A stretch of DNA of 64,000 nt from Capsulimonadaceae bacterium (GTDB lineage: Bacteria; Armatimonadota; Armatimonadia; Armatimonadales; Capsulimonadaceae): positions 3,072,001 through 3,136,000 of the forward strand of contig OZ244065.1 of assembly GCA_965215505.1 (NCBI GenBank), given 5' to 3'. This document shows positions 1-64,000 of this stretch, one piece after another. The position numbers were made by a program, and so were the translations under genes. Below the pieces are notes generated by a model, which saw only the letters and a list, made by a program, of their open reading frames with translations, did no database searches and was not told the origin of the DNA. How positions within the stretch are numbered: position 1 is the stretch's first letter; every line of letters begins with the position of its first letter.

Positions 1-1
1 C

Positions 2-829
2 TCCGGCGTCGCCGCCTCGTTCTTCTCCCCCGTCCAGCTCGTCGGCGTGGTCGGCGGCGACTTCCCGCCCGAGCATCTGGAGTTCCTGAAGTCGCGCGGG
101 ATCGACCTCGCCGGGGTGCAGACGGTCACGGGCGGCAAGACCTTCCGCTGGGCCGGCTACTATGACTTCGACCTGAACATCGCTCACACGCTCGACACGC
201 AGTTGAACGTCTTCGCCGACTTCCAGCCGTCCCTGCCCGAAAGCTACAAGAAGGCCAAGTACGTCTTCCTCGCCAACATCGACCCAGAACTCCAGCTCCA
301 GGTGCTGACGCAGGTGGAGGCCCCGACTCTGACCGTCTGCGACACCATGAACTTCTGGATCGAGGGCAAGCGGGACGCCCTGGTCGAGGTCCTGAAGCGC
401 GTGGACATCGCCTTCATGAACGACGCCGAGGCGCGGCAGCTCACCGGCAAGCTCTCGGTCATCAAGGCCGCCCGCGCCTTGCAGGAGATGGGGCCGAAGA
501 CGGTCATCATCAAGAAGGGCGAACACGGCGCGCTGCTGTTCAGCGGCGACTCGCACTTCGCCGCCCCCTCCTACCCTCTGGAGGACATCGCCGACCCGAC
601 CGGCGCGGGCGACTCGTTCGCCGGCGGCTTCATCGGCTACGTCGCCTCGCGCGAGGACACCAGCGTCGCGACGCTCAAGAAGGCGGTCGTCTACGGCAGC
701 GTCATGGCCTCCTACAACGTCGAGGATTTCTCCCTGAACCGCTTGCGGACCCTGACCCAGCAGGACATCGCCTCCCGCTACCGTGCCTTCCAGGAGATCG
801 CCCACTTCGAGGCGCTGGACGCGGCGTGA
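2..829 (+). CDS. PfkB-family sugar/nucleoside kinase (5' end outside window)
   Basis: C-terminal PfkB signature DPTGAGDSFAGG and KKGEHGA; the frame is open back to the window start. Confidence 0.9.
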   Translation, partial: SGVAASFFSPVQLVGVVGGDFPPEHLEFLKSRGIDLAGVQTVTGGKTFRWAGYYDFDLNIAHTLDTQLNVFADFQPSLPESYKKAKYVFLANIDPELQLQVLTQVEAPTLTVCDTMNFWIEGKRDALVEVLKRVDIAFMNDAEARQLTGKLSVIKAARALQEMGPKTVIIKKGEHGALLFSGDSHFAAPSYPLEDIADPTGAGDSFAGGFIGYVASREDTSVATLKKAVVYGSVMASYNVEDFSLNRLRTLTQQDIASRYRAFQEIAHFEALDAA

Positions 830-858
830 CCCCCGGCATCGGGGGCGGGGAGGGCTGT

Positions 859-1572
859 ATGTCCGCCGTCATCAGCCTGCTCGTCCCCTTCCTCTCCCTC
901 CTCTACCCGCCCCGCTGCCTTGTCTGCCGGACGTTGGGCGAGGCGGGCCTGTGCGCTCCCTGCCTTGGCCGGTTTCTCCCTGTCGCCGCCCCGTTGTGCC
1001 CCACCTGCGGCCACTCGCTCGGCGACGGGGGCGGCTGCTTCAACTGCGCCGTCCGCCGCCCCGCCTACGACCGCGCCCGCGCCTTGGGCGCGTATGAGGG
1101 CGTCCTGCGCGCCGCCATCCACCAGTTCAAATACCGCGACCGCCCGCAGCTCGCCGCCCCGCTCGGATCGCGGCTCGCCGCCTTCGCCCACGCGAGTGCC
1201 CCGGCCCTGAACGGCCTGCGTTTCGACGCCCTGCTCCCCGTCCCGATCCATGCCGTCCGCCGGCGAGGGCGCGGCTACAACCAGTCCGAGCGGCTGGCCC
1301 GCGTCGTCGCCGGCGAACTCGGCCTGACGCTCCTCACGAACGCCCTCGTCCGCACCCGCGCCACCCGCCCCCAGGTCGGGCTGACCGCCGAGGCCCGCCG
1401 CACGAACCTGGCCGGCGCGTTCGCCGTCCGCCGCCCCGAGGCCGTCCTGGGGAAGACCCTGCTGCTGATTGACGACGTGGTGACGACCGGCAGCAGCCTC
1501 CACGAGTGCGCCCTGGTACTGAAAGCACACGGGGCGAAGGCAGTCTACGCCTTGACCCTGGCGGCGGGGTGA
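859..1572 (+). CDS. comF: ComF-family protein (double zinc ribbon + phosphoribosyltransferase fold)
   Basis: N-terminal CxxC pairs, RGYNQS, LLIDDVVTTGSSL; ATG at 859. Confidence 0.9.
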   Translation: MSAVISLLVPFLSLLYPPRCLVCRTLGEAGLCAPCLGRFLPVAAPLCPTCGHSLGDGGGCFNCAVRRPAYDRARALGAYEGVLRAAIHQFKYRDRPQLAAPLGSRLAAFAHASAPALNGLRFDALLPVPIHAVRRRGRGYNQSERLARVVAGELGLTLLTNALVRTRATRPQVGLTAEARRTNLAGAFAVRRPEAVLGKTLLLIDDVVTTGSSLHECALVLKAHGAKAVYALTLAAG

Positions 1573-2315
1573 CCCTCGCGCCGTGCCCGCCTGACACGGC
1601 CCGCCAGCACCGTCCCTCCGAGGCACAGCATCCCCAGCCCCACGAGGGCCGACGTGGACGCCTCGGGGACGGGCGCGGCGTTGGTGAGCGTGAACATCGC
1701 CGCGCCTGGTGCCACCTCGATGACATCGCCTGTCACGCTCTGGCCGTTTTGCAGCAGGCCCGTCAGCAGGTAGTCCGTGCCGCCGTAAAGCGTCTTGCCG
1801 CCGGGGTCGGGGGCGTAGGACAGGCCGCGCCCGATGAAGTTGAATCCGCCGGTCGTTTCGTCGAGGAAGGTCACGCCGTTTAGCTGCCCGAACGTGCCGC
1901 CGCTGACGTTGACGGTGCTGTGGTTGGAGCGGCTCAGGGCGGGGTTGATGTGGTACGGCTCGATGGCCCCGAGGTAGCTGCCGACCGAGCCGCCGCTGAC
2001 GTTGACAGTGCTGGAGTCGAAGCTCCACAGCTCGTCGCTGATCGAGCCGCCGCGCATGTTGAAGACACTGGCGGTATTGATCTGCACGATGCCGTCAATC
2101 GAGCCGCCGCTGACGAGGTTGACGGTCGGGCTGAACGGGGGGCTGCCGCTGCTGTCGGAGCTTCCGACGAACACATCGCTGGTGATGGCGTAGTTGATGG
2201 TGGTGTCGAAGTTGAGCTGGGTCGCGGCGGCGGGCCGGGCGGCCAGTCCGAGGGCGGTCAGTGTCGCCAGCCCCAGGAGCGGGGCGAGGCGGGTGAGGCG
2301 CTGTGTGCTGTGCAT
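1545..2315 (-). CDS. PEP-CTERM-sorted exported protein
   Basis: Signal peptide ending AAA, repeated VNxxGGS motifs, C-terminal VPEAST + hydrophobic helix + Arg cluster; ATG at 2315. Confidence 0.85.
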   Translation of the reverse strand: MHSTQRLTRLAPLLGLATLTALGLAARPAAATQLNFDTTINYAITSDVFVGSSDSSGSPPFSPTVNLVSGGSIDGIVQINTASVFNMRGGSISDELWSFDSSTVNVSGGSVGSYLGAIEPYHINPALSRSNHSTVNVSGGTFGQLNGVTFLDETTGGFNFIGRGLSYAPDPGGKTLYGGTDYLLTGLLQNGQSVTGDVIEVAPGAAMFTLTNAAPVPEASTSALVGLGMLCLGGTVLAGRVRRARREGHPAARVKA

Positions 2316-2442
2316 GTCGAGGGTCCCTTTCGTCCTGTCTGCCGAAGGCGTCGGAATGGCGTGGAAGTACCGCTCGGAGGAAGATGCGTGGTCGCCTGCT
2401 ACAAGCAGCAGTATACCCGAATAGGCTGATTTTACGAATGGG

Positions 2443-3426
2443 ATGAGAAGGATGAATACTCTCAAGGCATCAACTACCCGCCGCGAACACTTGAGGCAGG
2501 CGCAGACCGCCCTCGCGCAGTATGCCCTCGGTCCCGCCACGCTCACCTTTCAGGGTGACGCGGAAAACACCACCTTCCGCGTCCACACCACAGAGAGCGG
2601 CGCGCGGTTCCTGCTGCGGCGGCACAAGCCGGGACAGCAGACCCACCACACTGAGATCTTTTTGCGCTCCGAAATGGAATGGCTGGCGGCGATCCGCGCA
2701 GACACGGACATCACCGCGCCCGGCCCCATCGCCAACCTGGACGGAGGCTGGGTGACGGACACCAACGGCGCTCTGTGGACGCTGACGGTCTGGGTCGAGG
2801 GCCTGTTTCTGACAGACCAACGCGCGCCCTCCCGCGCCCTCCGGGCGGGCGAAACGCTGGCCCGCCTGCACCGACACGGCGAGACATGGACACGGACGGC
2901 GGGCTTCGCGCGCCCGCGCCATGACGAGCAGGCTTTGAACGAACACCTGGACGCCTATCGCCTTGCCGCCGCTTCGGGGCTGCTGACGGCCGGCGATCTT
3001 GCCGTCATCGAGGCCGCCGGAGAGCGCGTATCAGCGGCGATGAGGGAAGTTAGCGAAGCGCGGACGGACTTCGGCCTGATTCACGGCGATTTCCACAACC
3101 GTAATTACCTGTTTCATCGCGGCGAAGTGCGCCCGATAGACTTCTCGCTCTGCGGCGACGGCTACTATCTGGCCGATCTAGGATACGCCTTGTGCGGCCT
3201 CCACCACCGGAGCGAGGGCTTGGCGGGTTATCAGAGCATCCGCCCGCTGCCCTCGCTGCATCTGACGCTCATCGAGACGTTCATGGTGTCCGGCATCCTC
3301 GGCGAGACGGCGTTCCACATGAAGCAGGCACACCAGCAGGGGCGGCCGTTCGACCATCCGACGTGGCTGATCGACAGCCTGCGGGACAAGTTCTTGCAGG
3401 GCGAGTACTTCCTGACGGATTGGTAG
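2443..3426 (+). CDS. Aminoglycoside phosphotransferase / type II homoserine kinase-like protein
   Basis: HGDFHNRN and IDF motifs; alternative start at 2452. Confidence 0.85.
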   Translation: MRRMNTLKASTTRREHLRQAQTALAQYALGPATLTFQGDAENTTFRVHTTESGARFLLRRHKPGQQTHHTEIFLRSEMEWLAAIRADTDITAPGPIANLDGGWVTDTNGALWTLTVWVEGLFLTDQRAPSRALRAGETLARLHRHGETWTRTAGFARPRHDEQALNEHLDAYRLAAASGLLTAGDLAVIEAAGERVSAAMREVSEARTDFGLIHGDFHNRNYLFHRGEVRPIDFSLCGDGYYLADLGYALCGLHHRSEGLAGYQSIRPLPSLHLTLIETFMVSGILGETAFHMKQAHQQGRPFDHPTWLIDSLRDKFLQGEYFLTDW

Positions 3427-3475
3427 GCGGGCCAATGCTTCAGTGGCTCATATGACGATCTGGTCGCCGCGCTGG

Positions 3476-3588
3476 TTAGTAGATGACGCAGCGTTTTACC
3501 TACCGGCAGTTCCCTCCACGAGTGCGCGCTGGTTCTGAGGTCCAATGGCGCAAAGTTCGTTTACGCGCTGACGCTGGCGGCGGGTTAA
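3476..3588 (+). pseudogene. Diverged duplicate of the comF 3' end
   Basis: 3502-3588 reads TGSSLHECALVLRSNGAKFVYALTLAAG*, 24/28 aa identical to the ComF C-terminus at 1486-1572; out-of-frame LVDD just upstream. Confidence 0.85.
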
Positions 3589-3727
3589 CGCCATGAAAAA
3601 CGGTGAGGCCATCTTTGACATGGCCGGGGTGGGTGTGGACAACATGGCACTCCTCGTCGCGGGCAGTGGCACACCCAAGCCCCATTCAGACACGGACGGG
3701 ACCGCGACCACTCCCGCAAAAATGAGG

Positions 3728-3756
3728 TTGACAGCGGCTTGCTTGCCTGGTACAAT
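3728..3756 (+). promoter_or_regulatory. sigma70-type promoter
   Basis: TTGACA-N17-TACAAT upstream of the 3804 gene. Confidence 0.75.
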
Positions 3757-3803
3757 GGCGGGCGGCAAACATAAGTTTGCCACGTTGAAACAAGGAGCCG
3801 CTG

Positions 3804-4364
3804 ATGAAACTCGCCAACATCCGCCTGCCGGTCCAATACATTAAGACCTCACTCTGTCTGCTCACCCTCGTCTGTGCGTCGAGCAGCGGGATGACCCACG
3901 CGGCCCCGCAGTCGCTCTCGACGGTACAGTTCCTCGTCGGCGATTGGGCGGGAGGCGGCGGCACTGATGCGGGGCGGGCGCAGGGCACATCTTCAATCAA
4001 GCCCGACCTCGGCGGGCACGTCTTGGTACGGCGCGACCACACGGAGTTCCCCGCCGCGAAGGGGCAGCCCGCCGCGTCAATGGACGCTCTGATGCTGATC
4101 TACTCTTCCCCGACGGATGGACGCTTGCACGCCACCTACACGGATAGCGGTGGGCACGCCATCCAGTATACGGCAGCCCATGTCGAGCCGGGCCGCCGAG
4201 TCGAGTTCGACAGCGATGCCTCACCCAATGCTCCGACGTTCCGCCTCACCTACGCGATCACGGGGCTTAAGGATCTAGAAATCAGGTTTGAAATGGCCGC
4301 CCCCGGTACGCCGTCGGTATTCCATCCTGTGGCGGTGGGGACGCTGAGACGGGTACGGAAATGA
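3804..4364 (+). CDS. Hypothetical exported protein
   Basis: AAGGAG ribosome-binding site, signal-peptide-like N-terminus, FLVGDW motif. Confidence 0.7.
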   Translation: MKLANIRLPVQYIKTSLCLLTLVCASSSGMTHAAPQSLSTVQFLVGDWAGGGGTDAGRAQGTSSIKPDLGGHVLVRRDHTEFPAAKGQPAASMDALMLIYSSPTDGRLHATYTDSGGHAIQYTAAHVEPGRRVEFDSDASPNAPTFRLTYAITGLKDLEIRFEMAAPGTPSVFHPVAVGTLRRVRK

Positions 4365-4424
4365 AACGTGGAGGGGCTTCGCCTGCGAGGGCCTACCTCT
4401 GCGCGAGCGCTTCGGGGAAAGGGA

Positions 4425-5216
4425 TCAGCGCCCCCGCTGCCGCATGATCTCGAAGGCGATGACGGCGGTGGCCGAGGCTGTGCCCAGCGAGTGCATCATG
4501 GGCCGCCCGTAGGGGATACGCAGCTTTAGGTCGGCCTGGTCCAAGAACGACCGGGTGATGCCGCGCTTCTCGCCGCCAATCAGCAGGAACAGCGGGGCGG
4601 AGAGGTCGGCCTCATAGAGCGATACGCTGCCGCGCTCGTCGGTGGCACAGGCGACGGCCAGCCCCCGCGCCCGGAAGAAGGCGGCGGCTTCGGCGGCGGT
4701 GTCGGCGAGCGCGGTGGGGATCAATTCGGACGCCCCCGCCGAGGCGCGGGCGACGGTCCCCGCCGCCGACAGCCAGTTCCGGGGCCGCAGGACCAGCCCG
4801 TCCGCCCCGGCGGCATAGAGGGCGCGGACGGACGCGCCGAAGTTGAAGGGGTCTTCCACGCCATCAATCATGGCGACGAAAGCGGGCACCTTCCCTGCGG
4901 CCAGCGTCTCCAAAGCGGCGAAGCGGTACGGGCCGACGCGGGCCAGAACGCCTCCGTGAGTCCGCCCCCCCGCCTGCGCCCCGATGGTCTCCTCGGAGAG
5001 CCGTTCCACGGGCACACCCGCCACCCGCGCGAGCCGTTCCAATTGCCGCGTCTGCCCGTCGCTCTTGCCTTCGCGCAGGAGCAGGCCGTGGACGGCCCGG
5101 TGGCCGCCTTCCAGCGCGGCACTGACGGAGATGAAGCCTTCCAGCAGGGCGTCTTCGGCGGGGGCAGGGTCAGAGGTCTGTTCGTCGCACTGTTCCGAGG
5201 TTTGTTCGTCGGGCAT
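4425..5216 (-). CDS. TrmH/SpoU-family RNA methyltransferase
   Basis: DGVEDPFNFG, IGGEKRGI and SLGTASA motifs; ATG at 5216 is 6 nt after TACAAT. Confidence 0.88.
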   Translation of the reverse strand: MPDEQTSEQCDEQTSDPAPAEDALLEGFISVSAALEGGHRAVHGLLLREGKSDGQTRQLERLARVAGVPVERLSEETIGAQAGGRTHGGVLARVGPYRFAALETLAAGKVPAFVAMIDGVEDPFNFGASVRALYAAGADGLVLRPRNWLSAAGTVARASAGASELIPTALADTAAEAAAFFRARGLAVACATDERGSVSLYEADLSAPLFLLIGGEKRGITRSFLDQADLKLRIPYGRPMMHSLGTASATAVIAFEIMRQRGR

Positions 5217-5249
5217 GGGGCCATTGTACCCGCACGGGAGGGCGGACAC

Positions 5250-5324
5250 AAAAAGAAGCCGCGACTCTCGTCGCGGCCCGGTAAAAGGGGATGAGCAATG
5301 GGAGGTCTTTCGACCTTAGCCACA
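5250..5324 (-). ncRNA. Candidate small regulatory RNA (~75 nt)
   Basis: CATAAT at 5335-5330, AGGUC-GAAA-GACCU hairpin, C/U-rich linker, 8-bp GC stem with UUCUUUUU tail; the downstream gene has its own -10 box. Confidence 0.55.
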
Positions 5325-5343
5325 CCTCTATTATGGTGGGGGC

Positions 5344-5384
5344 AGGTTAAGAGGACGTTAAGAGGCGGTTAAGGTTGTGTTAAG
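5344..5384 (-). promoter_or_regulatory. Four 11-bp-phased CTTAAC direct repeats (Pho-box/OmpR-family-like operator)
   Basis: GTTAAG at 5346, 5357, 5368 and 5379; minus-strand units CTTAACAC, CTTAACCG, CTTAACGT, CTTAACCT. Confidence 0.7.
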
Positions 5385-5393
5385 GTTTAGGAG

Positions 5394-5533
5394 GCCCCCA
5401 CCCCCCGCCCCTCCCCCGCAAGCGTGAGAGGGGAGCATGACAAAAAGGGAAGTTTTTCCTGGAGGCTCCCCCTCCGCCCTTCATCTGACTCCCCATCTCC
5501 CGCTTGCGGGGGAGGGGCGGGGGGTGGGGGTCC
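5394..5533. repeat. Inverted repeat pair (CCCCTCCCCCGCAAGCG type)
   Basis: ccccgcccctcccccgcaagcg ... cgcttgcgggggaggggcgggg. Confidence 0.7.
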
Positions 5534-5584
5534 GCTCCCCTCAGATTGACTTTGCCCGCCGCCGTGTGCTACACTTGCCCTGTC

Positions 5585-6841
5585 ATGCCTCACCCTACCG
5601 ACCTCTCGAATATGGACCTCTCGATTGACCAGCAGATGGAGCGGATCGCGCGCGGCACCTTCGACATCGTGCCGAAGAGCGAACTGAGGGCCAAGCTGGA
5701 GAAGTCGGCCCGCGACGGCAAGCCGTTATTGGTCAAGCTCGGCCTGGATCCGACCGCGCCCGACATCCATCTGGGCTTCGCCGTCGTCCTCCGCAAACTG
5801 CGGCTGTTCCAGGATTTAGGCCACGTCGTCGTCATCATCATCGGCGACTATACGGCGCTCATCGGCGACCCATCGGGGCGCTCTACGACCCGGCCCATGC
5901 TGTCTACGGAGGAGATCGAGGCCAACGGCAGGACTTACGTCGAGCAGCTTGCTAAAGTCCTGGACCGCGAGAAGACCGTCGTCCGTTTCAACAGCGAGTG
6001 GCTGGGGAAACTTAGCTTTGCCGAGTTGGTCGGGCTGGCCTCCAAGATGACCGTCGCCCAGGTCATGCAGCGCGAGGACTTCAAGAACCGCTTCGACGCC
6101 GGTCAGCCCATTGGACTACACGAACTCTTGTACCCCCTCGCCCAGGCTTATGACAGCGTCGCCATCGCGGCGGACGTCGAGATGGGCGGACAGGACCAGA
6201 CCTTCAACAACCTGGCGGGCCGTGCCCTACAAAAGGAGATGGGCCAGGAGGCGCAGGTCGTCCTGCTGATGCCGCTCCTGGTCGGCCTGGACGGCGTCAA
6301 GAAGATGAGCAAGTCGCTCGGCAACTACGTCGGCATCTCGGAGCCGCCCGCCGAGATGTTCGGCAAGCTGATGTCACTGAGCGACCCGCTCATGCCGACC
6401 TACTACGAGCTTTGCACCGACGTCCCGATGGACGAGGTGGCCGCCCTGACCGATGCGGGCCGGACGCACCCGCGCGAGGCGAAGAAGCGGCTGGCCCGCG
6501 AGGTCATCACGCTCTACCACGGTGCCGAGGCGGCCCAGGCCGCCGATGACGAGTTTGAGCGGGTCCACAAGCAGCACGAGGAACCCGAAGACATGCCCGA
6601 AGTGGCCGTGCCGGACAGCATCTGCGACGCGGCGGGCCACGCGCGCGTCACCGCCCTGCTGGTCGCGGCGGGCCTGGCCCCGTCGTCCGGCGAGGCCAAG
6701 CGCCTCATCGCCCAGGGCGGCGTCAGCATAGACGGCGAGAAGGTCGCCGACCCCGCCGGAACGATCCTGATCCGGTCCGGGCAGGTCGTCAAGGTCGGCA
6801 GGAACCGCTTCGCGCGGCTCATCGCGCCGGTCGGAGCCTAG
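5585..6841 (+). CDS. tyrS: Tyrosine--tRNA ligase
   Basis: KLGLDPTAPDIHLGF, KMSKS and a C-terminal S4 domain. Confidence 0.97.
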   Translation: MPHPTDLSNMDLSIDQQMERIARGTFDIVPKSELRAKLEKSARDGKPLLVKLGLDPTAPDIHLGFAVVLRKLRLFQDLGHVVVIIIGDYTALIGDPSGRSTTRPMLSTEEIEANGRTYVEQLAKVLDREKTVVRFNSEWLGKLSFAELVGLASKMTVAQVMQREDFKNRFDAGQPIGLHELLYPLAQAYDSVAIAADVEMGGQDQTFNNLAGRALQKEMGQEAQVVLLMPLLVGLDGVKKMSKSLGNYVGISEPPAEMFGKLMSLSDPLMPTYYELCTDVPMDEVAALTDAGRTHPREAKKRLAREVITLYHGAEAAQAADDEFERVHKQHEEPEDMPEVAVPDSICDAAGHARVTALLVAAGLAPSSGEAKRLIAQGGVSIDGEKVADPAGTILIRSGQVVKVGRNRFARLIAPVGA

Positions 6842-6856
6842 CCCCGAGGAAACCGC

Positions 6857-7534
6857 ATGGCCGAAACACAGACACAACCTAACCCAGCCGCACTCGCCCC
6901 ATCACCGACGCTCGGCGTGCCTTCCGTCCTGGTGGAAGACCCCGCCGCGCACCCGCCGACGGACCCGGTCCTGTTCGAGTCGGAGATGAACCCGCACCTC
7001 GACGCCCTCTACCGGAACGCCCTGCGGCTGACCGGCAACCCCAACGACGCCGAGGACCTGCTGCAAGACACCTACCTGCGCGCCTACCGGTTTTTCTACC
7101 AGTATCAGCCGGGAACGAATGCCAAGGCGTGGCTGTTCCGAATCATGAACACGGTTTTCCTGAACGACTACCGGCGCAAGTCCCGGCAGGGCGAAACCGT
7201 CTCCTATGATGGCCTGGAAGATTTTTATCTTTACAACCGTCTGACCGAAGACGGCGTCGGCGGCCTGGGCGGGGATCACCCCGAAACCGAGAACCCGGAA
7301 AAGGCGGTCCTGGAGAAGCTCGACATCGAGGTGATCACGCGGGCGATCCAGGCGCTGCCGCCGGAGTTCCGCGACACGGTCGCCCTGGCGACCCTGGAAG
7401 AGCTTTCGTATCAGGAGATCGCGGACACTTTAGAGATCCCCGTCGGCACCGTCCGCTCGCGCCTGTCGCGCGGGCGGAAGCTGTTACAGCGCGCCCTGTG
7501 GGAGTACCTTAACGGAGAAGAGACTCGTGGATGA
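6857..7534 (+). CDS. ECF sigma-70 factor (SigR/SigH-like)
   Basis: DAEDLLQDTYLRAY, AWLFRI, SYQEIA...GTVRSRLSRGR. Confidence 0.92.
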   Translation: MAETQTQPNPAALAPSPTLGVPSVLVEDPAAHPPTDPVLFESEMNPHLDALYRNALRLTGNPNDAEDLLQDTYLRAYRFFYQYQPGTNAKAWLFRIMNTVFLNDYRRKSRQGETVSYDGLEDFYLYNRLTEDGVGGLGGDHPETENPEKAVLEKLDIEVITRAIQALPPEFRDTVALATLEELSYQEIADTLEIPVGTVRSRLSRGRKLLQRALWEYLNGEETRG

Positions 7535-7868
7535 GCCGAAACATGACCGGTCCGAGAACGACCCGGCCGACGATCCCAAAATGGACAAGGCGATGATGCA
7601 GCGGGCGAAAGAGGCTTTGGACTGCATCCAGGCCGACTACTACTCGTGCGAGGAGGCCGTCAAGCGGCTCAACGAATACCTCGACCACGAGATGTCGGGC
7701 GCGGAGCGGGATGTAGTGCTGAAGCACCTGGAGATCTGCCGCCCCTGCCTGCGCCGCTTCACTTTCGAGAAGACATTGGTCGTGTCCCTGCGCCAGAAGG
7801 TCACCTTGCTCTGCGCCCCGACCGCCCTGCGCGAGAAGCTGTACGTCCTGCTGCGCGACCACGAATAG
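7527..7868 (+). CDS. Zinc-binding anti-sigma factor (zf-HC2/ZAS)
   Basis: HLEICRPC = HxxxCxxC; overlaps the sigma factor stop codon. Confidence 0.88.
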   Translation: MDEPKHDRSENDPADDPKMDKAMMQRAKEALDCIQADYYSCEEAVKRLNEYLDHEMSGAERDVVLKHLEICRPCLRRFTFEKTLVVSLRQKVTLLCAPTALREKLYVLLRDHE

Positions 7869-7889
7869 ACTTCCCTTCAGGGGGAACAT

Positions 7890-7921
7890 AAGCCGCCCGG
7901 CCACAAGCCGGGCGGCTTTTT
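7890..7921 (+). terminator. Intrinsic terminator
   Basis: agccgcccggc-cacaa-gccgggcggct followed by a T run. Confidence 0.85.
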
Positions 7922-8021
7922 CGTGCGTGGCGGCTGAGGCAGCGCACCGAGTTTTGAGGCAGACGGGAGCGGGTAGACAGTGCAGGAGACGACGATCAGA
8001 TTTCTCGCGGAGGAGGAGCCC

Positions 8022-8927
8022 ATGGAACAGCAGATACCACTCAGCGCCAATGCCCGCGCCGACGACCCGCAGGCCGACGCGGCGCGGGATGACGGCACGC
8101 ACGAGGTCGCCGCAGACCTCGCCTACAAGCGGCTCGCCATCGTCAACGTCGCCTTTTATGGCCTGCCCGGCGCGGGAGATCGGGGTTGGGTGCTGATTGA
8201 TGCCGCCCTGCCGGGCACGGCCGGCCAGATCGCACGGGCCGCCGCCGAGCGGTTCGGCCCGGACGTGCGCCCCGCCGCAATCATCATGACACACGGGCAC
8301 TTCGACCACAACAGCGCCCTGGAGGAGCTTGCCGAGCGCTGGGACGCGCCGGTTTACGCCCACGAATTAGAACGGCCCTACCTCGACGGCCGCGCGGCCT
8401 ACCCGCCGCCGGACCCCAGCGTGGGGGGCGGCCTGATGGCCCTGCTCTCGCCGCTCTACCCGCGCGGGCCGGTCAACGTCGGCAGCCGCCTCCACGCCCT
8501 GCCTTCTGATGGCAGCGTGCCGTTCATGCCGGGCTGGACCTGGCTGCACACGCCCGGCCACGCGCCCGGCCACGTCTCCCTCTGGCGCGAGTCGGACCGT
8601 TCGCTGATCGTCGGGGACGCCTTCATCACGACCGCCCAAGAGTCGGCTTATGCGGCGGCCACCCAGGAGCCGGAGCTGCACGGCCCGCCGATGTACTTCA
8701 CGCCGGACTGGCAAGCGGCCAAGTCGTCGGTGGAACGCCTGGCCGCCCTGGAACCGGAGATCGCCGTCACCGGGCATGGCCGGGCGATGCGCGGGGCCGA
8801 GATGCGCGCCGCTCTTCATGCATTAGCCCGCGACTTCGACCGCATCGCCGTCCCCGACCACGGTAAATACGTCCTGCACCCGGCAAATGTTGCCAGCGGG
8901 AACGCCTATGTGCCGGCGGACAAATAG
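8022..8927 (+). CDS. MBL-fold metallo-hydrolase
   Basis: THGHFDH, HTPGHAPGH, GDAF and TGHG motifs. Confidence 0.9.
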   Translation: MEQQIPLSANARADDPQADAARDDGTHEVAADLAYKRLAIVNVAFYGLPGAGDRGWVLIDAALPGTAGQIARAAAERFGPDVRPAAIIMTHGHFDHNSALEELAERWDAPVYAHELERPYLDGRAAYPPPDPSVGGGLMALLSPLYPRGPVNVGSRLHALPSDGSVPFMPGWTWLHTPGHAPGHVSLWRESDRSLIVGDAFITTAQESAYAAATQEPELHGPPMYFTPDWQAAKSSVERLAALEPEIAVTGHGRAMRGAEMRAALHALARDFDRIAVPDHGKYVLHPANVASGNAYVPADK

Positions 8928-8947
8928 GACGACAAGCTGACACAAGA

Positions 8948-8977
8948 AAGCCACCCCACCATCGGGTGGGGCGGCTT
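8948..8977. terminator. Terminator hairpin between convergent genes
   Basis: aagccaccccacc-atcg-ggtggggcggctt. Confidence 0.7.
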
Positions 8978-8995
8978 CTACCGCTTTTGCTCGGC

Positions 8996-9625
8996 CTAGT
9001 TGTCCGCGAACGGGTCGTCCATGTCATCGTCCGGCGGCGGCTGGTTGCGAGAAGCCGGCCGGGCCGGGGCGCTGGGCGCGGGCCGGGCGGGAGCCGCCGA
9101 CGCGCGTTGGGGTGCGGCCTGGGTGCGAGCCGGGGCCGGGGCCGGAGCGGCGGGAGCATCGAAGGCGTCATCGCCGCCGTCGGAGTATTGCTCGCGGCCG
9201 CCTTGATTGTAGCCTCCCCCGCCGCCCTGGGCGCTGCTGCGATTGTAGCCGCCGCCCCCACCGCCGCCCTGCGCGCCTTCCTCGCCCTCCTTGGGCCGGT
9301 CCAGCGACTTCAGGTTGTCCACGACGACTTCGGTGTCGCGCCGCTTCTCGCCGGTCTGCGTGACGTACTCGCGCACCTGGAGCCGGCCTTCGACAAGGAC
9401 CAGACGGCCTTTGCCGAGGTAGTTGGCGGCGTACTCCGCCGACTGACGCCAGGCGACGATGCTGAAGAAGTCGGCCTGCTTCTCCTGGCCGTTCGTGCGG
9501 GCCTCGGCGGACATCGGGCGGTTGACCGCCATGCGGAACTGCGTGACGGCGATGCCGCTGGGGGTGTACTTGAGTTCGGGGTCGCTGGCCAAGCGGCCCA
9601 CCATGATGACGCGGTTAAAGTCCAT
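8996..9625 (-). CDS. ssb: Single-stranded DNA-binding protein
   Basis: NRVIMVGRLASDPELKYTPSG, Gly/Pro-rich linker, acidic DDMDDPF tail. Confidence 0.96.
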   Translation of the reverse strand: MDFNRVIMVGRLASDPELKYTPSGIAVTQFRMAVNRPMSAEARTNGQEKQADFFSIVAWRQSAEYAANYLGKGRLVLVEGRLQVREYVTQTGEKRRDTEVVVDNLKSLDRPKEGEEGAQGGGGGGGYNRSSAQGGGGGYNQGGREQYSDGGDDAFDAPAAPAPAPARTQAAPQRASAAPARPAPSAPARPASRNQPPPDDDMDDPFADN

Positions 9626-9719
9626 TCTCTTCTCCTCTACTCACTATACCAATGCTGATCTCGGGACTTGCCTGATCTCAGGGCTTGCGCTCGATCGGCT
9701 TGCGCCGGAGGCGCGGGGG

Positions 9720-10247
9720 TCAGGCCGCCGCTTGCAGAGGCTCGGACGCCTCGGCGACAGTGGCGGTCTCGGTCGTGGCCGAGGCCACGGACGGGGTTTC
9801 GGCGACCGGGGCAGGCTCCGCGATGGGGGCCGCCGGTGCGGCGACGGGTGCGGGGGCGGCGACCGAGGCGGGCGCGGCCTGCTGCTGCGGCTGGGCCTGC
9901 GGGCGGGCGGGCATCCCGTTCATGATGGGCGTCGCGCCCTCCTCGTCGTCGCGGCGGACGATCAGGAAACGGATCTGGTCTTCGCTGATCTGGAAGATGC
10001 GGCGCAGTTCGGCCTCGACGGCGGGCTTGGCCTCGAACTGCATGATGACATAGATGCCCTCGGTGCGGCCCTTGATCTCGTAAGCGAGCCGGCGCCGCTC
10101 CCAGACATCGATGGTCCCGACGACGCCGCCGCCGGCTTCGACGATGCCCGAATACTTGGCCTTGATGGCCCCGATCTGCTCGTCGCCGAGTCCGGGGTCC
10201 ACGATGTAAACCGCCTCGTAAGGCTGCGTGATGGCGATGGATGGCAT
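9720..10247 (-). CDS. rpsF: 30S ribosomal protein S6 with long Ala/Pro/Thr-rich C-terminal tail
   Basis: YEAVYIVDP, WERRRLAYEIK; AGGAGG before ATG 10247. Confidence 0.95.
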   Translation of the reverse strand: MPSIAITQPYEAVYIVDPGLGDEQIGAIKAKYSGIVEAGGGVVGTIDVWERRRLAYEIKGRTEGIYVIMQFEAKPAVEAELRRIFQISEDQIRFLIVRRDDEEGATPIMNGMPARPQAQPQQQAAPASVAAPAPVAAPAAPIAEPAPVAETPSVASATTETATVAEASEPLQAAA

Positions 10248-10251
10248 AAGA

Positions 10252-10320
10252 TGCCTCCTCTCTCTGGTCTTGGATTTTTGGCCCCCCGTGTCTCGCCAAA
10301 GACGGAAGGGCAGAGAGGAA
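10252..10320 (-). promoter_or_regulatory. rpsF leader resembling the S6:S18-binding autoregulatory RNA
   Basis: CTCTCT-GCCC...GGGCC...GACC-AGAGAG-AGGAGG two-stem layout abutting the SD; TATAAT at about 10373-10368. Confidence 0.6.
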
Positions 10321-10455
10321 CGATAAACCAGAAATCTGAAAATCTGGTCTTGTTCAACAATCGGACTATTATAGCACGCGGCGGGGCAAAAAGACAACCC
10401 ACCAACTGGGGCCTCGCGACAACAATCCAGGCTACTGGATCGTGTCCGCGTGCAA

Positions 10456-10853
10456 TCACGCCGCCTGGCGCGACCTCCGGTGGGACGTGATGACGAACGC
10501 CCGCCGGATCTCGACATGGGCGGCTTGGATGCTGCCCGTCTCCGACAGCGCGTGCTCCACGGGGGTGACCGCCTCGGTCACGCCCTCGACGAAAGGCTCG
10601 CTCGTGGTGAGCGGGACGATGCGGCAAGTTCCGTCCACTGCTCCGGGGTCAGGTACGGCTCGAAGCCCGCGATGAGGTGCCCGATGCCCGCCCGACTCGA
10701 TGTGAGCCACGGGGCGGCGGCGACAACGTCCCACCTCCCCGGCGTTTCCTCCTGCTCGAACAGGCCGAAAAGGATAAAAGGACCATGCTGTTCGGCCATT
10801 GCCTCTTCCGCGCGCTGTAGGTTTTCCGCTAGTGTTCTGGTGTTGAAACTCAG
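10456..10853 (-). pseudogene. Frameshifted hypothetical gene
   Basis: ...EQWTELA continues as RIVPLTTSEPFVEG in another frame; one base is missing near 10623; start uncertain. Confidence 0.6.
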
Positions 10854-10881
10854 AGTAGCGGCATTCTCAGTGAGGACGAGT

Positions 10882-11046
10882 GAGGACGAGTGATTGAAAT
10901 CACTCGCTGACATCGGATTTGTCCAGGGGACAAGGGAACCGAATGAGGCCGGACACCCGCCTAGCCTCCTCTTACTCCCGTTTACTCCCGTCTTCTGTCC
11001 CCTGGACAGGTCCGGCGGCAGCGAGTGATTTCAATCACTCGTCCTC
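10882..11046. repeat. Nested palindromic element family I, copy 1
   Basis: GACGAGTGATTGAAATCACTCGCT..TGTCCAGGGGACA..spacer..TGTCCCCTGGACA..AGCGAGTGATTTCAATCACTCGTC. Confidence 0.9.
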
Positions 11047-11094
11047 CTTGCCTTTCCAATGCCGTCAGTATAACACAGAACAAGCCCCCCGCCG

Positions 11095-11124
11095 TTGACA
11101 ACGGCGGGGGGAACGTGATAGAAT
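11095..11124 (+). promoter_or_regulatory. sigma70-type promoter
   Basis: TTGACA-N18-TAGAAT; the -35 lies at the centre of a palindrome. Confidence 0.55.
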
Positions 11125-11404
11125 AAGCCCGGACGATGATCCAGACAGGACGGCGAGGACCAGGCAGGGGCAACGGCGTCTCTTCCGGCTCCCCAAGCCC
11201 CAGGCGGGCGCGGGGCGGGAGGGCGTTTTTTTGTGCGTAGCCTCCCGCTTTCACGCACACTTTTACGCACGGCCCCTGCACTTTTGCGGGCCGCCTGCCG
11301 AACATCGGAGTGTGGAAAAGAAACCGACCCTTGAAATCGTCACCTATCCTTCCCCTTCAGCGCGGAACTCTGAGCAGAAGTTTGAATCGGATCGAGGAGC
11401 CAGC

Positions 11405-12877
11405 ATGAAACATGTAGACCTGGTCGTCATCGGCAGCGGGCCGGCGGGCCAGAAGGCCGCCATCCAGGCCGCAAAGCTCGGCAAGAGCGTCAGCCTCATC
11501 GAGCGCAACCGCATCCTGGGCGGGGCCTGCACCCACACCGGCACCATCCCCAGCAAGGCACTGCGCGAGGCGGTCCTGCACCTGTCCGGCATCCAGCAGC
11601 GCGGCTTCTATGGCGACCGCGACAGCCGCAGCGGGCGGCCAGAGATCACCATCGAGGACCTGATCGCGCGCGGCCAGCAGGTGATCCGCACCGAGATGGA
11701 GGTCATCCGCGAGCACATGGTCCGCAACGAGGTCGAGATCCTGTGCGGCGAGGCCCGCTTTGAAGACCCGCACACCCTGCGGATCAGCCACCAGCACTCC
11801 TCGGAGGTGCTGGAAGCCGACAACGTCGTCATCGCCACCGGCACCGTCCCGGCCCGCCCGCCCGGCATCCCCTTCGACAGCGAGCGCGTGCTGGACAGCG
11901 ACAACCTGCTGGAGCTGAACCACCTGCCCAAGAGCATGATCATCGTCGGCGGCGGCGTCATCGGGACGGAGTACGCCTGCATGATGGCGACGCTGGGCGT
12001 GCGCGTCATCCTGACCGAAGCGCGGCCGTCTCTGCTCGACTTCGTGGACTCCGAAATCAGCGAGGCCCTCCAGTACCGGATGCGGGCGATGGGCGTCACG
12101 CTGCGCCTGGGCGAGCGGGTGGACGAGATCCGCGTCCAGCCCGACGGGCTGGTGCAGGCTACCTTGCAGTCCGGCAAGCACTTAAGGGCCGACACCCTCC
12201 TCTACTGCATCGGGCGGCAGGGGACGACGGAGAAGTTGGGCCTGGAGAACGTCGGCCTGGTCCCGGACAACCGGGGGCGGCTGAAGGTCAACGCCGACTA
12301 CCAGACCGACGTGCCGCACATCTACGCGGTCGGCGACGTCATCGGCTTCCCGGCCCTGGCCTCCACCTCGATGGAGCAGGGCCGCCGCGCCTCCTGCCAC
12401 ATGTACGGCGAGCCGACCACGTCCCTGCCCGAGCTGTTCCCGCTGGGCATCTACGCCATCCCCGAGATCTCCATGGTGGGCCGGACCGAGGCGCAGCTCA
12501 CGGCCGACGGCATCCCCTACGAGGCGGGCGTCGCGCAGTACCGCGAGATCGCGCGCGGCCAGCTCCTGGGCGACGAGGTGGGCATGCTGAAGCTGCTGAT
12601 CCACGAGAAGACGCGCCAGATATTAGGCGTCCACGCCATCGGGACGGGCGCGACCGAGCTGATCCACATCGGCCAGGCGGTCATGGCCTTCAAGGGCACC
12701 GTGGACTACTTCATCAACAACGTCTTCAACTACCCCACCCTCGCCGAGTGCTACAAGGTGGCCGCCCTGAACGGCTCCAACAAGCTGCGGATGCTCTGGA
12801 ACGGCGGCGACGAGGACGACACGGAGATTGATCTGAGGGCAAGCCCGGACGCCGCGCCGCTGAAGATCGCGGCGTGA
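11405..12877 (+). CDS. sthA: Soluble Si-specific NAD(P)+ transhydrogenase
   Basis: GSGPAG, GGACTHTGTIPSKALRE, GDVIGFPALASTSMEQGR, FNYPTLAECYKVAA. Confidence 0.95.
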   Translation: MKHVDLVVIGSGPAGQKAAIQAAKLGKSVSLIERNRILGGACTHTGTIPSKALREAVLHLSGIQQRGFYGDRDSRSGRPEITIEDLIARGQQVIRTEMEVIREHMVRNEVEILCGEARFEDPHTLRISHQHSSEVLEADNVVIATGTVPARPPGIPFDSERVLDSDNLLELNHLPKSMIIVGGGVIGTEYACMMATLGVRVILTEARPSLLDFVDSEISEALQYRMRAMGVTLRLGERVDEIRVQPDGLVQATLQSGKHLRADTLLYCIGRQGTTEKLGLENVGLVPDNRGRLKVNADYQTDVPHIYAVGDVIGFPALASTSMEQGRRASCHMYGEPTTSLPELFPLGIYAIPEISMVGRTEAQLTADGIPYEAGVAQYREIARGQLLGDEVGMLKLLIHEKTRQILGVHAIGTGATELIHIGQAVMAFKGTVDYFINNVFNYPTLAECYKVAALNGSNKLRMLWNGGDEDDTEIDLRASPDAAPLKIAA

Positions 12878-12965
12878 ACGTGAAACCGCGTTCCCGGCCC
12901 CGAAGGGCCGGGCTACTCCTGAATGAAAGCCGCTCCGGGGTTGGGAACAACACCGTATTCAGGCC

Positions 12966-12990
12966 GTAGGGGCGAACCTTGTGTTCGCCC
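12966..12990 (+). repeat. GTAG-type REP hairpin (GTAGGGGCGAACCTTGTGTTCGCCC)
   Basis: The same unit recurs at 43156-43180, 53406-53430 and 57086-57110. Confidence 0.8.
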
Positions 12991-13061
12991 CTCTTTTTCT
13001 GTTCGCCCCTCTTTTTCTGTTCCCTCCTCAGTCACAGAGCGGCTTTCATTCCGCAGTAGGC

Positions 13062-13128
13062 CGGCACTTCAGAGTCGGCACTTCAGAGTCGGCACTTCAG
13101 AGTCGGCACTTCAGAGTCGGCACTTCAG
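13062..13128. repeat. Tandem repeat, 14-bp unit CGGCACTTCAGAGT x4.8
   Basis: Units start at 13062, 13076, 13090, 13104 and 13118. Confidence 0.9.
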
Positions 13129-13190
13129 GCCCCACCGAACCCGTCGGCGGGGCTTTTCGCCGCCTCCCTCCTCCCCTAGCCGGCCCCCCC

Positions 13191-13217
13191 TCAAGTTTAC
13201 TCCGCCCCTGCCGATAC
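13191..13217 (+). promoter_or_regulatory. sigma28 (FliA/SigD) promoter of the chemotaxis operon
   Basis: TCAAGTTT-N11-GCCGATAC versus consensus TAAAGTTT-N11-GCCGATAA. Confidence 0.8.
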
Positions 13218-13240
13218 TAGGGGGGAAGGAGCGCGTAGAA

Positions 13241-13603
13241 ATGCCTAAAAAGATACTGATTACCGATGATGCGCTGTTCATGCGTGTCACCCTGAAAAAT
13301 ATGCTCACCGCGAACGGCTATGAGGTGGTCGGCGAGGCCGTCAACGGCCAGGACGCGGTGGAGAAGTACGCCGCCTGCCGGCCCGACCTCGTCCTGATGG
13401 ACATCACCATGCCCGTCATGGACGGCATCGCGGCGACGCGGGCCATCAAGGCGTCCGACCCGGCCGCCAAGGTCATCATGTGTACGGCCATGGGCCAGAA
13501 GAACATGGTCGTGGAAGCCATCCAGGCGGGGGCGAAAGACTTCATCGTCAAGCCCTTCAAGACCGATGACATCCTGTGCCGCATCCAGAAGCAGATCGGT
13601 TAA
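13241..13603 (+). CDS. cheY: Chemotaxis response regulator CheY
   Basis: Single receiver domain: ITDDALFMR, LMDITMP, FIVKPF. Confidence 0.93.
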   Translation: MPKKILITDDALFMRVTLKNMLTANGYEVVGEAVNGQDAVEKYAACRPDLVLMDITMPVMDGIAATRAIKASDPAAKVIMCTAMGQKNMVVEAIQAGAKDFIVKPFKTDDILCRIQKQIG

Positions 13604-13613
13604 GGAGAAGCCC

Positions 13614-14078
13614 ATGAAGGTGGAATACGTCAACCCGTTCGTCCAGGCCTCCTTCTCCGTTCTGGAAATGGTGCTGGGCGTCGCCCCCGTTAAGGGCCAG
13701 CTCGCCGCCCAGCCGACCATCTTCACGAGCCAGCAGTGTAACGTCGTCTGTGGGGTCACCGGCGAGGTGCAGGGGCAGGTCATCTACGGCATGTCCCTGA
13801 CCACGGCGGACCGGATCGCCTCGGCCATGCTGGGGCAGAAGATCAAGAGCTTCGACGCTCTGGCGGCCAGCGCCATCGGCGAACTGGGCAACATGATCAG
13901 CGGCAACGCCATGCAGCACCTTTCGGAAGCCGGCTGGGTCTGCGACATCACGCCGCCGACGATCATGCGCGGCACCAACGTCCAGATTAGCACGATCTCC
14001 ATCCCCGCCATCGTCCTGCCGCTGACCCTGGAGCAGGGCGAACTCTCGATCACCATCGGCCTGCAAGGCCGGAAGTAG
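13614..14078 (+). CDS. cheX: Chemotaxis phosphatase CheX
   Basis: [24 protein letters not shown]. Confidence 0.92.
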
Positions 14079-14094
14079 CAACGCGAGAAACACG

Positions 14095-16059
14095 ATGAAC
14101 TGGTTCTACAACCTCAAGACCGCCCGCAAATTCGCCCTGGCCTTCGGCCTCTGCCTCGCCTGCGCCGCCCTTGTCGGTGTTGTCGCCATCACGCGCATGG
14201 CACAGATGAACAAAGTGAGCGATGGCCTCATCACCGACGCTATCCCCAGCGACCTGAACTGCGGCCAGATGCTCTTCCACGTCACCCGCCTCCGCCAGCT
14301 CCAATACCGGCACCTGGTCACCCAGGATGCGGAGGGCATGGCCACCGTCGAGGGGATGATGCAGAAGGAACAGCAGGACATGGACGCCACGCTCGACGAC
14401 TACGGCAAGAGCATCGACGGCGAAGAAGACAGGCACAACTACGAGAACGTCAAGGCAGACTGGGCGGCCTACCTCCAGTCGCAACAGGAGTTCCTGCCAC
14501 TCAGCCGTGCCAACCGGCTCAAGGAAGGGACGGCGCTCCTCGGCGGCCCGATGCTGGCACAGTTTGACACCCTGCACGGGCATGTCGACGTGATGGTGGA
14601 CTACAACAAGCACTACGGCGAGGTCCTCGGCCGGCAGGCGGTCGCCTCCTACGCCGCGGCGCGGGCGACCATCATCGGCCTGCTCGCTCTGACCGTCCTG
14701 CTCGGCACGACGGTCGCCGTCCTCATCACCCGCTACATCACCGAGTCGATGGCGCAGGTCTCCGGGCGCATCGGCACGCTCAACACCATCTGCATCACCA
14801 ACCTCAGCAGCGCCATCGCCGCCATGGAGCGGGGGGACCTCACCGCCGGGATCGCCACCGGCACCAAGCCCCTGGACAGCATTTCCAGGGACGAGTTCGG
14901 ACAGCTCGCGCTGACCTTCAACACGATGCTGTTCCAGATGCAGGCCGCCATCGCCTCCTTCCGCAACTCCCAGGCCGCGCTCAGCAGCCTCATCCACCAG
15001 ATGCAGGACTCCGCCCAAAGCGTCACCCGTACCGCCGACGCCCTGGTCGGCACCTCCCAGCAGATCGGGGCAGCCACCGAGGAGATCGGCGCGGCCATGA
15101 GCGAGGTCGCCCAGGCCTCCGAGCAGTCCGCCAAGGGCGCGAGCGAGATCGCCCAGGGCAGCAGCAGTCAGGCCACCTCCATCACGGCGGGGGCGGAACA
15201 GATCAGGGGATTGGTCGCCGCCGTCCGGGGCGTCACCCGCGACGCCGAGGCCGCCACCCTCTCCACCACCCAGGCCACCGAGACCGCCACGGCGGGGGCG
15301 AGGGCCGTCGAGCAGAGCGTGGAGGGCATGCAGCGCATCCACCAGTCCGTCGCCCAGTCGGCCAAAGTCATCCAGTCGCTGGGCGCGACCTCGGCCCAGA
15401 TCGGCGGCATCGTCCAGACCATTGATGAGATCGCCGGCCAGACCAACCTGCTGGCCCTGAACGCCGCCATCGAGGCGGCGCGAGCCGGGGAGGCGGGGCG
15501 CGGCTTCGCCGTGGTTGCCGACGAGGTCCGCAAGCTCGCCGAGCGCTGCACGGCGGCCACCAAGGACATCGGGGCCTTGATCGGCGAGATCCAGAGTCAG
15601 ACGGCCCAGGCGGTGACGGCGATGGAGGCCGGCACGCGGGAGGCGTCGGCCGGGACTCAGCTCGCCGGGGAGGCGGGCGGGGCCTTGGAGCGCATCCAGG
15701 CGGTCGTGCAGGAGATGTCGGGGCGCGTGCTTGCGATCAGCGCGGCCTCGGAGGAGATGAACGCGGCGGCCCAGGAGGTCTCGCAGACGATCAGCGAAGT
15801 GGCCGCCGTGGTGGAGGAAAGCAGCGCCGCCGCCGAGGAGATGTCGGCGTCCGCGGAGCAGGTGTCCGCCTCGGTGCAGACGGTGGCGGCGACGACGGCA
15901 CAGCAGGGTTCGGCGGTGGAGGGCCTGGTGACGACGGCGGGGGATCTGTCGGGCGTCGCGCGGACCCTCTCGGACCTCGTGGCGCAGTTCAAAGTCGAGG
16001 GCGTGAGCGCCGACGCACCCGGAGCGCGGCCAGCGCTGACGCTGCGGAAAGTGGCCTGA
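14095..16059 (+). CDS. Methyl-accepting chemotaxis protein
   Basis: Two TM helices, helical sensor domain, [38 protein letters not shown]. Confidence 0.96.
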
Positions 16060-16095
16060 GTGGAAAGTGGCCTGAGCGGCCCCAGGAGAAGGAAC

Positions 16096-16659
16096 ATGAC
16101 GGCAGTTCTAGAGAGGCCCGGCACCGACCGGGCGGGCGAAGGCCAAACGGCCGCCGGACCCGAGCGGCAGGTGGTCGCGCTGCACCTGGGCGACGAGATC
16201 TATGGCGTGGACATCGCCAGCATCCACACGGTGCTGACGCCCCAGCCGATCACGCCGATCCCGAACGTGTCCCCGGACATCAAGGGCGTGATGAACCTGC
16301 GCGGGCGCATCCTGCCGGTCCTGGACCTGCGGGCGCGCTTCGGACTGCCGCCGCTGCCCGAGGACAGACAGAAGTCCACGCGCATCGTGATCGTCGAGGA
16401 CGCCGGCCTGACGGCGGGGCTGGTCGTGGACTCGGTCTCCGAAGTCCTGCGGCTGCCGGCGGGCAGCGTCGAGCCGCCCTCCGCCCTGCTCGGGTCCGCA
16501 GACCTGCGCTGCCTGGCCGGGATCGGCCGCGTGCCGGCCGGCCGGCGCAAAGAGGACGACAAGCCGGGCCAGGAGCGGCTGCTGCTGCTGCTGGACGTGC
16601 CTCAGACGCTGAAGGCCATGGGGATGACCGCGGCGGGCGAAGGCGTCGCCGCCGATTGA
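16096..16659 (+). CDS. cheW: CheW adaptor
   Basis: GVMNLRGRILPVLDL, GLVVDSVSEV. Confidence 0.93.
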   Translation: MTAVLERPGTDRAGEGQTAAGPERQVVALHLGDEIYGVDIASIHTVLTPQPITPIPNVSPDIKGVMNLRGRILPVLDLRARFGLPPLPEDRQKSTRIVIVEDAGLTAGLVVDSVSEVLRLPAGSVEPPSALLGSADLRCLAGIGRVPAGRRKEDDKPGQERLLLLLDVPQTLKAMGMTAAGEGVAAD

Positions 16660-16676
16660 CGGGAAGACGGGGAACC

Positions 16677-17777
16677 ATGACACCCTCACAGACCGCCGCC
16701 AAGCCGCCGATCCGCGTCCTTGTGGTGGATGACTCGGCGTTCATGCGGAAGATGGTGGCCGAGATCCTGGGGCGCGATGCCGGCCTGTGCGTCGTCGGCC
16801 TGGCCCGCGACGGTGCGGATGGCCTGGCCAAGATGGAGTCGCTCCAGCCGGACGTCATCACGCTGGACGTCGAGATGCCCGTCCTGGACGGCTTCGGCGC
16901 GCTGGCGGAGATCATGCGCCGCCGCCCGACTCCGGTCCTGATGCTGTCCTCTCTGACCCACGCAGGGGCGGACGCCACCCTGCGCTGCCTGGAACTCGGG
17001 GCGGTGGACTTCGTCGGCAAGCCGTCCGGCTCGATCTCCCTGGACATCGAGAAGGTCGCGGGCGAGTTGATCGCCAAGGTCAAGGCGGCGGCGGGGGCGC
17101 GGCTGGACCGCCGCCCCGCTTCCGGGAGGGCAGGCCCCCAGTGCCCGCTTGAGGCCCCGCGCGCCCCGGAAGTCCCGCGCCCTGCCCTGACGCCCCGGCC
17201 GGCCTCCGCCGAGAGGCCCGCCGTCCTCGTCATCGGTGCGTCCACCGGTGGGCCGCGCGCGCTGCAAACGCTCGTCCCCGCCCTTCCCGCCGACCTCGGC
17301 GTGCCCATCGTCATCGTCCAGCACATGCCGGCGGGCTTCACGGCCTCGCTCGCGCGCCGCCTGGAACAGACCTCGCCGTTCGAGGCCCGCGAGGCCGCCG
17401 ACGGGGACCGGCTCCGGCCCGGCCTGATCCTGGTCGCGCCGGGCGGACGCCACTTGCAGTTCACGGCGGGCGGGGTGGTACACCTGACCGACGACCCGCC
17501 CGTCCACGGCGTCCGGCCCGCCGTGGATGTCACGCTGGCTTCGCTCGCCCCGCTGTACGGCGCGCGCCTGCTGGCCGTCCTGCTGACCGGCATGGGTCGG
17601 GACGGCGCGCGCGGCCTGAAGCTGGCCCAGGACCGGGGCGGGCAGACGTTGGCCGAGGACGAGACCACCTGCGTCGTCTACGGCATGCCCAAGGCCGCCT
17701 TCGACCTGGGGGCCGTCGGTGCCCTGCTGCCGCTCCCCGCCCTCGCCCCCGCCATCGCGCGGGCCTGCGGGAAGTGA
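16677..17777 (+). CDS. cheB: Chemotaxis methylesterase CheB
   Basis: Receiver domain plus GASTGGP, VQHMP, LTGMGRDGA. Confidence 0.95.
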   Translation: MTPSQTAAKPPIRVLVVDDSAFMRKMVAEILGRDAGLCVVGLARDGADGLAKMESLQPDVITLDVEMPVLDGFGALAEIMRRRPTPVLMLSSLTHAGADATLRCLELGAVDFVGKPSGSISLDIEKVAGELIAKVKAAAGARLDRRPASGRAGPQCPLEAPRAPEVPRPALTPRPASAERPAVLVIGASTGGPRALQTLVPALPADLGVPIVIVQHMPAGFTASLARRLEQTSPFEAREAADGDRLRPGLILVAPGGRHLQFTAGGVVHLTDDPPVHGVRPAVDVTLASLAPLYGARLLAVLLTGMGRDGARGLKLAQDRGGQTLAEDETTCVVYGMPKAAFDLGAVGALLPLPALAPAIARACGK

Positions 17778-17797
17778 GAGCGTAAGGGGGATCTTCG

Positions 17798-17957
17798 CAC
17801 GGGGCTGAACCCCGTGCTGTGAAAAAGCAACTCCCCGCCTTTCACTCCGCTCTGGAGCGGAGCGACTAGGAGGCGCGGGCAGAGGAGGCGAACAGGAACA
17901 TCCTCACCCGCGAAGGCGGGGGCTTGCACTTTTACAGCACGGGGGTTCAGCCCCGTG
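17798..17957. repeat. Nested palindromic element family II, copy A (32-bp internal insertion)
   Basis: CACGGGGCTGAACCCCGTGCT...CCCGCGAAGGCGGG...AGCACGGGGGTTCAGCCCCGTG. Confidence 0.85.
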
Positions 17958-18024
17958 AAACGGCGACCTCTACACACTACAAGATGAACACGAAGAGCAA
18001 CACGAAACACACGGGAAACACACG

Positions 18025-20655
18025 ATGACCAACCCAGACATGTCCCAATACCTGGACGTTTTTCTCGACGAGGGCCGCGAACAGCTCGTCCTCCTGGAGT
18101 CAAACATCTTGGAGATGGAGCGCGGCAACCACACCCCGGAGATGCTGCAAACCCTGTTCCGGGCGGCCCACACGCTCAAAGGCTCCAGCCGCGCGATGGG
18201 CTTCCTCGCCATCGGCGACCTGACGCACGAGATGGAGAACATCCTGGATGCCCTGCGCCTGGACCAGCTCCAGGTCAGCACCCCCATCGTCAATGCCCTG
18301 CTGGACTGCCTGGACGCCCTGGGTGCGCTCGTAGACGCGGTCGGCCAGTCCGGGACCGACACCGGCGTCCCCGACAAGGACATCCCCGCTCTCGTCGCCC
18401 GGCTCGACGCCCTGCGGACCGCCCCGAGCGCGGCGGACTTGCCGGACGCCAGCGCGCCGCTTGCCGCGCCCTCTTCTCCCGATGCGCCCTCTTCCGGCAC
18501 CTTTCCCCTGGCCGCGCACGAACAGGAGGCCGTGGACGCCGCCCGTGACGCCGGGCTGGGCCTCTATCAGATATACGTCACGCTTTCGCCGGACTGCCTG
18601 ATGAAGTCGGTCCGCGCCTGGATGGTCCTGTCCGCCCTGGAACCGCTCGGCACCGTCCTGGCCGCAGACCCCGCCGAGGATGCCCTGGAAGAAGAGCAGT
18701 TCGACCGATCCTTTCAACTGCTGTGTGCCAGCAGCGCCGCAGGCGACACGCTCCAGGCCGCCCTGAGCGGGGTGTCCGAAGTGGAGTCCGCCGCCGTGCA
18801 GCTGTGGCAGGCCGAGGGTGCCGCGTCCTCCTCCCTGTTATCCTCCTCCCTGTTATCCTCCCCGCCGGCAGCGTTCACTTCCGGGCCGTTCCCCGTCGCC
18901 GAACACGAGCAGGCGAGTCTGAACGCCGCCCGTGACGCCGGGCTGGGCCTCTATCAGATATTCGTCACGCTTTCGCCAGACTGCCTGATGAAGTCGGTCC
19001 GCGCCTGGATGGTCCTGTCCGCCCTGGAGCCGATCGGCACCGTCCTGGCCGCAGACCCCGCCGAGGATGCCCTGGAAGAAGAGCAGTTCGAGTCGTCGTT
19101 CCGGCTGCTCATGGCCGCCGAAACCCCTGCCGACCAGATCGAGGCGGCCCTGAACGGGATTTCGGAGCTGGAGTCCGTGGCGGTGCAGCCCTGGGAAACC
19201 GCGGCCAAGCAGGGCGCGAAAGCAGCCGCCGTGGGAGCCGCTGAGGCCCCCATCGCCGCAGCGCCCGCCCCCGCCCCAGTCGCTGCGGCCAAGGCGGCGG
19301 CGGACAAACCCCCGGACAAAGCCCCGGCGGCGGAGAAGGCCCCGGTCGCGCACTCGCAGACGATCCGCGTCGAGGTGTCCCGGCTGGACAGCCTGCTGAA
19401 CCTCGTCGGCGAGATGGTCATCGAGCGCGCCCAGGTCCAGCGCATGGGGGCGGAGCTGCACCGGCGCTACCCGCGCGACGAGGAGGCCGCCCAGCTCGGC
19501 GAGACCAGCCACCGGATCGCCCGCGTCACGGCGGAGCTTCAGGACCAGATCATGAAGGCGCGGATGCTGCCCATCGACGGCGTCTTCCAGCGCCTACCCC
19601 GCATGGTGCGCGACCTCGCCCAGAAGACCGGCAAGGAAGTCACCTTCGAGATGAGCGGCGGCGAGACCGAACTCGACCGGACGGTGCTTGAGGTCCTGAG
19701 CGACCCTTTGATCCACCTGCTGCGGAACTCGGTGGACCACGGCATCGAACCGCCCGACGGGCGGGCATCGGCGGGCAAACCTGCGGCGGGGCTGGTGACA
19801 CTCGCTGCACGGCACCAGGAGAACCACATCGTCATCGAGATCACCGACGATGGGCGCGGCATGGACCCGGCACGGCTCAAGGAGTCCGCCGTCCGCAAGG
19901 GCCTCCTGACCGAGACGGCGGCGGCGGCGATGAGCGACCTGGACGCCCTGGGCCTGATCTTCGCCTCCGGCTTCTCCACCGCCGCCACCCTGTCCGACAT
20001 CTCCGGCCGGGGCGTCGGCATGGACATCGTCCGCTCCAACCTGGAAAAAGTCGGCGGGCGCATCCTCATCGACAGCAAGCTGGGGTCCGGGAGCCGGTTC
20101 ACCATCCACCTGCCCCTGACCCTCGCCATCGTCCGCGCCGTGCTGGTCCAGTCCGGCGGCGGCACCTATGTCCTGCCCATGGGCAGCGTGGTCGAGATGC
20201 TGCGCCTGGGCACGAACACGGGCACGACCGAGCGGCGGACCCTAGGCGGGCAGGCGGTCATCAGCCTGCGCGGGCGCACCATCCCCCTCGTCAACCTGTC
20301 CGACCTCCTCGGCGGCGACCCCGACGCCTCCCGCCCCGAAAACATCCCCGACGACTCCTATGTCGTCGTGGCCGGCGCGGGCAGCCGCTCGATCGGACTG
20401 TGCGTGGACGCCCTGGTCGGCGAGCAGGAGGTCGTCATCAAGTCGCTCGGCACACTCCTGGGCGACATCCCCGGCCTCTCTGGGGCCACCATCCTCGGCG
20501 ACGGCCGCGTCGCCCTCATCGTGGACATCGCGCGGGCAGTCGCCCAGACGAGCGTGCCGGCGGCGGGCGGCCCGCACGCGAACGCGGCCCACGCGACGAC
20601 TGGCCGAGCGGAGACAAGCCGAGGGGAGACGGAGCGCCAACTTGCCCATGCCTGA
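18025..20655 (+). CDS. cheA: Chemotaxis histidine kinase CheA with duplicated P2 domain
   Basis: FRAAHTLKG (Hpt), HLLRNSVDHGIE, ISGRGVGMD, C-terminal CheW-like domain; internal repeat 18536-18704 / 18923-19091. Confidence 0.96.
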   Translation: MTNPDMSQYLDVFLDEGREQLVLLESNILEMERGNHTPEMLQTLFRAAHTLKGSSRAMGFLAIGDLTHEMENILDALRLDQLQVSTPIVNALLDCLDALGALVDAVGQSGTDTGVPDKDIPALVARLDALRTAPSAADLPDASAPLAAPSSPDAPSSGTFPLAAHEQEAVDAARDAGLGLYQIYVTLSPDCLMKSVRAWMVLSALEPLGTVLAADPAEDALEEEQFDRSFQLLCASSAAGDTLQAALSGVSEVESAAVQLWQAEGAASSSLLSSSLLSSPPAAFTSGPFPVAEHEQASLNAARDAGLGLYQIFVTLSPDCLMKSVRAWMVLSALEPIGTVLAADPAEDALEEEQFESSFRLLMAAETPADQIEAALNGISELESVAVQPWETAAKQGAKAAAVGAAEAPIAAAPAPAPVAAAKAAADKPPDKAPAAEKAPVAHSQTIRVEVSRLDSLLNLVGEMVIERAQVQRMGAELHRRYPRDEEAAQLGETSHRIARVTAELQDQIMKARMLPIDGVFQRLPRMVRDLAQKTGKEVTFEMSGGETELDRTVLEVLSDPLIHLLRNSVDHGIEPPDGRASAGKPAAGLVTLAARHQENHIVIEITDDGRGMDPARLKESAVRKGLLTETAAAAMSDLDALGLIFASGFSTAATLSDISGRGVGMDIVRSNLEKVGGRILIDSKLGSGSRFTIHLPLTLAIVRAVLVQSGGGTYVLPMGSVVEMLRLGTNTGTTERRTLGGQAVISLRGRTIPLVNLSDLLGGDPDASRPENIPDDSYVVVAGAGSRSIGLCVDALVGEQEVVIKSLGTLLGDIPGLSGATILGDGRVALIVDIARAVAQTSVPAAGGPHANAAHATTGRAETSRGETERQLAHA

Positions 20656-21529
20656 CGCATTCTCGTCCCCCACCGGCCACGGCGCGGGCGGCCACGGCGC
20701 GGGCGGCCTCAATGCGGGCGGCCACGGCGCGGGCGGCTTCAGCGAGGCAAACTTCGTCCTCTTCCAGCAGCGGATGCAGGCCAAGACCGGCATCCGGCTG
20801 TCCGAGTACAAGGCGGACCAGATGTGCCGCCGCATCGGCACGCTGGCCCAGAGGAGCGGCTGCGCCTCGTTCGAGGCCTATGCCTCCCTGGTGGAGTGCG
20901 ACGCCGCCCGGATGGACGAGTTCCGCGACCGCATGACGATCAACGTCACCGAGGTTCTCCGCAACCCGGACCGCTTCGCCGAGCTGACCGAGGCCGTCCT
21001 GCCCGACCTGTTGGCCCGCCGCTCTGCGGCCCCCCTCTCGGTCTGGAGCGCGGGCTGCTCCTACGGTGCCGAGGCCTACACGCTGGCGATGCTGCTGCAC
21101 GAGGTCTCGCCCGCTCCCGCCCACCGCATCCTGGGGACCGACGTTGACCCGGTCATCCTGGCGCGGGCCGCCCACCCTTGCTTCAGCGACGCCGACGTCC
21201 TCAACCTCTCGCCCGCCCGGCTGGCCGCCCACTTCGGCCACTCGGCGGACGGCTACCGGCCCAAGCCCCACCTGCAAGGCCGGGTCCGCTTCGGCCCCCA
21301 CGACCTGCTGACGTCCCCCTACCCGAACGCCGAGCATGACCTGATCGTCTGCCGCAACGTCCTCATCTACTTCACCGACGACGCCAAGGACCGCATCGCG
21401 CGCGGCTTCCTCCGCGCCCTGCGCCCCGGCGGCGTCCTGTTCGTCGGCGGCACCGAGCGCCTCTCCGACCACCGCGCGCTGGGCTTCGAGCTGCTCCGCC
21501 CCTTCTTCTACCGCAAGCCGCCGGCGTAG
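20648..21529 (+). CDS. cheR: Chemotaxis methyltransferase CheR
   Basis: WSAGCSYGAEAYT, CRNVLIYF; ATG at 20648 overlaps the cheA stop. Confidence 0.94.
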   Translation: MPDAFSSPTGHGAGGHGAGGLNAGGHGAGGFSEANFVLFQQRMQAKTGIRLSEYKADQMCRRIGTLAQRSGCASFEAYASLVECDAARMDEFRDRMTINVTEVLRNPDRFAELTEAVLPDLLARRSAAPLSVWSAGCSYGAEAYTLAMLLHEVSPAPAHRILGTDVDPVILARAAHPCFSDADVLNLSPARLAAHFGHSADGYRPKPHLQGRVRFGPHDLLTSPYPNAEHDLIVCRNVLIYFTDDAKDRIARGFLRALRPGGVLFVGGTERLSDHRALGFELLRPFFYRKPPA

Positions 21530-21540
21530 AGAAGTGACAC

Positions 21541-21580
21541 AAAAGCGCCCCGCCGGATGTCCCGGCGGGGCGCTTTTCTT
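21541..21580. terminator. Bidirectional intrinsic terminator
   Basis: aaaagcgccccgccgg-atgtc-ccggcggggcgctttt. Confidence 0.88.
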
Positions 21581-21583
21581 GTG

Positions 21584-21742
21584 TTAGATGCGCTTGGCGT
21601 TCTCCGCATCGAAGTCAAAATCAAGTTGCTTCGGCTTGGGTTCCTCCGAATACGGCGGCAGGTGGAACAGCGCGATGCCTAGTGACACGATCGCGCCGAT
21701 CGCGGCAATTCCGATGGTGACGATTGCGGCGGCAAGAGCCAT
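21584..21742 (-). CDS. Small single-pass membrane protein (52 aa, absent from the ORF track)
   Basis: MALAAAIVTIGIAAIGAIVSLGIALFHLPPYSEEPKPKQLDFDFDAENAKRI*; GAAAGGAAG upstream; ends at the terminator. Confidence 0.6.
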   Translation of the reverse strand: MALAAAIVTIGIAAIGAIVSLGIALFHLPPYSEEPKPKQLDFDFDAENAKRI

Positions 21743-21760
21743 AATAAGACACTTCCTTTC

Positions 21761-22231
21761 TCAGCCTTTGTTCTCGCCGCCTGCTGTTTTCAGGTCCTCA
21801 GACAACAGCAGTGAGGAGGCACAGATCACGACGGCGATCCCGAAAAAGATCACGGACACGTTTGCGGTCAGCGCCGCATCATACTTCTCATGTGCGTCCA
21901 GTGCGGCCGAAACCGTCCCAAACCAAACGATGCAAAGTACGAAGACGAGGAAGCAGAAGAAGCCGATCCATATCTTCCCCAGCGCCTGCTCCTTGCCGCT
22001 GGCAATCAGGTCGCCAGAGGAAGCGGCGACGAGAGTTGCGGTGACCAGGAACAGGTCAGCCCTCCCGAAGAGCGTCACCAGAGTCACATGCGGCCCCACG
22101 ACCGCGCCTTTGATGAACGGGAACGCGAACGGCACCAGGCCGATCACGACCCCGTACAGCAGCCAGCGGGACAGCTTCTCGACCCGCGCCTTGAACTCGT
22201 CCCCCGCCCAGGCTTTTGATCTCGCCCTCAT
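21761..22231 (-). CDS. Hypothetical membrane protein (about 4 TM)
   Basis: GGAGGT ribosome-binding site, hydrophobic segments, TATAAT near 22305. Confidence 0.7.
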   Translation of the reverse strand: MRARSKAWAGDEFKARVEKLSRWLLYGVVIGLVPFAFPFIKGAVVGPHVTLVTLFGRADLFLVTATLVAASSGDLIASGKEQALGKIWIGFFCFLVFVLCIVWFGTVSAALDAHEKYDAALTANVSVIFFGIAVVICASSLLLSEDLKTAGGENKG

Positions 22232-22388
22232 GCCGTCTCACCTCCCTATGATTTCGTCGCGCATCCCTGCGAGGCGGCTTGAGTCGTCCGTCTGGTGTCA
22301 TTATACACGGGCTGGCTGGGGATTTGTTGCGGGCTGTGAACCTCCCGGTGTTCGCGACTTCGTTCCGGCCAGTATCCCATACTAGCGA

Positions 22389-22417
22389 TTGACATTACTA
22401 ACGCGCTGTGGTAGTGT
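22389..22417 (+). promoter_or_regulatory. sigma70 promoter of higBA (leaderless geometry)
   Basis: TTGACA-N17-TAGTGT, ATG 6 nt downstream. Confidence 0.75.
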
Positions 22418-22423
22418 GGTGAC

Positions 22424-22749
22424 ATGATACTCAGCTTCGGCGACGACGAAACATGCCGGATATTCCTCGGCACGGCCTCGCGAAAGCGGCCCACCGACAT
22501 CCAGCGCGTGGCCCGTCGGAAGCTCATTTATCTGGATAGTGCCCGCGACCTACGCGACTTGCTCAGTCCTCCCGGCAATCAACTGGAAGCACTCAAAGGG
22601 GACCGCCGGGGTCAGCACAGCATCCGTGTCAATGACCAATGGCGCATCTGCTTTACATGGAACGTCCCGTTAGGGACGAGTCCGAACAGGAGGCTGATGC
22701 CGGGGACGTCGGCGGGGCCTACGGGGTAGAGATCGTAGATTATCATTGA
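22424..22749 (+). pseudogene. higB: HigB-type toxin (plasmid maintenance killer family) disrupted by a 44-bp insertion
   Basis: PPGNQLEALKGDRRGQHSIRVNDQWRICFTW; the family C-terminus VEIVDYH* is present at 22726-22749 but out of frame. Confidence 0.85.
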
Positions 22750-22799
22750 ACACGACATTCACGGCGAACGTGGCATTCACGACGGAGAGGACAAACATC

Positions 22800-23114
22800 A
22801 TGCAGCAGCTTCGGCAAGAGGCAACTGAGATAGACCTGGGAAGCATCCACCCCGGCGAGGTGCTGCGGGAAGACTTCCTGGTCCCGATGAACCTGACGGC
22901 CTACCGGCTGTCAAAGAGCATCGGCGTCCCGCAGACGCGCATCGCGGGCATCCTGAAGGGGGAGCGGGGCATCACGGCGGACACCGCCCACCGATTGGCA
23001 CGTTTCTTTGGGACATCGGCGCAGCTCTGGCTGAACCTCCAAAACCACTACGATCTGGAGAAAGCCGCCGCGCAGAACCGAGCGGAATACGAGCGCATCC
23101 CGGCCCATGCGTAG
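22800..23114 (+). CDS. higA: HigA-family antitoxin
   Basis: IHPGEVLREDFL, ITADTAHRLARFFGTSAQLWLNLQ. Confidence 0.93.
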   Translation: MQQLRQEATEIDLGSIHPGEVLREDFLVPMNLTAYRLSKSIGVPQTRIAGILKGERGITADTAHRLARFFGTSAQLWLNLQNHYDLEKAAAQNRAEYERIPAHA

Positions 23115-23155
23115 GTGCGCCGGGGAACCGCCACGGATTGCGGTATAATCCTCGC

Positions 23156-23419
23156 ATGACCATGACCATTGATCTGCCGCCCGAAGTGGCGGACGCCCTC
23201 ACGCACAAGGCGGCTCAGGAGGGGCGGGACGTGACCGGGTATGTCCGGCAACTCGCCGGGCGCGACTCGGGCGGACACCCGGCAAGGGAGGCCGAGCCGG
23301 CTTTACGCACACCCGGCCTACACGCCGGGCGGTACTGGATCGCCGACGACTTCGACGCGCCCCTGCCTGACGACTTCTGGCTGGGTGAAGAGAGTCGGAC
23401 GGGGACGGATAGCGCATGA
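23156..23419 (+). CDS. Putative antitoxin (DUF2281-like C-terminus)
   Basis: RTPGL...WIADDFDAPLPDDFW; directly upstream of a PIN gene. Confidence 0.75.
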   Translation: MTMTIDLPPEVADALTHKAAQEGRDVTGYVRQLAGRDSGGHPAREAEPALRTPGLHAGRYWIADDFDAPLPDDFWLGEESRTGTDSA

Positions 23420-23810
23420 ACCGGCGGCTGCTGGATACGCACACCTTCCTCTGGTGGGACAGCGCGCCGCGCCGCGTCTGCTCTCTGCGACCGTCCTGGC
23501 GCTGTGCCGCGACCCCTCCGTGGTCCTGTACCTCAGCCTGGTCAGCCTGTGGGAGATCCAGATCAAGAGCGGCCTGGGCAAATTGCCGCTGTCCCTGCCG
23601 CTGGCAGAGATCATCCGGGACCAGCAAGCGCGGCATGGCCTTCAACTTCTGCCGATCACGCCCACGCACGTTTACGCGCTGGATGCGCTACCCCTCCACC
23701 ATAAGGACTCTTTCGACCGCCTGTTGATCGCCCAGGCGCTCACCGAGGGGATGAGCCTCGCCAGCGCGGATGGCATCTTCTCTTCCTACCCTGCCTCCGT
23801 GATCTGGTGA
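23416..23810 (+). pseudogene. vapC: VapC/PIN toxin, frameshifted near 23475
   Basis: LLDTHTFLWW in one frame; SLWEIQIKSGLGKL...HHKDSFDRLLIAQA in another. Confidence 0.82.
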
Positions 23811-23823
23811 TCAAAGCAGCATC

Positions 23824-23858
23824 AAAAACGCCCCGCCGGAACCTCCGGCGGGGCTTTC
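23824..23858. terminator. Bidirectional terminator
   Basis: aaaaacgccccgccgga-acc-tccggcggggcttt. Confidence 0.8.
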
Positions 23859-23863
23859 GCTTG

Positions 23864-25945
23864 TTACGCCGCCCCCAGCTCCCCCAGCAGGAACGCATAG
23901 TCGAAGGCCGTCTCACGCAGGGCGTCGTAGCGGCCAGAGGAGCCGCCGTGGCCCGCGCCCATGTTGGTCTTCAGCAGCAAGGCCGCGTCGCCGGTCCCCA
24001 TGGCGCGCAGCTTGGCGACGTATTTTGCCGCCTCCCAGTACATGACCTGGCTGTCGTTCAGCGAGGTCTTGACCAGCAAGGCCGGGTAAGCCTTCGCTTC
24101 CAGGTTGGTGTAGGGGCAGTACGTCCTCATGTACTCGTAGTCTTCTTTGACGTTCGGGTTGCCCCATTCCAAATACTCGCCGATGGTCAGCGGCAGCGTG
24201 TCGTCTAGCATCGTGTTCAGCACGTCCACGAACGGCACCTGAGACAGAACCGCGCGGAAGAGGTCCGGGCGCAAGTTGATGACGGCCCCCATCAAGAGGC
24301 CGCCCGCGCTGCCGCCCTGGATGGCGAGCCGGTCCGGGGACGTGTAGCCCTCGGCGATCAGGTGCTCCGCGCAGGCGATGAAGTCGGTGAAGGTGTTGCG
24401 CTTTTGCTTCAGCTTGCCCGCCTCGCGCCAGTCCTCGCCCAATTCGCCGCCCCCGCGGATGTGGGCGATGGCGACCGAGACGCCCCGGTCCAGCAGGCTG
24501 ACGCGGGCCGACGAGAAGGACACGGGGTAGGAGATGCCGTAGGAGCCGTAGCCTTGGAGCAGCAGCGGGGCCGACCCGTCGCCCGGCGTGCCCTTCTTTG
24601 ACACCAGCGAGATCGGGATCAGGGTGCCGTCGGAGGCTGGCGCGTGCAGGCGGACGGAGATGTACTCGGCGGGGTCGTAGCCGCCCAAGACGGGCGTCCG
24701 CTTGAGCAGCGTCGCGGCCTGCGTGTCCATGTCGTAGTCGTAAACGGAAGCGGGCGTGACCAGCGACTGGTACTGGTAGCGGACCGTCTGGGTGTCGAAC
24801 TCCGGGTTCATGTCCAGGCGGACCGAGTAGGCCGGCTCGGGGAACGAAACCAGGTGGGCGTCGCCGCCCGCCCCGTCGCCCCCGAGTTTGATGACCCGGA
24901 GTTGTTCCAGACCGCCTTCGCGCTCCGAGATGACGGCGTGGGCCTTGAAGAAGGTCATGCCCTCGCGCGTGATTGCGGGGTCGTGCGGCAGGAACTCCGT
25001 CCACTCGGAGGGGGCGTTCACGGGGGCGGAAACGATGCGGAAATTCTTCGCGTCCCCGACCGCCTTGTCCTTGTCGGTGCGGACGTAGAGGCGGTCACCC
25101 CAGTGGCTCAGATAGTAGCGGTGGTCCGTCTCGCGCGGTCGGAACAGGCTCCATTCGTCGTCAGGCCGCTCGCTCGGTAGGTAGCGCACTTCGGTCGTCT
25201 TGGACGACGCCGAGGTCAGGAACAGGAACGCGCGGGACAGAGATCGCTGGGCGTAGATGCTGAACAATGCGTCCGTCTCTTCGTAGACCAGGGCGTCTTC
25301 GGGCCGGCCCAGGGTGTGCCGGTAGAGCCGATAAGACCGCTTGGCGTCGTCTTCCACGGTATAAAACAGCGTCTTGTTGTCGCCGGCCCAGACCACCGAA
25401 ACCACCTTCTCGATGCGGTCGGGCAGCAGCTCGCCCGTCCGCAGGTCTTTGACCTGCAAGGTGTACTGCCGGAACCCGGTGACGTCGGTCGAATAGGCCA
25501 GCAGGTGGCCGTCATCGCTGACCCCATACGCGCCCAGGCCGAGGTAGGAGTGGCCTTCGGCCAGGGCGTTCAGGTCCAGAGTCACCTGCTCCTCCCCTTC
25601 CAGGCTGCCCGGCTTCCGGCACTGGAGCGGGTACTGCTTGCCCTCCTCGGTGCGGCTGTAGTAGAAAAAGCCGCCGTACCGATAAGGCACGCTCAGGTCG
25701 GTTTCCTGGATGCGCCCCTTCATCTCCTGATACAAAGCCTCCTGCAAGGCCGCGCTCGGGGCGGTGAGCGAGTCGGTGTAGGCGTTCTCGGCTTCCAAAT
25801 AAGCCAGCACGTCCGGGCTGCTCTTCTCGCGCAGCCAGGCATAATCGTCCACCCGCACGTCCCCGTGGAGGGTGTCGGTCTTGGGGACCGTCTTCGCGAT
25901 AGGCGGCGTCAGGGCGGTCATGGATTCAGGCATCAGTTCGGTCAT
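23864..25945 (-). CDS. ptrB: Oligopeptidase B (S9A)
   Basis: DDYAWLR, GGSAGG, VPFVDV, EWGNP, AGHGG. Confidence 0.93.
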   Translation of the reverse strand: MTELMPESMTALTPPIAKTVPKTDTLHGDVRVDDYAWLREKSSPDVLAYLEAENAYTDSLTAPSAALQEALYQEMKGRIQETDLSVPYRYGGFFYYSRTEEGKQYPLQCRKPGSLEGEEQVTLDLNALAEGHSYLGLGAYGVSDDGHLLAYSTDVTGFRQYTLQVKDLRTGELLPDRIEKVVSVVWAGDNKTLFYTVEDDAKRSYRLYRHTLGRPEDALVYEETDALFSIYAQRSLSRAFLFLTSASSKTTEVRYLPSERPDDEWSLFRPRETDHRYYLSHWGDRLYVRTDKDKAVGDAKNFRIVSAPVNAPSEWTEFLPHDPAITREGMTFFKAHAVISEREGGLEQLRVIKLGGDGAGGDAHLVSFPEPAYSVRLDMNPEFDTQTVRYQYQSLVTPASVYDYDMDTQAATLLKRTPVLGGYDPAEYISVRLHAPASDGTLIPISLVSKKGTPGDGSAPLLLQGYGSYGISYPVSFSSARVSLLDRGVSVAIAHIRGGGELGEDWREAGKLKQKRNTFTDFIACAEHLIAEGYTSPDRLAIQGGSAGGLLMGAVINLRPDLFRAVLSQVPFVDVLNTMLDDTLPLTIGEYLEWGNPNVKEDYEYMRTYCPYTNLEAKAYPALLVKTSLNDSQVMYWEAAKYVAKLRAMGTGDAALLLKTNMGAGHGGSSGRYDALRETAFDYAFLLGELGAA

Positions 25946-27062
25946 CGGTGCTGCTCTTTCTGTCGTCGGTGTTGAGGGGCGTCGGGGCACGGGGCTGAAC
26001 CCCCGTGCTTCGGTAAAGCAAATCCCCGCCTTCGCGGGCATCGGGGTTCTCCACATCTTCGCCCGCGCAGGCGGGGGCTTGCAAGGCTAAAGCACGGGGG
26101 TTCAGCCCCGTGGAATCAGAACCCCGTAACGCTGCACTCTCCAGATAGGCGATCAAGGCGTCGGCGTATCCCGTCATGCCCCGGTATCCCAGCATCGAGG
26201 GCGACAGGCTGCGGACGTGGGCCAACAGCCGCCCGGCGTCTTCCGGGTCGGCGGCGATTCCGGAGATCGGCGCGAGATAGGTGTGGACCGTGAACAGGAC
26301 GCCGCCCGCGCGCGGCAAACGGCTGAGGGTCTGCCGCTCCGTCCGCAGGAAGCAGCGGTCGCCCGCATTGTCCGGCGTGACGCCCTCCCGCTCCCGCGCC
26401 CACTCCTGCGCGAGAACGGGGGCGAGGTTCAGCCGCCCCGTCGCCGGGAAGGTCCAGTTCCAGCGCCCGACGGGGCGGCCCGCCTTCAGGCGGCGCAGGA
26501 GCAGGTCGGAGGCTCCCCCCGCCCGCTCTTTGAACCCCGGTACGTGGGCGTGTACCTCTAGGAACGGCTTGCCGATCTTGTCCGCAAGGCACCACCCGGA
26601 CCCGAAGCAGAGCATCCCCGCCGCGCAGACGGCCTCGCCGCCCGCCCCCGCCGCCATCAGGATCAGGTCTTCCTGGAACTGACGCCCGAGCCAGTCAAGC
26701 GGGGACCTGGGAAGAGTGTCCCGGACGCCGGGCCGGAACCGGGTCGTCTCGCCGCGCAAATCGTTTTCCCAGGTCCACCACTCCCCCACCCGCTCCAGGC
26801 GAAAGAACTCGGGCCAGTCCCGCGCGGCCCCGTCAAGCAGCAGTTCCAGAGCCTCCCAGGCCAGGCCCTCGGCGTCAGACGTGTACTGGAAGTAGTAAGC
26901 AGGGTCTGCGGCGAGGATCCCTTCCTTGAGCGCCAACTGTTTCCCGAACCGGTCCGGCTCCACGTCCAGCAGCGGCGCGGTCCAGGCCGAGGCGTCCATG
27001 CGGAGCGCGTGCGCGGCGGGCGGCAGTGGCGGCGAGCAGGGTTCGCAGGGCGGGCGGGGCAT
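25926..27062 (-). CDS. DUF3445 / heme-dependent oxidative N-demethylase alpha-subunit-like protein
   Basis: QEDLILM, CFGSGW..KIG, HAHVPG, RWNW, RTERQTLSRLP; ATG at 27062; the C-terminus runs through a repeat. Confidence 0.82.
   Translation of the reverse strand: MPRPPCEPCSPPLPPAAHALRMDASAWTAPLLDVEPDRFGKQLALKEGILAADPAYYFQYTSDAEGLAWEALELLLDGAARDWPEFFRLERVGEWWTWENDLRGETTRFRPGVRDTLPRSPLDWLGRQFQEDLILMAAGAGGEAVCAAGMLCFGSGWCLADKIGKPFLEVHAHVPGFKERAGGASDLLLRRLKAGRPVGRWNWTFPATGRLNLAPVLAQEWAREREGVTPDNAGDRCFLRTERQTLSRLPRAGGVLFTVHTYLAPISGIAADPEDAGRLLAHVRSLSPSMLGYRGMTGYADALIAYLESAALRGSDSTGLNPRALALQAPACAGEDVENPDAREGGDLLYRSTGVQPRAPTPLNTDDRKSSTDDRTDA
25988..26112. repeat. Nested palindromic element family II, copy B
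   Basis: Same arms as 17798-17957, with an uninterrupted CCCGCCTTCGCGGG inner hairpin. Confidence 0.85.
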
Positions 27063-27311
27063 AAGGGGAGTATACCCGCATGTCCCATGTGTAAGGGTAA
27101 AGCCCGCAAGCCCGACGCGCAAAGGCCCGCAAGCCCCCACCCAAACGGCCAGGTCCCCGCCCGCTCCTCACCTGCCTCTTCAGCGGATGCACCCCGCCCT
27201 GCCGCCGGAGTATCATACACCCATCAACACGAAACGCCCCACGCGCCTCTTTTCAGGCGCGCGCCGGGTCTACACACTGGGCCTGCACGGCAGCCAAAGG
27301 AATAAGACACC

Positions 27312-28235
27312 ATGACACAGGAAATGAACACCTCCCCAGCCGCCCCCACGCTGGCGGCATTATCGGCAGGACTCGCGGACGTGGTCGCCCAGGTCGGGCC
27401 ATCCGTCGTCCGCGTGGACGACGGCAGCCGGCTGACGGCCACCGGCATCGTTTGGACCGAGGGCGGCACCATCCTGACCACCTCCCACGGCGTCGAGCGC
27501 GACGACGATCTGGCCGTCGAGACGGCCGACGGGACCCGCCTTGCCGCCACATTGGTCGGGCGCGACCCCGAAACCGACCTCGCCGTCCTGCGCATCTCGG
27601 CGAGCGGGCTTGTCCCCGTCACGCGCGCCGACCCCGAGGCGGTGCGGGTCGGGCAGCTCGTCCTGGCCCTGGGCCGCCCCGGCGAGTCGGGCCTGTCGGC
27701 GACTCTGGGCATCATCAGCGCCCGGCAGGACGCGCAGGACGCGGGCCGGCCCGAGTACGTCCTGCACACCGACGCCACCCTCTACCCCGGCTTCTCCGGC
27801 GGGCCGCTGGTGAATGTCGCGGGCGAGGTGGTCGGCCTGACAAACCTCGGATTCGGGCGCGGCATGGGCTTCGCCCTGGGGCTGCCGATTCTCGCACATG
27901 TGGCCGATGCCCTGCTGGCGGGCGGCGCGGTCAAGCGCGGCTACCTCGGGGTCAGCACCCAGTCGGTCACCCTGCCCCAGAGCCTTCGGACCGCTCTGGG
28001 CGTCTCCGAGGAACATGGCCTGCTGGTCGTGCAGGTGGAGGCCGGGGGACCCGCCGACGCGGCGGGCCTGTCGCTCGGCGACATCCTGCTCGGCCTGGGG
28101 GGGACTGCATTGGACGACGTGGACGACCTGCGCCGATTGCTGCGCGGGATGGCGGCGGGGCAGGCGGCGACCCTGAACATCGCACGCGGCGGCGCGGCAC
28201 ACGCGCTGACGGTGACGCTGGGCGCGCGGGAATAA
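27312..28235 (+). CDS. S1C trypsin-like serine protease with PDZ domain, no signal peptide
   Basis: TTSH, TDLAVL, PGFSGGPL, RGYLGV. Confidence 0.9.
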   Translation: MTQEMNTSPAAPTLAALSAGLADVVAQVGPSVVRVDDGSRLTATGIVWTEGGTILTTSHGVERDDDLAVETADGTRLAATLVGRDPETDLAVLRISASGLVPVTRADPEAVRVGQLVLALGRPGESGLSATLGIISARQDAQDAGRPEYVLHTDATLYPGFSGGPLVNVAGEVVGLTNLGFGRGMGFALGLPILAHVADALLAGGAVKRGYLGVSTQSVTLPQSLRTALGVSEEHGLLVVQVEAGGPADAAGLSLGDILLGLGGTALDDVDDLRRLLRGMAAGQAATLNIARGGAAHALTVTLGARE

Positions 28236-28246
28236 AGGAGGCCATT

Positions 28247-28858
28247 ATGCCATTCTCATTGAACGCCCTGGCCGGCATCACGGCCGAGACGAACGGCCTG
28301 ATCGAGACCCTGCGCCGCAGCGTCGTCCTGGTACGCGGGCGGGACGGGCACGGCGCGGGCGTCGTCTGGGAGGGGCGGGGAACCGTCATCACCAACGACC
28401 ACGTCGTCCGGGGCGACCGGGCCATCGTGGAACTGGCGGACGGGCGGCACCTGGAGGCGCGGGTGACGGCGCGTGACCGGGAGAACGACCTGGCCCTGCT
28501 GTCCGTCGCCGCCCGCGACCTACCGCCCGTGCCCGTCGGCGACTCGCGTGCAATGCGCGTCGGCGAGCTGATCGTCGCCGTCGGCCACCCCTGGGGGGTC
28601 CGCGAGACGGCCACCCTGGGGATCGTCAGCGCGGCAGGACCGGGGACGTGGCTGGGCCGGACGGACCGCGACCTGCTGCAAGCCGACGTCCGGCTGGCAC
28701 CGGGCAACTCGGGCGGCCCTCTGGCCGATGCGCGCGGCCGGGTTGTCGGCATCGCCAGCATGGTGATGAGTCCCGGCATCGCCCTGGCCGTCCCTGCCCA
28801 CGTCGTCGAGCGATTCGTCCGGTCGGCCTCGGCGCGCGAGTACCGGCGGGCGGCCTAA
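28247..28858 (+). CDS. Trypsin-like serine protease, no PDZ domain
   Basis: TNDHVV, NDLALL, PGNSGGPL; AAGGAGG before ATG 28247. Confidence 0.9.
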   Translation: MPFSLNALAGITAETNGLIETLRRSVVLVRGRDGHGAGVVWEGRGTVITNDHVVRGDRAIVELADGRHLEARVTARDRENDLALLSVAARDLPPVPVGDSRAMRVGELIVAVGHPWGVRETATLGIVSAAGPGTWLGRTDRDLLQADVRLAPGNSGGPLADARGRVVGIASMVMSPGIALAVPAHVVERFVRSASAREYRRAA

Positions 28859-28885
28859 GCCGCTGGGGAGAACGAGGCACACGCC

Positions 28886-29527
28886 ATGATCCGGGTCCTG
28901 ATCGTCGCCGCCTACGCCTCGGTCCGGGCGGGGCTGGACAGCCTACTGGCCGGGGAGGAGGGCATTGAGGTCATCGCCGCCGCGTCCGGCAGTGCCGAAG
29001 CGGAGCGCCTGCTGCCTGACGCCCGGCCTGACGTCGTCCTGGCCGACGACCTGCCGGGCGACCGGGCGCGGCTGCTGTCCGTGCTGACGGGCGGGGACGC
29101 CGCCCTGGTCCTTCTGAGCGCAGGGCGGGACGGCCTGGGCGTCTTGGCTTCCGCCCCTCTGTCCGGCTGGGGCTTCCTGCGGCCCGAGGCGGACGGGACG
29201 GAGATCGCCGCCGCCGTCCGGGCGGCGGCGGCGGGGCTGGTCGTCCTGGACCGCAGCCTAGCCCCCGGCCTCACTGCCGGGGCCAGCCCGCCCGCCGGGG
29301 CGGAGGGAGGGCGGGCGATCGCGCCGGGCGACATGCTGACGGCCCGCGAACGCGAGGTGCTTGCCCTGATGGCGCATGGCCTGATGAACAAGCAGATCGC
29401 CGCCCGGCTCGCGATCAGCCCGCACACGGTCAAGTTCCACGTCGCCTCCGTGCTGGCGAAGCTGGGCGCGGCCAGCCGCACCGAGGCGGTCACGCTGGGG
29501 GCGCGGCGGGGAATGGTCAGTCTGTGA
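28886..29527 (+). CDS. LuxR/NarL-family regulator with degenerate receiver domain
   Basis: LTAREREVL...NKQIA...TVKFHV helix-turn-helix; receiver lacks the acidic pair and the conserved Lys. Confidence 0.88.
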   Translation: MIRVLIVAAYASVRAGLDSLLAGEEGIEVIAAASGSAEAERLLPDARPDVVLADDLPGDRARLLSVLTGGDAALVLLSAGRDGLGVLASAPLSGWGFLRPEADGTEIAAAVRAAAAGLVVLDRSLAPGLTAGASPPAGAEGGRAIAPGDMLTAREREVLALMAHGLMNKQIAARLAISPHTVKFHVASVLAKLGAASRTEAVTLGARRGMVSL

Positions 29528-29531
29528 AGAC

Positions 29532-29637
29532 GTAGGGGCGCCGCTTGCCGCGCCCTCCCTCCGGCCCGCGCCCTGTCGTGCATCGTGTTCCCTGTCGGCG
29601 GCAAAGAGAAAGAGGGCGCGGCAAGCGGTGCCCCTAC
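29532..29637. repeat. Inverted pair of GTAG-REPs (GTAGGGGCGCCGCTTGCCGCGCCC type)
   Basis: The same unit occurs at 39997-40091, 53446-53469, 54668-54725 and 57716-57837. Confidence 0.85.
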
Positions 29638-30158
29638 AGCGGCTTGCCGTCCACCGTCGCCTTGAACGAGGAGGCCTGCTCGCGCGTCAGGAGCCACGCG
29701 CCGCCGCGCTTATCCCAGGTGTCCTGGTAGGCACCTTCCAAGACCACGGTGCTGCTGGCCTGCGTCTGCGGGTTGACCATCACGAGCGTGCCGCGGCGGC
29801 GGACCACCACGGCGGCCTCGGCCCCGGCTTTGGCCAGAGTCACCTTCTGGATGGTAGACTTGGTGACGCTCGACTTCACGGCGTGGAACGTCTTCAGGAA
29901 CTCCACACGCTCTTCCTTCAGGTCGTGCGTCTTCCCCACGCTGCTGACACTCGTGAAGTCCGGCGCGTAGTGCGCCAGCGTCCCCTCGATGTCCTTGCGC
30001 GACACCGCCCCATCCCGGTCATTGTAGTCGGCCTGGAGCGCCTTCTGCACCTCGGCGGGCGGGGAGGCGGGCGAGGCGGCGCGCACTCCGGGGGGGAAGG
30101 CACTCGCCGCCGAGGCCGCCGCCAAAGCCGCCAAAATTTGCCACTTCTGCATCATCAT
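29634..30158 (-). CDS. Exported NTF2/SnoaL-like (DUF4440-like) protein
   Basis: Signal peptide, HYAPDF, DTWDKRGGAW. Confidence 0.7.
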   Translation of the reverse strand: MMMQKWQILAALAAASAASAFPPGVRAASPASPPAEVQKALQADYNDRDGAVSRKDIEGTLAHYAPDFTSVSSVGKTHDLKEERVEFLKTFHAVKSSVTKSTIQKVTLAKAGAEAAVVVRRRGTLVMVNPQTQASSTVVLEGAYQDTWDKRGGAWLLTREQASSFKATVDGKPL

Positions 30159-30386
30159 CGTACCTTTCTCCCCACACCCAACGCGCATCGCAGGGCAGCA
30201 CACCATTCTTAGGAGGAGCGCGCTTACATCTTGAAATACCCGAAATGGGTATAGTCCTTGTGGGAACCGTTCGCTCACTTCCGGGCACGGCGAACCGAAG
30301 CGGCGTCCGCCGAGAATCCTTTCCACGCCCAGGCCGCCCATTCCTCCTGGAAAAGAAATCAGACAGGAACCCTGACGATAGTACGC

Positions 30387-31448
30387 ATGAGACTCTTCCC
30401 CGTCCTGCTCCTCCTCCTCACCGCCCGCGCCTCATCGGCACAGTCTTACGCTCTTACGGACCTGGGACTGCCGGCCGGATACACCGGCAGCAGCGCGAAG
30501 GCCGTCAATGCCAGAGGCCAGGTGACGGGCGAGATCAGCCACGGAACCGGGTTCAGCCACGCCTTCCTCTACGGCGACGGCCGGATGATGGACCTCGGCA
30601 CACTGCCCGGCTTCAGCGACAGCGTCGGCAACGCGATCAACGACGCCGGGGTGGTCACCGGGGTCGCCACCAAGCCCGACCCGGCGGACCGGTCGGCGCA
30701 CCCCGCCCTGATCGTCCACGCCTTCACGGCCAGGCCGAACGCGGCGGCATTGGGAACACTCCGGGACCTCCGCCCGCAGGGCAGTGCGCTGTATCTGAGC
30801 AGCGGCATCAACGCGGCGGGACAGGTGGTGGGGGCGGTCATCACCCTGCGCGACCAAAGCCGCGCCTTCGTCTCTCGGGATGACCGGGTCGTCCTCCTGG
30901 ACGAGACGGTCGCCGGGTCGGGCTGGACGTTGCAGGAAGCGGACGGCATCAACGACCGGGGGGACATCGTCGGGTCCGGCACCGTGGGCGGCGTCCGGCA
31001 CGCCTTCCTGTACCGGGGCGGGGTGGTGATGGACCTGAACCGCTTCCGGCCGGCGGGGTCGGCCTGGGTGCTGGAAGAGGCGGCGGGGATCAACGACCGG
31101 GGGGACATCGTCTGCATCGGCCGGCGCGGGTCGTCCTCGCACGGCTTCCTGCTGGCCGGCGGCGTCCTGGCCGACCTGGGCGAACTGGCGGGCTACCCCA
31201 ACATCGTCGCCGCCCACCTCAACGACCGGGGGCAGGTGGTCGGGGAGGCCGAGTCGGAATCCGGCACCTCGCAGTGCGCCTTCCTCTACGACGACGGCAG
31301 GCTCCTCGACCTCAACCGGACCCTGCCGGCCTCCCTGCACTGGAGCCTGACGCAGGCCAACGGCATCAACGACAGCGGCGTCATCGTCGGCATGGGCGAA
31401 CACGAGGGCAAGGGCCGCGCGTTCCTGCTGACGCCGAAAGGGAAGTGA
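30387..31448 (+). CDS. Extracellular HAF-repeat protein
   Basis: Repeated HAFLY...DLGTL / GINDRGxIVG units and a signal peptide. Confidence 0.9.
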   Translation: MRLFPVLLLLLTARASSAQSYALTDLGLPAGYTGSSAKAVNARGQVTGEISHGTGFSHAFLYGDGRMMDLGTLPGFSDSVGNAINDAGVVTGVATKPDPADRSAHPALIVHAFTARPNAAALGTLRDLRPQGSALYLSSGINAAGQVVGAVITLRDQSRAFVSRDDRVVLLDETVAGSGWTLQEADGINDRGDIVGSGTVGGVRHAFLYRGGVVMDLNRFRPAGSAWVLEEAAGINDRGDIVCIGRRGSSSHGFLLAGGVLADLGELAGYPNIVAAHLNDRGQVVGEAESESGTSQCAFLYDDGRLLDLNRTLPASLHWSLTQANGINDSGVIVGMGEHEGKGRAFLLTPKGK

Positions 31449-31465
31449 AGGAGAGGGAGAAGAAT

Positions 31466-31618
31466 GGACGAGTGATTGAAATCACTCGCTGACACCGGAT
31501 TTGTCCAGGGGACAAGAGAACAAGGCAGTACCGTTCCAGCCTGCCCGTTCTCGTCTTTTCTCCCTCTTCTGTCCCCTGGACAGGTCTTCGCGCAGCGAGT
31601 GAATTCATTCACTCGTCC
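31466..31618. repeat. Nested palindromic element family I, copy 2
   Basis: Arms as in copy 1 with a different spacer. Confidence 0.9.
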
Positions 31619-31663
31619 TTTCTGGTCCCGCTCCGCTTCCCCCCTCCTCCCCATCCTGTTCCC

Positions 31664-31692
31664 TTGACAGCCGCCCGCCTGTCTGTTACACT
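31664..31692 (+). promoter_or_regulatory. sigma70 promoter
   Basis: TTGACA-N17-TACACT, ATG 8 nt downstream. Confidence 0.7.
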
Positions 31693-31700
31693 GTACGAAC

Positions 31701-32492
31701 ATGAACAGATCCCCGACACACATCCCGGCGACGGACAGCCCGACGCCAACGCCGAACAAGCCCGCCTCCGGGTGGCGGCGTGCCCGGCTCCTCCTGCCAG
31801 CCCTCCTGTGCCTGTCGGGGGCCTGCGCGCCCGCCAGTCAAACGCCGAAGACGTGGCGGGCCGTGGCGCAGCTCATGGTCCTTTCGCCCCCTCCTCCGAT
31901 TCCCGGCGACCCGCTCGGAGTCACCCCATCCGGGGCGGACGACTCGATGGCAAGCCAGATCACCCTGCTCCAGAACCGCGAGATGGCGCAGCGGACGGCG
32001 GCGGAGATGAAGAACATGGCCCTGACGGCGGGCACGCCGGCCAGTACTGCCTCACTCACGTCGGACGACATCCAGAAGTCTATCCGGGTGACCAACCCGC
32101 CGGGCACCCACACCCTGGTCATCACGGCGGAGGCCGCTGACCCGAAGCAGGCGCAGGACCTCGCGAACGCGGTCGCTAACGCATTCGTCGAATACAAGCG
32201 TTCCCTTGCGACGCGCGACATGACCAGTGTCCAATCAAGCCTGGAGCGCAAGGCCGCCCGCGCAGGGCAGGCGCTGGACATGGCGGAGCGGCAGGAGCGG
32301 CTGTCCAAGCAGGCCGCTGCGCTCTCGCCAGACGGCTCGGCCCGAATGCATGAGAACACGGAGATCGCGAGGGAGCTTTACCGGCGGCTCCAGACGGCCC
32401 TCGCCGCCGCCCGCCTGCAACGCGATCTCGTCTCCGGGGACGTGACGATAGCCCAGTACGCCGAGATGCCCAAGACGCCCTCCTCCCCGTGA
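31701..32492 (+). CDS. Wzz/Wzc periplasmic-domain-like protein, possibly a lipoprotein
   Basis: LSGAC lipobox-like motif; DPKQAQDLANAVANAF; AEMPKTPSSP end; no second TM or kinase domain. Confidence 0.6.
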   Translation: MNRSPTHIPATDSPTPTPNKPASGWRRARLLLPALLCLSGACAPASQTPKTWRAVAQLMVLSPPPPIPGDPLGVTPSGADDSMASQITLLQNREMAQRTAAEMKNMALTAGTPASTASLTSDDIQKSIRVTNPPGTHTLVITAEAADPKQAQDLANAVANAFVEYKRSLATRDMTSVQSSLERKAARAGQALDMAERQERLSKQAAALSPDGSARMHENTEIARELYRRLQTALAAARLQRDLVSGDVTIAQYAEMPKTPSSP

Positions 32493-32517
32493 AGAGGGCA
32501 CCGGCACTGATTCAGGC

Positions 32518-32646
32518 CGAGTGATTGAAATCACTCGCTCCGGCTGGATTTGTCCAAGGGACAAGCGGACAAGGCGGCTCCGAACCTCTGCCTGCTTCTG
32601 TCCCCTGGACAGGTCCCCCTCAGCGAGTGAATTCATTCACTTGTTC
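32518..32646. repeat. Nested palindromic element family I, copy 3
   Basis: Arms as in copy 1 with a shorter spacer. Confidence 0.88.
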
Positions 32647-32732
32647 CTGTGTCCTTGACGGCTTCGCATGACATCAGCGGGCGAGCAGAGAAAGCAGGAA
32701 AAACGCCGGCCCATCACGAACTTACACAGCAC

Positions 32733-33734
32733 ATGGAAATCAATGAAGCGACGATCGCGCAGTTCAAGACCGACTTCGCCCGCGTCCGGGCCGAATGCGG
32801 CAAGGTCATCGTCGGCAACGCCGACATCGTGGACGGCGTGCTGATCTGCCTGCTGTCCGGCGGACACGCCCTGCTCGAAGGCGTGCCGGGCCTGGGGAAG
32901 ACTCTGCTGGTCCGCACCCTCTCGCGCGTGCTGGATTTGGACTTCAACCGCGTCCAGTTCACGCCCGACCTGATGCCCGCCGACATCACCGGGACGAACA
33001 TCCTGATGGAAGACGACTCGGGCCGCAAGATCTTCCAGTTCCAGCCCGGCCCCGTGTTCGCCAACATCGTCCTGGCCGACGAGATCAACCGGGCCACGCC
33101 CAAGACGCAGTCGGCGATGCTGGAAGCCATGCAGGAGCATTCGGTCACGGTTTCGGGCAAGATGTACCAGCTCCAGGAACCGTTCTTCGTGCTGGCAACC
33201 CAGAACCCCATCGAGATGGAGGGGACGTACCCGCTGCCCGAGGCCCAGCTCGACCGGTTCCTGTTCAAGCTGATCGTCCCCTCCCCCACCCTGGGCGAAT
33301 TGTCCGCCATCGTGGAGCGGACGACCGGGGCCGAGACGCCGCTGGTGGAGAAGGTGCTGGACGGCCCGCAGATCATGGCGATGCGCCAGATCGCCCGCGA
33401 GGTGCCCATCGCCTCCCACGTCCGCGACTTCGCCGTGCGCGTGATCCTCGCCACCCACCCGCGCTCCGAGGTGGCGACGCCCATGGTCAACCAGTTCGTC
33501 CGCTTCGGGGCCTCCCCGCGCGGCGCGCAGGCCATCGTCCTGGCCGCCAAGATCCGCGCCCTGCTCGACGGCCGCTACAACGTCGCCTTCGACGACATCA
33601 GCTCGGTCGCCCCCGCCGCCCTGCGGCACCGGCTGATCCTGAACTTCGAGGGCGAGGCCGAAGGCATCGGGGCCGACGCCATCGTCCGGGACGTGCTGAC
33701 CCGGCTTTCAACCCAGGCGGCGGTGGCGGCGTAG
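32733..33734 (+). CDS. MoxR-family AAA+ ATPase
   Basis: GVPGLGKT, RVQFTPDLMPADITG, DEINRA, ATQNPIE.EGTYPLPEAQLDRF. Confidence 0.95.
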   Translation: MEINEATIAQFKTDFARVRAECGKVIVGNADIVDGVLICLLSGGHALLEGVPGLGKTLLVRTLSRVLDLDFNRVQFTPDLMPADITGTNILMEDDSGRKIFQFQPGPVFANIVLADEINRATPKTQSAMLEAMQEHSVTVSGKMYQLQEPFFVLATQNPIEMEGTYPLPEAQLDRFLFKLIVPSPTLGELSAIVERTTGAETPLVEKVLDGPQIMAMRQIAREVPIASHVRDFAVRVILATHPRSEVATPMVNQFVRFGASPRGAQAIVLAAKIRALLDGRYNVAFDDISSVAPAALRHRLILNFEGEAEGIGADAIVRDVLTRLSTQAAVAA

Positions 33735-33809
33735 GGGCGCGATTCATCGCGCCCTCTTGTGCTACCGCATCCTCAGTCGCGGGGCGGCCCCGGCCATGAA
33801 TGGCCGGGT

Positions 33810-34643
33810 TCACCACGCATCCACCCCCAGCAGCCGACGCCCCAGCGGCGTCAAAGTAGCCGTCTGCCCATGCTCCTGCTCCCACCGGCGCGGGTCGCCG
33901 GGTGCCCAGGAGGCATCGGGCGGCAGGCGGTCACGCCAGCGCATGACCCGATCCTGACGCATCGCGTCATCATCCACGCGGGCGGGGAACATGGAAATGT
34001 ACTGTGCCAGCCGGGGCCGATCCGAGACGTTGTGGCCGTTGCCATGCGGGAAGAGCGCGTTCCAGATGATCAGGTCCCCGGCGCAGGCGGGGATGGGAGT
34101 CACCTGAAAGCCGGTCAAGTCCGGCGCGTGCGGGTTGCGGCCCACGGGCTGGGTCTTGGCCCAGGCTTCGAGGTTCTGGAACAGCGCGGGGACGCCCTGG
34201 AAGCCGCCCATGTCTGCGGTCGTGTCGGTCAAGGCCAGCACGCCCTGGACGCTGAGTTGGCGGGTCAGGACGCGCGAGTCGGTGTCCCAATGGATGAACC
34301 CCTTGTGGTCGTATTCGGGGTGGCCGGGGTGTCGGGGCGGCTTCATGTTCACCCGGTCGAAGCTTGTCCAGAGGTGTTCGGTGCCGAGCAGCTCAGCGAA
34401 CGCCTGGTGGACGCGCGGGGCCTGCCGGTTGTCCCAGAGCGCCTGGTGCTGGTAGACCTCCAGCATCCCGCCGGGCGAGAGCGGCGGACGATACCAGTCG
34501 CCGGGGTCGACGGGGTCCATCCCCAGGAACTCCCAGATCATCGCGATCGTCGCGCGCAGGTTTTCCGGCGGCACGACCTCGCGGGCGACGACGTAGCCGT
34601 GGTCGCGGAAGAACGCATGGTCTTCGGGTGTGAAAATCGCCAT
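33810..34643 (-). CDS. Phytanoyl-CoA dioxygenase-family protein
   Basis: HWD, QGVLALTD, AGDLIIW...HGNG. Confidence 0.85.
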   Translation of the reverse strand: MAIFTPEDHAFFRDHGYVVAREVVPPENLRATIAMIWEFLGMDPVDPGDWYRPPLSPGGMLEVYQHQALWDNRQAPRVHQAFAELLGTEHLWTSFDRVNMKPPRHPGHPEYDHKGFIHWDTDSRVLTRQLSVQGVLALTDTTADMGGFQGVPALFQNLEAWAKTQPVGRNPHAPDLTGFQVTPIPACAGDLIIWNALFPHGNGHNVSDRPRLAQYISMFPARVDDDAMRQDRVMRWRDRLPPDASWAPGDPRRWEQEHGQTATLTPLGRRLLGVDAW

Positions 34644-34676
34644 CGTTGAACTCCCCTCGCCGGCCCCAGCCCGGCT

Positions 34677-35723
34677 CTACAGCGTCCCCAGAATCTCCCG
34701 GATAGACAAAGTCGCCCCGCAGATCACCTCGTCGGAGGCCCCGTAGTACACCGTCACCGTGTCGCCGTCCAGCGTGTGGCCGTTGGTGAAGACGACGTTG
34801 CCGAAGAAGCCGGTCAGCTCATAGGGCGCGGTCGGCTCCATGATCGGCTCCTCGGAGCGGGCCAGGACCTTGCTGGGGTCGTCCCGGTCCAGCAGCAGTG
34901 CGCCCAGGCAGTAGCGCGAGCTCTCGTCGGCCCCGTGGTAGATCGCCAGCCACCCGCGCTCGGTCAGGATCGGCTCGGCCCCGGCCCCGATCCGGACCGA
35001 GTCCCATTTGCCGGGGCGCGTGTGGATCAGGCACTGGTGGTTGCCCCAGTGCAGCAGGTCGGGCGAGTGCCCCAGCCAGATGAACGGGCCTCCGATGTAG
35101 AGGTTGGAAGGCCGGTGCAGGCACAGGTATTCGCCGCCGACCTTTTGCGGGAACAGGGCGCAGTCCTTGTTGGAGGGCGGGATGATCATGCCGTGGGCCT
35201 TGAAGTCCTCCCAATCGGTCGTACTGCTCATGCCGACTCCGATGCCGTTGGGCGAGACGGCAGTGTAGGTGAGGTAGAACCGGCCGTCTATCTCGCAGAC
35301 GCGGCTGTCCTCGATGCCGAAAGACTCCAGCTCGCCCCGGCCCATCAAAGTCGGGGCTTCGGCGGCCTGGAAGTGGACGCCGTCGTCGGAGGAGGCCAGC
35401 CGCAGGTGTGACAGGGTGGTGAGGTAGGTCTTGCCCTTGTAATCGAACGAGCGCGGGTCTTTGGCGACCACGTCCGGGTCGTCCAGGCCGTACTCCACGA
35501 TGGCGACGCCGCCGGGCGCGGCGGGGTCCAGGACGGGAGTCGAGATGCGCCCCGGCTCCTGCTTGGGGCGCTCGGCGACGCGCAGCAGCAGCCACGTCTT
35601 GCCCTGCCACCGGAACACGCCGGGGTTCAGCAGGCACTCGACCGCCAGCCCCTCCCGGCTCGGCCTGACATCCGAGGGCCGTAAAATCGGGTTCGTCTCG
35701 AACCGGTGCGCTAGGTCCGCCAT
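34677..35723 (-). CDS. Glycoside hydrolase family 130 protein
   Basis: NPG, LRVAE, GIEDSR, NKD, HRP, YHG, YYGASD. Confidence 0.92.
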   Translation of the reverse strand: MADLAHRFETNPILRPSDVRPSREGLAVECLLNPGVFRWQGKTWLLLRVAERPKQEPGRISTPVLDPAAPGGVAIVEYGLDDPDVVAKDPRSFDYKGKTYLTTLSHLRLASSDDGVHFQAAEAPTLMGRGELESFGIEDSRVCEIDGRFYLTYTAVSPNGIGVGMSSTTDWEDFKAHGMIIPPSNKDCALFPQKVGGEYLCLHRPSNLYIGGPFIWLGHSPDLLHWGNHQCLIHTRPGKWDSVRIGAGAEPILTERGWLAIYHGADESSRYCLGALLLDRDDPSKVLARSEEPIMEPTAPYELTGFFGNVVFTNGHTLDGDTVTVYYGASDEVICGATLSIREILGTL

Positions 35724-35800
35724 GTGTCTCGCTCCCCTTGCATTGTGGTTTCGGGGGGTGATTCGGCATGGCCGGGGGTTTTTCCTGTCTGGGGGGGTTC

Positions 35801-36940
35801 CTAATCCTTCGCCATCGAGGCTTTCAGCAGGATGACGATCTCGCTGCTGGACCGGCTCTTCTGCGTGTGCCGGAACAGATGCCCGAAGAAGGGCAGGTCG
35901 CCCAGGAACGGCACTTTCCGCAGGGCGTAGATGTCGTCGTTCTCGATCAGCCCGCCGATCACCAGAGTCTCGCCGTCCTTGAGGCGCACCTGCGTGTCCA
36001 CGAACCGGCGCGAGATCTGCGGCAGGGCGATCCCCGAGGAGAGCGTCGTGAACTGCACCAGCCGCCCCACTTCCGGGTGCAGGCGCAGCGTGATCGTGCC
36101 GTCCGGGTGGCTGCGGGCGACGACGTTCAGCTCCACGCCCACGCGCACCTGGCCGGTCTGCGAGGTGGTGCCGTTGATCGTCGCCTGCGTGTTCAGCAGG
36201 TAGGTGATCTCGTCGCCGATGAAGATCTGCGCCTTGTGGTCGTCCAACACGAGAATCTTAGGGGCCGCAAGCAGGTGGGCTTTGTTCTCCTGGATGGCGG
36301 CGTCGAGCGTCGCCGTCAGGTTGATGTCGCTACGGCTGATGCGCCCGAACACGATGTCGGAGAAGGTCCCATGCGTCGGCGAGCTGGGTTTCGCCAGCGT
36401 GACACCCGCCGTCGTGCCGGTCGGGGCGAAGTTCCAGGTGACCCCAAGTGCCTGATCGGAGCCGTCCTGGAACTCGATGACCTTGGCCTCAATCATCACC
36501 TGCGGCCGTGCCCGGTCCAGCCGGCCCAGCACCGCAAGCGCCTGGCTCACCGTTGCCGGGTCCCCCGAAAGAACCAGGGTGTAGACGAAGGCGTCGTCCT
36601 CATACTTGATGACCGGCGGGGCGGCTTGCAGTACGCCGGTATTGGCGGGCGCGACCTGCTCGCCCAGCCGCTCCGCCTCGAAGCCGCGCTTGAGGGCGGA
36701 GGGGGACGGCCCGGCGAGGACGGTGACGCCCGGCACGAGCGCCTTGACGAGCCGGATCAGGTCGTCCGGCTCGGCGTGCTTGACCTCATAGATTTCGATA
36801 TTGGGGGCGGGGGCAGTCACCGGGGGCGCGGCGGGTGGAGGAAGGAGCGTCGCGGTGGGCGCGGCCTCCTGTGTGAAGGCAGGCCGTGTGCAGAAGAGGC
36901 ACAGGAGGAGCACCGGGGCGAGGATACGGGGCGGGTTCAT
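35801..36940 (-). CDS. Short secretin (type II/III secretion family)
   Basis: RPQVMIEAKVIE, DGETLVIGGL, KVPFLGDLPFFGHLF. Confidence 0.88.
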   Translation of the reverse strand: MNPPRILAPVLLLCLFCTRPAFTQEAAPTATLLPPPAAPPVTAPAPNIEIYEVKHAEPDDLIRLVKALVPGVTVLAGPSPSALKRGFEAERLGEQVAPANTGVLQAAPPVIKYEDDAFVYTLVLSGDPATVSQALAVLGRLDRARPQVMIEAKVIEFQDGSDQALGVTWNFAPTGTTAGVTLAKPSSPTHGTFSDIVFGRISRSDINLTATLDAAIQENKAHLLAAPKILVLDDHKAQIFIGDEITYLLNTQATINGTTSQTGQVRVGVELNVVARSHPDGTITLRLHPEVGRLVQFTTLSSGIALPQISRRFVDTQVRLKDGETLVIGGLIENDDIYALRKVPFLGDLPFFGHLFRHTQKSRSSSEIVILLKASMAKD

Positions 36941-37000
36941 GCGGCCCCTTTCGCCGCCGCCTGCCTGCTTTCCTGCGTGAACACAGAAGGCCCACGCCCC

Positions 37001-39895
37001 TCAGTCCCCCTCCGACAGCGCGTATTCCACGGCCTGCTCCAGCGTCATCGCGCGGCCCGCGTCCCAGGCATCCGAAAAGGCTTCCTCGCCAAGCGCCTCG
37101 CGGGCATCGGCCATCGTCTGCTCGTGGGTCCTGCGCTGCTTGGGCGGCAGGATCGCGGAGATGCCTTCCCGCGCCGACTGCGCGGCCCCGGCCAGACACG
37201 CGGCGCGCGACGGGGCGTTCCCGGCCATCGCCAGGGCGGCGCATTCTTCCAGGGCGTAGGTGATGTCGGTGGTCTTGCCCAGCCGACGGGCGAGGGTCAG
37301 GCTCTGGGCACAGAACGCCCGCGCCCCGGCCAGGTCACCTTCCAGGCGGGAGATCTGCCCCAGGTCGCTCAGGTTCCAGACCTCTTTGCTGCGGTCGCCG
37401 ATCTGGCGGGTGACCGCCAGCGATTGTTCGACAAAGGAGCGGGCCTCGGCGCGGTCACCCAGGCCCCCGGCGACAGCGCCCAGGCCATTGAGGTTCGACG
37501 CCTCGATCCACAGCTCGCCGATCTCGCGCGTGATCGTCAGCGACTGCTGATACCAGGAACGGGCCGATGCGCTCTCGCCCAGGTCACGGGCGATGTTCCC
37601 CAGGTTACAAAGGTTTCCCGCTTCGCCCCGCCGCTCGCCGACCTCGCGGCTGATCGCCAGGGCCGACTCGAAGTAGGAGCGGGCGGCCTCCGCCTCTCCC
37701 TGCTCGTAGGCGATGTTCCCCAGGCCGTTGAGGTTGATCAGCTCGTCGCGGCGGTCCCCGATCGCGCGCGTGATCGCCAGGGACTGCTCGAAAAAATCGC
37801 GCGCCGACGCGACCTGGCCTTGACTGAGCGTGAGGAAACCGAGGGCGATGAGGTTAGAGGCCTCCCTGCTCTGGTTGCCGATCGCGCGGTTGATCGCCAA
37901 AGCCTCCTCCAGAGTCGCCCGCCCCGCCTTGCTCTCGCCCAGGCTGTGGACGAGGAACCCCAGCGTCCCGAGCATCTGCGCCCGTGTCTCGGGTTCCATA
38001 CCGCCCCGCGCCAGGGCCGTTTCCAGGTGGCCGCGCCCCTCGCTCCAGTGTCCGCGCACATACCAGAAGCGGCACAGCGCGGCCACCAATCTGAGCGCGC
38101 CGTGCGGCCCTGTCGCCGTCCCTTCGCCCCAGGCCAGGGCGGCACGCAGGTTATCGTGTTCCGTTTCCAGCCGGGCCAGCCACGCCCCCTGCTCCGGCCC
38201 CCGGAGTTGTGAGGCCGCTTCTTCCGCCAGCGCGGTACACCAGGACAGGTGCCGGTCCCGCATCTTCTCGGCTTCGCCCGTCCCCCGCAGACACTCCTCG
38301 GCGTACTGACGGACGGTTTCCAGCAGATGGTAGCGCGTGCCGTCCCCTGTCGGCTCCATCACGACCAGGCTCTTATCCACCAGGGCCGTCAGCAGGTCCA
38401 GCACTTCCCACTGCTCGATACTACCATCAGGCTCGACTCCGTCGCCCGTACACACCGCCTCCGCCGCCGGGACGGTCCATCCTCCGGCAAACACGCAGGT
38501 CCGCAGCAGTACGATCTTCTCCTGCTCGGTCAGCAGGTCGTAGGACCAGTCAATCAGCGCCCGCAAGGTCTGCTGCCGGGGCAGCGCGACCCGCGAGCCG
38601 CCCGTCAGCAGACGGAACCGGTGGCCCAGCCGCGCGTTGATCTCCTCGACAGTCAGCGAGCGGACGCGGGCGGCGGCAAGCTCCATCGCCAGCGGGATGC
38701 CGTCCAGACGGAAGCACACCTGCGCCACCGCGGGCGCGTTCCCGCTCGTCACCGCGAACGACGGCTGGACCGCCTGGGCACGCTCGATGAACAGACGCAC
38801 CGCCTCGAACTGCGACAGCGCCTCCACCGTCTGCGCCTGCTTCGGGTCGGGCAGCGAGAGGGATGGGACGCGGTAGGTCTGCTCGCCGGCCACGTTCAGC
38901 GGCTCGCGGGAGGAGGCCAGGAGGTGGACGCCGGGGCAGGCGCGCAGCAGGTCGGAGGCAAGGGACGCACAGGCCGAGACCAGATGCTCGCAGTTGTCCA
39001 GGAGGAGCAGCAGGCGCTTGGCCTTCAGCACCTCCACAAGTGTTCGCTGGATCGGCTGCCCCGCCTGCTCCTTGATCCCAAGCACGTCGGCGACGGCCTG
39101 GGAGACGAGGGCGGGGTCGGCAAGAGCGGCGAATTCCACGAGCCAGACGCCGTCGCCGTCGCCGGTGAGCAGGTCGGCGGCCACTTGCAGGGAGAGCCGG
39201 GTCTTGCCGCTGCCGCCCGCGCCGGTCAGCGTCAGCAGGCGCGTCCTGCCCAGCAGTGCCTTGACCTCCTCGACCTGTTTCTCCCGCCCGATGAAACTCG
39301 TGGTCTGCTGGGGCAGGTTGTTGGGCAGGGCAGGATTGTCCAGGGACCGGAGCGGCGGGAAGTCGGCGGGGAGGGACGGGTACTGAAGCTGAAAGATCTG
39401 TTCGGGGCGTCCGAGGTCCTTGAGGCGGTGCCGGCCCAGATCCAGCAGGGAGGTGTTATGCGGGAGGGCGTCCCGGACCAGCCCTTGCGTCACCTCCGAA
39501 AGCAGCACCTGGCCGCCGTGCCCCGCCCCCATGAGGCGTGCCACCCGGTTGAGGGGCTGTCCGAAATAGTCGCCGCCGCGCTCCTCGGCGGCCCCAGAGT
39601 GGAGGGCCATCCGCACCAAGAGCGGCGTCCCGGTTCCCCACGGTTCGGCGGCCAGGGCGAGCTGGGCGGCGAGGGACGCGGCCAGGGCCTGGTTGGCCGT
39701 GGGGAAGGCGGCGCAGAAGGAGTCTCCGACGGTCCTGAAGACGAAGCCGCCGCTGCCCTCGATGCTGCTGCGGAGGAGTTCATCATGGCGTGCGAGGGCG
39801 GGGCGCATGGCGTCGGGGCGCTGTTCCCAGAGCGTGGTGCTGCCCTCGATGTCGGTGAACAGGAACGTGACGGTGCCGGCGGGTGGAAGGGGCAA
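37001..39895 (-). CDS. Class III cyclase-domain + P-loop ATPase + TPR protein
   Basis: FLFTDIEGST, GDYFG, GAGGSGKTRL, LLLDNCEH, LDGIPLA, TPR repeats; TTG start at 39895 inferred from GGAG. Confidence 0.9.
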   Translation of the reverse strand: MPLPPAGTVTFLFTDIEGSTTLWEQRPDAMRPALARHDELLRSSIEGSGGFVFRTVGDSFCAAFPTANQALAASLAAQLALAAEPWGTGTPLLVRMALHSGAAEERGGDYFGQPLNRVARLMGAGHGGQVLLSEVTQGLVRDALPHNTSLLDLGRHRLKDLGRPEQIFQLQYPSLPADFPPLRSLDNPALPNNLPQQTTSFIGREKQVEEVKALLGRTRLLTLTGAGGSGKTRLSLQVAADLLTGDGDGVWLVEFAALADPALVSQAVADVLGIKEQAGQPIQRTLVEVLKAKRLLLLLDNCEHLVSACASLASDLLRACPGVHLLASSREPLNVAGEQTYRVPSLSLPDPKQAQTVEALSQFEAVRLFIERAQAVQPSFAVTSGNAPAVAQVCFRLDGIPLAMELAAARVRSLTVEEINARLGHRFRLLTGGSRVALPRQQTLRALIDWSYDLLTEQEKIVLLRTCVFAGGWTVPAAEAVCTGDGVEPDGSIEQWEVLDLLTALVDKSLVVMEPTGDGTRYHLLETVRQYAEECLRGTGEAEKMRDRHLSWCTALAEEAASQLRGPEQGAWLARLETEHDNLRAALAWGEGTATGPHGALRLVAALCRFWYVRGHWSEGRGHLETALARGGMEPETRAQMLGTLGFLVHSLGESKAGRATLEEALAINRAIGNQSREASNLIALGFLTLSQGQVASARDFFEQSLAITRAIGDRRDELINLNGLGNIAYEQGEAEAARSYFESALAISREVGERRGEAGNLCNLGNIARDLGESASARSWYQQSLTITREIGELWIEASNLNGLGAVAGGLGDRAEARSFVEQSLAVTRQIGDRSKEVWNLSDLGQISRLEGDLAGARAFCAQSLTLARRLGKTTDITYALEECAALAMAGNAPSRAACLAGAAQSAREGISAILPPKQRRTHEQTMADAREALGEEAFSDAWDAGRAMTLEQAVEYALSEGD

Positions 39896-40104
39896 GGCGG
39901 ACTCCAGACTGGCGGTGCCGGGGCAGGCGAACAGGAAGCTGTTCGGCGGGCGGGGCGCGTTTTCCTGCGTGCCCCCGGTTCTGAGGGGCCGGATATGTAG
40001 GGGTGCCGCTTGCCGCGCCCTCTTCCCCGGCCCAGTTCCTCTTCCCCGGCCCATATCCGAGGAAGGAGGGCGCGGCAAGCGGCACCCCTACGGCCGGTGC
40101 ATCT

Positions 40105-41475
40105 CTAACCCCTGCCGGACGCTTCCCTCACCCCGCCCAGCGGCTCGCGGCTCTTGGCCCAGGCGGGCAGGAACGGGATGAACACGAAGCCTACCAGAGT
40201 GAAGGCCAGGCCCACCCACAGCGAGTAGTCCCAGCCGTGCGTGATCGTCCAGTGGTGGGCGGTGTTCAGCGGGCCGAAGTAGTCATACATGTTCCCGCCG
40301 ATCTTGTCGGACAGCACCCCGGCGATGGCGATGGCGGACATGACCAGCCCGTAGACCGTCCCCTCGACGCCGGGCGGGCAGGCCCGCGCCGCCAGCGTGG
40401 ACAGGCACAGGCTATACCAGGTGCCGATGCAGGCCCCTAGGAAGTAGATGACTTTCGCCGAGTCCGCGGTGTGCAGCAGCAGCAGGATCGGGTAGCCGAT
40501 GCAGTCCATCCCCCAGGCCCCCCAGACCAGCCCCCGCACCGGCATCCGGCGCGAGAAGGCCGCGAACAGGCCCATGGACACGATGGACCCCGCCGAGGAG
40601 TACGCCCCCAGGCTGCCGATGAGCTGCTTGGAGAAATGCAAAACATCGGTCATGTAGTAGATCTGGGCGTTGTTGACGCCGGGCGTCAGAATCAAATAGA
40701 AGACGAAGCCGATGATGGCCCACAGCCCCGGCATGCGGGCGGCTTGGCGCAGGGCGGCGGCGGAGCGGGCGCGCTCTTCCTGGCGGGCCGCGCGGCGCTC
40801 GGCGGGGTGGACGCGGCCCTGGTTCTCGGCGGCGACGGCCGGCTTCTCGTCGATCAGCAGGACGAGGGGCACTTGCAGGAGCATCAGCAGAGCGGCCAGG
40901 CCGAAGGCGTGGTGGTAGGACCAGTGCTGGGTGACATACCCGGACAGCCGGGCGGTGTAGAGGATGGCCAGGACGGAGGGGACGAACACGATCAGGCTCT
41001 GGAGCTGGCTGAGGCGGCGGGTGCGGTTGCCGACGGCGACCATGACGGCGTTGACCATGACGCCCGCCAGGACGCCCCCGGAGGCGAGTACGAGCAGCAG
41101 GCAGACCACGGCGGCGTAGTGGTACTCGGACAGGCAGGCCAGCCCCCAGCGCGCGGCCGCATGCACGAGGACGGACAGGACGTAGTAGGAGCGCCGGTGG
41201 GACCCGAACAGGGGGAACAGGTCGGAGCCGGCCCCGAGGAAGGGCTGGAGGTAGGCAGGGATGCCGACGATTATGCCCAGGGTCCCGATGTCGCCGGGCG
41301 TCAGGTGCATCACCTCTTTGAAGAGGAAGGTCGTCTTCTCGCCGGTCAAGGCCCCGCCGAAAGCGCCGAGGACGACGCTCAGGGTCAGGAAGGCGGCGAT
41401 GCGATGGAAGGCGGCCCGGTCGGCGGGGCCGGCGTCGCCGAGGGCGGGGTCTGCGGTGAGGGCCTGTGTCGCCAC
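40105..41475 (-). CDS. MFS transporter (BT1/folate-biopterin-like)
   Basis: About 12 TM segments; SDLFPLFGSHRRSY, ARACPPGVEGTVY. Confidence 0.82.
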   Translation of the reverse strand: MATQALTADPALGDAGPADRAAFHRIAAFLTLSVVLGAFGGALTGEKTTFLFKEVMHLTPGDIGTLGIIVGIPAYLQPFLGAGSDLFPLFGSHRRSYYVLSVLVHAAARWGLACLSEYHYAAVVCLLLVLASGGVLAGVMVNAVMVAVGNRTRRLSQLQSLIVFVPSVLAILYTARLSGYVTQHWSYHHAFGLAALLMLLQVPLVLLIDEKPAVAAENQGRVHPAERRAARQEERARSAAALRQAARMPGLWAIIGFVFYLILTPGVNNAQIYYMTDVLHFSKQLIGSLGAYSSAGSIVSMGLFAAFSRRMPVRGLVWGAWGMDCIGYPILLLLHTADSAKVIYFLGACIGTWYSLCLSTLAARACPPGVEGTVYGLVMSAIAIAGVLSDKIGGNMYDYFGPLNTAHHWTITHGWDYSLWVGLAFTLVGFVFIPFLPAWAKSREPLGGVREASGRG

Positions 41476-41557
41476 GGGGGTTCCTTTCTGCGGTCCGGTC
41501 TGCCACGGGGAGGGGCCGGAGGCGACACAGGCCCGGCCCCACCCGTGATCATGCCGA

Positions 41558-43105
41558 CTAGACGCCGCCCGCCGGGGCGGCGGGCGTACCCGCGCCCGCC
41601 GGGTTCAGGACCTCGTGCGGCGTTAGGGTCGTCACCGGGCCGAAGGTCGCAAGGCCCGGCGAGATCGTCTTGCCCTCGCCGACGGCGATCACCTGGACGC
41701 GGCCCGTGCCGAGGTAGGTCTGGGTGACGCGCTGGATGTCGGCGGGGGTCACCGCCTGGATGCGCTGGGGGTAGGTGTCCCAGTAGTCGGCGGGCAGGCC
41801 GTAGTCCACCACGTCCAGCAGGCGCGACAGCACGCCGGCGGGGTTCTCCAGAGTCAGGGCGAAGGACCCGACGATGGACCGCTTGGCGGCCTCAAGCTCG
41901 ACCGGCGTCACCGGGGCGCTCTGCATCTTGGCGAACTCGTCATAGAAGCCGCTCACGGCCGGGGTCGTCACCGCGTTGCGGACGCTCCCCCCCATGGTCC
42001 AGGTGCCGGGGTACTTCGCCACCGAGACGGTGGAGCGGACGCCGTAGGTGTAGCCCTTCTGCTCGCGCAAATCCTGGTTAAGCCGCGAGTTGAAGGAGCC
42101 GCCTAGGATGTAGTTCGCGACGGTCAGGGGGAAGAAGTCCGGGTCGGTGCGCTTGATGCCCAGGTTCGCGAAGGTCAGGAAGGTCTGGGCCGAGCCGGGC
42201 CGGTCCACGAGGTAGATCGCCGTCTTCTCCTCGGGGTGGAACGTCCCGGCGGGCAGGGCGGTTTCGGCCCCGGAGGCGGCGGGCCAGCTCGCCAGGGCGG
42301 CGGCCAGCTTCTTCTCGATGTCGCCGGCCTTGACGTCGCCCGCAACGCCGATCAGCGTATCGGGCGCGTTGCGGTAGTGTTCGGCGTAGAAGGCCTTCAG
42401 GTCGTCGGCGCTGATCGCCTGGATCTGGGCCGGCGTCGGCGCGGGCCGGCCGTAAGGGGTGGAAGCGCCGTAGAGGATCTGGCGCGTGAGCTGGCCGCTC
42501 AAGAACTGCGGGTTCAGCTCCTCCTGCGAGCGCCGGGCGACCGCCTGGAACTTGGCCTTCGTCAGCCGGTCGGCGGGGAAGGTCGGGTGCAGCAGGACGT
42601 CGGCCATCAGCGCGATCAGCTCGTCGGTGTTCTCCGACAGGCCGCTGACGCTGACCTCGGCCCGCTCCGCGCCGGCCGTGGCGCGCAGGTTTGCGCCGAT
42701 CTTCTCGGTCGCCCGCGCGAGCTGTAAATAGTCCTTGGTCTGCGTCCCCTCGTCAAGCTCCGCCGCCGTCAGCTCGGCGACGCCGGGCTTGGCGGCGGAC
42801 TCGAAGAGCGACCCGGCCCGCATGCTGACCGTGATGGTGACGAGCGGCAGCTTGTGGTCCTCGACGACGAGCATGTGCGCGCCGCCGTTCTTGTCGGCCC
42901 CGGCGGGCAGCGTGAACTCCTTGGGCCGGGGCAGCTTGACCTGCAAGATGTCCTTGGCGACCGGGGCCCGGTTCATCGGCGCGGCGATCTGCCCCGCCGG
43001 GGCGGCGATCTGCTCCTGGGCGTTCGCGATATGGGGCGCGAGTGCGGCCCCGGAGGCGAGCAGCAGGGCGGCGAATGCGCCCGTGAGTGTCTGTTGTGTC
43101 TTCAA
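41558..43105 (-). CDS. M16 peptidase, non-catalytic subunit
   Basis: VEDHKLP, ILGGSFNSRL..LREQKGYTY; no HxxEH motif. Confidence 0.88.
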   Translation of the reverse strand: MKTQQTLTGAFAALLLASGAALAPHIANAQEQIAAPAGQIAAPMNRAPVAKDILQVKLPRPKEFTLPAGADKNGGAHMLVVEDHKLPLVTITVSMRAGSLFESAAKPGVAELTAAELDEGTQTKDYLQLARATEKIGANLRATAGAERAEVSVSGLSENTDELIALMADVLLHPTFPADRLTKAKFQAVARRSQEELNPQFLSGQLTRQILYGASTPYGRPAPTPAQIQAISADDLKAFYAEHYRNAPDTLIGVAGDVKAGDIEKKLAAALASWPAASGAETALPAGTFHPEEKTAIYLVDRPGSAQTFLTFANLGIKRTDPDFFPLTVANYILGGSFNSRLNQDLREQKGYTYGVRSTVSVAKYPGTWTMGGSVRNAVTTPAVSGFYDEFAKMQSAPVTPVELEAAKRSIVGSFALTLENPAGVLSRLLDVVDYGLPADYWDTYPQRIQAVTPADIQRVTQTYLGTGRVQVIAVGEGKTISPGLATFGPVTTLTPHEVLNPAGAGTPAAPAGGV

Positions 43106-43201
43106 ATTATTGCCTTTTGCGTTGAAAAGAGGGCGCACGCCGGAGAACACCGGAAGGGCGAACACAAGGTTCGCCCCCACGGGGCTACGGGGCAGGCTCG
43201 A

Positions 43202-44647
43202 TTAGCCGCCCGCCGGGGCGATGGCCGCCGTGCCCGCGCCGCCCGCCGGGGCGGAGTCGGCGGGCATGGTGATGACCACCGCGCGGTTGGCGGGGACCAG
43301 GTACTTCTTGGCGACCCGCTGCACGTCGGCGGGGGTCACTTTTTGCAGGTCCACCAGCAAGGTGTTGACACGGTTCGGGTCGTGGAACTGGACGGCATAC
43401 AGCCCGAGCTGCTGGGCGCGGCCCAGGGCCGTTTGCAGACGCCGGACGGTCCCGACCCGCTCTTCCACCTTGGCCGTCGCCACCTCCTCGTCGGTGACGC
43501 CGTCCGTCTGGACGCGGGCGATCTCCTGGTTCAGAACCGCCTCGACCGAGGCCACGTCCCCGCCGGGCGGCAGGGCCGCCTCGACGGTGAACAGGCCCGG
43601 CCCGGTCGAGTCTTCCGGCCCCGCCCCGACCCCGACCGCCATGTCCTTCTCGACTAGGGCGCGGTACAGCCGGGAGGTCCGGCCGCTGCTCATGATGTTC
43701 CCCAGCACGGTCAGGGAATAGAAGTCGGGGTCGTTGCCGGCCACGGTGACATAGCCGGCCTCATACTGCGGCTGCCGGGCCAGGGCGTCGGACAGCGTCT
43801 TGCGCCGCTCGCCGGGGTAGGCGGTCGGCTCGGCGAAAACGGTGGGCGTGGAGGCGGTGCCGGCCTTGATCGGGCCGAAGTAGCGCGCGATCAGCGACCG
43901 GACGTTGGCGTCATCGAACCGCCCCGTGACCGTCAGGACGGCGTTCGCGGGTTCGTAATACTGGCTGTGGAAGGCGCGGACGTCCTCCAAACTGGCGGCG
44001 TCGAGGTCGGCCATGGAGCCGATGGTGGTGTGCTTGTAGGGGAAGCTGCTGTAGGCCTCATCCAGCAGGGCCTCGTAGGTGTGTCCGTAAGGCTGGTTGT
44101 CGTAGGACTGGCGCTTTTCCTCCTCGACCACCTGCCGCTGGTTGTCGAGGTTCGCCTGGCTGATGTCCAGCGCGCGCATCCGGTCGGCCTCCAGGAACAG
44201 GCCGAGGGCGAGCTGGTTCGCGGGCAGGCTTTCAAAGAAGTTCGTCCGGTCCTGGTTGGTGGTGCCGTTCATGGAGCCGCCGTTTGACTCGATCAGCCGG
44301 ATGTGTTCGGTCTTGGCGACGTTCTCCGACCCCTGGAACATCATATGTTCGAACAGGTGGGCGAAGCCGCTGCGCCCCGGCCGCTCGCTCCGGGAGCCGA
44401 CGTCGTAGGTGACGTTGACGGCGATGACGGGCGGCGCGGCGGCGCGGCTGTCCGGGGCGAGGATGACGCGCAGGCCGTTCGGCAGCGTGTACTGCGTGAA
44501 GGCGATCTGCGGGAAGGCGGCGGGGGCCGCCGAGGCCGCGCCGGGGGCGATTGCCAGCCCGCCCAGCAGGGCGGCGGCGAGGCAGGCCGCGCGGGCAGTG
44601 CGGGCGGCGGGCCGGAGGGAGAATGATAGCATGGTTTTTCCTGTCAT
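43202..44647 (-). CDS. M16 zinc peptidase, catalytic subunit
   Basis: GFAHLFEHMMFQGS, NGTT.DRTN; signal peptide. Confidence 0.92.
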   Translation of the reverse strand: MTGKTMLSFSLRPAARTARAACLAAALLGGLAIAPGAASAAPAAFPQIAFTQYTLPNGLRVILAPDSRAAAPPVIAVNVTYDVGSRSERPGRSGFAHLFEHMMFQGSENVAKTEHIRLIESNGGSMNGTTNQDRTNFFESLPANQLALGLFLEADRMRALDISQANLDNQRQVVEEEKRQSYDNQPYGHTYEALLDEAYSSFPYKHTTIGSMADLDAASLEDVRAFHSQYYEPANAVLTVTGRFDDANVRSLIARYFGPIKAGTASTPTVFAEPTAYPGERRKTLSDALARQPQYEAGYVTVAGNDPDFYSLTVLGNIMSSGRTSRLYRALVEKDMAVGVGAGPEDSTGPGLFTVEAALPPGGDVASVEAVLNQEIARVQTDGVTDEEVATAKVEERVGTVRRLQTALGRAQQLGLYAVQFHDPNRVNTLLVDLQKVTPADVQRVAKKYLVPANRAVVITMPADSAPAGGAGTAAIAPAGG

Positions 44648-44899
44648 AGCGTCTTTCTTTGTCTGCGTGCTGTGGGAGTAAGTCGGCGCTGACTTCGGCG
44701 GGAAGCGGGAGGAGGAGCGCGCCGACGCGCATGGCGTCGGCGGTCGCCCGGCATTGGGCGCGGCAGTAAAGCAGACCACGACGGCGATGTCCTGGCGGAA
44801 AGGTCGGTAACATTATACACCAAAAACCGCCAAACGCGCCGGTATTGTTGCGGGGCTGGCAAGGCAATCGCGTCGGAAGGGCGGACACGGAGCAAGGAA

Positions 44900-44962
44900 G
44901 GGCAGGCACGGGGGCCTGCCCCTACGGGCCGCCGGAACGTAGGGACAACCCCGTGGTTGCCC
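44900..44962. repeat. Divergent pair of GTAG-REP hairpins
   Basis: gggcaggcacgggggcctgcccctac and gtagggacaacccc...ggttgccc. Confidence 0.7.
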
Positions 44963-45075
44963 TCCGTGTCCGGTTGCCCTGGCATGGTCATCTCCGTATG
45001 GCCTACGAATGCTCCCGTGTGGCTAGCCCTTGACGTCCGGGCACGGCTTGTGGTATGACTAGGGCGAGCCGCTCA

Positions 45076-45495
45076 ATGACGCCTACCCACGTTGTTTCCT
45101 ACATCGCTTTCGCTTTCTTTTTTGGCGCTGTCGGCCTGCTCATCGCTGCCGCTCACTATGTAGTGCTTTTCGAGGCGTGGCGCAAGGGCCTGACCGCCTT
45201 CGGGCGCTGGCTCCTGCCGTCCGCGCTGGCTTCCACCATCTCCACGATCTCCTGGCTCTTGGGCGTCCTGAGTCCTAGTCTCGGCTTCCGTACCCCTTAT
45301 ACTGCTCGCCTGTGCAGGTATGGCCTCGACACACTCGCGGCGGCGCTCGCGGCCATCGCCCTGTTCCGACTGTGGAAGATGATCCGGGGCTGGCCCGCGG
45401 GCGCATGGGCAGGAGGAGAACATCCGCCGGGCGGGCAGAACGCCGAACATCCGCAGGAAGGCATATGGCCGCCGCCGCCCACCGACCCGGCGTGA
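45076..45495 (+). CDS. Hypothetical membrane protein with C-terminal EGIWPPPP motif
   Basis: Three hydrophobic segments; TTGACG..TATGAC upstream. Confidence 0.65.
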   Translation: MTPTHVVSYIAFAFFFGAVGLLIAAAHYVVLFEAWRKGLTAFGRWLLPSALASTISTISWLLGVLSPSLGFRTPYTARLCRYGLDTLAAALAAIALFRLWKMIRGWPAGAWAGGEHPPGGQNAEHPQEGIWPPPPTDPA

Positions 45496-45526
45496 AGAGT
45501 GCGCCGCAGGGAAGCGGACGGATGAA

Positions 45527-45663
45527 GGACGAGTGATTGAAATCACTCGCTACGCTGGAAGTTGTCCAAGGGACAAGGGAACGGCCCCGGATGGGGCAAG
45601 ATTTTCTCCTTCTTCTGTCCCCTGGACAGGTCCCAATCAGCGAGTGATTTTAATCACTCGTCC
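45527..45663. repeat. Nested palindromic element family I, copy 4
   Basis: Arms as in copy 1; followed by a 13-bp tandem repeat at 45683-45730. Confidence 0.9.
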
Positions 45664-45751
45664 AACCCGCCTCGTCCGACCCGACCTGACGCCCTGACCT
45701 GACGCCCTGACCTGACGCCCTGACCTGACGGCTGACAGAGGACCAAAAACC

Positions 45752-46126
45752 GTGCGTATTTCAGACGAGACGGAGCCGCTGCCGCTCTCCGAGGTCCGGC
45801 GCTATGAGGCGGCCTGGCAGCGATACCGCGTGTCTTCAGCCTGGTACTGGCTGGTCTTCCTCGGCTACGTCCCCGGCGTCTTCCTCTTCGGCTGGCTCCT
45901 GTCGTTCGCGGTCAACGACAACCTGGCCCACGAAATCGTGGCCTTCGGGTGGATGGCGCTGTGGATGGTGTCGGGGCAGGGCTATGTCCGGTTCCGGTGC
46001 CCGCGCTGCGGCGAGAAGTTCTTCGCGCGGAAGGGCTTCAGCAACATCTTTTCCGGCAAGTGCCTGAACTGCGGGCTACCTAAGTACGCCCACGACCGCA
46101 CGGTCCTCGAGGAGGAAATCCCGTAG
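45752..46126 (+). CDS. Hypothetical 2-TM protein with zinc ribbon
   Basis: CPRC...CLNC; GAGG before GTG. Confidence 0.7.
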   Translation: MRISDETEPLPLSEVRRYEAAWQRYRVSSAWYWLVFLGYVPGVFLFGWLLSFAVNDNLAHEIVAFGWMALWMVSGQGYVRFRCPRCGEKFFARKGFSNIFSGKCLNCGLPKYAHDRTVLEEEIP

Positions 46127-46230
46127 GGGAGCGCGAGGTCACGGTTGCTTTGTCTCCCCTTTGGCGTTATAATGAGGCCGTCCCCCGCATTCACCGCCGA
46201 GTGCCTGCCACCGAGGCGAAAGGCATTTCT

Positions 46231-48264
46231 ATGGCGACCACCCGACCCGAAGCAGCCCCTAAAGCCGAGCAGGCCGCTCCTCTCCCGATCCGCGCCGGGC
46301 GGCCGGTCACGCCCCGCGCCGTCCTGACCGGGCTTGCCTGTGCCCTGCTGGTCTGCGGCATCACGCCCTACAACGACTACGCCGTGGCAGCTACCTACCT
46401 GTCGGGCAACTTCTTCCCCTTGGGCGCATTGGCCGCCGTCCTGCTGCTCGTCCTTGCCGTCAACCCCGTGCTCATCACGCTGGGGCGGCGGGACAAGGCG
46501 TTCATTCCGAGGCCGTTCAGCCCGAGCGAGGTCCTGACGGTCTGGGCCATGGTCATCATCGCGGCGGGCATCCCGTCGAGCGGCCTGATGCGCTACCTGC
46601 TGCCCCACATCGTCGCGCCCCACTACTTCGCCACGCGGACGAACCACTGGGAGGGACTGTTCCTGGCCCGCCTGCCCTCGTACCTGTTCGTCACCGACCA
46701 TGAGGCCGTGCGGACCTTCTTCGAGGGCCTGCACCGGGGCCAGCCGATCCCGTGGGGTGCGTGGGCCGTGCCGCTTGCCTGCTGGGGCGCGTTCTTCGCC
46801 TGCCTGTTCACGGCCTTCTTCTGCCTGGCGTCCCTGCTGCGGAAGCCCTGGGTGGAACACGAGCGGCTGGCCTTCCCCCTGGTCAGGCTGCCCGTCCTGC
46901 TCGCCGAGTCGCCCGCGCCGGGGCACTCGTTCAACGCCCTCCTGCGCGCGCCCCTGCTGTGGGTGGCGGTAGGGATGGTGACCGCCCTGCACACGGTCAA
47001 GGGCCTGCACCAGTTTTTCCCGACCATCCCCGACATCCCCGTGGTCTGGCATTCCGTGGACAACCTCAGCGGCCGGCCCTGGGACGGCATGGGGGACACG
47101 GCCCTGTACCTCTGGCCCCTCGTCGTCGGGTTCTCCTACCTGATGTCCGGCGAGGTCTGCCTGTCCCTGTGGCTGTTCTATTTGCTGTTCCGGGTGGAGG
47201 TGATGGTCGGCGTGCTGTACGCCTGGGACATGGGCAAGACGGGGACCGGCTTCGCGATGGGGCCGGCCTATACCATCTACCCCGAAGTCGGTGGTGCCCT
47301 GGCCCTGGCCGCCTGGACGGTTTGGACCATGCGCGGGCACCTGGGCGATGTCTGGCGCAAGGCCGTCCATGATGCGCCCGACGTGGACGATTCGGGCGAG
47401 CCACTGTCGTACCGCTTCGCCCTCTTCGGCCTGCTCGGCGGGTACGCGGGCATGTTCGCCTGGCTGACGCTCGTCGCCCGCATGCAGCCGCTGATGGCCG
47501 GGGGCGTGCTGTTCGGCAGCCTGGTCATCTTCCTGCTGCTGTCGTGGCTCGTCGCGCAGGCGGGCCTGCTGTTCGTCACGCAGGCCTTCGCGCCGTCCCA
47601 GATCATGACGGTTCTTGGCGGCGGCCTGCCCTTCGACGCCCGCTCCTTAGTCCTGGGGTCCCTGGTGGAGCACGTCGGCTGGCAGGACTCGCGCGAGTTC
47701 ATGCTGCCGCCCCTGCTGAACTCCTTCAAAGGGGCCGCCGAAACCGGCCTCTCCGCCCGCTCCCTGACCCGCGCCCTGGCCCTGTGCGTCCTGTGCGCCG
47801 TCGTCGTGTCGGGCGTGGTTTCTCTCTGGCTGCCCTACACCCACGGTGGCGCGCTGGCCCTCCAGAACCCCTGGATGTACCAGGCCGCCCCGCAGATCCC
47901 CTTCTCCTGGGCGGCGGGCCAGGCGGACAACCCGCACCCGCCCCAGGCCGGCGGGATCGCGCAGATCATCGGCGGCGCGCTGTTCGTCCTGGCCCTGTTC
48001 CTCTGCCGCGCCTATGTTCCCGCGCTGGGTTTGCACCCGGCGGGCTTCCTGGTCGCGGCCTCCTACGCCCTCTACTGCCTCTGGTTCTCCCTATTTCTGG
48101 GCTGGCTGGTCAAGGTCCCCCTGGTGCGCTACGGCGGGATGCGCGGCTACCGCCTGGCCCTCCCCTTCTTCCTGGGCCTCATCTTAGGCGACTGCCTGAA
48201 CGCCCTCGCCTGGGTCGCCGTCGGGTTAGCGACGGGCAAAGGCTACCAGCTCATGCCGGGGTGA
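46231..48264 (+). CDS. Polytopic membrane protein (DUF6785/DUF6784-like, putative transporter)
   Basis: Many TM segments; WVEHERLAFPL, YGG..YR...PFFLGLILGD. Confidence 0.75.
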   Translation: MATTRPEAAPKAEQAAPLPIRAGRPVTPRAVLTGLACALLVCGITPYNDYAVAATYLSGNFFPLGALAAVLLLVLAVNPVLITLGRRDKAFIPRPFSPSEVLTVWAMVIIAAGIPSSGLMRYLLPHIVAPHYFATRTNHWEGLFLARLPSYLFVTDHEAVRTFFEGLHRGQPIPWGAWAVPLACWGAFFACLFTAFFCLASLLRKPWVEHERLAFPLVRLPVLLAESPAPGHSFNALLRAPLLWVAVGMVTALHTVKGLHQFFPTIPDIPVVWHSVDNLSGRPWDGMGDTALYLWPLVVGFSYLMSGEVCLSLWLFYLLFRVEVMVGVLYAWDMGKTGTGFAMGPAYTIYPEVGGALALAAWTVWTMRGHLGDVWRKAVHDAPDVDDSGEPLSYRFALFGLLGGYAGMFAWLTLVARMQPLMAGGVLFGSLVIFLLLSWLVAQAGLLFVTQAFAPSQIMTVLGGGLPFDARSLVLGSLVEHVGWQDSREFMLPPLLNSFKGAAETGLSARSLTRALALCVLCAVVVSGVVSLWLPYTHGGALALQNPWMYQAAPQIPFSWAAGQADNPHPPQAGGIAQIIGGALFVLALFLCRAYVPALGLHPAGFLVAASYALYCLWFSLFLGWLVKVPLVRYGGMRGYRLALPFFLGLILGDCLNALAWVAVGLATGKGYQLMPG

Positions 48265-48280
48265 AGGCAGGCAGAAAAAC

Positions 48281-48327
48281 AGAACGGCCCGGCGGTAATC
48301 GCCGGGCCGTCTTCGGTTCTTCTTTTT
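48281..48327. terminator. Bidirectional terminator
   Basis: acggcccggcg-gtaat-cgccgggccgt with A- and T-rich flanks. Confidence 0.75.
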
Positions 48328-48339
48328 CGCGCGCCTTTC

Positions 48340-48588
48340 TCAGACCGCCGCCCTGTCGGCGGTCTGGGGCGTGTCCCGCTCCTGGGGTTTCACCCGCGCG
48401 TAATCAAAGGAGAGGGAGTAAGGATTGTCAACACGCTGCGAAGCGTCCAACAGCTCGATTCCGACCGTATTGCCCGCCGTGTCATAGTCAAAGATGACGC
48501 CCGGCTGGACTTCATCGCTGTCGGCGATTGGCGTGTCGCAGAGAGTGATCGTCAGCACGTCAACTTCCTCATCGTATGCCATCTTCAT
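48340..48588 (-). CDS. DUF2283-family protein
   Basis: YDEEVDVLTI...PGVIFDYD..G.TVGIELLDAS. Confidence 0.85.
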   Translation of the reverse strand: MKMAYDEEVDVLTITLCDTPIADSDEVQPGVIFDYDTAGNTVGIELLDASQRVDNPYSLSFDYARVKPQERDTPQTADRAAV

Positions 48589-48598
48589 CGTTGATTCC

Positions 48599-48850
48599 TC
48601 AGACCCAGTACTTGTCAATCTGACTCGTGAAATAGACCGTCACGATGACTGCCGGTGTGACATCATCGGCAACGATCAGCCGCAGCAGGAACTCTGAGCT
48701 GCCCCTGTTCCAGCGCGACTGGTAACACTTTTTGCCGTTCACCTCATCCACGACCTGCCCCGGTGCCTGCATCACGGCGTCCACCGCCTGCTCGGGAATG
48801 CCGCGCGCCGCCATTTGCTGCCGCGCGTGCCGTGATATCCGGTAAAGCAT
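48599..48850 (-). CDS. DUF4258-family protein (putative toxin, partner of DUF2283)
   Basis: SRHARQQMAARGI...VTVY.TS. Confidence 0.8.
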   Translation of the reverse strand: MLYRISRHARQQMAARGIPEQAVDAVMQAPGQVVDEVNGKKCYQSRWNRGSSEFLLRLIVADDVTPAVIVTVYFTSQIDKYWV

Positions 48851-48949
48851 GGTTCCGACGCCTCCGCTACAGAACTCTGCAACGGTGCGAGTGTACCACT
48901 TCCGTACAGCACGAAACAAGTGGTAGAATGCTTCTGCACAAAGGAAGAG

Positions 48950-49469
48950 GTGTCTCTTGAGTTAGCCTTCTGTCGTCACGTTCCGGGTTGAGTTCCCGCC
49001 CGAGGTCGAGGCGGAGCGTGAGCCTGTTTTTGAGGCGATCCGGCGGGGCCTGTCCGCCGCCACCCCCGCGTCGGTCGCGGAGGCGAGCCGGGCGCAAAAG
49101 GCTTGGCTGGAGCGTTACCCGGATGACTACGCCATGTGGGACGTCGGCGGAACGATCTCACTGCTGGCCGACGCACTGGAGGCCGAGCCACCGGCGGAAG
49201 CACAGCGCGAAGAAGCTTTCCAGGCCCTGGAACGGGCCATGCGCGACCGCACGGAGGAAGCGGTCCAGACAGGGCTGGCGCTCGCCCGCGCCTGGCTTGC
49301 CCGTCGCCCCGATGATTGGACCATGCGCGATGCGGGCGAGCCGGTCGCGATGCTGGCCGACGCCTTGGAGATCGTCGCCCGTGAGGCGCGGGAAGAAAAG
49401 GCGCGCGAAATGCGGGACGCGCCCGCCGTCGCCGCCCAGCGCAGGAAGGCAGGGAGCCAGGCGTCATAG
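48950..49469 (+). CDS. Hypothetical two-repeat helical protein, apparent frameshift near 48966
   Basis: AWLERYPDDYAMWD..LLADALE and AWLARRPDDWTMRD..MLADALE; the GTG with a purine-rich SD at 48950 is out of frame. Confidence 0.5.
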
Positions 49470-49571
49470 CCCGTCAGAGCCGCGCACCGGTTTAGGCGCG
49501 GCCTGCGCGGGGCATGAGAGCAGGAAGAGGCCGGGACCGCCTGCCCACCGGAAAGGACGCGAAAGACGCTC

Positions 49572-50021
49572 ATGGAAGCCGCGGACGAGAGTGAAGCCGC
49601 CCACCTAGCCGGCGGGGGACAGGAGGCAGGGCAGGAGGGAGATTCCGGCACCGCCTCCGCGCGGGCGCAGAACCGGAAAGGCGGGTGGCTTATACTCGGG
49701 GCCGTCGCCGTCATCCTCCTGCTCTGCGTTCTCAACGTGCTGTACAGCCACTTCGCGGAGTTCCGCTACTTCCGGCCCGGCATCCGCGACTTCGACGCGC
49801 GGAGGTATCCGGCGGCGGAGGCCGAGTTCCGCACCTATCTACACTGGGTCAATGACGCCGACGGGCATTATTTCCTGGGGCAGACCTTGCTGGCGGAGGG
49901 GCAGATCTCGGCGGCCCGCGCCGAGTTCCTGCGCGACGTCGCTGTGCGGCCCGGCAACCAGACCGGAAGGCGGTCGGCCCTCAGCGCCCGGTCTGCCGCG
50001 ATCCTTCGCGGGCTGCACTGA
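49572..50021 (+). CDS. Hypothetical membrane-anchored TPR-like protein
   Basis: One TM helix; DADGHYFLGQTLLAEG..AARAEF. Confidence 0.6.
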   Translation: MEAADESEAAHLAGGGQEAGQEGDSGTASARAQNRKGGWLILGAVAVILLLCVLNVLYSHFAEFRYFRPGIRDFDARRYPAAEAEFRTYLHWVNDADGHYFLGQTLLAEGQISAARAEFLRDVAVRPGNQTGRRSALSARSAAILRGLH

Positions 50022-50237
50022 TGCCGGGGGCGGCTGCCTCCTCCCCCTTGCCCTCCTTCCTCCCCCCCGCCCTCCTTCCTTTCCTCGCGCCGCCTGCCGG
50101 TTTGGCACGGTTCTTGCGCTGGCAGAAATCAGGTATAATTGGCGGCACGTTACCCCGGCATCGTCGCCGCATCTACCGATCTCCCAATCCCTACCGACAG
50201 AAAAGACAGGCAGCAGAGAAAGACAGAAAGAGGCGTC

Positions 50238-52916
50238 ATGTTTCGATTCCCCGGCTGCCCCGCCGCCCTGGGCCTCGCCGCCCTGGGCCTCGCCGCCCTC
50301 GGCCTCGCCCTGGGCGCGGCCACCCCCGCCCGGTCCCAGACACCCACCCCGACAGCCGCCCCGGCGCCCGCGCGCCAGCAGACGCGCGGGGACACGCTGC
50401 CGCTACACGAGATGCGGGCGCGCACGTTCCACGCCACGCACTACGCGCTGCGCCTGCGCGTGGACCAGGTGCGCCAGACGCTGGCCGGCACCGTCACCAT
50501 TGACCTGACGCCGTTCGCGGACGACTTCCGCACCCTGACGCTGGACGCGGACGGGCTGACCATCGCGGACGTGACGCGGGCGGGGCGGACGGCCCCGCTG
50601 CCGTTCCAGGTGTCCGACGGGCACCTCGACATCACGCTCGACCGCCCCTACCATGCCGCCGAGCCGCTGACCGTCACCGTCCGCTACCAGGCGGTCAAGC
50701 CCAAGCGCGGGGCCTGGTTCATCGCCGCCCACCCGAAATCCCACACGCCGCGCGTCCTGTGGACGCAGGGCGAGTCCGAGGACACCCACGCCTGGTTCCC
50801 CTGCTACGACTTCCCCAACGACCGGGCCACGTCGGAGATCTGGGCGACGGTGGACGCGGACGACCTCACGATCTCAAACGGCGCGCTGGTCGGGCAGGAG
50901 AAGAACGCGGACGGGACGCGCACCGACCACTGGGTCGAGTCCACGCCCCATTCCACCTACCTGACATCGCTGATCGCCGGACCTTACGAGAAAGTGACGG
51001 ACCATCTGGGCAGCCTGGAAGTCTCCTACTACGGCTACCGGGGCGACTCGGACCGGCTGCGGCGGTCGTTCGGCATGACCCCGGACATCATCGCCTTCTA
51101 CCAGACGGCCCTGGGCGTCCCCTACCCCTACGAGAAGTATTCGCAGACCGTCGTCCCCGACTTCATCGCCGGGGGCATGGAGAACATCTCGGCGACCACC
51201 CAGAGCGACAATGTGCTGCACGGGCCGGGCGGTGAGCCGGATCACGAGTCGGAAAGTCTGGCCGCCCACGAGCTGGCCCACCAGTGGTTCGGGGACCTGG
51301 TGACCTGCCGGGACTGGTCGAACATCTGGCTCAACGAGGGGTTCGCCACCTACTTCGCCTCGCTCTACACCGAGCACGCCCACGGCGAGGCCGCTTTCCA
51401 GGCGGAGATGCGTCAGCAGCAGGCCTCGTATCGCCGGGAGGATGCGGACCGCTGGCGGCACCCGATGGTGGAGATGCGCTATGACACCCCGGAGGACCTC
51501 TTCACCGGCCACAGCTACGACAAGGGAGCGTCCGTCCTGCACATGCTCCGGTTCGTCCTGGGCGATGCCGCCTTCTTCCGCTCCCTGCACCGCTATTTGA
51601 CCGACCATGCCGGCGGGAACGTGGACACCGAAGACCTGCGCCGGGCCGCCGAGGCCGAGACCGGCCAGTCGCTGGGCTGGTTCTTCGATGAGTGGGCCGC
51701 TGAGGGCGGCTTCCCCGCCTTCCAGGTCAGCCATGTCTACGATGACACCGCGCATACCGTCTCGGTGACGGTGGCGCAGACGCAGACGGAGGACGCGGCG
51801 ACGGCGACGCCCGCCGTGTACCGGATGCCGGTCGAGATCGGGCTGCTCTCCGATCTGGGGATGACGACGACGCGGCTCCAGATCACCGGGCGCGAACAGA
51901 CCTTCGTGCTGCCCGCCGCCTCGCGGCCCCGCGCCGTGCTGCTGGACCCGGCGGGCTGGCTGCTCAAGACCGTCTCCGACGACAACGGGCGCGACGCCCA
52001 GATCGCCGTCCTGGCCCGCGCCCCCGCCGTGCCGGCGCGTCTAACAGCCGCCGAGGCGCTGGGCCGACTGCCCGACGACCCGGCGGCCGAGGCCGCCCTG
52101 GCATCCGCCCTGGCCGCCGACGCCTTCCCCGGCGTCCGCGCGGCCTGCGCCGCTGCCCTGGGCGGGATGACCACACCCGGTGCCGAGGCCGCCCTGCTGC
52201 GGGCATCACGGGCCGAGGCCGACGTGCCGGTGCGGGGGGCGGTCCTGTCCGGGCTGGGGCACTTCACCGACGCCCCCGCGCGGGCCATCGTCCGGGAGGC
52301 TTTGGCGGACCCACACTACGCCATCCAATCAGCGGCGATCCGGGCATCCGTGCGGCAGAAGTCGCCCGACTTTCCGCGTTTGCAAGCCATCCTGACCACT
52401 GCAAGCTCCGACCGGGCCTACGACCGGGTGCGCTCCGCGGCCCTGGATGCCCTGCTGGTCCCGGCCAATCCGGGGGCACTGCGGGAGGCCCTGGCCTACC
52501 TCGCCCCCGCCCAGCCGGACAGCCTGCGCTACGTCGCCGCTTCGAGCTTGGGCACGCTGGGCCTGGGCCGCCCCGAGGTGACCGCGCATCTGACGGCCCT
52601 GCTGGGCGAGACCCCCCCGGTCCGGTTTCTGCGCCGCATTGCGCTGGATGCCCTGAAGACGCGCGGCGACGCGCGTGCCGTTCCCGCCCTGCGCCGGCTC
52701 GCCTCGGCCCCGGACACGGACGCCGCCACGCGCCAGTCAGTGACGGACGTGGCCGACGCCTTGCAAGCCGGGGGGACGCCGGAGGGGCGGGTGACGACGC
52801 TGGAGCGCGAGGTCAAGACGCTGACGACCCAGAACACCGAGATGAAGGCCCGCCTGGACGCCCTCGCCCCTCCGGCCCGTCCCACGCTCAGGGCCGCGCC
52901 CAAGCCCGCCCCCTAA
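50238..52916 (+). CDS. M1-family aminopeptidase with HEAT repeats
   Basis: GGMEN, HELAHQWFGD, WLNEGFA, YDKG; signal peptide with ALGLA repeats. Confidence 0.93.
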   Translation: MFRFPGCPAALGLAALGLAALGLALGAATPARSQTPTPTAAPAPARQQTRGDTLPLHEMRARTFHATHYALRLRVDQVRQTLAGTVTIDLTPFADDFRTLTLDADGLTIADVTRAGRTAPLPFQVSDGHLDITLDRPYHAAEPLTVTVRYQAVKPKRGAWFIAAHPKSHTPRVLWTQGESEDTHAWFPCYDFPNDRATSEIWATVDADDLTISNGALVGQEKNADGTRTDHWVESTPHSTYLTSLIAGPYEKVTDHLGSLEVSYYGYRGDSDRLRRSFGMTPDIIAFYQTALGVPYPYEKYSQTVVPDFIAGGMENISATTQSDNVLHGPGGEPDHESESLAAHELAHQWFGDLVTCRDWSNIWLNEGFATYFASLYTEHAHGEAAFQAEMRQQQASYRREDADRWRHPMVEMRYDTPEDLFTGHSYDKGASVLHMLRFVLGDAAFFRSLHRYLTDHAGGNVDTEDLRRAAEAETGQSLGWFFDEWAAEGGFPAFQVSHVYDDTAHTVSVTVAQTQTEDAATATPAVYRMPVEIGLLSDLGMTTTRLQITGREQTFVLPAASRPRAVLLDPAGWLLKTVSDDNGRDAQIAVLARAPAVPARLTAAEALGRLPDDPAAEAALASALAADAFPGVRAACAAALGGMTTPGAEAALLRASRAEADVPVRGAVLSGLGHFTDAPARAIVREALADPHYAIQSAAIRASVRQKSPDFPRLQAILTTASSDRAYDRVRSAALDALLVPANPGALREALAYLAPAQPDSLRYVAASSLGTLGLGRPEVTAHLTALLGETPPVRFLRRIALDALKTRGDARAVPALRRLASAPDTDAATRQSVTDVADALQAGGTPEGRVTTLEREVKTLTTQNTEMKARLDALAPPARPTLRAAPKPAP

Positions 52917-53000
52917 GCCGCCGTAGGGGCGGCCCTAGGCCGGGCTAGGCTTATGCAAAAAAGGAGTGATAGGAATGAGTGATAGGAATGAGTGGAGCCG

Positions 53001-53291
53001 ATGAGTGAGGAGCAAGAGCGGCTGAGGGAGCGCGAAGAACTGATCTCCGCCCTGCGGAACTTCGCCGAACACTTCGGGGCCGCCGAAGTCTACCAGCAGG
53101 CGCGGGCGATCTACCTGGAGAGTCCCGCCGGGCGGGCCGAGCGGGAGCAGGAGGCGGCGGACGCCTTCGCCTCCGCCCTGCGCGGCAGCGGCCAGTCCCC
53201 CTCCGAGCGCCCGACGCGGGCGACGCCGGGCAGGAGATCAGGCGGAGGGTCGTCGCCCCTGGCGGACGCCAAGAAGGCGCTCGGGGGCTGA
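53001..53291 (+). CDS. Hypothetical protein
   Basis: GGAG before ATG and plausible composition only. Confidence 0.55.
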   Translation: MSEEQERLREREELISALRNFAEHFGAAEVYQQARAIYLESPAGRAEREQEAADAFASALRGSGQSPSERPTRATPGRRSGGGSSPLADAKKALGG

Positions 53292-53372
53292 ACGAAAGGG
53301 AAGAAACGCCTCCCGCCGCCGCCTGAGAATGGATAGCAGGGCGGGAAGAGAAGAGGGCGGGGGGACATGGGA

Positions 53373-53469
53373 GGGTGGGGGGACTCCGCCCCTACGCCGT
53401 CATCCGTAGGGGCGAACCTTGTGTTCGCCCTCCTCTCCGGGAAGAGGGCGCAGCAAGCGGCGCCCCTAC
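53373..53469. repeat. Cluster of three different GTAG-REP types
   Basis: Units at 53373-53395, 53406-53430 and 53446-53469. Confidence 0.8.
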
Positions 53470-53488
53470 ACGTCCGCCCCACGTCCCC

Positions 53489-54292
53489 CTAACCCTTCAG
53501 CAGCGTCCCCGCCGCCGCCTTCTCCGAATGCGTATCGCCCCCCTTGTCCGCCTGGGGCGTCAGGACCGGCTCGCCCGTGGAGGGCCAGCGGCGGGCGAGG
53601 ACTTCGTGCAGGGCCAGGCAGGCGATCAGCCACGGGACGCCCGCCGTCCACCCCGCCAGGACGTCGGTGGGATAGTGGACGCCCACATAGATCCGCGAGA
53701 CGCCGATGGAGAAGACGACCAGCACGGTGACGATCCGCACCAGGAGCCGCGCCGCATGGTTCTTGAACAGGTGCAGGACGAAGTACCCGAGCAGGCCGTA
53801 GACCACCATCGCGATGAGCGAGTGGCCGGACGGGAATGAGAAGCCCGATTCGTGCAGCAGCGGCGCGAAGAACGAGGGCCGGGGCCGCTTGATGAACAGC
53901 TTGACGCCCTGGATAATGACGCCCGACCCGATGACGGCGATGGGCAGGGTCCAGGCCGCCCCGCGCACCTTGCGCCAGACCAGACCCAGCAGGGCTGCCC
54001 CGGCGGCGATCCCGACGATGACCGGCGGCGACCCGGTGCGGGCCAGGATCGTCGCCGCTTGGGTGAAGGCGGGCGCGCGGTGGGCGCGCATCCAGTAGAG
54101 GATGTTCCGGTCGAAGGGCGTCACGTCGCTCCCGTTGTCTTTGACGAAGTCCAGCAGCTTGGCGAAGACCACGGTGAAGACGACGGCCAGGACCAGCCCG
54201 ACGGCGACGTGCCGCAGGACGATGTTCGGGGCCGCCTGAGTGGCGTTGGCCCGGTCTGCGGCCTGACGGGCTTGATGAATGACATTGCTCAT
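53489..54292 (-). CDS. PAP2-family membrane phosphatase
   Basis: K..IKRPRP, SFPSGH, SRIYVGVHYPTDV. Confidence 0.93.
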   Translation of the reverse strand: MSNVIHQARQAADRANATQAAPNIVLRHVAVGLVLAVVFTVVFAKLLDFVKDNGSDVTPFDRNILYWMRAHRAPAFTQAATILARTGSPPVIVGIAAGAALLGLVWRKVRGAAWTLPIAVIGSGVIIQGVKLFIKRPRPSFFAPLLHESGFSFPSGHSLIAMVVYGLLGYFVLHLFKNHAARLLVRIVTVLVVFSIGVSRIYVGVHYPTDVLAGWTAGVPWLIACLALHEVLARRWPSTGEPVLTPQADKGGDTHSEKAAAGTLLKG

Positions 54293-54440
54293 AACCGCGT
54301 TTGTACCCGCTTTTTCGCCTCATGGGCGTCCCCTTGCGGAACGCCATTGCCTTCCGGCGTGTTAATACGGTATAATTGGGAGTTGGCTGTCTTTAAGGCC
54401 CGCCGATGGGTGTTCCCACGGCATTGATAGGAGAAACGAC

Positions 54441-54647
54441 ATGAAGACCGGAATCCATCCCGAATACAAAGACGTCTCGATCACCTGCGGGTCGTGCGGC
54501 CACGTCTACCAGACCCGCTCGACCGGCGAGAAGCTGTCCACCGAGATCTGCGGCAATTGCCATCCCTTCTACACCGGCAAGCAGAAGCTGCTCGACAGCG
54601 CGGGCCGCGTGGACAAGTTCCTTTCCAAGTACGGCCTGAAGAAGTAG
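54441..54647 (+). CDS. rpmE: 50S ribosomal protein L31 (Zn-binding type)
   Basis: [13 protein letters not shown]...[18 protein letters not shown] at 54371. Confidence 0.97.
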
Positions 54648-54765
54648 TAGCGGGCGCAATCCTCGGAGGGCGCAGCGAGCGGTGCCCCTACAGCCAAAAC
54701 CGTAGGGGCGCTGCTTGCTGCGCCCTTGAACTCTTAAAGCTTGCACTCTTGAGGCGGCGGTGAAA

Positions 54766-55812
54766 ATGGACGAGCGGACACAGTACGGCGGCCAGGCGGT
54801 GGTCGAGGGCGTGATGATGCGAAGCCCGCGTTTCTTCGCCGTCGCCTGCCGCCGCCTGTCCACGCAGGAGATCGTCGTCGCCCTCGAACCCATCGAGAAG
54901 CACCTGCGCGCCTTCCAGTGGCTCAACAAGCCCTTCCTGCGCGGCTCGCTGGCATTAGTGGATGCCATGGCGCTGGGCATCAAGGCGCTCACCTACGCCG
55001 CCAACGTCCAGGCGACGGATACAGGCACCCCCGAGGACAGGGCGGCCGGGGTCGCGGCGGGCGCGGTAAATCTGGCGATGGGCGAGGGCGTGGCCGAGAA
55101 GCAGAAGTCGTCCGACGGCACCATCAACGGCATCGCCATCGGCATCACGACGGTACTCTCGCTAGTCATCGGCTACGCCGGCTTTTGGGTCGTCCCGGCC
55201 CTCCTGACCGACCGCTTCCTGCCGGGCCACGGGCAACTGCTGTCCAACCTGATCGAAGGGGCGATCCGGCTCAGTTTCTTTTTCCTCTATATCACGGCCA
55301 TCTCGCAGGGGAAGAACATCCAGCGCGTTTTCCAGTACCACGGCGCGGAACACAAGGCGATCAACACCCTGGAAGCGGGCCTGCCGATGACGGTGGGGAA
55401 CGCGCTCCAGGCCAGCCGCATCCACCCGCGCTGCGGCACCAACTTCATCTTCATCGTGCTGATCACGTCCATCGTCGTCTTCTCGGTCGTCCCGCGCCAC
55501 GCCTTCTCCGAAGGCATCCTGCCGGTGCTGACCACGGTCGGCCTGCGCCTCCTGCTGCTGCCCTTCGTCGCCGGCATCGCCTTCGAGATATTGAAGTGGG
55601 CCGGGGCCAATCGAGATAAAGCCTGGGCGCAGGCGTTGATCGCGCCGGGCCTGTGGACGCAGTATCTAACGACGCGCGTGCCCGACGAAAGCCAGATCGC
55701 GGTCGCCATCGCCGCGCTGGACGCGGTCTGGGCGCGCGAGCATTCCGGCGTGCGGCTGTGTCCCGTGGACGTGGAAGGCCAGACAGAGGGCGAGATTGCG
55801 GCGCTGGCCTAG
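54766..55812 (+). CDS. DUF1385-domain membrane protein
   Basis: YGGQAVVEGVMMR, YHGAEHK, HPRCGTNF. Confidence 0.92.
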   Translation: MDERTQYGGQAVVEGVMMRSPRFFAVACRRLSTQEIVVALEPIEKHLRAFQWLNKPFLRGSLALVDAMALGIKALTYAANVQATDTGTPEDRAAGVAAGAVNLAMGEGVAEKQKSSDGTINGIAIGITTVLSLVIGYAGFWVVPALLTDRFLPGHGQLLSNLIEGAIRLSFFFLYITAISQGKNIQRVFQYHGAEHKAINTLEAGLPMTVGNALQASRIHPRCGTNFIFIVLITSIVVFSVVPRHAFSEGILPVLTTVGLRLLLLPFVAGIAFEILKWAGANRDKAWAQALIAPGLWTQYLTTRVPDESQIAVAIAALDAVWAREHSGVRLCPVDVEGQTEGEIAALA

Positions 55813-55922
55813 CGGCCGGGATGTGGTCATGCTGTAGGGGCGGGGTCCCCCCGCCCTCCTTCCCTGTCCAGGCCTTTCCGTCCTGTGCGGGCCGTCCCGT
55901 CTCCATCCCGAGGATCATCCCT

Positions 55923-56996
55923 ATGTTCGAGAAGCTAGCCGAAGTCGAAGAACTCTACCAGGAGCTGGAGCGGCGCATGTCCGACCCCGCCCTGGTCGGA
56001 GACATGGACGAGTACCGGCGCGTCCACAAGCAGTACAGCGACCTCACCGAGATCGTCGCCAAGTTCCGCCAGTATAAAGAAACCCAGAAGCAGACCGAGG
56101 AAACCGAGGAGATGCTGCGCGGGTCGCTCGACGACGACATGCGCGACCTCGCTCAGTCCGAGTTCGACGACCTGCGCGCCCGGAAGGTCACCCTGGAAAA
56201 CGACCTGAAGGTCATGCTCCTGCCCAAGGACCCAAACGACGACAAGGACATCATCCTGGAAGTGCGCGCGGCGGCGGGCGGCGAGGAGGCCGCGCTGTTC
56301 GCGGGCGAGCTGCTGCGGATGTACATGCGCTACGCCGAGAAGCGCGGCTGGAAGATGGAGCTGCTGAACTCCAACGAAACCGGCATCGGCGGCTACAAGG
56401 AGGCCGTGATCGAGATCCACGGCACGGGCGCGTACTCGGCCCTGAAGTTCGAGAGCGGGGTACACCGGGTCCAGCGCGTGCCCGTGACGGAGGCCAGCGG
56501 GCGGCTCCAGACGAGTACGGCGACCGTCCTTGTCATGCCCGAGGCCGAAGACGTCGAGATCGAGATCCCCGACAAGGACATCAAGCGCGAGCATACGCTG
56601 TCCCAAGGCGCGGGCGGCCAGAACGTCCAGAAGAACGAGACGGCGGTGCGGCTGACCCACCTCCCCACCGGCATCGTCGTGACCTGCCAGGACCAGCGTT
56701 CCCAGCTCCAGAACTACGAGAAGGCCATCCGCGTGATGAAGTCACGCCTGTACGACATCGAGATGCAGAAGCAGACGGAGGCCCTGGGCAGCACGCGCAA
56801 GGACCTGATCGGGTCGGGCAAGCGCGAGGAGAAGATTCGCACCTACAACTTCCCCCAGGACCGCCTGACCGACCACCGCATCGGCCTGACCGTCCACAAC
56901 CTGCCGACCATCATGGGCGGCGAGATCCAGCACATCATTGACACCTTGGTCAACGCCGACCAGGCCGAGAAGCTGAAGCACGAGACGGGGGCGTGA
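55923..56996 (+). CDS. prfA: Peptide chain release factor 1
   Basis: ESGVHRVQRVPVT (PxT), GAGGQ, IRTYNFPQDRLTDHRI. Confidence 0.96.
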   Translation: MFEKLAEVEELYQELERRMSDPALVGDMDEYRRVHKQYSDLTEIVAKFRQYKETQKQTEETEEMLRGSLDDDMRDLAQSEFDDLRARKVTLENDLKVMLLPKDPNDDKDIILEVRAAAGGEEAALFAGELLRMYMRYAEKRGWKMELLNSNETGIGGYKEAVIEIHGTGAYSALKFESGVHRVQRVPVTEASGRLQTSTATVLVMPEAEDVEIEIPDKDIKREHTLSQGAGGQNVQKNETAVRLTHLPTGIVVTCQDQRSQLQNYEKAIRVMKSRLYDIEMQKQTEALGSTRKDLIGSGKREEKIRTYNFPQDRLTDHRIGLTVHNLPTIMGGEIQHIIDTLVNADQAEKLKHETGA

Positions 56997-57129
56997 CGGG
57001 GCAGGGCTTACCGGGGGCGTGACGGGCAGGGTTTGTAGGGCGATGAATCGCGCTCTCCTTCGGAGAGGGCGCACACATTAAAGAAGGGCGAACACAAGGT
57101 TCGCCCCTACGCCGTTCAGGAGGCAGACG

Positions 57130-57705
57130 ATGGCCGTCGAAACCCACCGCCGGCAGTGGACCGTAGACGAGTTCCAGCGCGCCTACGACCTGGGCGCGTT
57201 CGGCTTTGAGGCCCGGCTGGAACTCATCGAGGGCGACCTTTTCAGGAAGGCAAGCCAGGGCGCGGCCCACGCCTGGGTGATTTGCGCCATGACGGAGGCC
57301 CTGCGCGGCCTCTTCCCCTCCGGCCACGATGTCCGCTGCCGGTTGCCGCTCATCCTCGGCCCTCGGAGCAAACCGGAGCCGGATCTCGCCGTGGTCACCG
57401 GCTCCTTCAATGACTACAAGCAGGCCCATCCGACGACAGATACACTCGTGGTAGAGGTTTCCGACACCACTTTGGCGATGGACCGCTCCACCAAAGCCGC
57501 CCTCTACGCCCGCGCGGGCATCGAAGACTACTGGATCGTCAACCTCCCCGACGGCGTTCTGGAAGTCCATCGGCAGCCCGCCGCCATGGCCGACCAGCCG
57601 CTGGGCCACCACTACCGCAGCATTATCCGCCTCACCCCGACTGATACCGTCTCGCCGCTGGGCCGCCCGGACGCCGCCGTCGCCGTGTCTTCTTTGTTGC
57701 CGTGA
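57130..57705 (+). CDS. Uma2-family endonuclease-like protein
   Basis: LELIEG, PEPDLAV, VVEVSD, YARAGIEDYWIVNL. Confidence 0.9.
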   Translation: MAVETHRRQWTVDEFQRAYDLGAFGFEARLELIEGDLFRKASQGAAHAWVICAMTEALRGLFPSGHDVRCRLPLILGPRSKPEPDLAVVTGSFNDYKQAHPTTDTLVVEVSDTTLAMDRSTKAALYARAGIEDYWIVNLPDGVLEVHRQPAAMADQPLGHHYRSIIRLTPTDTVSPLGRPDAAVAVSSLLP

Positions 57706-57878
57706 CGCCGGATGTGTAGGGGCGCCGCTTGCCGCGCCCTCTTACGGCACGGAGGGCACAGGCGGGGGAAGAAGGGCGCAGACTTGTGAAGGAGGGCGCA
57801 GACTTGTGAAGGAGGGCGCGGCAAGCGGCGCCCCTACGGGGCGGAAGATGGGGGCCATCTTCCGGGTATAACTCCTCT

Positions 57879-59132
57879 ATGCGCTACCTCTTGATTGCCG
57901 GCCTCGTGGCCGTCGGCGTCGCCGTGCTGCTCCTGCCGCCCCCCGTTAAGGCCGCGCCCGCCGCGTCGCCCGCTTCAGCGCCCACCCCGTCACCCACCGA
58001 ACAGGGCGACGACGTCCGGCCGCCGGTCGTCACGCCGCAGATGACGCGCTACTCGCGGACGCGCTACGGGCTGTACTTCGCCGGGACGGCTTACGGCCTG
58101 CTCGCGCTCTGGGGCGTCCTGGCGACGGGCCTATCCGCGAGACTGCGGCGCTTCGTCCAGCCCTTGCACTACTCGTTCTTCCAGCTTGCGGGCTACTACG
58201 CCCTGCTGACTCTCGTTCTCCTCGCCGTCCAAGCCCCCCTCTCCTGGTACAGCGGGTACTATCTGGAACACGCCTACGGGTTGTCTTCACAAAGCTTTCC
58301 CGCCTGGGCGGGCGATAGGACGAAGGGGGTGGCGGTGGACGTGGCGACGACGGTGCCCATCCTGTGGGGGCTGTTCTGGCTCATTAATCGTTCGCCGCGC
58401 CGCTGGGCCTTGTGGTTCTGGGGGGCGCTCATCCCGCTCATCGCCTTCGGCATCTTCGTCTCGCCCCTCGTCGTGGACCCGCTGTTCAACAAGTTCACGC
58501 CCCTGCCGCCCAGCCCGCTGAAGACGCGGATCGAGGCGCTGGCGGCCAAAGCGGGCATCCCGAACGCCCCCGTTTATGTTGTGGACAAGAGCCGGCAGAC
58601 GCACTCGACCAACGCCTATGTGACCGGCATCGGGTCGTCGGCCCGGATCGTGCTGTGGGACACGACCATTCAGAGGATGCCCGAGGACCAGATCAGCGCC
58701 GTGGTCGCGCACGAGATGGGGCATTATGTCCTCAAGCACCTTTACTGGGGCTTCGCCCTGTCCGTCGGCGGCCTGCTGGTCGGCCTGCCGCTGGCCCAGA
58801 AGTTCACCGAGGCGATGCTGGCCCGCTTCAGCCCGCGCTGGGGCGTCACCAGCCTTTCCGACTACGCCGCCACGCCCGCCCTGCTGCTGACCGTCGCGCT
58901 GGCCGGCTTCCTCCTGGCCCCGCTGACCAACGGCGTCTCGCGCGTCATCGAACACCAGGCGGACGCCTACGGGCTGGAAGTGAACGGGAACGGCCCGGCG
59001 ATGGCGCGCGCCTTCGTCTCCCTCTCCGAGCAGAACCTGAGTGACCCTGACCCACCCGCCTTCATCAAGTTCTGGTTGTTCACCCACCCGCCCCTCCGGG
59101 AGCGGATCGAGTTCGCGCTGGGGAAGAAGTGA
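57879..59132 (+). CDS. M48 (Ste24-like) membrane metallopeptidase
   Basis: NAYVTG, AHEMGH, EHQAD, THPPL..RI. Confidence 0.93.
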   Translation: MRYLLIAGLVAVGVAVLLLPPPVKAAPAASPASAPTPSPTEQGDDVRPPVVTPQMTRYSRTRYGLYFAGTAYGLLALWGVLATGLSARLRRFVQPLHYSFFQLAGYYALLTLVLLAVQAPLSWYSGYYLEHAYGLSSQSFPAWAGDRTKGVAVDVATTVPILWGLFWLINRSPRRWALWFWGALIPLIAFGIFVSPLVVDPLFNKFTPLPPSPLKTRIEALAAKAGIPNAPVYVVDKSRQTHSTNAYVTGIGSSARIVLWDTTIQRMPEDQISAVVAHEMGHYVLKHLYWGFALSVGGLLVGLPLAQKFTEAMLARFSPRWGVTSLSDYAATPALLLTVALAGFLLAPLTNGVSRVIEHQADAYGLEVNGNGPAMARAFVSLSEQNLSDPDPPAFIKFWLFTHPPLRERIEFALGKK

Positions 59133-59139
59133 CCGGTTC

Positions 59140-59291
59140 CACGGGGCTGAACCCCCGTGCTGTAGGAGGGCAACTCCTCGCCTTTTACTCCGCTATTAAC
59201 CCCGCTCCGTCCCTACGAGGGGCGGAGCGCAGCGACTAGGAGGCGCGGGCACCAGCGGGCACCAGATGTAGGGGCGCGATTGATCGCGCTC
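59140..59291. repeat. Family II half element (copy C, 59-bp insertion) plus a GTAG-REP
   Basis: CACGGGGCTGAACCCCCGTGCT arm; shares ACTCCGCT...AGCGACTAGGAGG with copy A. Confidence 0.75.
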
Positions 59292-59429
59292 TCCTCTGTT
59301 CTTCGCCCCTTCGACCCGCCCCCTACTACGCAGGAATCTTCCATGCAATCACGAATACTGCGTGTACCGTAGCCCTCTGGCATCGTCCGGCGGCAAGCGG
59401 GTAGAATGAGGTCTGGAGGGAACCGACCG

Positions 59430-59765
59430 ATGACTGCCATTCAGGAAGCGGAAAACCTGTTGCCGAGTCTGACACGCGGAGAAAAGGCACAGCTCTTGCA
59501 GTGGGTCGCGCGTGACCTCGGCGATGCTTTCCCCGGCATCGAGAGCATTCCTGACGTCTGCGGCGGCGAGCCGTGCATCGCCCGCTCGCGCCTCCCCGTT
59601 TGGCTGCTCGAACAGGCCAGGCGGTTGGGGACGAGTGAGGCGGGGCTGCTGCAAGCCTATCCCACGCTGCGCGCCCAGGACTTGGCAAATGCCTGGAACT
59701 ATGTGCGCGCCCATCCTGAAGAGATTGACCGGCAGATCCGCGAGAACGAGGCGGGCAATATGTAG
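59430..59765 (+). CDS. DUF433-domain protein
   Basis: PDVCGGEPCIARSRLPV...AYPTL. Confidence 0.88.
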   Translation: MTAIQEAENLLPSLTRGEKAQLLQWVARDLGDAFPGIESIPDVCGGEPCIARSRLPVWLLEQARRLGTSEAGLLQAYPTLRAQDLANAWNYVRAHPEEIDRQIRENEAGNM

Positions 59766-59790
59766 CAGCCACGTTGCACGAAGGTAGGAA

Positions 59791-59993
59791 GGGCGGGGGG
59801 ACCCCGCCCCTACGCTCCTTCCGGTGGGCCTCTATGTAGGGGCGGGGTCCCCCCGCCCTTCTTTCAGCCTGGGGACCAGGCGAGGCGGGGAATGGGGGCG
59901 CGATGAATGAGGGCGCGATGAATCGCGCCCCTACGCCTTGTGCCCGCGAAGGCGGGCAAACGCTTTGTCGAAGGCCCGGACTTCAGTCCGGGG
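59791..59993. repeat. Mosaic REP cluster
   Basis: GTAG-REPs at 59791-59813, 59836-59858 and 59911-59934; hairpins gcccgcgaaggcgggc and cccggacttcagtccggg. Confidence 0.8.
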
Positions 59994-60042
59994 GTGCATA
60001 CGGCGTCATATCGTTTAGGTCGAATACAAGAAAGACCCACCC

Positions 60043-60573
60043 ATGAGCAACATCACCCTGCGCCGCGCCGAGCGCGCGGACGCCTCGGCGGTCATCGGGC
60101 TGATCATCGCCCTGGCCGAATTCGAAAACCTGCCGCCGCCGGACGCGGAGGCGCAGGCGCGGCTGATCGAACACGGCTTCGGCGACAGCCCGCAGTTCGA
60201 AGTCCTGCTGGCCGAGGTGCCGGGGGCGTCCGGCCCGGTCGGGTACGCCCTGCTGCTCCAGACCTACTCGACGTTCCTGGCCCAGCCGACCCTGCACCTC
60301 GAAGACGTCTTCGTGCTGCCCGAGTACCGCAAGCGCGGCATCGGCAAGGCGCTCCTGCGGCGGTGCGTCCAGGCCGCCTTCGAGCGCGGCTGCGGGCGGC
60401 TGGAATGGACCTGCCTGGACTGGAACACGAACGCGCAGGCATTGTACGAGCGCATGGGCGCGCGCCGGATGAAGGAGTGGTATCTGTACCGGATGACGCG
60501 CGGGGCGATGGCGCGGATGCTGGAAGGGGACACGCTGGGGGCGGACGCGCCGGGGGCCGAAGGGGATGTTTGA
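60043..60573 (+). CDS. GNAT N-acetyltransferase (polyamine acetyltransferase-like)
   Basis: YSTF...LEDVFV..YRKRGIGKALL, LDWN. Confidence 0.9.
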   Translation: MSNITLRRAERADASAVIGLIIALAEFENLPPPDAEAQARLIEHGFGDSPQFEVLLAEVPGASGPVGYALLLQTYSTFLAQPTLHLEDVFVLPEYRKRGIGKALLRRCVQAAFERGCGRLEWTCLDWNTNAQALYERMGARRMKEWYLYRMTRGAMARMLEGDTLGADAPGAEGDV

Positions 60574-60580
60574 GGGAGCG

Positions 60581-61525
60581 ATGTTTAGGCCGGGCGAGGT
60601 CTGGAACGACACGTCGGGCAGGCCGATCCAGGCGCACGGCGGCGGCGTCCTGTACGATGACGGCACCTACTACTGGTTCGGCGAAAACAAGGACGTCCCC
60701 AACGCCGTCGGCGCAGACGGGGCGCTGCTGGCCCGCGTGGATGTCGTCGGCGTCTCGTGCTACTCGTCCTCGGACCTCCTGCACTGGAAGGACGAGGGCG
60801 TCGTCCTGCCCGCCGTGCCGGACGATCCCGCCCACGACCTGCACCCGAGCCGGGTGGCCGAGCGGCCCAAGGTCCTCTATAACGCCCGGACCAGGCAGTA
60901 CGTCCTGTGGCTGCACGTTGACAGCCCCGACTACACCTACGCCCGCATCGGCCGGGCGGTCAGCGACACGCCGACCGGCCCGTACCGCTATGTCGGCAGC
61001 ATCGCCCCGGCGGGCGCGGACAGCCGGGACATGACGGTCTTCCAGGACGCGGACGGTTCGGCCTATGTCTACTTCTCCTCGGACTGGAACAAGACCATCC
61101 GGATCGCCCGGCTGACCGACGACTATTTGGACACGATTGGGCCGGCGACGGAGGCGTTCGTGGGCCGAAAGCGCGAGGCCCCCGCCGTCTGGACCCACGC
61201 GGGCCGGTACTACTTCATTGGCTCCGGCTGCACCGGCTGGGCGGCCAACGCGGCCGAGTACGCCGTCGCGCCCACCCCGCTCGGCCCGTGGGAGGTCAAG
61301 GGCAGCCCGTGCGCCGGGCCTGGAGCGGACACGACGTTCGGCGCGCAGAGTACGTTCGTCCTGCCCGTGGCCGGGAGGCCGGGCGCGTTCATTTTCCTGG
61401 CCGACCGTTGGAACGCCGAGAACCTGCAAGCCTCGCGCTACGTCTGGCTCCCGCTGGAAATGGACGGGGACCGGGTTACGGTGCGCTGGCGGGACGAGTG
61501 GGACATGGGGGTATTCGGGGAGTAG
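60581..61525 (+). CDS. Glycoside hydrolase family 43 (exo-beta-1,3-galactanase-like)
   Basis: IQAHGGG, YYWFGE, ERPKV, SRDMT, REAP, AQST. Confidence 0.88.
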   Translation: MFRPGEVWNDTSGRPIQAHGGGVLYDDGTYYWFGENKDVPNAVGADGALLARVDVVGVSCYSSSDLLHWKDEGVVLPAVPDDPAHDLHPSRVAERPKVLYNARTRQYVLWLHVDSPDYTYARIGRAVSDTPTGPYRYVGSIAPAGADSRDMTVFQDADGSAYVYFSSDWNKTIRIARLTDDYLDTIGPATEAFVGRKREAPAVWTHAGRYYFIGSGCTGWAANAAEYAVAPTPLGPWEVKGSPCAGPGADTTFGAQSTFVLPVAGRPGAFIFLADRWNAENLQASRYVWLPLEMDGDRVTVRWRDEWDMGVFGE

Positions 61526-61560
61526 GTTTGCCATGGACTAAGGAGGCCGGGGCCTGAGCA

Positions 61561-61968
61561 ATCCTGCAACTACTGGTTGCAGAATTACTCGCACAGCTTG
61601 TGCGAGAAATAGATGGGGTCATAACGTCACCATCTTCGAGAAGTACAAGGACGACCTGGAGCGTGAGTTCTACCTGCGGATGACGCAGGTGCAGGGCTGG
61701 TCGCGGAGCGTCTTGGTCCATCAGATCGAGAACCAGACCTACCGGAAGACCGTGCTGAACCAGACCAACTTCGCCGCCACCCTGCCCGCCGGGAGCCAGG
61801 CGCGGGCGATGCTGGCGTCAGGATGAGTACACCTTCGACTTCCTGGATCTCGGCGACGAGTTCAGCGAGCGACAGCTAAAGACGGCCATCCTCGCCCGCG
61901 TCGAGCCGTTCCTCCAGCAGATGGGCGGCGTCTTCGCCTTTGTCGGCAGCCAGTACCGGCTGCAAGTG
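61561..61968 (+). pseudogene. Internal fragment of a YhcG/DUF1016 PD-(D/E)XK nuclease gene
   Basis: WGHN...EREFY...GWSRSVLVHQIE...TNF...DEYTFDFL...FAFVGSQYRL; two frameshifts and no start codon. Confidence 0.82.
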
Positions 61969-61974
61969 AAGCAG

Positions 61975-62150
61975 GCGAGTGGTTGAAAACCACTCGCTCG
62001 GCCAAGCGTCCTGCGGACGAAGAGAAAGCAGGCCGACGTGACATGCTTGCTCCCGCGTCTTATTGCCGTCCGAAGGACGCCGCTCCTAGCGAGTGGTTTT
62101 CAACCGCTCGGCTTGGCCGCTCGGCTTGGCCGCTCGGCTTGGCCGCTCGG
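61975..62150. repeat. Family I-like element with substituted arms plus a 13-bp tandem repeat
   Basis: CGAGTGGTTGAAAACCACTCGCT..CGTCCTGCGGACG..CGTCCGAAGGACG..AGCGAGTGGTTTTCAACCGCTCG; CCGCTCGGCTTGG x3.6. Confidence 0.8.
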
Positions 62151-62265
62151 ACCAAGATGAAGCGGATCGGCAACCTTTCCGCCCGCGCCGGTGTTACAGC
62201 GAACAGGAGTACCTCGACGCCCCTCCTTCCTACTCTGTGGGGGCTTTAGAAAATGGAACGCAACG

Positions 62266-63834
62266 ATGCAAACGTATGACTTTCTCGTGCTGGGGAGCGG
62301 CAGCGCCGGGCTGTCCTTCGCGCTACGGGTATGCGCGCAGGGCCGCGTCGCCCTGGTCACCAAGAAGGACCGCACGGACAGCAACACCAACTGGGCGCAG
62401 GGCGGGATCGCCGGCGTCATGGGCGCGGACGACGATCTGGAGCTGCACGTCCAGGACACCCTGATCGCGGGCGCGGGTCTGTGCCACGAGGACGCGGTGC
62501 GCGTCCTGGTGACCGAGGGGCCGGGGAGAATCCGGGAGCTGATGGAGTTCGGGGCGGACTTCAACCGCGAGCCGGGCGGCGAGCTTTCCCTCGGGCGCGA
62601 GGGCGGGCACTCGCGGCGGCGCATCATCCACACCGCCGACCTGACCGGCAAGGAGGTCGAGCGGACACTGGTCGAGGCCGTCCGGGCGCACCCGAGCATT
62701 ACCGTTTTGGAACACCACTATGCCATAGACCTCATCATGCAGGGCGAACACTGCTGCGGGGCCTATGTGCTGGACGAGGCGACGCAGACCGTCGAGGCGT
62801 ATGTCGCCCCCGCGACCCTGCTCGCGACCGGCGGGGCGGGGCAGGTGTACCAGTTCACGACGAACCCGCCCATCGCGACCGGCGACGGCGTGGCGATGGC
62901 CTGGCGGGCGGGGGCTGAAGTCGCCGACATGGAGTTCATCCAGTTCCACCCGACTTCGCTGTACCACCCGGACGCCAAGAGCTTCCTGATCTCCGAAGCC
63001 GTGCGCGGCGAGGGCGGCATCCTGCGGCGCAAGGACGGCATCGCCTTCATGGCGGAGTACGACCCGGAGCGCAAGGACCTGGCCCCGCGCGACATCGTGG
63101 CGCGCGCCATTGACAGCGAGATCAAGAAGACTGGCGACGACTGCGTCTACCTCGACGTGACGCACCTCTCGCCCGAGGCGATCAGGGCGCACTTCCCGAC
63201 CATCTACGCCCGCTGCCTGTCGTTCGGCATCGACATCACGACCGACTGGATACCGGTCGTCCCCGCCGCCCACTACTCCTGCGGCGGCGTCAGGACCGAC
63301 CTGCAAGGCCGGACCACGCTGGGGGGCCTGTACGCCTGCGGCGAGGCCGCCTGCACCGGCGTCCACGGCGCGAACCGGCTGGCCTCGAACTCCCTGCTGG
63401 AAGCCCTCGTCTTCGGCAAGCGGTCCGCCGACGACGCCCTGGCCCGGACGGACCTCCCCGCCGCCTGCACCGAAGTCGCCCCGTTCCCCGGCCAGAAGGG
63501 CCGGGTCGGCGCGTTGGACCACGCCCTGGTCGCCGCCCTGCGGAACCGGCTCCAGACCGTCATGCAGAAGTACGTCGGCATCGTCCGCAGCGACGCGCGC
63601 CTCCAGAAAGCCCGCACCGCCGTGGACGCCCTGCGGGCCGAGGCGCAGCCGCTCTTCGACGGCTGCATCCTGGCCGACGACGTGCTGGAACTGCGGAACA
63701 TGATCGAGGTCGCGGGCCTCATCATCGCCTGCGCCCGGCGGCGCAAGGAGTCGCGCGGCCTGCACTACACGACCGACTACCCGCAGACGTTGGAAAGCGA
63801 GCGGCACGACACGGTCCTGACGCGGGCGGGGTGA
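62266..63834 (+). CDS. nadB: L-aspartate oxidase
   Basis: GSGSAGL, WAQGGIA, REGGHSRRRI, EFIQFHPT, GVHGANRLASNSLLE, ESRGLHY. Confidence 0.95.
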   Translation: MQTYDFLVLGSGSAGLSFALRVCAQGRVALVTKKDRTDSNTNWAQGGIAGVMGADDDLELHVQDTLIAGAGLCHEDAVRVLVTEGPGRIRELMEFGADFNREPGGELSLGREGGHSRRRIIHTADLTGKEVERTLVEAVRAHPSITVLEHHYAIDLIMQGEHCCGAYVLDEATQTVEAYVAPATLLATGGAGQVYQFTTNPPIATGDGVAMAWRAGAEVADMEFIQFHPTSLYHPDAKSFLISEAVRGEGGILRRKDGIAFMAEYDPERKDLAPRDIVARAIDSEIKKTGDDCVYLDVTHLSPEAIRAHFPTIYARCLSFGIDITTDWIPVVPAAHYSCGGVRTDLQGRTTLGGLYACGEAACTGVHGANRLASNSLLEALVFGKRSADDALARTDLPAACTEVAPFPGQKGRVGALDHALVAALRNRLQTVMQKYVGIVRSDARLQKARTAVDALRAEAQPLFDGCILADDVLELRNMIEVAGLIIACARRRKESRGLHYTTDYPQTLESERHDTVLTRAG

Positions 63835-63842
63835 GAGGCAGA

Positions 63843-63900
63843 GGGCGGCGGGACCCCGCCCCTACAAAAGCCCGCCAAAGAAACGTAGGGGCGGGGTCCC
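63843..63900. repeat. GTAG-REP pair (GTAGGGGCGGGGTCCC type)
   Basis: The same unit occurs at 55834-55856 and 59791-59858. Confidence 0.75.
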
Positions 63901-63930
63901 CTCTCCCTCCACGCTCTAGGAGAACAAACA

Positions 63931-64000
63931 TTGCCCCGCCTCGCCCCGCTCCTGCTCACGCTGCTGTTCTGCCTCCTCGGCACGGCGGCGCGCTCCGCGC
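63931..64000 (+). CDS. Start of an exported protein (runs off the window)
   Basis: AGGAG + TTG, then signal-peptide-like MPRLAPLLLTLLFCLLG. Confidence 0.5.
   Translation, partial: MPRLAPLLLTLLFCLLGTAARSA

Follow-up and report, generated by a model that had tools for sequence, protein, structure and literature searches.

What is transcribed from the minus strand of a Capsulimonadaceae genome where four evenly spaced direct repeats and a -10 hexamer stand shortly upstream of a methyltransferase gene with a promoter of its own? The window analysed is a stretch of 64,000 nucleotides of contig OZ244065.1 (assembly GCA_965215505.1, positions 3,072,001 to 3,136,000), part of a genome that consists of a single contig of 6,177,771 bp with 66.5% G+C, and the locus lies at 5250 to 5384 of this window. 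A first-pass annotation, made from the letters alone, had proposed a small RNA induced by phosphate limitation. The answer that we favour, with reasonable rather than high confidence, is an independent small-RNA (sRNA) gene of the phosphate (Pho) regulon, which would be activated by PhoB and whose product would act in trans, with Hfq, at Shine-Dalgarno (SD) and start regions.

The array occupies 5346 to 5384 and consists of four perfect CTTAAC units at an exact period of 11 bp (5384-5379, 5373-5368, 5362-5357 and 5351-5346). The final unit reads CTTAACCT and is followed after 8 nt, or 10 nt from the end of the hexamer, by the -10 hexamer CATAAT (5330 to 5335), which has no -35 element. The first-pass annotation had described the same arrangement, and both its description and its coordinates are right on the minus strand. 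A two-unit pattern allowing up to one mismatch finds 3 matches in the 64-kb window, each inside the array, where 0.00 are expected by chance (100 shuffles of the window).

In Synechocystis sp. PCC 6803, according to the available excerpt of PMC1906773, the SphR Pho box is CTTAACCT, present in at least three tandem repeats of 8 bp with a 3-bp linker and hence at an 11-bp period; the earlier identification of the last unit with the SphR box agrees with the box as printed there. In E. coli, the same excerpt states, PhoB Pho boxes replace the -35 and are situated about 10 bp upstream of the -10 (PMC1906773). Both marks of a PhoB/SphR-type Pho-box promoter are present at the sRNA locus, namely at least two to three direct repeats with a period of one helical turn (11 bp), and repeats situated about 10 bp from the -10 in place of a -35 element.

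Arrays of at least three units (exact 11-bp period, at most one mismatch per unit) occur eight times in the whole genome and are absent from both the reversed and the complemented control; the sRNA array is the sole one of the eight that has no mismatched unit. The pattern YTTAAY-N5-YTTAAY marks 22 separate sites, compared with 1 and 0 pair matches in two controls. These sites contain two to six repeats with the unit consensus CTTAAY[A/C][C/T]w, and 17 of them have a -10-like hexamer some 10 or some 22 nt further on. For 20 of the 22, the genes that follow were examined, and seven sites lead into phosphate transport or phosphoesterase operons. One is pstS-pstC-pstA-pstB (pstB, 410.8 bits against TIGR00972), where the pstS promoter has two units, 10 nt and TAAACT, a spacing identical to that at the sRNA. 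Another is a DUF47-PHO4 (Pit) operon. Arrays also precede the genes for two large secreted proteins that combine a beta-propeller with a PF04185 phosphoesterase domain, and a group made up of a DUF1559 prepilin-like gene, a beta-propeller gene and a purple-acid-phosphatase-like gene. Two successive arrays immediately upstream of the pst cluster stand before DUF1559 genes that lead into a secreted metallophosphoesterase and a PHP-domain gene. The first-pass annotation had suggested looking for CTTAAC repeats at the pst and pho promoters of this genome, and they are indeed found there, before pstS, the DUF47-Pit operon and four phosphoesterase operons. The remaining array-linked genes encode further DUF1559 proteins, family-less secreted proteins, a phosphoketolase, a glycosyltransferase/Wzz pair, a luciferase-like monooxygenase, an HNH-repeat protein, a DUF6989 protein and a 35-codon membrane ORF; to these is added the sRNA locus itself, and at one site (4,511,799) there is no called gene behind the array.

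The arrays fall into two classes according to the distance from the last unit to the -10, which is either 10 nt or 21-22 nt, one helical turn more. The shorter spacing is found at the sRNA, pstS, Pit, the PF04185 phosphoesterases and the glycosyltransferase/Wzz site, and the longer one at DUF1559-led operons, the 35-codon ORF and the phosphoketolase. At the last of these (954,194, minus strand) a two-unit array stands 22 nt from its -10 before a phosphoketolase (XFP) gene, and the gene that follows has an N-terminus which we take to resemble that of acetate kinase. This array may link the Pho regulon to a phosphate-consuming central pathway. The longest array in the genome, at 210,828-210,888 on the minus strand, has six units, 22 nt and TATGAT, and is followed by the 35-codon hydrophobic ORF MAALFRKRVFNWQFLAAIIVEVIAVVIVKLVTGLF. 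This ORF, equipped with a GGAGGAG ribosome-binding site and a terminator of its own, is a candidate for a Pho-regulated small membrane protein.

Five arrays (at 3,060,462, 3,061,880, 1,293,520, 5,932,966 and 5,387,387) stand before, or within operons with, DUF1559 (SBP_bac_10) genes of the type with prepilin N-terminal methylation, and after most of these genes secreted phosphoesterases come next. The genome contains at least 46 DUF1559 genes, a subset of which seems to be dedicated to phosphate scavenging or enzyme secretion.

The association with pstS extends to relatives. A perfect or near-perfect pair of units (at least 11 of 12 positions) lies within 400 nt upstream of pstS in 10 of 30 family genomes, this one included, and in none of the 30 when the sequence is reversed (maximum 9) or the opposite strand is read (maximum 10). 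At most of these 10 loci the pair is followed by 10 nt and then a TAAAAT or TAAACT hexamer. No pair was found within 400 nt of pstS in the other 20 genomes, and in the copies that were read the DNA upstream is coding. The best candidate for the regulator of the arrays is a pair of adjacent PhoB/PhoR-like genes at 547.8-549.6 kb of the genome, of which the PhoB-like one occupies 548,864-549,553. The best PhoB-like match scores 237.7 bits (cut-off 296.2) and the best PhoR-like match 305.9 bits (cut-off 334.2), where the cut-offs are curated for proteobacterial equivalogs and the PhoR model is phoR_proteo. The genome also encodes phoU.

We read the array as a Pho box, and so as the mark of a Pho-box regulon, because pst and pho genes carry the motif, its unit is the SphR box, PhoB- and PhoR-like genes adjoin one another and phoU is present; from this we infer binding by the regulator and a response to phosphate. 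It has to be asked, however, whether the arrays might belong to another regulator of the OmpR family, for example to an envelope or secretion programme around the DUF1559 genes, so that the sRNA would be real and would answer to some other signal. At least six full-length OmpR-type regulators are encoded in the genome, no CTTAAC array lies upstream of its PhoB-like gene, five arrays are directly before or in operons of DUF1559 prepilin-like genes, and for the glycosyltransferase/Wzz pair, the luciferase-like monooxygenase and the family-less secreted proteins there is no obvious role in phosphate metabolism. Nevertheless, pstS, the hallmark Pho gene, has the motif in identical geometry in this genome and in 9 other species examined; the Pit operon and four phosphoesterase operons carry it too, most of the Pho-linked DUF1559 genes are co-oriented with secreted phosphatases, and the unit equals the published SphR Pho box as given in the excerpt of PMC1906773. 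A different regulon is unlikely, and Pho control of the sRNA is probable.

The promoters resemble those of SphR and PhoB in their unit, here CTTAAY[A/C][C/T], in its repetition two to six times, in the 10 nt before the -10 and in their presence at pst, pit and phosphatase genes. They differ in belonging to the phylum Armatimonadota, and in having a second class with 22 nt to the -10 at most DUF1559-led operons; their binding by a regulator and their induction are predicted.

Past the -10, the DNA reads AAGGTC-GAAA-GACCTC (5317-5302), then CCCATTGCTCATCCCCTTTT, then a G+C-rich 10-bp stem with a GAGA loop and, at its end, TTCTTTTT (5279-5250). A predicted sRNA of about 74 nt would extend from 5323 to 5250, its 5' end being placed by the spacing from the -10 and its 3' end by the U-tract of the terminator. 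As RNA, the sequence past the -10 is GUGG-CU-AAGGUC-GAAA-GACCUC-CCAUUGCUCAUCCCCUUUUACC. In the consensus fold, a 5' stem-loop (5298 to 5323) is formed from outer RUGG/CCAU pairs and an inner (A)AGGUC-GAAA-GACCU(C) hairpin. It runs into the C-rich core CCUCCCAUUGCUCAUCCCCU, which spans the invariant columns of the alignments (5286 to 5305), and is followed by an intrinsic terminator with a 10-bp stem, a GAGA loop and a U-tract (5250 to 5279). The GAAA-tetraloop hairpin and the terminator are at the places predicted by the first-pass annotation, and a terminator scan recovers the 10-bp stem. The RNA has a fold energy of -30.2 kcal/mol (z = -2.9) and scores 80.6 bits against a covariance model of the family (R1). 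An unpaired stretch between the two hairpins had also been proposed. This stands for UGCUCAUCCCCU and the linker, which are the reliably free part of the RNA, but not for CCAU, which pairs with the 5' RUGG in the consensus fold; as CCAU and CCUC of the core are both predicted to be paired, the free seed is shorter.

The suggestion that the RNA is not of a described family holds, as no Rfam family reaches or approaches its gathering score. The best Rfam 15 match that overlaps it is to sucA, on the opposite strand, and scores 17.5 bits where the gathering score is 40 (E = 2.7). The strongest sub-threshold matches, at 5360-5565, are to plant and animal miRNA families and were set aside, being due to a palindrome beside the array and not to the RNA. 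This long, imperfect, G/C-rich palindrome, whose arms measure about 45 nt, fills 5385-5570 between the array and tyrS. The repeat is dispersed, with 62 blastn HSPs in the same genome at, by eye, about 20 or more other places, often including both arms, and it looks like a REP/MITE-type element.

How widely is this unit kept? A blastn search with a 161-nt query finds it at 71-88% identity in 20 of the genus's 23 other genomes; of the three that gave no match, two are 91% and 94% complete and one is 75% complete. The 21 genus sequences align through the array, the -10, the RNA and the terminator. In this alignment the block CCATTGCTCAT is invariant, as is the CC that precedes it, and the C-rich run that follows differs in few copies. 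A covariance model built from the genus sequences finds one strong copy in 32 of 38 other family genomes, in 9 of 10 genera of Capsulimonadaceae-like Armatimonadota. Among 32 genomes of the sister family it gives only two marginal matches (G043 and G052; E ~0.004). Seven weak extra matches (E ~1e-3) were read, and all are plain terminators without the core, so the sRNA gene is taken to be single-copy; one further weak match is the end of a tRNA and not a second copy.

The promoter is kept together with the RNA. All 33 collected copies are preceded by the array and a -10, and four units (at least 5 of 6 positions each) are found in 29 of them, three in 2 and two in 2. In the 12 copies from other genera, too, CTTAAY units at 11 bp are followed by 10 nt and a -10. 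When the printed sequences are read by eye, a -10-like hexamer is seen in 33 of 33, at 10 nt or, in one case, 11 nt; a scripted tally gave 26 at 10, 1 at 11 and 6 at 7, the six being cases in which the regular expression matched at an earlier position. Within the RNA, the core UGCUCAUCCC is retained in 31 of the 33 copies, even where the sequence of the hairpin changes, and about 12-15 nt of it are unchanged across copies. The 5' hairpins of other genera differ in sequence and have the same pairing.

The first-pass annotation had asked for conservation and covariation of the hairpins and the seed in relatives, and both are seen across 33 copies from 9 genera. In the 33-copy alignment, which was fitted to the structure of the model and whose genomes are kin rather than independent samples, 96.6% of cells are standard pairs, compared with 85.8% in shuffles. 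Changes on both sides are found at 14 of 20 pairs, against 6.0 +/- 1.3 in shuffles (none of 500 reached 14) and 2-6 when the partners are slid. The 5' stem-loop (helices 1 and 2) accounts for 5 of its 10 pairs, with 98-99% of cells paired, and the terminator (helix 3) for 9 of 10. A real, independent, non-coding RNA gene is very probable.

The gene that follows, at 4425 to 5216 on the minus strand, encodes an RNA 2'-O-methyltransferase of the SpoU/TrmH family (Pfam SpoU_methylase 83.5 bits, SpoU_sub_bind 48.1 bits). Its proximity raises the question of whether the RNA is a cis-acting 5' leader or attenuator, through which the Pho promoter would feed the methyltransferase by regulated read-through of the terminator. 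The methyltransferase gene is downstream in 28 of the 33 copies, which divide into 20 of the 21 from the genus and 8 of the 12 from elsewhere in the family, and the distance from terminator to start codon is short. However, the terminator is strong and has been kept up by compensatory changes, and the gene has a promoter of its own outside the sRNA (5214 to 5228), of the leaderless type, with (GG)TACAAT, 6 nt and ATG. TACAAT lies at 5228-5223 and the ATG at 5216, as the first-pass annotation had noted, and GGTAYAMT followed by 5-7 nt and ATG is found between terminator and gene in 20 of 21 genus copies. The mRNA would thus be leaderless, having a long leader only by read-through. In 5 of the 33 copies, moreover, array, core and terminator are kept beside unrelated genes. 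Since the methyltransferase promoter is separate and these five units stand beside other genes, a leader or attenuator role is highly unlikely, though occasional read-through into the methyltransferase gene may occur. The unit is best described as INDEPENDENCE from the next gene, a predicted sRNA gene with its own promoter and its own terminator.

Starts of the leaderless type, with 5-7 nt between a -10 and the ATG, are found both at the SpoU/TrmH gene and at a Pho-box-driven phosphoesterase gene at 3,377,040 (TATAAT-AGACGC-ATG). On the other side of the locus, tyrS is nearly of this type, with TACACT, 9 nt and an ATG at about 5585. The family may make common use of leaderless mRNAs.

This geometry bears on a further possibility, that the RNA is itself a leaderless mRNA for a small peptide (MAEVERPPIAHPL...), or has a dual function. 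An RTG is found 6 nt past the -10 throughout the genus, as in the leaderless methyltransferase gene, and several of the changes between copies are at third positions (GTC/GTT, GAA/GAG, GCT/GCC, AGA/AGG, CTT/CTC/CTA). These 'synonymous' sites, however, coincide with wobble or compensatory positions of the hairpin, and ATT, GCT, CAT and CCT never vary at their third positions in a genome of 66% G+C, such that the invariance of the core extends to would-be third codon positions. Outside the genus, 8 of 12 copies have GTG GCT TGA or TAA in this frame and so stop at codon 3; in the window the frame stays open past the terminator and continues for 151 codons into the next gene. It is also disrupted by indels past the core, and in one genus copy a single additional C is inserted within the core frame. 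The first-pass annotation had found no ORF that fits within the unit, and the two that start in the RNA (4868 to 5323 and 5170 to 5325) do run through the terminator and are not conserved; no frame has a conserved start and stop across the homologues, as a small leaderless protein would. On the stop at codon 3, the missing stop, the frame-breaking indels and the fixed third positions, the small-ORF reading was rejected, and a peptide or dual-function RNA is very improbable.

What might the RNA do? Its construction, with a 5' hairpin, a single unpaired C-rich stretch and a U-tailed terminator, is that of a pairing sRNA, and Hfq is encoded in the genome (95.1 bits). The reverse complement of the core UGCUCAUCCC is AGGGGA-UGAGCA-AUG-GG, that is, an SD sequence, a 6-nt spacer and a start codon, so that the seed against SD and start codon proposed in the first-pass annotation fits by sequence.

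The search for targets covered one whole genome, with relatives represented by single loci. No conserved mRNA target of the core was found in the genome itself or at the selected loci of relatives. Across the genome, 295 sites are complementary to the core over 9 or more contiguous nt, which is no enrichment when 10 shuffled cores give 73-976, and RNAduplex energies gave no useful ranking, any G-rich sequence being dominant. The leaders of phoU, pstS, both DUF47-pit operons and the PhoB-like gene contain nothing notable that is complementary to it. The best complement linked to a start codon is a 14-mer at 5,949,100 of the genome, at the 5' end of a gene for a 253-aa secreted protein, where about 0.5 such 14-mers are expected by chance on a rough estimate; this candidate was rejected, since no more than 3 of 23 genus relatives have the gene and the two orthologues read, from the closest relatives, do not keep the complement. 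Three others give partial complements limited to some species: at gyrA, 4 of the 23 genomes examined reach at least 12 pairs and the others have 4-8, the ribosome-binding site GGGATAAGCAATGG of rpsQ was found in 4 of the loci read and is absent from this genome, and a site at a TPR gene is present in 2 genomes and likewise absent here.

In several relatives (for example G017, G013, G008, G067 and G012) the open frame of gyrA is 1034-1825 aa long, compared with 857 aa in this genome, and the N-terminal match is split in two. This suggests that inteins have been inserted in gyrA of these relatives.

That no conserved mRNA target was found leaves room for an RNA that does not pair with mRNAs at all, acting by binding a protein, as a sponge or by its structure alone. 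The 15-nt block is invariant over 9 genera and longer than most seeds, and could itself be a site for protein binding. Against this, the block is the exact complement of an SD-spacer-AUG sequence, a single unpaired C-rich stretch between a 5' hairpin and a U-tailed terminator is the usual build of Hfq-type RNAs in a genome that encodes Hfq, and repeated protein-binding motifs are absent, save for a duplicated GCUCAUCCCC in one distant copy (G070). A non-pairing RNA is distinctly unlikely, and we incline, without great assurance, towards base pairing in trans through the C-rich core.

For the pairing sRNA of the Pho regulon, the following course of events can be proposed. When phosphate becomes limiting, a phosphorylated response regulator of the PhoB type would bind the four 11-bp-phased CTTAAC boxes, which would stand in for the -35, and would recruit RNA polymerase to CATAAT. 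Transcription would start about 7 nt past the -10 and end at the intrinsic terminator. The resulting RNA, about 74 nt long, would have a 5' hairpin, the invariant C-rich stretch UGCUCAUCCCCU, which is unpaired and can be extended to CCCAUUGCUCAUCCCCU, and the U-tailed hairpin of the terminator. Acting in trans with Hfq, this RNA would pair through its C-rich stretch with the G-rich SD and start-codon regions of at least one mRNA, and would thereby adjust the translation or stability of that mRNA, in one direction or the other, during phosphate starvation.

A more ambitious version can be offered tentatively, in which the RNA, under one of the genome's best Pho-box arrays, would be the main riboregulatory arm of the family's Pho regulon, using its 15-nt stretch to shut down phosphorus-costly or growth-related mRNAs when phosphate is exhausted. 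The stretch resembles the 3' end of 16S rRNA and is a perfect antisense of SD-spacer-AUG, but such a role for it is speculative. It is equally conjectural that the targets might include leaderless mRNAs and ribosomal or replication genes such as rpsQ or gyrA.

C-rich unpaired motifs are familiar from RsaE/RoxS of the Firmicutes, where they pair with G-rich SD sequences. The present RNA has a similar motif, but regulators (not Pho), phyla and sequences differ, and it has no Rfam match to such families.

Other comparisons are with RNAs of phosphate stress. In the available parts of PMC6596454, PsiR1 of Synechocystis 6803 is described as having a promoter with putative SphR Pho boxes and as one of the start sites that phosphate stress induces most strongly. 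It is about 500 nt long, is joined in one unit to the gene downstream, has two short reading frames within it and, as far as the same excerpt goes, is not conserved even in a sister strain (PMC6596454). The Armatimonadota RNA is likewise behind Pho boxes, but is about 74 nt long, has no conserved ORF, has its own terminator and is found family-wide, its expression being predicted. PhoS of Bacillus velezensis and B. subtilis, according to the available part of PMC11522486, is a 66-nt sRNA that phosphate starvation induces and that needs PhoP, a regulator of the PhoB type; it is located in the 3' UTR of phoR and activates translation of phoP by pairing at the ribosome-binding site (PMC11522486). 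Compared by description and not by sequence, the Armatimonadota gene differs in being free-standing, behind a four-box promoter and far from the PhoB/PhoR-like genes, and the leader of the PhoB-like mRNA has no notable complement to the core. In Pseudomonas aeruginosa, sRNAs repress phoB but are regulated by LasR, according to the excerpt of PMC12506140. Our literature search found no paper on Pho boxes or sRNAs in Armatimonadota. The best reading of the RNA is as a new family of a known type, a stress-regulon sRNA behind a response-regulator promoter, and it is probably a new regulatory RNA of phosphate starvation.

Nearly all known regulators of bacterial phosphorus metabolism are proteins, as stated in the available part of PMC11522486, and few sRNAs are known in this field. 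As a family-wide candidate the locus is clean, its promoter, seed and terminator being defined, and it belongs to a phylum for which regulatory genetics hardly exists. The arrays also outline a Pho regulon of soil and freshwater bacteria, including some of the enigmatic DUF1559 prepilin-like genes and a membrane peptide of 35 aa, which is of relevance to RNA biologists and to the study of phosphorus cycling in soil bacteria. Because the RNA is short and single-copy and relatives are cultured, the sRNA hypothesis is directly testable.

The position of the gene on the chromosome is also of note. In this genome the sRNA lies 22.6 kb from pstS, and the distance is 10-25 kb across this genome and at least seven relatives from two genera (G001, G008, G014, G020, G021, G063 and G065). 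The sRNA is thus linked, loosely but conservedly, to the pst cluster.
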